Shown: piece after piece, positions 1 through 34,585 of the stretch
Position numbering within the stretch: the first letter of the stretch is position 1
Layout: the number at the start of each line of letters is the position of its first letter
Assembly (NCBI RefSeq): GCF_004010195.1
Contig: NW_025213622.1
Span: 1 to 34,585 of the forward strand
DNA: 34,585 bases
Direction: 5' to 3'
From: Chiloscyllium plagiosum
Taxonomy: Eukaryota
The notes under the pieces: model-generated
Told to the model about the DNA's origin: nothing
Databases searched by the model: none
What the model saw: only the letters and a program-made list of their open reading frames with translations
Program-made: the position numbers and the translations under genes

Positions 1-27
1 TATAATCTCAGTGTTGGCCATCAGTAG

Positions 28-370
28 CACCAGGACATAGCTTGACTGGTGGCGAGAGGGGCACTCAGATCATTCATGCATATTATCAGATCATTCGTGC
101 ATACCCATGAAGCTGCTGCAGTGGGAAAGAGGCCATTGCCTATCTCCTTCTAGACTGTGCCCTTGCAAAGAAGATCTAGAAAGAAATGTAGTGGTTTTTT
201 TTGAGGTGTGTCCTGGAGGATCATAATCTGAGTGAAAGGCATTCTTTGGCTTGCCCAAACCGATTAGTGTTCTATTGCAAAGAGTTGTGCATGGCCAAAG
301 ACTGCAGACTGGCATATTCCAAAGGTCAGGACAATGTGTTAAGGAATACACTCAAGCTTGGGACAGTATC
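28..370 (+). mobile_element. Tx1/L1-clade LINE ORF2 C-terminal relic (zf-RVT-like region)
   Basis: Frameshifted translation HQDIA*LVARGALRSFMH...P*SCCSGKEAIAYLLLDCALAKKI*KEM*W...NRLVFYCKELCMAKDCRLAYSKGQDNVLRNTLKLG resembles the Tx1 ORF2 C-terminus. It contains stops and frameshifts. Confidence 0.6.
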
Positions 371-387
371 TCAGTTGAGAAAATCAT

Positions 388-1218
388 AGTGTGTTTTGAG
401 AAGGTTTGTAGCTCAAGTTGAGGTTCTGGATGCAGGTTTGTTCGCTGAGCTGGAAAGTTCATTTTCAGATGTTTTGCAACCATACTGAGTAACATCTTCA
501 GTGGGCCTCCAGGCGAAGCACTGCTGATGATTCCTGCTTTCTATTTATATGTTTGGGTTTCTTTGGGTTGGTGATGTCATTTCCTGTGGGGATGTCATTT
601 CCAATGGTGATGTCATTTCTTGTTCTCTTTCTCAGGGGCTGGTAAATGGGGTCCAAGTCAACGTGTTTGTTGATAGAGTTCCGGTTGGAATGCCATGCTT
701 CTCGGAATTCTCGTGAATGTCTCTGTTTGGCTTGTCCTAGGATGGATGTGTTGTCCCAGTTGAAGTGGTGTCCTTCCTCATCTGTATGTAAGGATACTAG
801 TGAGAGAGGGTCATGTCGTTTTGTGGCTAGTTGATGTTCGTGTATCCTGGTGACTAGTTTTATGCCTGTTTGTCCAATGTAGTGTTTGTTACAGTCCTTG
901 TATGGTATTTTGTAAATGACATTAGTTTTGCTTGTTGTCTGTATAGGGTCTTTCAAGTTCATTAGCTGCTGTTTTAGTGTGTTGGTGGGATTGTGGGCTA
1001 CCATGATGCCAAGGGGTCTGAGTAGTCTGGCAGTCATTTCTGAGATGTCTTTGCTGTAGGGGAGAGTGGCTAGGGTTTCTGGATGTGTTTTGTCTGCTTG
1101 TTTGGGTTTGTTGCTGAGAAATCTGCGGAATTTATTCATTGGGTACCCGTTCTTTTTGAATACATGGTATAGGTGATTTTCCGCTGCTCTGCATAGTTCC
1201 TGTATGCTGCAGTGTGTG
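388..1218 (-). mobile_element. Penelope-like element 3' fragment: GIY-YIG endonuclease plus pLTR with a degenerate hammerhead
   Basis: ORF 498..1304 contains TLPYSKDISEMTARLLRPLGI and NVIYKIPYKDCNKHYIGQTG...RIHEH (GIY-YIG). Downstream on the minus strand is CTGAAGA...AAAACATC (~467-503), a hammerhead core with GAAA changed to AAAA. Confidence 0.9.
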
Positions 1219-1230
1219 AGGACACTAGAG

Positions 1231-1416
1231 GACATAGATACCACCATTACGCATGGGGACACCTCCCACCTTGTACATGGCAGGTACTCATGTGACTCAG
1301 CCAATGTTGTCTATCTTATACGTTGCAGGCAAGGATGCCCGGAGGCATGGTACATTGGGGAAACCGAGCAAAAGGCTACGACAACGGATGAATGGGCACT
1401 GCACAACAATCAACAG
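1231..1416 (+). mobile_element. Fragment of a second Penelope family (GIY-YIG domain)
   Basis: DIDTTITHGDTSHLVHGRYSCDSANVVYLIRCRQGCPEAWYIGETEQ, frameshift, RLRQRMNGH: a VVY...YIG GIY-YIG motif distinct from the adjacent minus-strand copy. Confidence 0.85.
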
Positions 1417-1828
1417 TTGAATAAGCTCGGACTTTTCTCTTTGGAGAGAAGGAGGAAGAGAGGAGACCTGATCGAGGTATACAAGGTAATGAGAGGCATA
1501 GATAGAGTCAATAGCCAGAGACTTTTCCCCAGGGCAGGATTGACTGGCACGAGGGGTCATAGTTTTAAGATATTAGGAGGAAGGTATAGAGGGGACGTCA
1601 GAGGAAGGTTCTTTACGCAGAGAGTTGTGAATGCATGGAATGCGTTGCCAGCGGTGGTGGTGGAAGCAGAGTCATTGGGGACATTTAAGCGACTGCTGGA
1701 CATGCACATGGATAACAGTGAGTTGAGGGGTGCGTTGGTTAGGTTATTTTATTTTACATTAGGATTAAATCTCGGCACAATATCGTGGGCCAAAGGGCCT
1801 GGTCTGTGCTGTACTTTTCTATGTTTTA
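1415..1828 (+). mobile_element. CR1 LINE 3' end (5'-truncated), same subfamily as 23124-26874
   Basis: LNKLGLFSLERRRKRGDLIEVYK...TRGHSFK...FFTQRVVNAWNALP...FKRLLD, then 3'UTR gggccaaagggcctg and a ttctatgtt tail. Confidence 0.92.
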
Positions 1829-1830
1829 TT

Positions 1831-2054
1831 ATGCCAAGGGGTCTGAGTAGTCTGGTAGTCATTTCTGATATGTCTTTGATGGAAGGTAATGTGGTTGTAG
1901 TTTCTGGTTGTGTTGTGTCTGTTTGTTTGGGGTTGTTTCTGAGGAATTGGCAGATTGTGCTGTTGGGTACCCAGTTTTCTTGAAAACCTTGTATAGATGT
2001 TTTTCTTCTGCTTTTTAAGAGTGTATCAGGAATGTTTTTCTTAGAACAGTACAT
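1831..2054 (-). mobile_element. Penelope fragment paralogous to ~1006-1200
   Basis: atgccaaggggtctgagtagtctgg occurs at both 1006 and 1831; it encodes TLPSIKDISEMTTRLLRPLGI. Confidence 0.85.
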
Positions 2055-2249
2055 TACAGAACCTGGAAACAGGCTACTGTAGATTTAGCAATGTGTAATG
2101 AAATAGGGCTCATTACAGATGTCATGAGGAAGGAACATCTAGGGATAGCAATCACAACATGGTAAAATTTCAAACTTAGATTGAGGGAGAGCAATTCTGA
2201 TCTCAAACCAATGCCCTCAACTTGTATAAGGGCATTTAGAGGCATGAAG

Positions 2250-3760
2250 AAAGTGGCCGTTCAGCCCATAGAGTTTTCACCGACAACAACTACTCAAAAC
2301 TTACACGAGCTCCACATTTCAGCATTTGGCACATAGTCTTGAAAGCTACAACATTTCAAGTGCTCAAAGTATTTTTTCAAAGATTGCGAGGTTTCCCACC
2401 TGAACTGTCTCCCAGGCAGTGCATTCCAGACCCCCACCACACTCTGGGTGAAAAACATTTCCCAGTAATCCTCTCTAAACCTCCTGCCTTTTGCCTTAAG
2501 AATTCTGCCCCCTTGTTAGGGATCTTTGGCATAAAGGGATTTGCTGCTTTCTCCCCTGTTTATGCCCCTCAACCATGTCTCAGTCTTTTATGCCGAGCCT
2601 TTCCAGCCTTTCACACAGAGGCTGCTCCATCCCAGGTAACATCCTGGTGAATCTCTTCTCTACCCCTTCCAGTGAAATCATCTCCTTCATACAATGTGGT
2701 GACCAGAACTGCACACTGTACTCCAGCTGTGGCCTCACCAAAGTCCTGCACAGCTACAATATAATCCTCCTTGCTCTGATAATCGACATCAGGTAAGTGT
2801 CCCTTCTGAGCTATTAACATGTCCTGCCCGCTTTCAGGGATCTGTGGACAAGTACCCCCAAGATCCCTCTGCTCCTCTGAGTTTCCCTGACAAAGCCATG
2901 CTGACTATCTCTGATCAAACCTCCAAGTGAAAATTAATTCTCTCCTTCAAAATCTTCTCCAATGGATGCGAGATTCACTGATGAAGGAGCAGAGCTCTGA
3001 AAGCTAGTGCTTCCAAATAAACCTGTTGGACTATAGCCTGGTGTTGTGCGATTTTAACTTTGTCCACCCCAGTCCAACACTGGCACATCTACATCATTAT
3101 TTTAATAAAATTTCCCTCCCCAAATCCAAAACTCTTCTTTTCTGACCACCTTTTCCTTTTCCACGAGAAATTAAAATGAGGGGTGTTGTGGTCGCCATCT
3201 CTAAAATCCCTCTCACTGTCACCTTGACCCAAGTATAACTTCATTCTGGGTCCAGTACTGGACTATCCCTTAGTGGACAATTTACATTAAGACAAAATGC
3301 TCTCCTGATTACATTTCAAAAAAAACTTTGGCCCCTCTAAACTCTTTTCATTATGATAATCCTATTTAAAGTTGAAATCCCATTCTATAATTATCCCATC
3401 ATTATTTTTACATACCTCAGTGAAGTGTCTACATATCTGCTCCTCTATTGCCCACTGACTGTTTAAGGATCTAAAATACATTACTGACAGAGAACTGCCC
3501 CCTTTTTATTCAAAAACTGTACCCACAAAGCTTCATTTAAAGTCTCTTCCAAGAGATAGTTCCCCCATACTGCAGTGACTGACTCCTTAATTCACAATAC
3601 GAAACCACCTTCTCTTTTATACCCTGCCTTGTCTCACTCAAAGGTTCTACACCCAGGAATGTTGGGTTTCTGGTCCTGCCCCACCCCCAACGACATCCCA
3701 GTGCCAGCAACAATGTCACAATTCCATATGTTGATCCACCCCAGAAACTCATAAGCCGAA
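2250..3760 (-). mobile_element. Old, internally deleted CR1 relic
   Basis: Degenerate ORF2 pieces: VRPQLEYSVQFWSP-like sequence (~2700-2740) and APE N-terminus WINIWNCDIVAGT...NIPGCRTF (~3640-3740). Confidence 0.7.
2976..3096 (+). mobile_element. Penelope pLTR fragment with a minimal type I hammerhead motif
   Basis: CTGATGA (2978-2984), A, stem II GGAGC/aga/GCTCT, GAAA, GCTA, gtg, followed by AATAAA and a pLTR-like tail. Stem I appears one base short. Confidence 0.75.
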
Positions 3761-3899
3761 GGCAGGCTGGGAAAACAAACAGAAATGAAAGCAAGGAGAT
3801 GAACAGCGACAGGCATTAAGCAGCTATTTCATAACTCAGCAAAAATTTATTCTGGTCAAAAAGAAGGACTCCATGAGAAAGTTAAAACAACTGTAATTA

Positions 3900-4488
3900 A
3901 ACGAGACAATCAAGGAGAATATCCAATCAGAAACTGGAGCATAAAAGTGATGGTGATTGGAATCCTTTTTAGGAACTACCTATAATGGAGGAGCTAATAA
4001 AGGGGAAAATTGATTATGAAATTCTAGGGCAAGAAATATAAAAGGAACAGCAAGATTGTCTATAACATAGGGTATACAGCAAGAAGGTCAGTCAATAAAG
4101 TATAGGACCGTTGGAGAATTAATAACAGGGAACAGAGAAATGGCAGATAACTTAAACCAATATTTTGCATCAGTCATCATGCTTAAGGAGATAAACCCAC
4201 AAAGATATCAGATTAGCAAGGTGCTATGGGAGAAAAGATCTTGTAATAGTCTCTATCACAAGGCATAATATATGTGACAAACCATTGGATCTCAAGGCAG
4301 ACAAATCCCCAGAACTAGATTACCTGAATCCAACGGCTTTCAAAGGAAGTAGCTACAGAGACATGGAGACATTGGTAAAAATATTCAGGAACTCACTGGA
4401 TTCTAGGAGTGTTCCAGGAGATTGGAAAACTGATAATATGGTAGCACAGTTCAAAAGGGAAGGGGACAAAACAGGAAACTATATTCCT
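3900..4488 (+). mobile_element. Old CR1 ORF2 relic
   Basis: MADNLNQYFASV and DLKADKSPELDYLNP...IFRNSLDSRSVPGDWKTDN motifs. Confidence 0.75.
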
Positions 4489-6870
4489 CTAAACTCTTCC
4501 TACTCATGTACCCATCCAGATACCTTTTAAATGCTGTAATTGTACCAGCCTCCACCACATCCTCTGGCAGCTCATTCCATACACGTACCACCCTCTGTGT
4601 GAAAAAATTGCCCCTTAGGTCCCTTTTAAATCTTGCCCCCCTCACCCGAAACCTATGTCCTCTAGTTCTGGACTCCCCCACCCCAGGGAAAAGACTTTGT
4701 CGATTTACCTTATCCATGTCCGTCATGATTTTATGAACCTTTATAAGGTCACCCCTTAGCTTCTGACACTCCAGAGGAAATAGCACCAGCCTATTCAGCC
4801 TCTCCCAATAGCTCAAATCCTCCAACCCTGGTAACATCCTTGTAAATCTTCTCTGAACCCTTCCAAGTTTCACAAACCCTTCCAATAGGAGGGAGACCAG
4901 AATTCCACATAATATTGCAAAAGTGGCCTAACCAATATCCTGTACAGCCACAACATGACCTCCCAACTCTTACACTCAATACTCTGACCAATAAGGGGAA
5001 GCATATCAAACACCTCCTTCGCTATCCTATCTACCTGTGACTCTACTTTCAAGGAACTATGAACATGCACTCCAAGGTCTGTTTGTTCAGCAACACTTCT
5101 TCAGACCTTACCATTAAGTGTATAAGTCCTGCTCTGATTTGCTTTTCCAAAATGGAGCACCTTGCATTTATCTAAATTAAACTCCATCTGCCTCTCCTTG
5201 ACCTAAGATCAAGATCCTGTTGCAATCTGAGGTAACCTTCTTCGATGTCCACTACACCTCCAATTTTGGTGTCATCTGCAAACTTACTAACTGTACCTCT
5301 TATGCTCGCATCCAAATCATTTATGTAAATGATGAAAAGTAGAGGGCCCAGCACCAGTCCTTATGGCACTCCACTGGTCACAAGCCTCCAGTCTGAAAAA
5401 CAACCCTCCACAACCACTCTCTGTCTTCTACCTTTGAGCCAGTTCTGTATCCAAATGGCAAGTTCTCCCTGTATTGCATGAGATCTAACCTTGCTAACCA
5501 GTCTCCCATAAGGAACCTTGTCGCACGCCTTACTGAAGTCCATATAGATCATGTCCACCACTCTGCCCTCTTCAATTCTCTTTGTTACTTCTTCAAAAAA
5601 ACTCAATCAAGGTAAGAGAAACATGATTTGCCACGCACAAAGCCTTTCCAGATACATGTAAATCCTGTCCTTCTGGGTTTCTTACAACAACCTGCCTACC
5701 ACCAAATGTCAGGCTCACCAGTTTATAGTCCCCTGGCTTGTCCTTACCACCTTTTTAAAATGGTGGCACCAACTTAATCAACCTCCAGTCTTCCAATACC
5801 TCACCTGTGAGTATCGATACAAATGTCTCAGCAAAGGGCTCAGCATCACTTCCTTCGCTTCTTACAGAGTTCTAGGCTATACCTGATCAGGTCCTGGGGA
5901 CTTATCCACTTTTATACATTAAGGCATGCAGCACCACCTCTTCTGTAATGTGAACATTTTTCAAGATGGCAACATCTAGTTCCTCACATTTTGTATCTCC
6001 ATGATAAACACTGATACAAAATACTTGTTTAGTATCTCCCCCATCTCCTGCAGTTCTACACAAAGGCCACCTTGCTGATCTTTGAGGGGCCCTATTTTCT
6101 TCCTAGTTACCCTTTTGTCCTTAATGTATTTATAAAATCCCCTGGGATTCATCTTAACCCTATTTGCTAAAGCTAACTCATGTCCCCCTTTTGCCCTCCT
6201 GATTTCCCTCTTAAGTATACTCTTACTACCTTTATACTCTAAGGATTCACTTGATCTCTGTTGTCTATACCTGATGTATGCTTCTTTCTTTCTCTTGATC
6301 AAAACCTCAATTTCTCTAGTCATCCAGCATTCCCTATACCTACCAACCTTTCCTTTCACCCTCACAGGAATGTCTTTGAAGGCTTCCCATTTTCTAGCCA
6401 TCCCTTTACCTGTGAACCTCTTCACCCAATCAACTTTTGAAAGTTCTTGCCCAAAACCATCAAAATTGGCTGCCCTCCAATAGGGAACTTTAACTTTTAG
6501 ATCCTATCCTTTCCATGACTATTTTAAAACTAATAAAATTATAGTCCCTGGCCCCAAAGTGCTCCCCCACTGACACCTCAGTCACCTGCCCTGCCTTATT
6601 TCCCAAGAGTAGGTCAAGTTTTGCACCTTCTCTAGTAGGTACTTCCACATACTGAATCAGAAATTTATTTTGTACACACTTAAATTCCTCTCCATCTAAA
6701 CCCTTAACACTACGGCAGTCCCAGTCAATGTTTGGAAAGTTAAAACACCCACCATAACCACCCTATTATTCTTACAGACAACTGAGATCTCCTGACAAAT
6801 TTGTTTCTCAGTTTCCCACTGACTATTGGGGGATCTAAATTACAATCCCAATAAGGTGATCATCCCTTTT
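4489..6870 (-). mobile_element. CR1 LINE ORF2 (partial APE, RT, C-terminus), disrupted; 3' tail missing
   Basis: ORF fragments [29 protein letters not shown]...[21 protein letters not shown]...RGDLIKVHK...FFTQRVVRVWNELP. Confidence 0.92.
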
Positions 6871-7019
6871 TCTCCATCTGTGCTTTCTTGTTCAATGGCT
6901 GACTTAATAACAGCACTTCACTGCAGATAAAGTGACGGATTTCAAATAGTAGCCTCTGTTTTAAAGATTTCAGTGTATCATGCACAAATCTGAAATCACA
7001 GGAATTCTTTCATACAAAC

Positions 7020-7252
7020 CAAAGAACTACAGATGTTGTAAATTAAACAAAAGTGGAAATTGCTGGAAAAAACTCAGCAGGTCTGGTGTCATCTGTGGAG
7101 ACAGAAATCAAAGTTAACATTTCAAGTCTAATGACCCTTCCTCAGAACTCTGAGGAAGGGGTTCAGAGGAAGGGTCACTGGACCAAAACATTAACTCTGA
7201 TTTCTCTCCAAAGACCTGCTGAACATTTCCAGCAATTTCTGTTTGTGTCTCA
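7020..7252. mobile_element. Palindromic Penelope-pLTR-derived short element with hammerhead motifs on both arms
   Basis: Imperfect inverted arms (gaaattgctggaaa.../...tttccagcaatttc). Minus-strand hammerhead at 7112-7149: AGTT CTGAGGA A GGGTC atta GACTT GAAA TGTT AACT. Central 12-bp stem cccttcctcaga/tctgaggaaggg at 7135-7160. Confidence 0.75.
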
Positions 7253-7379
7253 AATTCTTCAACTTTGTCTAAAGTACCATCCAGTCTCTGAGTAACCCAG
7301 GCACAGTTTGCTCACAGTGTCCATTTTCTGTTGGATCACAAACTATCCCTTTTTGGTTGCATATGTTCCTGGGTAGGGA

Positions 7380-7880
7380 TACTTCAAAGAAATATTTTTC
7401 ACATTTCTGCTGTTTCTTCAAGCAATATTGTTTTATCCACAAAGAAAACTCCCATCAAAACTAGAAGCATGTTCTTACAAGATACTTAGATACAGTCCAA
7501 TAGCTCAAATGCCAGCGCAGATTGGAGATCTTCCAAATGAAAATTTTGCAATCTTATATACCTGTACAACCAACTGAAATGCATTATGTATTCTTGCATA
7601 GTGTTCATTTTAGCTTCTAAATTTGTTAAATTTGACCATGCCTCTTCACACTTAATAAATCACATTTTTGATACATTTTATCCATGAAAGTGAGTAATCT
7701 GTCCAAACCCTCAACATTATTCAAATCCTCCAGCTTCAGTTCTGAAAAATGTGGCTTCTGACAGGAACAAAAATGCCTATGGTCACACTTTGCTTCCTCT
7801 TTAGTAGAATAACTCAGGCCCACATTGTCATAAACCTCACATTCAGAAAATATGGGCACGTAATCATCTCCCCAAATTTT
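7380..7880 (-). mobile_element. LTR-retrotransposon gag-like relic, probably Ty1/Copia type
   Basis: PIFSECEVYD...FSELKLEDLNNVEGLDRLLTFMDKMYQKCDLLS, frameshift, EAWSN...MQEYIMHF...QSALAFELLDC. It resembles Copia-type gag; assignment from memory. Confidence 0.5.
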
Positions 7881-8063
7881 ACATTCTAGCATTTTGATAC
7901 AACCAATTCTCACCCAATTAATTAAATATATCCATCATCTGTTCCCTTGTTCCATTTTGCTCTCAGTCATCCCTTCAGACTTTGAGATGATAATGATGTT
8001 TAAAGAGCATTACAAAAGAGGAGAGATGGAAATGAGGATTTATTGAGGGAATTCCTGAGTTTG

Positions 8064-8390
8064 CATAACAACAGATAAGATTATTCCATTCAGCCCCTTG
8101 AGACTGTTCCACCATTCAGTGAGATTATGGCTGATCTGTGCCTAGCTTCATATATTTGCCTTTGGCCCATATCCCTTAATAATTTGCTTATCAAAAATTT
8201 CTCTCTCTTAGATTTAAAATTAGCAACTGATCTCGGATCAATTGCATTTGTGGAAGGGAGTTCCAAACCTCTACCATCCTGAATAGTCTGGTACTCATCT
8301 CAGATTAGTTCTAGTGGTCCTATTAATAGAAGTAATTGATCTTTGTCTACCCTGTCCTCTCCCGTTAATATCTTGACGACCTTGATCTGC
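8064..8390 (-). mobile_element. Old CR1-type LINE 3' end relic
   Basis: ccattcagccccttgagactgttccaccattcagtgagattatggctgatct resembles a CR1-type 3'UTR in reverse orientation. Confidence 0.6.
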
Positions 8391-8472
8391 ACCTGCTCAG
8401 AATTCACTGAAAAACACAATCTCTTCTTGACAATCGAAGCAGAGAACACCAAATGAAAACTCAATCATGAAG

Positions 8473-8985
8473 CAAGACATTTACACCACACGTTGCATCT
8501 GAAAAGCTAACAGCATTGTGCACGACCCCACACACCCCTCACTCGAACCCTTCTCCCTCCTGCCATCTGGCAAAAGATACCAGAGCATTCGGTCTCTCAC
8601 GGCCAGACTGCAACAGGTTTTTCCCCTAAACCATCAGGCACCTTAACACAGTAGGATTACACTTTATTCCATTTGCAATTTTTAGATGACTTTTTGAATT
8701 GCTGCTAAAATAATGTGTTATGAATGATCATTCATTGCTACATTGTAATTTGTCCACCACCATGCCTACTGTCTTGTCAGGCATTACTGTGCTGTCTTGC
8801 ATGTTTTGCACTTTTCTATGCACTTTATGCTGCCCTGTGTATGACTGTACTCTCGTATGGTCTGTGTGTTCATTTAGCACCTTGGTCCTGGAGGAACGCT
8901 GTCTAATTTTTATTGGACCAGCCGTATATGGTAGAAATGACAAATAAAGTTACTCTACTCTGCTCTACTCTCTAATCTACTACTC
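8473..8985 (+). mobile_element. Rex1/Babar LINE 3' end
   Basis: QDIYTTRCI*KANSIVHDPTHPS...FSLLPSGKRYQSIRSLTARL..FFP is the characteristic Rex1 C-terminus. The 3'UTR ends in AATAAA plus a (CTACT)n-like tail. Confidence 0.85.
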
Positions 8986-9274
8986 CCTCTGACTGCTGAA
9001 GGAAACAGCTTCATGTTTGGTTTGTTTAATCCACCCCATCACAATGTCTCAGCTCAATCCTCTCGAGGCTGAACAGACACAGCAGGAATAAAACATCTCA
9101 ATGCTCCTCAAACACTCCTGCTCTTTGAACTCAGCAGCTGCTTCTATGGCATTAGGCTATGAGTTCTGGACATTAACAGATAAGACAAAAAAAATCCCAA
9201 ATGCTGAATGTACCCCTCAGACCCAGATTAGTGCTGTACCTTATACTTCCCCAGTCTACAAAGACAGCACCATA

Positions 9275-9450
9275 GGCGGGGGAGGGAAGGGTGGGCACAG
9301 AGGCTGGAGAGAGGATGGATAGGGGGAGGGGCAGGAGTAGGAGAGGAGTGTATGGGGGGGGTGGAGGGGTGTGTGGAAAGAGCCAGGGGAGGGTTACATT
9401 GGGGGAGGAGTAGGAGAGGCAGGGCTAGGTCATGGAGGGGCTGGGGATAT
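9275..9450 (+). repeat. G-rich low-complexity tract (potential G-quadruplex)
   Basis: Many runs of three or more G, e.g. ggcgggggagggaagggtggg. Confidence 0.6.
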
Positions 9451-10945
9451 TGGCATGCGGCAATCAGACACTGCTGAAGGATTTACTGAGATCCTGTTTA
9501 GTGTTTGTGTGGGGGACATCTTGCTGCACTGTGATACGGCTATGAATATTCAGCAGGTTTATTTTAGAAGCTCATTTATCTACTTGCAGAAGACATGACC
9601 TAGAATTTAAATTGAGTTCTGTGTTCAGTACAGAGTTAGAGACAAGTCAGATTCTCCTGGGTTTAATTACAAAGCTTGGTGCTACAGACACCACATTCCC
9701 TACAGCTGTCTGAAGCCACAGCTGCACAACCAATGTCATGGATTGAAATCTCAACCAACACAAAACTCCAAGGCGAGCTGTGCCTGACTGCCTCTGTTTG
9801 GATCTTTCTGTGTTGGAGCAGATCCAAGCCAGACAATGTGCAGCTCATATTCCTGGGCTGTACCAGCTATAGCAACAGTTATATTATTTGAGCAGTTAGA
9901 ATCATGCAACAAAATAAAGACCATTCAGTCCATCCAGACAGGACTGGCATTTGGACAGTGGTATCCAGTTTAATTGTACGCTGTTGGTGAAGATCCTTGG
10001 TGCCTGTGACTGGTTAGAATTGGCAATCCACATGCAGTCCACCTTGTGACTGCTTCCAACTGGATGGCCAGTGCCAGAATTAATTTCTGAATTAAAACTA
10101 TTAAAATGAAAACTAGTAAAACTTTGTGATGGTGCAAACTGCACCAACCCATCTTGTCGACATGAGTTCAGCTTCACCTTCCGAGGGTAATTTGGTTTGG
10201 GCCTATCTCACATCCCAGGAGCGAATTTTTAAAAATGACTGGGCCTCCAGTCTGACTTGGACATTGAAGTTTTATTCTTTTTGTTTGATTTCTCCATTTT
10301 TCTTGTTTGTAGCTTGAACTGGGAAACCTCTACCTTCAGTTCCACAGAATGTTCTGAATGTAACAGACAGTATCACAGCAAAGTATTGTGGAGTTCACTC
10401 TGATAGACTGTTGTGATAGATACAGCTTTGATTTTGACTCCAGAAACAGTTGTTGTGTGAGTTGGAACCTCCATGAATGTTGTTTCAATGGAGTCACTTT
10501 GCTACGTGCGGCGTTGCAGATGACGTATATATAAGTCCCATCGCTACATTCTGATGGAGACTTGCTGCCTTGTGGATTACAACTGTCACCTTCCTACTGG
10601 GCAAAGGAGAGGGCACTTTCTGCCTTTCCCTCCATTTCCAAGACATCACCACAGTGCAGAATCATTATGAATGTGAATGGGAGAATGAACTTGTGAAAAT
10701 CTACACCTTGACCAAGAAGTGAAAAGAGATTTTATTCAATCAGAATTCAAAAACAACAGCAACTGAGGGGCAGAAAAATCCCCACAGCAAAAACAGCAAT
10801 ACATTCACAATATCAGCCTTGGAAAGATCTTTTGTTTTTTGATTATCAATTAAAAGAAGGAGGAGATACTGCTGTAGACCAAGGAAACTGGCAGTAGGTG
10901 TTTGGAGTTTTAAAAATAAGGTCCTGGAACATATTATGAGTTTTT

Positions 10946-11089
10946 TTAGATTAGATTACAGTGTGGAAACAGGCCCTTCGGCCCAACAAGTCCACACCGA
11001 CCCGCCGAAGCGAAACCCACCCATACCCCTACATTTACCCCTTACCTAACACTACGGGCAATTTAGTATGGCCAATTCACCTGACCCTG
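10946..11089 (-). mobile_element. HE1-type SINE 3' fragment
   Basis: Reverse complement matches the 3' half of the SINE at 28163-28473, with a (TCTAA)n tail. Confidence 0.85.
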
Positions 11090-11786
11090 TTTCTGTGAGT
11101 ACTGCAGAAATAGAATCTGACTGGGTTGAGCTTAGAAATACCAAGGGACTGAAAATGATATTAAGGTTGTATATAGACCACCGAGCTAAAGTGGTAATAT
11201 TGGAGAAAGCATTAAAAAGGAATTCAGTGATGCAAGTAATAGAGGTACAGCTGCAATTACTATCTACAGATAGACTGATTAAATAAATCAGTAACAAAAC
11301 CATACAGGAACAATTCTCGGTGTGTATATGGATAGTTTTATGATTCAATATGTTGAGCAACCAACTAGAGAAAAGGCCATTCTTGACTGGTTATCGTATA
11401 AGAAGGAACAAATAATTCACAATCAGGTTGTACACGTGCCCTTCGGGAAGAGTAGCCACAATAGGTTAGAATTCTTCCTTAAGATGGAAAGTGCCATAGT
11501 TGTTTCTGAGTCTAGCATCCTGAATTTAATGAAAGAAAATTAAGACAGTGTGAGATGCAAGATAGCTATGTTAAATTGAGGCTTGTTATTTAAAGGGATG
11601 ATGACAGGTATTCACAGAGTGCATGGGCAAACTACAAAAGCTATTCATCTCAGTATGGAATGAAAATAAAACAGGAAACAGGGTCAGTGCATGACTAACA
11701 AAGGGAATTAGGGTTAATATTACACCCAAAGAAGAGCCATACAAATTAGCCAAAACAAAGCAAGAAACCTGAGGATTGGGAACAGT

Positions 11787-12595
11787 TTAGAGCCATAGAG
11801 TCATAGAGATGTACAGCATAGAAACAAACCCTTTGGTCCAACTTGTCCATGCCGACCAGATATCCCAAGCTAATCAGGTCCCACCTGCCAGTGCCCGGCC
11901 CATATCCCTCCAAACCCTTTCTCTTCATATACCCATCCAGATGCTTTTTAAATGTTGCAATTGTACCAGCCTCCACCACTTCCTCTGGGAGCTCATTCCA
12001 TGCACACACCACCCTCTGTGTGAAAAAGTTGCCCCGTAGGTCCCTTTTAAATCTTTCCCCTCTCACCCTAAACCTCTGCCCTCTAGTTCTGGACTCTGCC
12101 ACCCCAGGGAAAAGCCCTTGTCTATTTATCCGACCCATGCCCTTCATAATTTTATAAACCTCTATAAGGTCACCTCTCAGCCTCCGATGCTCCAGGGAAA
12201 ACAGCCCCAGCCTGTTCAGCCTCTCCCTGTAGCTCAAATCCTCCAACCCTGGCAACATCCTTGTAAATCTTTTCTGAACCCTTTTAGGTTTTAAAACACC
12301 CTTCCAAGAGGAAGGAGACCAGAATTGCACTCAAAATTCCAAAAGTGGCCTAACCAGTGTCCTGTACAACCGCAACATGACCTCCCAACTCCTGTACTCA
12401 ATACTCTGACCAATAAAGGAAAGCATACCACCTCCAATTTTGGTGTCATCTGCAAACTTACTAACTGTACCTCTTATGCTCACATCCAAATCGTTTATAT
12501 AAATGATGAAAAGTAGTGGACCCAGCACCGATCCTTGTGGCACTCCAGTGGTCACAGGCTTCCAGTCTGAAAAACAACCCTCCACCACCACCCTC
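11787..12595 (-). mobile_element. CR1 LINE 3' fragment with an internal deletion near 12430
   Basis: ORFs 11746..12330 and 12331..12711 ([20 protein letters not shown] joined directly to [11 protein letters not shown]); (CTATGACT)n-like tail. Confidence 0.92.
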
Positions 12596-12785
12596 AAGTT
12601 AGGATTCCAGGAAGAGAAATAGAGGTAGGAGAGTAAGCTTGCAGGAAAACATACAAACTGATAATAAAAGCTTTTGTAGGTATGTGAAGACAAAAGGATT
12701 CGTAAAGACAAAAACCGAAACAGGGGAATTTATAATGGGGAACATAGAGTTAGTAGACTAATTAAATTCATAAATTCATACCCTT

Positions 12786-12910
12786 TAAAGGTCACTGGAG
12801 TTTATAAGTTAACACTGCTTTTCTCTTCACAGATGCTGCCAGCCCTACTGAATTTCTCCAGCAATTCTTGTTCATTTCAGATTTCCAGCATTTGCAGTTT
12901 TTTGTTTTAT
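12786..12910 (+). mobile_element. Penelope-pLTR-derived short element, degenerate
   Basis: cacagatgctgccagccctactgaatttctccagcaatt...atttccagcatttgcagt is the same family as 7020-7252. Confidence 0.65.
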
Positions 12911-14085
12911 TGCAATTAAATGCATACTTTAGTTCTGTCTTCACATAGGAAGACAAATAATATCCCAAAAGTCGGAAAACACAGGGTCTAATGACAAGGA
13001 GGAATTGAATGAAATTAGTATCAGAAGGGAAGTGGTACTGGGGAAACAAATATGATTAAAGACAGATAAATCCCCAAAGCCTGATACCCCATCATTCCAG
13101 AGTTCTTAAGAAAGTAGCCCAAGAAATAACATTAGCTAGTGGTCATCTTCCAAAATTCTATGGCTTCGATAACAGTTCCTACAGATTGGAGAGCAGGTAA
13201 TGTAACCCTGACATGTAAAGAGAAAGACTGGTCAGTTTGATATCATACTGAGCAAAAGCGAGAGTCCATTACAAATGATGTAAAAGCATTGTACTTGGAA
13301 GCTAGCAACAGGATCAGACACTGTCATATGGATTTACAAAGAGGAAGTCATGCTTGACACATCTACTGAAACCTTCTCGAGGATGTAACTAGTGGAGTGA
13401 ATAAGGGGAAGACAGTGGATGTGGCTTATTTAGATTTCTAGAAGGCTTTCAACTGGGTCCCACATACAAGATTGGTGTAAAATCCAAGTGCATAGGATTG
13501 GGGGTGAAGTGCTGTCATGAACAGAAAACTGATTGGCAGATAGGAAACAAAAAATAGGAATAAGTGGGTCTTTTTCTGAATGGCAGGCTGGGATGAGTGA
13601 GTACTGCAGGGAGCAGTGTTGGGACTTCAGCTATTCACAATATAAGGTAGTGATTTAGATGAGGAAACTATGTGCTATGTCTCCAAGGGAGGGTGAGTTG
13701 TGAGGAGGATGCAGGGATGCTCAGTGTGATTGGGACAGGCTGAGGGAGTGGGTAAATACATGGCAGATACACAGCAGATGTGAGGTTATCCACTTGGGAA
13801 GCAAAAACAGGAAGGCAAATTATTATTTGAATGGCAATAGATTGGAAAAGCAGGAGGTGTAATGAGACTTGGGTGCCCTCATATACCAGTCATTGAAAGT
13901 AAACATGGGGGTGCAGCAGGCAGTGACGAAGGCAAATGTATGTTGTCCTCCATAGTGAAACAATTGAAGTTCAGGAGCAAGGGTGTCTTGTTGCAAATGT
14001 ACAGGGCCTTGGGGAGACCACACCTGGAGTACAGGCTTGGTCTCTTTATCTGAGGAAAAATGTTCTAGGTGTGGAGGGAGTGCAA

Positions 14086-14830
14086 AGACTGATAATTAAT
14101 ACACACAACAAGCAGCAAGGGACCCAGCACTGAACTCTGTGGTACGCTACTGGATACAAGCTTCCAATCATAAAACCATTCTTTCACCAACTTGACTCTT
14201 AGCTTCCTAACCAGCCTGCAATGTGGGACCTTGTCAATAGCCTTCCTGAGGTCCATGTAGACTATATCAACAGTACTATCTTTATCTACATACCTAGTCA
14301 TCACCTCAAAACATCCAATTAAAATCTGTTATACACTATCCTGCCCTTACAAAGCCATATCCTCGATTAATCTAACTGGAGATTAGTTGCTTCTCCCAGA
14401 TGTCTTTCCTATAGTTTCCCGACTGACTCCCCGGCCTATAGTTTCCAGATTTATTCCTCCCACTCTTCATGAATAGCGATACCACTCGAGCTGTCCTCCA
14501 GTTCTCTGGCATCCCTCCTGTGGCCAGACAGGATTTGAAAATGAATTTCAGGGCTCCCGCAATCCACTCCCACAATAGTCTGAGGTACATCTCATCTGGC
14601 TCTGGGTACTTATCCACTTTGAAGCTTGCTAAAACCATTAACACCTCCTCCCTCTCAATATTAATTTATTACAGCATATCACACACCTCTCCCTGAGTTC
14701 TGTACTTGGATTATCCTTCTCTATCGGGAATGCAGACACAAAATTCTAATTTAAAATCTCCCGGTGTTCCACACACGGACTGCTACTTGGTCCCTAATGG
14801 ATTTTGGCATTCTTTCCTTAGTTATTTCAG
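14086..14830 (-). mobile_element. CR1 ORF2 relic with deletions
   Basis: VDKYPEPDEMYLRLL...MPENWRTARVVSLFMKSGRNKSGNYRP; VDIVYMDLRKAIDKVPH; VPQSSVLGPLL. Confidence 0.85.
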
Positions 14831-15154
14831 TGTTATTTCATGCCCCTCTTCACTCTTCTAATTTATCTATTAAGCAATCCCCTATACTTTCTTTACTTCT
14901 TGAGGACTTCTGTTTCTCTGAGTCCTTCAGTATTTGCTATTTGTGTGGATAGTCCAGCCAAACCAGCCCACATACAAAGAAAGTCTTTCTCCCACTTGTG
15001 TGTGATGAAGTCATTGAAAAATTCCCAGTAGCTCATTACTGTCCCTTGCCTTTCCTCTGTGAGCTGCACTCTCTGTAAATCCTCTGTAAAGGGAAATCCA
15101 GCTTGAGTGACAGTGAACAGATGAATCCTCAACCAATGACTAAAACACAGAAGA

Positions 15155-15250
15155 AAGGTCACTAGGCTCGAAGCGTTAGCTCTGATTTCTTTTCACAGAT
15201 GCTGCCAGACCTGCTGTGCTTTTCCAGCAACTTTTGTTTTGTTTGTGATT
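15155..15250 (+). mobile_element. Penelope-pLTR-derived short element with a mutated hammerhead
   Basis: cagaaga aaggtcactaggctc gaag cgtt, followed by cacagatgctgccagacctgctgtgcttttccagcaa. Confidence 0.65.
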
Positions 15251-15774
15251 GAAACACAGAGTTGGTGTAGATTCAGAAGAAACCAAAAGGAACCAATAGA
15301 GAATAATCTGTAGTTGCCTGTGGTCTGAAGTGGTGCTATTGAACTGTGTTTCTCTTTTGATTTTTTTCAAACCAGAAAAAAACATATATGTCTGTCTGTA
15401 GATATGAATGGGAATGTTTAACAGGGATACATGTTAAATTATACTGTTATAAATTAGCAATTCAATTTGTCTCTTTTGTCACTTGTTAAGAAGTTTGATT
15501 ACTATAAACAGTTGTTTGCTTCTAAAACAGAAAAAAAATTGGTATGCATGTTATTTATCCCTGAAAATTTGGTAAAATTGGCCAATTTGTGATTTAATCA
15601 CATTTTCATATTGTGATAGCTCTGGGAAAACTGGGATTGATTTCCCACATGCTCCCCAGGGAAGCCTGACATTTTAATATCAGAGGACAACCTCACAACT
15701 CCCTCCAAATATTCACCTCAATATACACCTAATATACCCTGATATATCAATATACCCTGCTGCACAACCCTGCC

Positions 15775-16167
15775 AACCCACACATACACACAGACACACA
15801 CAGACACTCCATACAAACAGCTCATACACACAAAAATGCACACACATACAGACACACCCACACGTACACACGTACAAACACACATACACAAACATGCATA
15901 CACACCCCATGCACACAGCTCCACAAACATAGACATAGACACATGCACACACAGACACGCATGCACCCATACACCCGTGCAAGCAGCTCCACACACACAC
16001 AGCCACACACAAAAACACACTAACATACACACATACACACACATGCATGCAAACACACACAAACACAGACACACACTTATGCACACAGACACACACACAC
16101 AGAGGCACATACACAGATGCAGACACACAGAGAAACGCGCACACATACACACACACACACAAAACAC
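15775..16167. repeat. Degenerate (CA)n microsatellite field
   Basis: About 390 bp of interrupted CA repeats; source of the spurious Cys/Val and His/Thr ORFs. Confidence 0.95.
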
Positions 16168-16179
16168 TTCCATCGGAAA

Positions 16180-16375
16180 TGAAATCAAAATAGGCAGCTA
16201 CTAGAAATTAGAAATGCCACTAAAACACAAATCAGGCAGCTTCTGTGGAGAGAAACTGTTTAATGTTTTAAGTCAATGGCCTTTCATCAGAACTGAGCCA
16301 GTCATTAATCGGAAACGTTACCTGTTTCATCCCTAAAAGCTGACAGACTTGCTGATTGTTTCAGCATTTGCTGAC
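16180..16375. mobile_element. Old palindromic Penelope-pLTR-derived element
   Basis: Minus strand reads agtt CTGATGA aaggcc att gactt AAAA catt (GAAA lost). A degenerate forward arm follows (ggaaacgtta...gacagacttgctga). Confidence 0.55.
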
Positions 16376-16865
16376 CTTGTACAACAAAGCACTGACTCTA
16401 AGTGGGCTTTCCCAGTGGGTAGTGAGAGATTTCGGATTGACCCAGTATTCGCCTGATCTCAAACACCATGAAACACTCACAAAGCTCAACCTCAGCTCAG
16501 AGCAGCAGAGACTTCAAATGAACATGAGAATTAGGTGCAGGAATGGCCATGCTGATGATCAATAGAATCATGTCAGACCCTATACCTCCTGCACTGTTGC
16601 CGATGTAAAGACTGTCTTTTTACATTATCTGGATATTTAATGGTGGACTGAAATAAGAAAAGGAATGTCTTAAAAGCCAAGGATTTTGGATGGAATTGCT
16701 GCATTTTTAAGAAACAAGAAACTGAAACTCTCTGCAAGTTGTGTTTGCACTGCTGCTTTGTTCAAACAGATGGGAAGGGCTGGTTACTGATAGGCTGGCA
16801 CCACAAGGTGTGCACAAAGTGAGGTTTGGCTGACAACCAGTAGCTGATTGGTCCATTGAATTATG

Positions 16866-17089
16866 TTTGTTGAAACTTTATTGCTGGAACAGCACAGCAG
16901 GTCAGGCAGCATCCAGGGAACAGGAGATTCGACGTTTCGGGCACAGGCCCTTCTTCAGGAATGAGCAGAGAAAGGCCTGTGCCCGAAACGTCGAATCTCC
17001 TGTTCCCTGGATGCTGCCTGACCTGCTGTGCTGTTCCAGCAATAAAGTTTCAACTTTGATCTCCAGCATCTGCAGACCTCACTTTCTCC
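16866..17089. mobile_element. Young 224-bp non-autonomous Penelope-pLTR-derived fold-back element with a 13-bp TSD
   Basis: Perfect 81-bp inverted repeat at 16869-16949 / 16974-17054. Flanking direct repeat CCATTGAATTATG at 16853-16865 and 17090-17102. Sequence is homologous to the Penelope 3' end at 25470-25597. Confidence 0.9.
16927..16962 (-). ncRNA. Minimal type I hammerhead ribozyme motif (intact core)
   Basis: AUUC-CUGAAGA-A-GGGC-cugu-GCCC-GAAA-C-GUC-GAAU: 4-bp stem I, 4-bp stem II, palindromic ACGU in place of stem III, GUC cleavage triplet. Confidence 0.8.
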
Positions 17090-17280
17090 CCATTGAATTA
17101 TGACCAACTGTGGATAACAAAAACCATCATCTCACCAACAACAATGTGATTAAACCCTGGGATCGGAACACTTTGTACTTGTGTGTAATACTGCCGGAAG
17201 GGGAGGTAGTGTGTCTGTTTGCAGTTTTAAAAAAACCTGGAACCTGGAGAAAGCCGGTTATCTTATCCCCCAGTTAATGT

Positions 17281-17501
17281 TGTTGTGCTTGGAACGAGGT
17301 CAGCTAGGTGGAGCTAATAGAATATGGGTTCCCTGATTGAGGATGTTAACCTGGTCCAATCTGGGAGCCCTGGCTGACAGACATAAACAGGAGTGTCAGG
17401 AGAGCTGGCTCTGTGCTAGCTGGGTGACTGCCATGTACTATCCACATATAAATAAAAAGGTGACCTTCTAATGGTATACAGGACTTTATTGAGTTATTTC
17501 A
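17281..17501 (+). mobile_element. Solo LTR of the same Gypsy family as 21023-29521
   Basis: TG...CA termini; shares agaatatgggttccctgattg, ctggtccaatc, aaacaggagtgtcag and gagttatttca with the paired LTRs. Flanks aatgt/ggtgt are at best a degenerate TSD. Confidence 0.85.
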
Positions 17502-17899
17502 GGTGTAAGCTGTTGCTTCTAACTAGTAAGTCAGAGACTTTATAAATCACAAACCAGTAGCTCAAGGAAGTGAAAGGTGTCTAGAGGAGAAAGATTGGAG
17601 AACAGCAAGTGCAAACTTCAGATAGGACAGCAAACTGTCTTGCCTGGTCTCCTCTCCCTCCAACCATAACACCAATGTTCTTCTATCTGTACTTGTCTAT
17701 AGGAGAATTTTTTAAGGGGGTCAGAGTTCTAACTGGTAGTCTTATATATCACCATTTCATGTTCACCTGTAGCTAAGATCTATTTATCAGTAATAGTCAG
17801 ATTCTTAATTCCAATCTGGATTAAAATTCAAATTTCACCAATTACCATGATGGGATTTGAGCCCATGTTCCAGAAGAGTCTGAGGTTTTAAATCACCAC

Positions 17900-18430
17900 A
17901 GATTTTAGATCACCAGGCCAGTGTTATTAATGAAGAAATTCTCCTCATCTCAGTCCAAAATGGCCTTCCTCTTACCTTAAGTCTGTTTCCCCTATTCTAG
18001 ACACTCAGCCAGAGGGAATCATCCTGCCTGCATCCGTTCTGTCGAGCCCTGTTGACTATCGTATGCTTCAATGATCTCACCTCCGATTCTTCGAAACTCT
18101 GGAGAATACAGGTTCCTGAATTCCTCCCCAAAGAGAATTTTGTCTTTCCAGGAATCAGTCTGGTGAACCTCCATGCTAGATACCTCTTAAACAGGTAGAC
18201 TAAAGCTGCAGGGACAAAGTGAGCACTGCAGATGCTAGAGATCAGAGTCGAGAGTGTGGTGCTGGAAAAGCACAGCAGATCAGGCAGCATCCGAGGAGCA
18301 GGAAAATTGACGTTTCGGGCATAAACCCTTCATTAGGACTATAGCTGCACACAATACTCCAGGTGGGGTCTCAGCATAATTCCTTGTTCCTGTACTCAAA
18401 CCCTTGTGCAATGAAGCCCAATTTACTAAT
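17900..18430 (-). mobile_element. Old CR1 relic hosting a short insertion
   Basis: WRFTRLIPG motif, and a RPHLEYCVQ-like sequence at ~18345-18370. Confidence 0.65.
18211..18336 (-). mobile_element. Penelope-pLTR-derived short element with an inactivated hammerhead and probable 13-bp TSD
   Basis: Minus strand: CTAATGA AGGGT ttat GCCC GAAAC GTC (core G5 changed to A). Flanks are gactaaagctgca (18198-18210) and gactatagctgca (18337-18349). Confidence 0.8.
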
Positions 18431-18439
18431 TTTAACAAC

Positions 18440-19362
18440 TGAGAAGTAGACACTGAAGAAGGTTATCTCAAAGTACAACGGGATCACGATCAGATGGGCC
18501 AATGAACTGAGGAGTGGCGGATGGAGTTTAATTTAGATAAGTGTGAGGTACTGCATTTAGAAAGGCAAATCAGGGCAGGACTTACACACTTAATGGTAAG
18601 GTTCTGGGGAGCATTTCTGAACAAAGAGACCTTGAAGTGCAGTTTCATTGTTGCTTGAATGTGGAGCCACAGGTAGATAGGATAGTGAAGAAGGCATGTG
18701 GTATGCTTTCCTTTATTGGTCAGTGCATTCAGTATAGGAGTTGGGATGTCATATGGCGGCTGTACAGGATATTGGTTAGGCCAATAGTGTAAGTCTAGTC
18801 GCCCTGCTATAGGAAAGATGTAGTGAAACTTGAAAGGATTTAGAAAAGATTAATGTTGTTTTGAGTTGAGATATGGAATTGAGAAGAGTCACTGATCACT
18901 AATGATGTTTGGAGGTGCACAAAGTCAGCTTGTTGCCAGGGTTGAGCTATAAGGAGAGGCTGAATAGGCTGGGGCTGTTTTCCCTGGAGGGTCAGAGGCT
19001 GACGGGTATACTTAGAGCTTTATAAAATCATGAGGGACATAGACAGGGTAAATAGACAAAGTCTTTTCCCTGGAGTAGGTGTGTCCAAAACTAGAGGGCA
19101 TAGATTTAAGGTGAGAGGGGAAAGATATAAAAGGAACCTAAGGGGCAATGTTTTCACACAAAGGGAGGTTGTGTACGGAATAAGCTGCCAGAGGAAGTGG
19201 TGGAGGCTGGTACAATTGCAGCATTTAAAAGGTTAAATGGGTATATGAATAGGAAGGGTTTAGATGGATTATGCCACAAATGGGACTAGATTTATATTGG
19301 CTATCTGGTCAACATGGACAAATTGGACCAAAGGGTCTGTTTCTGTGCTGTACACCTCTCTG
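18440..19362 (+). mobile_element. CR1 LINE 3' fragment
   Basis: MEFNLDKCEVLH; MRDIDRVNRQSLFPGVGVSKTRGHRFKVRGERY; 3'UTR ggaccaaagggtctgtttctgtgctgtac. Confidence 0.9.
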
Positions 19363-20379
19363 AATGAGACCTGGTTAACAGAATCTGACAATAAATAAAA
19401 TGTCAGTTGGAAGGAGTCAGTGCAAAAGGAAAAACTGTAAAAGATCCAATCGGCTCTTGTGTCGGTTTAAGTGAATCAAATTTTAATGTTTTAATTGCTA
19501 ACATTGGCCTTTCAAACATTAGACAGTTAAATGATAATGAGCTGTCTTTATGCACCTCCAAACATCATTAGTGATCAGTGACTCTCCTCAATTTCACATC
19601 TCCTACCTCAAAAACAAAATCTCCAAACACACCAGGCTGATTTTTCATAGACAATAGATTAAGTGGATGAGAAGCCTGAGGGAATATTCACTTTAATGGA
19701 TGACAAATCTCTCTAATGCATGTCGCTGTGGAATAGACCAGTGTGAGTGGAGGGATGATTCTATGCAAATACCATTAACGCTCTCGGTGCTGGTACAGGC
19801 TCGAACAACAAGAGCTGCACGCTAGTGGGACCAGGGCTGAGTGTTTATAATTGAGCTGGCAGTTTCTGGTTGATTGGAATGCAGGTCTGTGATTACATAG
19901 GCTAGACTGAGGGAACTAGATAAGGCCCATGAACAGAGAGTTGTTGTTATTGTAGCAAAAACACTGAATGTCAAGAACGTATACAGAGCAAGAGAAAGAG
20001 AGAGAGAGAGTAAACAAGGGAAATGGGGCTGGGGGCATGTCAGGCATTGGGGGGAAAGAATGGGAGAATTTTCAGGGCCAAATGTGATTAGGTTTATCTG
20101 ATTCTTGATTTCTTTTCAACACTGCTTTAGGTGGAATCCAGTGTTTGGACGCCATGAGGGGAGCAAGGACCAATCCCTGGGGAAGCATCAGATCAATCCA
20201 TAGGTGGGGAGAGAGGGGAAGGTCACCAGAAAAGCCACTGAAGTACTTACTTCCTTTTGAAATGGCCAGTGCCCTGATGAGTAATGGGCTCCTGGTCATT
20301 AACACTGGTGAGGGAGAAGAGGGTCTTCCTCATGTTCGCCTCTCCCCGCACCCTCACACCTCTTACCCAAAATGTTAAA

Positions 20380-21022
20380 GCTGTGTTCCCTCGTTCTTAT
20401 TCCATTAGCCAATAGGAACAGCTTTTCTATCTTGTATAAACCACTGAATCACAGAATTGTTACGGCATAGAAGGAGGCCATTTGATCCATTGTGTCTGCG
20501 CTAGTGCTGTTACCCACTGCCACTCTCCTGCCTTTTCCCTATATCGCTCCACACAGTTTCTATCCAAATAGCCCTTGAGTGCCTCACCTGAATGTGTCTC
20601 CATCACATTACCAGGCAGTATGTTCCATCTCCTAATTACTCACTGTATGAAAAGCAGTTTTCTCCCATCTCCCTTCCTTCACTTGCAGATCACTTTAAAT
20701 GTACCTTCTCTTGTTCCTGTTCCTTTACTGGGCAAGAACAGCTTCTCTCTCTCTGCCGTGTCAACTCACTCAGGATTTTGAAAAACCTCGAAAAAATCTC
20801 TTCCCAGCCTCCTTCTTTCGAAGGAGAACAGTTCCATCTTCTTCAATCTATCCTGATAACTGAAGTTTATCATCCCTGGAATCATTCTTCTGAATTTCTT
20901 CTGCACTTTCTCAAATGCATTCACATCTTTCCTATAATGTGACACCCACAGCTATATATAATCCTAACTAGAGCTTTATAAATGTTCAGAGTGACTTCTC
21001 TGCTCTTGTATTCAATGCCTCG
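20380..21022 (-). mobile_element. Old CR1 relic, target of the Gypsy insertion (resumes at 29522)
   Basis: RGIEYKSREVTLNIYKALVR on the minus strand abuts the 5' LTR. Confidence 0.7.
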
Positions 21023-22130
21023 TGCAGTGATTGTAATGAGGTCAGACAAGTGGACATTACAGAATATGCGTTCCCTGTTTGGGGCTCTTAATCTGGTCCA
21101 ATCAGGGAGTCCTGGCTGGCGGATAAGAACAGGCGTGTCAGTGATTCTGTTCACTCTGAGAGCTGGCTCTGCAGGAGCTGGATCAGTGTCAAGGACTCTC
21201 CATGTGTCAAAGGCTGACTTGTAAATGGGATACCAGCCCCTGTGGAGTTATTTCAGTGGTGACATGAGAAAAGCATGTTCTTAAAGACATTTGCTCGCAG
21301 CAGTCTACTTTGAGTCGGGGTAAGCATTTCTGACATCATACCATTATTTGGAAAGCTTGACTCACTCAATCTTGCCATCAAAGACTCAGCCCAGTACGTC
21401 AACAGAACGTGTTATGTTTTCTGGGCAAATGACTTTGGGACAGTTAGAAAGCAACAAGTAATTCTCCTGACAGCTTTTTCACTCATTAAGAGCCTAAATA
21501 GGTGCCTAACTTTCCCTGAGGCACCACATACTAAAAGCTTTAAAGAGATGATGTATTCCATCAAGGAATATTACAACCCCAAGCCTCCTTTAATGCTGAG
21601 ATATTTATCAGTTTTACTTAGCAATATGAGAAGCAGAGGAATCCGTACTGGGATTTTGATGAGGTCAAGGCGACTGGCAGAGGCTCCTAAATAGGCTCCG
21701 AATAATCAAAAAAGCTCAGGGTCCACAAGCTGTCAGGGGAATTTCATCTGCCCCAATGTCATTACAGATTAATGGTACAACTTAGGTTCCAGTCTCTTAT
21801 GAGAAGCAGCTGGTTCAGTTAGCACTGATTGTAGTAAAAGGCTCAGGCCCAAGCTTGATGGGGTGAAATCTGTTGAGAGAGAATTACCTTGATTGGCTCA
21901 ACATTTTTTGCTTAGAAAATGGCTGCCTGAGTCAAGTCCTAACTAAACATGTGGATGTTTTTTAGGAAGGTCTAGGGACTATCACAGGAGCGAAGGCCAC
22001 CTTGCACGTTGAACAGGAAGCAGTTCCACAATTCTGCATGACCAACCCAGTGCCATCGGCTCGACAATTAAACTAGAGACAGAAATCAGAAGCTGGATAG
22101 TGAAGGAGTCATTAAACCAATCCAGTTTCG

Positions 22131-22622
22131 GAATGGGCAGGACCGGCCGTACCGACTGTGAATGGCCAGGACCGGCCGTACCGACTGTGAATGGCCAGGA
22201 CCGGCCGTACTGACTGTGAATGGCCAGGACCGGCCGTACTGACTGTGAATGGCAGGACCGGCCGTACTGACTGTGAATGGGCAGGACCGGCCGTACCGAC
22301 TGTGAATGGCCAGGACCAGCCGTACTGACTGTGAATGGCCAGGACCGGCCGTACTGACTGTGAATGGGCAGGACCGGCCGTACTGACTGTGAATGGGCAG
22401 GACCGGCTGCACCGACTGTGAATGGGCAGGACCGGCCGTACCGACTGTGAATGGCCAGGACCGGCCGTACCGACTGTGAATGGGCAGGACCGGCCGTACT
22501 GACTGTGAATGGGCAGGACCGGCCATACCGACTGTGAATGGGCAGGACCGGCCGTACTGACTGTGAATGGGCAGGACCGGCCGTACTGACTGTGAATGGG
22601 CAGGACTGGCCGTACCGACTGT
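22131..22622 (+). repeat. Minisatellite, 17 x 29 bp (GAATGGSCAGGACCGGCCGTACYGACTGT)
   Basis: Seventeen head-to-tail units counted (one is 28 bp), with no spacers. Confidence 0.97.
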
Positions 22623-22874
22623 GATGCACAATGGGACAGTTTGCCTTTGGGGGGATTTTAATCAAGCAGTAAACCACTTGTCACAGCTGGATAAATACCC
22701 AATCCCTCACCTGGAGGATTTATACACAGAGCTGGTAGGAAGGCTGTCCTTCACCGAGCTGGACATGAGCCAGGTTTGCCTGCAATTACGGTTAGCCGAG
22801 GAATCCCTGAAGTGGACTACAATTAATACTTATAAGGGTTTGTACCAATGTACAAGACTGTAATTTGCGGTACC

Positions 22875-22973
22875 ATTGTAATGAGGTCAGACATTACCTG
22901 ATTGGGGCTCTTAATCTGGTCCAATCAGGGAGTCTTGGCTGGCAGATAAGAACAGGAATGTCAGACATCCTGT
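22875..22973 (+). mobile_element. Partial LTR copy inserted inside the Gypsy RT
   Basis: attgtaatgaggtcagaca...ggggctcttaatctggtccaatcagggagtc...ataagaacagg matches 21030-21150 with two small deletions. Confidence 0.9.
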
Positions 22974-25134
22974 GCAACATTTCAGCAGATGATGGAGAAC
23001 ATATTACAATGTCTACTCCATGTCATCATTTATCTTGATGATATGATAATAGCAAGGAAGACCAATAAAGAGCATTTAGAGAACTTGGACACAGTCCTTA
23101 GATATTACTCCCGGGTGGGTCTAGAACTAGAACATAGAACCTAGATAAGTACAGAACCGAACAGGCCCTTTGGCCCACGATGTTGTGCCGAGGATTAATC
23201 CTAATGTAAAATATAATAACAACCTATGCACCCCTCAACTCACTGTTATCCATGTGCATGTCCAGCAGTCGCTTAAATGTCCCCAATGACTCTGCTTCCA
23301 CCACCACAGCTGGCAACGCATTCCATGCATTCACAACTGTCTGCATAAAGAACCCACCTCTGACGTCTCCTTTATAGCTTCCTCCTAATATCTTCAAACT
23401 ATGACCCCTCATACCAGTCAGTCCTGCCCTGGGGAAAAGTCTCTGGTATTGACACTATCTATTCCTCTCATTATCTTGTACACCTCAATCAGGTCACCTC
23501 TCTTCCTCCTCCTCTCCAGAAAGAAAAGTATGAGCTTAGTCAACCTTTCTTCATAAGGCAAGTGCTCCAGTCCAGGCAGCATCCTGGTAAACCTTCTTTG
23601 CACACTCCCCAAAGCCTCTGTATCTTTCCTATTGCAGGGCGACCAGAAGTGCGCACAATATTCCAAGTGGGGTCTCACCAGGGTTTTGTAGAGCTGCAGC
23701 AAAACCTCGCAGCTCTTAAACTCGATCCCCCGTTAATGAGAGCCAAAACACCATATGCTTTCTTAACAACCCTATCCACTTGGGTGGCAAGGTTGAGGGA
23801 TCTATGTACTTGCACACCCAAATCCCTCTGTTCCTCCGCACTGCCAAGAATCCTGTGTTTAATCCTATATTCAGCATTCGAGTTCGATCTTCCAAAATGC
23901 ATCACTTCGCATTTATCCAAGTTGAACTCCATCTGTCATTTTTTAGCCCAGCTCTACATCCTGTCTATGTCGTGCTGCAGCCTGCAATAGCCCTCGATAT
24001 CAACGGCACCTCCAGCCTTTGTGTCATTGGCAAATTTACTAACCCACCCCTCAACCTCCTCATCCAAGTCATTTATAAAAACTACAAAGAGCAGAGGCCC
24101 AAGAACAGAGCCCTGCGGGATCCCACTCAACACTGACCTCCAGGCAGAATACTTTCCATCTACAACCACTCTCTGCCTTCTGTCAGCCAGCCAATTATGA
24201 ATCCAGATAGCCAAGTCTACCTGCATCCCACACTTACTGACTTTATGACTGAGCCTACCATGGGGAACCCTATCAAATGCCTTGCTGAAGTCCATATACA
24301 CCACATCCACTGCTCAACCTTCATCGACCTTTCTTGTCACCTCCTCAAAGAACTCAATAAGATTTGTGAGACATGACCTGCCCCTCACAAAGCCATGCTG
24401 ACTGTTTTTAATCACACTATGCTTTTCCAAATAATCATAAATCCTATCCCTCAGAATTCTTTCCAAAACCTTGCTGACCACAGACGTAAGACTGACTGGC
24501 CTGAATTTGCCAGAGATTTCCCTATTACCTCCTCGAAAAGAGGAACAACATTCGCCTCCTTCCAATTCTCTGGTACGACTCCCGTGGAGAGTGAGGAACC
24601 AAAGATCTTTGCCAGCGGCTTAGCAACCTCCTTTCTCGCTTCCCAGAGCAGCCTGGGATAAATCTGGTCTGGCCCAGGGGACTTATCGATCTTAATGTTT
24701 GCCAAAATTCCCAGCACATCAACTTCATCAATTTTGATCTGTTCAAGCCTCCAGCTCCTGAAAATTCTCGTTCACAACAAGGTCCCTTTCCTTAATGAAA
24801 ACCGAATCAAAAAACTCACTTAGGGCTTTCCCTATCTGCCCAGACTCCACACACAAGTTCCATATGCTTATCCCTAACCGGCCACGCCTTCTCCCTGATT
24901 ATTCTCTTATTCCTCACATTTGAGTAAAATGCCTTTGGGTTCTCCCTAATCCCTCCTGCCAAGCCTTTTTCGTGCCCCCTTCTGGCTCTCCTCAGTCCAT
25001 TTCTAAGCTCCTTTCCAGCAAGCCTGCAATCCTCTAAAGCTGTGCTAGATCCTTACTTCCTCCATCTTATGTAAGCTGCCTTCTTCCTTTTGATAAGGAG
25101 CTCCTCTGTTCTCGTCATCCGAGGTTCCTTAATC

Positions 25135-25597
25135 CTGCAGGTCCTTGGACTCCTCCATCGCCAGACCATAGCAACATGACGGCTGGAGGAAGAGCGCCTC
25201 ATCTTCCGCCTAGGAACCCTCCAACCACAAGGGATGAACTCAGATTTCTCCAGTTTCCTCATTTCCCCTCCCCCCACCTTGTCTCAGTCCCAACCCTCAA
25301 ACTCAGCACCACCTTCCTAACCTGCAATCTTCTTCCTGACCTCTCCGCCCCCACCCCCACTCCGACCTATCACCCTCACTTTAACCTCCTTCCACCTATC
25401 ACATTTCCAACGCCCCTCCCCCAAGTCTCTCCTCCCTACCTTTTATCTTAGCCTGCTTGGCACACTCTCCTCATTCCTGAAGAAGGGCTCATGCCCGAAA
25501 CGTCGATTCTCCTGTTCCCTGGATGCTGCCTGACCTGCTGTGCTTTTCCAGCAACACATTTTCAGCTCTCATCTCCAGCATCTGCAGTCCTCACTTT
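25135..25597 (+). mobile_element. 5'-truncated Penelope element (endonuclease C-terminus plus pLTR) inserted in the CR1
   Basis: 10-bp TSD TTCCTTAATC (25125-25134 / 25598-25607); encodes QVLGLLHRQTIAT*RLEEERLIFRLGTLQPQGMN. Removing it restores the CR1 reading GKIKEPRMTR. Confidence 0.9.
25473..25508 (+). ncRNA. Minimal hammerhead ribozyme motif in the Penelope pLTR
   Basis: attc CTGAAGA A GGGC tcat GCCC GAAA C GTC gatt; core intact, one U-U mismatch in stem I. Confidence 0.75.
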
Positions 25598-28162
25598 TTC
25601 CTTAATCTTACCCCTTCTTACCTGTCTCAGAGGAACAAATATTTGCATCACTCGCAACAACTGCTCCTTAAATAGTCTCCACATGTCTGCTGTGCCCTTT
25701 CTGTGGAACAATTGCTCCCAACCTGTACTTCCTAACTCCTGTCTGATAGCGTTATAATTTCCTTTTCCCCAATTAAATATCTTCCCTCGGTAACTGCTCC
25801 TTTCCCTCTCGAAGGCTATGATAAATGTGAGGCAGTTGTGATGACTGTCACCAAAGTGTTCTCCCACCGTGAGATCTGACACCTGTCCTGGCTCGTCGCC
25901 AAGCACCAAATCCAAAATGGCCTCTCCCCTCGTCGGCCTGGCTACATACTGAGTAAGGAAACCCTCCTGAACACACCTGACAAAAACGGCTCCATCCAAA
26001 CCATCTGCATTTAGGAGATTCCAGTTGATATTGGGAACATTGAAATCACCCATAACAACAACGCTGCTACATCTGCATTTTTCCAAAATCTGCCGGCCTA
26101 TGAGATCTTTAATCTCCCTACTGCTATTAGAGGGTCTGTAGAAAAGCCCCAATGCGGTGGCTGTTCCCTTGCCGTTCCTAACTCCCACCCGTACTGACTC
26201 AGTAGACAAACCTTCCTCAACAATCTTCGTTTCTGTAGCTGTGACGCACTCTCTGATTAACAATGCTACACTCCCTCCTCTTTTTCCACCCTCCCTGTTC
26301 TTTTTAAATGTTATAAACCCTGGAACATCAAGCAACCATTCCTGCCCCTGTGAAACCCACGTCTCCGTTATGGCCACAACATCATAGTCCCAGGTGCTGA
26401 TCCATGCTCTAAGTTCATCACTCTGACACTCCTTGCGTTAACTGATCCCTTTGTTTCATCACGTGAGAAACCTTCCTGATAGATTCATTACATCCTGTCA
26501 CTGCCCCCCTCTCAGATATGTAGTTCTAATTCCCAACCCCCTGCCAAACTACTTTAAACCCTTCTGAACCACATGAGCTAATCTCCCACCCAGGACATTT
26601 GTGCCCCTCCAGGTCAGGTGCAGCCCGTCCTTCATGTACAGGTCCCACCTTCCCCAGAAGGTATCCCAATGGCCAAGGTATCTGAAGCCCTCCCTCCTGC
26701 ACCAGCCTCGCAGCCACGTGTTAAACTGCATTCACTGACTGTTCCTCATCTCACTATCTCGTGGCACTGGTAGCAAACCTGGGATCACTACTCTACTCAT
26801 TCTGCTCTTCAACGTCCAACCTAACTCTCTGTAGTCACTTTTCAGATCCTCAATCCCTTTCCTGGCCACATCATTGGGTCTATGCCTTAGAAGGGAGAAA
26901 TATGTGTTCCAAGCACCCCAAGTGACCTACTTTGGTACAGAATCAACAAGACCGGGTTATGCCCACTGAAAGATGAAATGAGGGCGATCAAAGGTGCTCC
27001 GGCTCCCACGTCTGTTACGGAGCTTAAGTCTTTCCTTGGGCTGTTGAATTACTGTGGAAAGCTGAGAGAAAACCTAGCCTCCACCTAGCATCTTTACATC
27101 AGCTCTTAAAGAAGAATCAGCCGCGGAAATGGTCACATGGCCAAGCCATAGCTTTCAGTGAAGTGAAGAAACAGCTCATATCCTCGAAGGTGTTGACAGA
27201 CTATGATCCTAAGCAAGATCTGATATTAATCTGCAATATCTCCCCGTATGGCATCAGGAGGGTATTAGCTCATTGGTGATCCAATGGAGAGGAACGCCCA
27301 ATAGTATGTACTTCCTGGACTTCAGCTAATACAGAGTGTAAATACATTCAGACAGAGAAAGAAGGTTTGGCAGTCATATTTGGTCATATTGCACCACTGC
27401 CTTTTCAGATGTCAATGTGTAATAACAATGGAACACAATCCCTGCCAGGTCGACTTAAAGAGGATGAGGCTGTGCCGCCCATAACTGTTGGTCGAATTCA
27501 GCAATGTTTCTAAAATTAAGTGTGTGTCATTATAAATTGGAACACCATCTGGGAGAACAAGAATGTGGGTGCATTGAGCTGCCTCCCACTGGCAGGAACA
27601 TCACCAGAGGTACCACCACTGGGAGAGTCCGTAATCACAGCTGACAATATCAGACTTTGGATGCAGAAAGATCCAGTCCTGGCAAAACTGAAATGGCTGG
27701 TGGTGATGGGGGTAACTGAATGGCCATTACAACCGGAACTGAAACCTTGTTGACCTGGAGAGACCAGATCATAGCAGAAGATGGTATATTATTGTGGGGA
27801 GCAAGAGTGATTGTCCGGAGCAAAGGGCACCACCAGATAGTGGCTGTCCTCCACCAGCGTCATCCAGGGGTTTCCAAAATGAAGGTGTTGGCGAGAAGTT
27901 ATGCCTGGTGGCCAGGACATACCTGCAAGGGTGGGGCAGTGCTCACGTGCCAGTATTACCACCACAGCTCCCTCATATTCATGGGAATGACTGAGAACCC
28001 TGGACTCAGTTACATGATGATGATGTAGTTCCTTTCATGTATTCAATGCTCTTGGTCATTGTGATGCCCACTCAAAGTGGCTGGACGTACATAGATTTCA
28101 CTCATCAAACACAAGGACAATAGCCAAATTGCATGCTTTTTGTTTGCAATACATGGACACCT

Positions 28163-28473
28163 GGGGCAGCACAGTGGCTCAGTGATTAGCACTGCTGCCT
28201 CACAGTGCTCGGGACCTGGGTTCAATTCCAACCTTGGGCAACTATCTACGTGGAGTTTGCACATTCTCCCAGTGTTTGTGTGGGCTTCCTCTGGGTGCTC
28301 CGGTTTCCTCCCACAATCCAAAGATGTGCAGGTCAGGTGAATTGGTCATGCTAAATTGCCCAGAGGGAAATGGGTCTGGGTGGGTTACTCTTCAGAGGGT
28401 CAGTGTGGACTTGTTGGGCAGAAGGACCTGTTTCTACACTGTAGAGAATCTCATCTAATCTAATCTAATCTAA
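28163..28473 (+). mobile_element. HE1-type tRNA-derived SINE (V-SINE) inserted in the Gypsy integrase
   Basis: Pol III A box tggctcagtgattag and B box ggttcaattcc; V-domain tggagtttgcacattctccc...ccggtttcctcccaca; (TCTAA)n tail. It splits the integrase at FAIHG/VLVTDNG. Confidence 0.9.
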
Positions 28474-29734
28474 GTGTTGGTCACAGATAATGGGCCATCG
28501 TTTACCAGTGGGGAATTTGGGTATTTCCTAAAGTCAAATGGTATTCCACATCGATGGACAGCTCCATACCATCCATCGTCAAATAGTCTGACTGAAAGAG
28601 CAATCCAAACTTTGAAAGCAGGCTTAAAGAAACATCCAATAGCTTCACAAGATATCAAACTACCTGGTTCCTATTCGATTATCGGACCGTCTCTCATGTA
28701 TGTACAGGGATAGCTCCAGCACAGTTGCTATCGGGGAGAAGACTCTGCAGCTGGTTAAATCTGATCTTCCCAAATCTGGTGGTGAGGTTGGAATGGCATC
28801 AGAAACGTCAATGCCAGCTACTTGCTTCCACTAAGCAAGACAGACAGTTTACTTCAGAGGGCAAAGTTTGATGTACGAACCACAGGAATGGCCCTGCATG
28901 GGTAAGAAGCATGGTCAACATGAGGTCAGGTCCAGTGATGTATAAAGTTTGGGTAAGTGCGATGGTCCTGAACAAACATGTGGACCATAGGAAAGCTGTA
29001 CACTTGCAAACAGTGCAGTGCCCAGCTCCTTGACAGCCTGACTGTTCCAGAACACCCATGGGAGGCATTGAAGAGACCTTGGAATCTGAGATGGACACGT
29101 CAGATGTTACAGCCTGAAGAGGGGAATGCATCTCTTCCAAGATGCTCTGGGCATGAAAGGTGAAATACCATGTATTACATGCCTCTTATATCAGAGGCAG
29201 AGTCGGAGGAACCTGACCCAGTGCTCAAACACCCCAGGAGGAAATACAAAAAAAACTGGCCTGTGTCCTCAGACTCAGGGAGAGGGATATAGTGATTGTA
29301 ATGAGGTTAGCCAGGTGGGCCTCATAGAATATGAGTTCCCTGACTGGAGCTGTTATTCTGGTCCAATCAGGGAGCCCAATCTGACGGATATAAACAGGAG
29401 TGTCAGAGGTTCTGTTCACTCTGAGAGCTGGCTCTGAGGGAGTTGGATCAGTGTCAAGGACACTCCATGTGTAAGTAAAGGGTGATTCGAAGATGGGATA
29501 CCGGCCTCTGTGGATATTTCACCTCTTATTCATGAAACTCAAAATTTCAATTGCTGTCCTAGTCACATCCCATGAATAACTGAAACAAATGCTTTGCTGA
29601 ACACTGCAGGATGTGAGTTGATGAGGTCAGGAGATTGGGGGGGTGAATGTTGATGGGATGTGTGTGAGGGGTTCGGTAAAGGGTTGGGTAAGGGAAAAGA
29701 GGTGGGTTACACAAAAATAAGGAGATTAATAAAT

Positions 29735-31400
29735 TGGACCCTGTGGCACTCCACTAATTACTGGTTGTCATCCTGAAAATGGCCCCTTCCTCCCAACTGT
29801 CTATGTTCTGTTCTTCTATTCATGCCCAAACACCATGGGCTCTTATATTATTAAGCACATTTGTGTAATACTTTATTAAATGTTATTTGGAAATCCAAAT
29901 ATATTAAATATACTGGTTCCCTTTATCTATCCTCATTTCTACCTCCTGAAAGAACTCCAGTAAAGTTGTCAGGCATGATTTCCCCTTCATGAAGCTTGAG
30001 TAGCATTTGTGAATGGTGTGCTATTACAATCTTTATAATATACTCTTAACATTTTCCCAAGAACAGATATTAGGCTTACTTACCTATGGTTACCTGTTTC
30101 CTTGTCTCCTCTTTTTTAAAAAGGTGTTACATTAGCAGTTTGCTAATTCTCTGGTATTTCTCCAGAATCTAAGGTTTCCTGGAAGATTAGTGTTTGCTCA
30201 TGCACTATCTCTATAGCTAATTCCTTTGGTATCCTATGATGCATCCCAACAGGTCTTTAACCCCATTAGTGATAGTTAATATCCTCCCTTCCTTTAGCTC
30301 TTGATTATTGAGTGACTTTGCAATGCTGTTAATATCTTCGACAGAGGCCTGATGCATAGTATTTATTCAATTCCTCTGTCATTTTTTAGTTTCCCATTAT
30401 TAGTATTTCTCCAGCCCCATTCTCTAAGTGGTTTATGTTCACTTTGGCTCCTGTTTTCCTTTTTATATATTTAAAGAAGCTCTTACCCTTAATTTTATTT
30501 ATTGCTAGCCAGTTTCCAATCAAAGTTTATTTTCTCCCTTTAATTTATTTTGTTTTTTCGTTGGTTTTTAAGAGTTTGCTAATTCTCTGGTCTTCCATTA
30601 AGTTTGCCACATTGTATGTTTTTTCCTTCAATTTGATACTGTCCTTAACGTCTCTGGCTAACCTTGGTCCATTTATCCTCTTCCTTGAAATCTCCTTTGT
30701 CACTGGGCTGCCCATTCCTTAAGTTATTAATCAACTGCCTTTTATGCTGAACCTCTTTCCCAACGCACTCCCTCATTCATTTATAATTACCTTTATTTAA
30801 GCTTAGCATAGTTGTTTCTGACCCAGGTTTCTCACTTTCAGACTGAGTACTAAACTCGACCATGTTATGGTTGTTGTTTCCTAAAAGATCTTTCACTAGA
30901 CAGCTATTTATTTAACCTGCATCAGTACATACTCCAACATACTCGCAATATATTGTTCGACAAAACTGATCCAAATATACTCTATGAATTCTTCCTCATG
31001 GCTACATTTGTGGTGGGAGTGGAGGGAGATGGAAAGATTTAAGTAACCTATAATTAATGTACTGCCCTTTTTACATGCCCTCATTATCTCCAACATATTC
31101 TCTATCCTACTGAATAGCTACTGCGAGGGAACCGACAGATTACTCCCAACAGTGTCTTCTTCCCCATGTGATTTCTTACCTCCACCCTTGTGATTTCCAC
31201 ATTTACCAATCCAAGATTGTATCTTGCTATCACATTTATTCCACTTGTACTAACTGTGCTACCTCACATACTTTCCTTCCTTTCCATTGTTTTGAAAAGT
31301 CACATGCCTCTGAGTATTCAACTCTCAACTTTGACCTCCTTTTAACCATGTCTCAGTAATGGCGCTAAGGTAATGCCCATTGCTCTCTATTTGTGTTGTT
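29735..31400 (-). mobile_element. Old CR1 ORF2 relic
   Basis: Degenerate motifs: IYLDFQITFNK-like (~29875-29905) and ACKKGSTLIIGYLN (APE, ~31040-31080). Confidence 0.65.
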
Positions 31401-32753
31401 AATTCATTTACTGTTTTTTTCTATAAATCCCACCTGCATTTATGTATAACACTAATGATAATGACCTTTTGTGATTGTTTTCCTCTCCTTGATCCTACAT
31501 GTTGTTGTTTTTTTTGTTGATACATTCTGTCCTGTACTGTCAACCTCTGGCTATCATTACCCTAATTGCTGCTTTGGGTTCTTCCCAATCAGCTGAACAA
31601 AAGTGGGGATTATAGACACTGAGTAGAACAATGTTTTGCAAATCACTTTCTAAACGTGGATCTCTGTTCTATGTATTGTAGAGGCTTTGGGTATGATGTG
31701 AAAATGGTAATTATACTGAGAATGTATAAGGGACAAGAACCTGCTGTGATTTAAACTGCAGCCAGTCTATTCATTACTGTTAACACTGTCAGATTTAATT
31801 GACCTTTTTTACTCTAGTTGTAGCTTTGCATCTGGATTTAGAATTTGAGAATGCACCGGTAAGTGACCCTTTGGTCTCTCCCTACATACACCAGGAAGAA
31901 TGAGGACAAACATATCTTCACTCAAGAGATTTTCTCCATCTCATGTTCACAAGGATTTTCTTATCTTGAAGATGTTTTAGAATAAGACATCAGAACTATA
32001 CAAATAAAATAAGGGAATGAATGAGATGAAAAGCCATATGTAAATATTGATGTAATTTGAACTGCATTAACTCTCAGTTTAATTATAATACCAAGCAGTT
32101 CTCTGTGTCTGCATGTTGTAAATAATACTTTTATGCATTATTGCTTCTTAAATTCTTGTCAACAATGGTCAGTTAACACTCCAACTTTTAAACAGACTCA
32201 TAACAAAAAGATCTGAAAAGATGTTCCAAAGAACAGTGGTTCGATCAATGTAAAACATCTCAATCAACACTGCCATCTTTGCAATGTGTGACTTGTCTCT
32301 TCCTTGATCAGAGTGACAAAAATAACAGACAAGTCCTCACAATCTCATAGCCAGCCAGATGTCAGAGCAGTTAGTGGGAGCGGGAAGCAGGGATGGGGCA
32401 CAGAGGCTGAGAGAGTGGTGGAAGTGGAAGGGAACAGAAAGGGTTGCAGGAGTTGGGGGGGGGTGAGGTGGGGGATGTGATACCAGAGGCTGCTGTGATC
32501 CAAAAACAAGAATAAGGCTGTCCAATGGCAGAGCAAGGCGCTCAGCAATTGCCGTTGGATTTGTCAAGTTCCCAACAGGGCTCAAGTTCAACCTTGGAAA
32601 AGCAATCTGTTAAGACATTGGGTCTGAGTATGTCCTGCTCCACACACTCAGGCTCCAGCACATTCAGCACCATCATCGTTGTGAGGTTGGATGGCAGATG
32701 TCACTGTTTGTGCTGACAGCCTGTGACTCCAGGTAGGGCCCAGTCTCACTTAC

Positions 32754-32883
32754 CGACAGTGCTTGTTATTGCCAGTCAGGGTTTCAATGATGAAGCATTC
32801 ACCCTCATTGAGGCAGTAAGCCAGGTCTTTATCAGTGCACGGCTTAAAATGTTCTGACCTTTCTGTAGTGTAGGTTGTTGTGG
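32754..32883 (-). CDS. NRG3: Neuregulin-3 (or NRG3 paralog) internal coding exon, N-terminal part of the EGF-like domain (Cys1-Cys4)
   Basis: Minus strand: branch-like CTAAT, pyrimidine tract cttgtcatttttttattcctgcAG acceptor, 130-nt exon (phase 1 to phase 2), then TCG|GTAAGT donor. Translation (x)TTTYTTERSEHFKPCTDKDLAYCLNEGECFIIETLTGNNKHC(R) matches my recollection of human NRG3 TTTYSTERSEHFKPCRDKDLAYCLNDGECFVIETLTGSHKHCR (about 36/42 identical, from memory). Confidence 0.95.
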
Positions 32884-33415
32884 CTGCAGGAATAAAAAAA
32901 TGACAAGATTAGGATTCAGAGTTAGCCCCAAAATAAACCCCCACCCCTCCTCCATTGCCATGTCATCCGAGAGTCATATGTCACAAAAAGAGCAAAGGAG
33001 CAGGAAAGAGATTGGCCCATGATTGATTCTGTCTGCTCTCTTTGATCAAAAATGGAAGGATAAGCCTTTCTGTGTTATTGACACCTCGACTGCAGACATA
33101 ACACCATCACATTGGACCCAGTCACTGGGCAGACTTCAGATTGAGAGTGAACTTCAGGCAGCAGCACCCACCTTGACCCGCAGCCCCACTTCATTAATTA
33201 GTCTCCAACAGTGGATTCAAAATGAGGCTAACACCCACTTGGAGCCCCACGTTCATTGGGTCATGATAACGACCAGCAGCTTCCCTCAGTCCACGACCCC
33301 TTCATTGGCTGATGGTCCAAGTCTTCTGAAACTATTCTGTGAAGACCCTCTGCTTGTCCAAAGCAAACATACTCTAGACGATTGATAACAGCAACCTGAC
33401 CACACTGACCAGACC

Positions 33416-33822
33416 AAAGTCCCTCTACACTGCCACCCTCAAATACACCCAAAACAGGGACAGCATGGGGTTAGATACAGAATAAAGCTTCCTCTACACT
33501 GACACCCTCAAATACACCCAAACCAGGGACAGCATGGGGTTAGATACAGAGTAAAGCTTCCTCTACACTGACCCCCATCAAACACATCCAGGACAGGGAG
33601 AGCATGGGGTTAGATACAGAGTAAAGCTTCCTCTACATTGTCCCCTATCAAACACATCCAGGACAGGGAGAGCATGGGGTTAGATACAGAGTAAAGCTTC
33701 CTCTACATTGTCCCCTATCAAATACACACAGAGCAGGGCCAGCACAGGTTAGATAGAGAAAGGATCCCTCTATATTGTACCCATGAAACACTCCAAGGAC
33801 AGTTGCAAGATGAGGTTAGATC
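33416..33822. repeat. Tandem repeat, ~69-70-bp unit, about 6 copies
   Basis: ttagatacagagtaaagcttcctctacactg...cagggacagcatgggg; ttagat recurs at 33471, 33540, 33610, 33680, 33749 and 33816. Confidence 0.92.
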
Positions 33823-34439
33823 TGATAACTGAAGATTGCTCCAAAGAATCTTGTTTTAAAAACATGAACTAAACATTTCTGCAATAAAATTAAAATAAAC
33901 CCTGGAGATTTGGATAATTTTAAGGCTAAGAAAAAAAACAATGAAATGCACTGGAAATACTGGATCTTTAAATGATTGCTGTTGAGAAGCAGGTCCTCCA
34001 GCTCAGTGTGTCTATGCTGCGTTAGTGCAGGAACAATTTACTATTTGTCCCACTGCTTCACCACTTCCACAAAGGCCTGAGTAATGCTAACACAGGAGAA
34101 GCCTGCTGCCTTGCAATAACAAGGACTGATTCCACAAATAGTAAACCTCAAAGGGAGCAATAATTCACTGTACATGCCACACAGGACATTGAGCAACATC
34201 TTTGATGGAAATATTCCTGTCAGATATGCATAATGTTGTCCCTGATGGGTCACAGCCTAGGCCAGGAAATGTCCTGCTCTGTCATTTTGTTTGAGAGGCT
34301 GTGTGAAGGCAAGCATTTGTTTAAGGACAAGTTCTTGCTGATGAATACAATATTGTGCAAACACATTGTTGAGTGATAAGGAATCAACTGCTGTTTGGCC
34401 TTTGATTCAAACTGCTGTTCCTCAACAAGTGATGCTCAC

Positions 34440-34533
34440 CTGCTGTGAGGCCGGTCATCAGGGACAGCGGTCAGGTCCATACGGACTGAGTGCAGATCAT
34501 TGCAGCTCCAGCTATACAGCACGAAGTCAACCC
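34440..34533 (-). other. Candidate alternative upstream NRG3 exon (5' boundary uncertain)
   Basis: CAG|GTGAGC donor; ATG at 34458-34456 gives MTGLTA plus 1 nt, in phase with the EGF exon; local CpG retention. Confidence 0.25.
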
Positions 34534-34548
34534 TGTCGGTGAGGGGGC

Positions 34549-34585: not shown

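Follow-up and report, generated by a model that had tools for sequence, protein, structure and literature searches.

According to the available sections of PMC8557442, an adjacent inverted 5'-truncated copy and a tail of 30-40 bp are typical of Penelope-like elements, and a CX2-5CxxC linker is found upstream of the GIY-YIG domain in Neptune and Nematis while being absent from Penelope and Poseidon. In the same line, the accessible text of PMC3846280 describes an inverted pLTR with a target-site duplication (TSD) of 9-10 bp and a 31-bp tail, the head-to-head arrangement being the most frequent one. Regarding the enzyme, a lizard Penelope protein is described in the available part of PMC11167929 as nicking and extending both DNA strands, with a preference for ATT and a predicted dimeric structure; the tail is presented there as the stretch between two start sites of reverse transcription, and the hammerhead of that element needed the protein and was dispensable for insertion in vitro. 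As for the ribozyme, the passages of PMC4209133 at hand report no detectable cleavage by single minimal hammerheads and low activity for dimers, and mention minimal hammerheads paired on opposite strands at a distance of 100-700 bp.

The locus considered here is a 224-bp insert (16866-17089) in the window, i.e., the whole 34,585-nt stretch of DNA that was analysed. Its two halves are head-to-head, 5'-truncated copies of a Penelope-like 3' end (pLTR), and we consider it very probable that they entered together, in a single and dead-on-arrival insertion made by an endonuclease-bearing Penelope-like retroelement in the cartilaginous-fish lineage. The host context is provided by an exon at 32883-32754 on the minus strand, the sole NRG3 exon in the window (130 nt, with an AG acceptor and a GT donor), which encodes the first part of the EGF domain and is, over 43 amino acids, 100% identical to NRG3 of three rays and 95-98% identical to that of several sharks. 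This match to cartilaginous-fish NRG3 indicates that the host belongs to this group and that the minus strand is the strand of the NRG3 pre-mRNA, the latter as the sequence-only reading had assumed. The element sits about 15.7 kb into the intron following this exon, with its intact hammerhead on the transcribed strand. Many LINE fragments, which we take to be CR1/L2-like, are scattered elsewhere in the intron, and the window also holds tandem arrays at 22049-22685 and 33410-33821 with periods of 29 and about 69-70 bases, respectively.

The insert is bounded by two copies of a 13-bp AT-rich TSD (16853-16865 and 17090-17102, 13/13 identical) that carries ATT on both strands, the recurrence of such a 13-mer by chance at a given place being expected with a probability of 2.6e-8. 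A perfect 81-bp inverted repeat (16869-16949 and 16974-17054, 24 nt between) reaches 86 bp with 14 nt between when one mismatch (16950/16973) is accepted, and the geometry first described for this locus, namely the insert size, the TSD, the 81-bp repeat and its 24-nt loop, proved exact to the coordinate. The inverted copy lies on the minus strand (16970-16869); it begins about 12 nt upstream of the hammerhead core, lacks the tail, ends 35 nt before the 3' end of the element, and is 91% identical over 100 nt to another copy in the window (25465-25564). The sense copy (16969-17054, plus strand) is 5'-truncated inside the hammerhead core and is followed by a 35-nt tail (17055-17089, plus strand); together they are 88% identical over 121 nt to 25481-25601. 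The two arms thus diverge from the middle, overlap by 2 nt (16969-16970) and differ in that the last 35 nt are present on one of them only. They are identical at 85/86 positions, against 83-91% for the other window copies compared with them. Three T letters (16866-16868) between the left TSD and the inverted copy match neither the target nor the element tail and were probably added without a template.

Four of 24 listed runs, covering DNA contigs of the same species (organism A) and of a sister species (organism B) as well as RNA, were compared over 16550-17450. A contig of the sister species joins 16853 to 17091 without a gap and thereby displays an exact empty site with one TSD copy; the skip amounts to 237, that is, the insert plus one TSD, and the flanks around it show 11 differences in 379 letters. 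The insertion is therefore young, and the precise empty site in another species bears out the age proposed for it from the sequence. Regarding polymorphism of the insertion, none of the pieces listed from two organism A samples runs across either boundary.

The assignment to Penelope-like elements is supported by a longer, likewise 5'-truncated copy of the same family (25135-25601, plus strand, flanked by direct repeats of 6-10 bp), to which the arms match and which successively contains a decayed endonuclease-type C-terminus with one stop, a pyrimidine-rich 3' region, the hammerhead (at 25477), the pLTR and the tail. The pLTR origin that had been suggested for the insert is upheld. Copies of the same repeat are found at several places in the window: two closer ones lie at 25465-25601 and 18211-18338, and three further places hold older relatives. 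There is no full-length copy in the window. The 43-aa remnant of the decayed ORF matches 15 proteins at E<=0.001, several of which show, by eye, a GIY-YIG-like core upstream, and an indexed protein search with the same remnant returned no match, with 0/3 candidates scored. For one of the 15, P0135, Pfam gives a weak GIY-YIG match that stays below the cut-off (E 0.008), and another matching protein, P0130, carries a CX4CxxC linker in a part beyond the window remnant. The source was probably an endonuclease-bearing element of Neptune/Nematis type; the endonuclease link is drawn from the 43-aa decayed remnant and one sub-threshold Pfam match (1/15), and the clade is a lead. An RVT_1 match in P0135 was discounted, as it seems to belong to a different element that was merged into a chimeric gene model. 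P0132, P0134 and P0135 display the same endonuclease C-terminus fused into predicted host proteins, including a skate neuromedin-U receptor model and a VKOR-domain protein; such fusions probably arose either as chimeras of annotation or through exonisation of fragments.

The family is clearly very abundant: the summed contig depth, which is no copy number, reaches 0.6-6.8 million over the element versus 10-24 in the unique flank. Behind 17089, loose ends cluster in 218, 201 and 151 contigs and in 286 RNA reads, with mixed AT-rich flanks, so that the end of the tail can be taken as the common 3' end of the family. In the four runs, the flank consensus behind this end is alike and AT-rich, with TTGA or a similar motif at +4 to +7, and the TSD has TTGA at the same place (17090-17097); with an agreement of only 0.35-0.38, this would be a weak target preference. 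One subfamily-specific stretch (17043-17047, mirrored at 16878-16880) sums to about 0.95-1.04 million in two organism A runs versus 130-1697 in organism B, while shared pLTR positions sum to 4.4-5.1 million in all three DNA runs; these depth sums suggest a burst of the subfamily after the species split.

How the two arms were joined can be proposed from their ends. The insert shows the inverted 5'-truncated neighbour (16869-16970), the one-sided 35-nt tail, the TSD and the empty orthologous site of EN+ Penelope-like elements; besides, each flank joins a 3' end of the repeat, one with the tail and the other without, which, together with the ATT of the TSD, directly fits the behaviour described for the lizard protein. 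In the best explanation, the enzyme would nick both strands 13 bp apart, reverse transcription would be primed by the bottom-strand nick at the tail-distal start and by the top-strand nick at the tail-proximal one, and both cDNAs would stop after about 100-120 nt before being joined through the 2-nt overlap. Within that explanation, and deduced as they are from one insertion, these nicking, priming and joining steps jointly have a little better than an even chance of being right. Two RNA copies, or two passes over one of them, would be needed, because both arms contain the same stretch. Immediately outside the TSD copies, the five letters on one side (16848-16852) and on the other (17103-17107) are reverse complements, so that both proposed nicks would share their 3' context; this fits a dimeric enzyme, as a single case seen post hoc. 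As a rule for the family, such symmetric flanks were found absent by eye at both of the other repeat-flanked copies in the window (2/2).

The alternative that survives best is self-priming, in which one cDNA or antisense template would fold back on itself and thereby generate the inverted arm, as the available part of PMC3846280 proposes for palindromic Penelope junctions. The 3' end of the left arm can indeed pair with the core region 14 nt away, in an 86-bp stem, and both arms share all the minority letters of one subfamily, as expected if one had been copied from the other. However, two RNAs from one young source would be expected to share these letters just as well, and copying of the folded-back left arm would meet the three extra letters and the TSD rather than the 35-nt tail, a second template still being needed. 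Self-priming explains the hairpin and not easily the tail, and we regard it as a serious but rather unlikely route, at well under an even chance.

Regarding the ribozyme, when both strands were scanned for hammerhead cores enclosing a stem, four places were returned in the window, one of them here (core at 16958, minus strand). The motif extends over 16962-16927, with a predicted cut between 16931 and 16930, and comprises a 4-bp stem I, one unpaired A, a 4-bp stem II, GAAA and GUC, stem III being a two-base palindrome without a loop. These conserved cores, stems I and II, and the loop-less palindromic stem III are those of a minimal type I hammerhead, which, lacking loop III, is predicted to fold only as a dimer. 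The hammerhead had been called complete; the motif is indeed present at this position, but it would be complete only as one half of a dimeric ribozyme. When two copies of the motif are co-folded, the active dimer is not the lowest-energy form, and the energy model cannot settle dimer cleavage. In the Rfam search there was no hammerhead match among four weak ones, all below the gathering score; the best of these, GmglnB1 5'UTR (33.7 bits versus a cut-off of 54), was rejected as reflecting the hairpin. It had also been stated that the other arm lacks the core, and the plus-strand arm does begin inside it and keeps only its last three letters. The hammerhead is the ordinary pLTR motif of the family, present also in the longer copy, and its intact state on one arm would reflect a cDNA that extended about 12 nt beyond the core.

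Since the mismatch at 16950/16973 becomes a U-G pair in minus-strand RNA, the stem is continuous in the transcript. The minus-strand RNA of the insert is predicted to fold at -191.4 kcal/mol (z -26.8), with 0/200 shuffles as stable. Prefix folds of the NRG3-strand transcript place the onset of the hairpin by 16942, before the GAAA and the cut site exist, in agreement with the earlier proposal that the complementary arm is transcribed ahead of GAAA and GUC, and forcing ribozyme stems I and II costs a predicted 46.7 kcal/mol relative to the hairpin. As the hairpin forms first and at such an advantage, the ribozyme should be buried within an 86-bp hairpin of the NRG3 pre-mRNA; the silencing fold put forward in the sequence-only reading is thus reproduced in prediction, the hairpin out-competing the ribozyme by about 47 kcal/mol. 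The idea of a purposeful lock did not fare as well: the layout is that of a published Penelope by-product, and in three of three listed joints of other copies with a whole hammerhead no arm covers it. Because monomers are reported inactive and these other joints keep an uncovered ribozyme, the antisense lock looks incidental; there is little to silence and no sign of covering arms being favoured. The burial of the motif in the hairpin follows from the geometry and most likely serves no selected function.

Intronic hairpins of 86 bp can plausibly serve as ADAR substrates, and this one is probably an incidental candidate. The RNA run (X21, about 2% of which was read) has hardly any reads on the unique flanks; reads on the element therefore come from other copies, and no locus-specific sign of ADAR, Drosha or Dicer use was seen. 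A>G places number 14 in the RNA run versus 6, 6 and 9 in the DNA runs, a difference for which an editing call would require DNA of the same individual.

The possibility remains to be weighed that the fold-back unit moves as a mini-element of its own, non-autonomous and mobilised in trans, and retains the antisense arm as a means of silencing the ribozyme. On the folding side, the lock is thermodynamically real, at the cost given above, and the hairpin starts before GAAA and GUC are made; in addition, pLTRs suffice in cis for mobilisation in trans according to the available part of PMC3846280, and pLTR-related non-autonomous retrozymes exist (bioRxiv 10.64898/2026.07.22.740005, in the portion at hand). 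The joints between head-to-head copies are less favourable. All 15 listed joints of other copies, 169 further ones existing, read from the inverted arm to the sense arm, and all 15 differ in their breakpoints; two of the 15 are also found in an independent run of the sister species. In the three listed joints whose inverted arm retains the entire hammerhead, the partner arm begins no earlier than 17048 and leaves the hammerhead uncovered, joints with two long arms like this insert possibly lying among the 169 beyond the 15 listed. Besides, since other copies extend upstream of 16970, as shown by a loose end at 16971 and by the copy at 25465, the centre of the insert is a truncation. The arms are pieces of a longer element, and with breakpoints differing at every listed joint, the dedicated mini-element family that had been suspected is not borne out. 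The cleavage data of PMC4209133 and the dispensable lizard hammerhead of PMC11167929, both cited above from partial texts, speak against it as well, and retrozymes are arranged head to tail whereas the insert is head to head.

Some other joints do reach a depth of 100-300, about ten times the single-copy value, in two samples of one study, and this recurrence at high depth may point to renewed copying of some fold-back units. In contigs of so abundant a repeat, joints may also arise as artefacts of the library or the assembly, although two of the 15 listed ones recur in the sister species. A joint of 16962 to 16929, with two letters between, has a depth of 137 and 169 in two runs, and corresponds either to two arms meeting head to head close to the cut site or to the hammerhead duplicated in tandem over 36 nt, in which case it would be a natural dimer. 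On balance, we judge the mini-element very unlikely, and just as improbable the bolder version in which Penelope proteins re-insert a re-transcribed fold-back unit whose arm is retained against hammerheads cutting the host pre-mRNA in trans-dimers. If it were true, thousands of locked ribozymes and perfect hairpins would have been spread over introns by a lineage-specific burst, and such hairpins would be the main ADAR or small-RNA substrates of the genome.

An origin as two neighbouring independent insertions, as a MITE or fold-back DNA transposon, or as an assembly artefact is hardly credible: long palindromes can be assembly artefacts and in none of the compared runs does a listed contig piece cover the full stretch, but 0.95 of the sampled words are present in one run, possibly the source sample itself, a single TSD encloses the entire unit with an exact empty site, the arms are closer to each other than to the other window copies, and both are pieces of a retroelement 3' end, with three and 35 letters outside them and no terminal inverted repeats.

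Related sequences occur elsewhere in the window. At 7020-7250, a related pLTR family has left a further and older fold-back, with arms about 69% alike, a minus-strand hammerhead-like motif at 7145 and possibly a flanking repeat of 7 bp. Single, older pLTR stubs lie at 18211-18342, 15150-15238 and 12787-12897, the first of which has mutations in its core and may be flanked by a 7-bp repeat, and a further minimal-hammerhead motif with another stem II is found at 2978 (plus strand). The 270-aa C-terminal part of another Penelope-like ORF, which we take to be Poseidon-like, occupies 498-1310 on the minus strand, with a different, decayed hammerhead-like 3' end downstream. Its weak GIY-YIG match was the sole Pfam match among five window stretches, and a GIY-YIG-like peptide overlaps it on the opposite strand (1177-1400, plus). 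Outside the window, public contigs were scanned with a 22-letter family pattern; the loci returned (six metagenome, zero viral and three bacterial) matched over 22-27 letters only in 9/9 cases, and none held the element.

A single insertion of this kind is of little weight, and its value is that of a clean, dated fossil of Penelope integration, in which the empty site is exact, the tail lies between two different 3' ends, the arms meet in a 2-nt join and the target is nearly symmetric. Young junctions of this kind, gathered across the genome, could show whether two-ended priming or self-priming applies. Should many of these units sit in introns, long perfect double-stranded RNA would be obtained from them in one step, much as from inverted Alu pairs in primates. 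The mechanism of Penelope integration is called unresolved in the literature, as far as the consulted portions of it go. The literature search, outside which lay most subscription papers and Repbase, returned no description from sharks and no twin priming in Penelope elements.

Both the insertion pattern and the small ribozyme motif have already been described, and the insert is ordinary in this respect. It resembles non-LTR retrozymes (bioRxiv 10.64898/2026.07.22.740005, available part) in being short, non-coding and pLTR-related with a type I hammerhead, but these are head-to-tail tandems of at least two units with a hammerhead each, whereas the insert is head to head with one intact motif. 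With the minimal hammerheads presented in the accessible sections of PMC4209133, where we found no cartilaginous-fish example, it shares the CUGANGA and GAAA cores, the extra base between positions 9 and 10.1, the G10.1-C11.1 pair, the palindromic 15.2-16.2, the absence of loop III and the 4-bp stem I; stem II has 4 bp here versus 7-8 bp in the Schistosoma families and, unlike those hammerheads, the motif is covered by its own antisense copy. Like Anolis carolinensis Poseidon PAc (Frangieh et al. 2024, PMC11167929, available text), it has a tail between two alternative 3' ends, an AT-rich target with ATT and a hammerhead upstream of the tail, while PAc belongs to the Penelope/Poseidon clade and the proteins matching the ORF remnant point to Neptune/Nematis; the derivation of the head-to-head layout from two-strand priming was not found in that text and is our own. 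Finally, as in the EN+ Penelope-like insertion units of PMC8557442 and PMC3846280, as far as the available parts show, a head-to-head inverted copy with a small junction overlap is combined with a one-sided tail (35 nt here versus 31 nt in Pen2a_Av of PMC3846280) and a TSD of about 10 bp (13 bp here versus 8-10 bp in the rotifer EN+ examples). Unlike in these units, both copies are here cut to about 100-120 nt, by which the ORF is lost and a near-perfect hairpin with a 14-nt loop is left.
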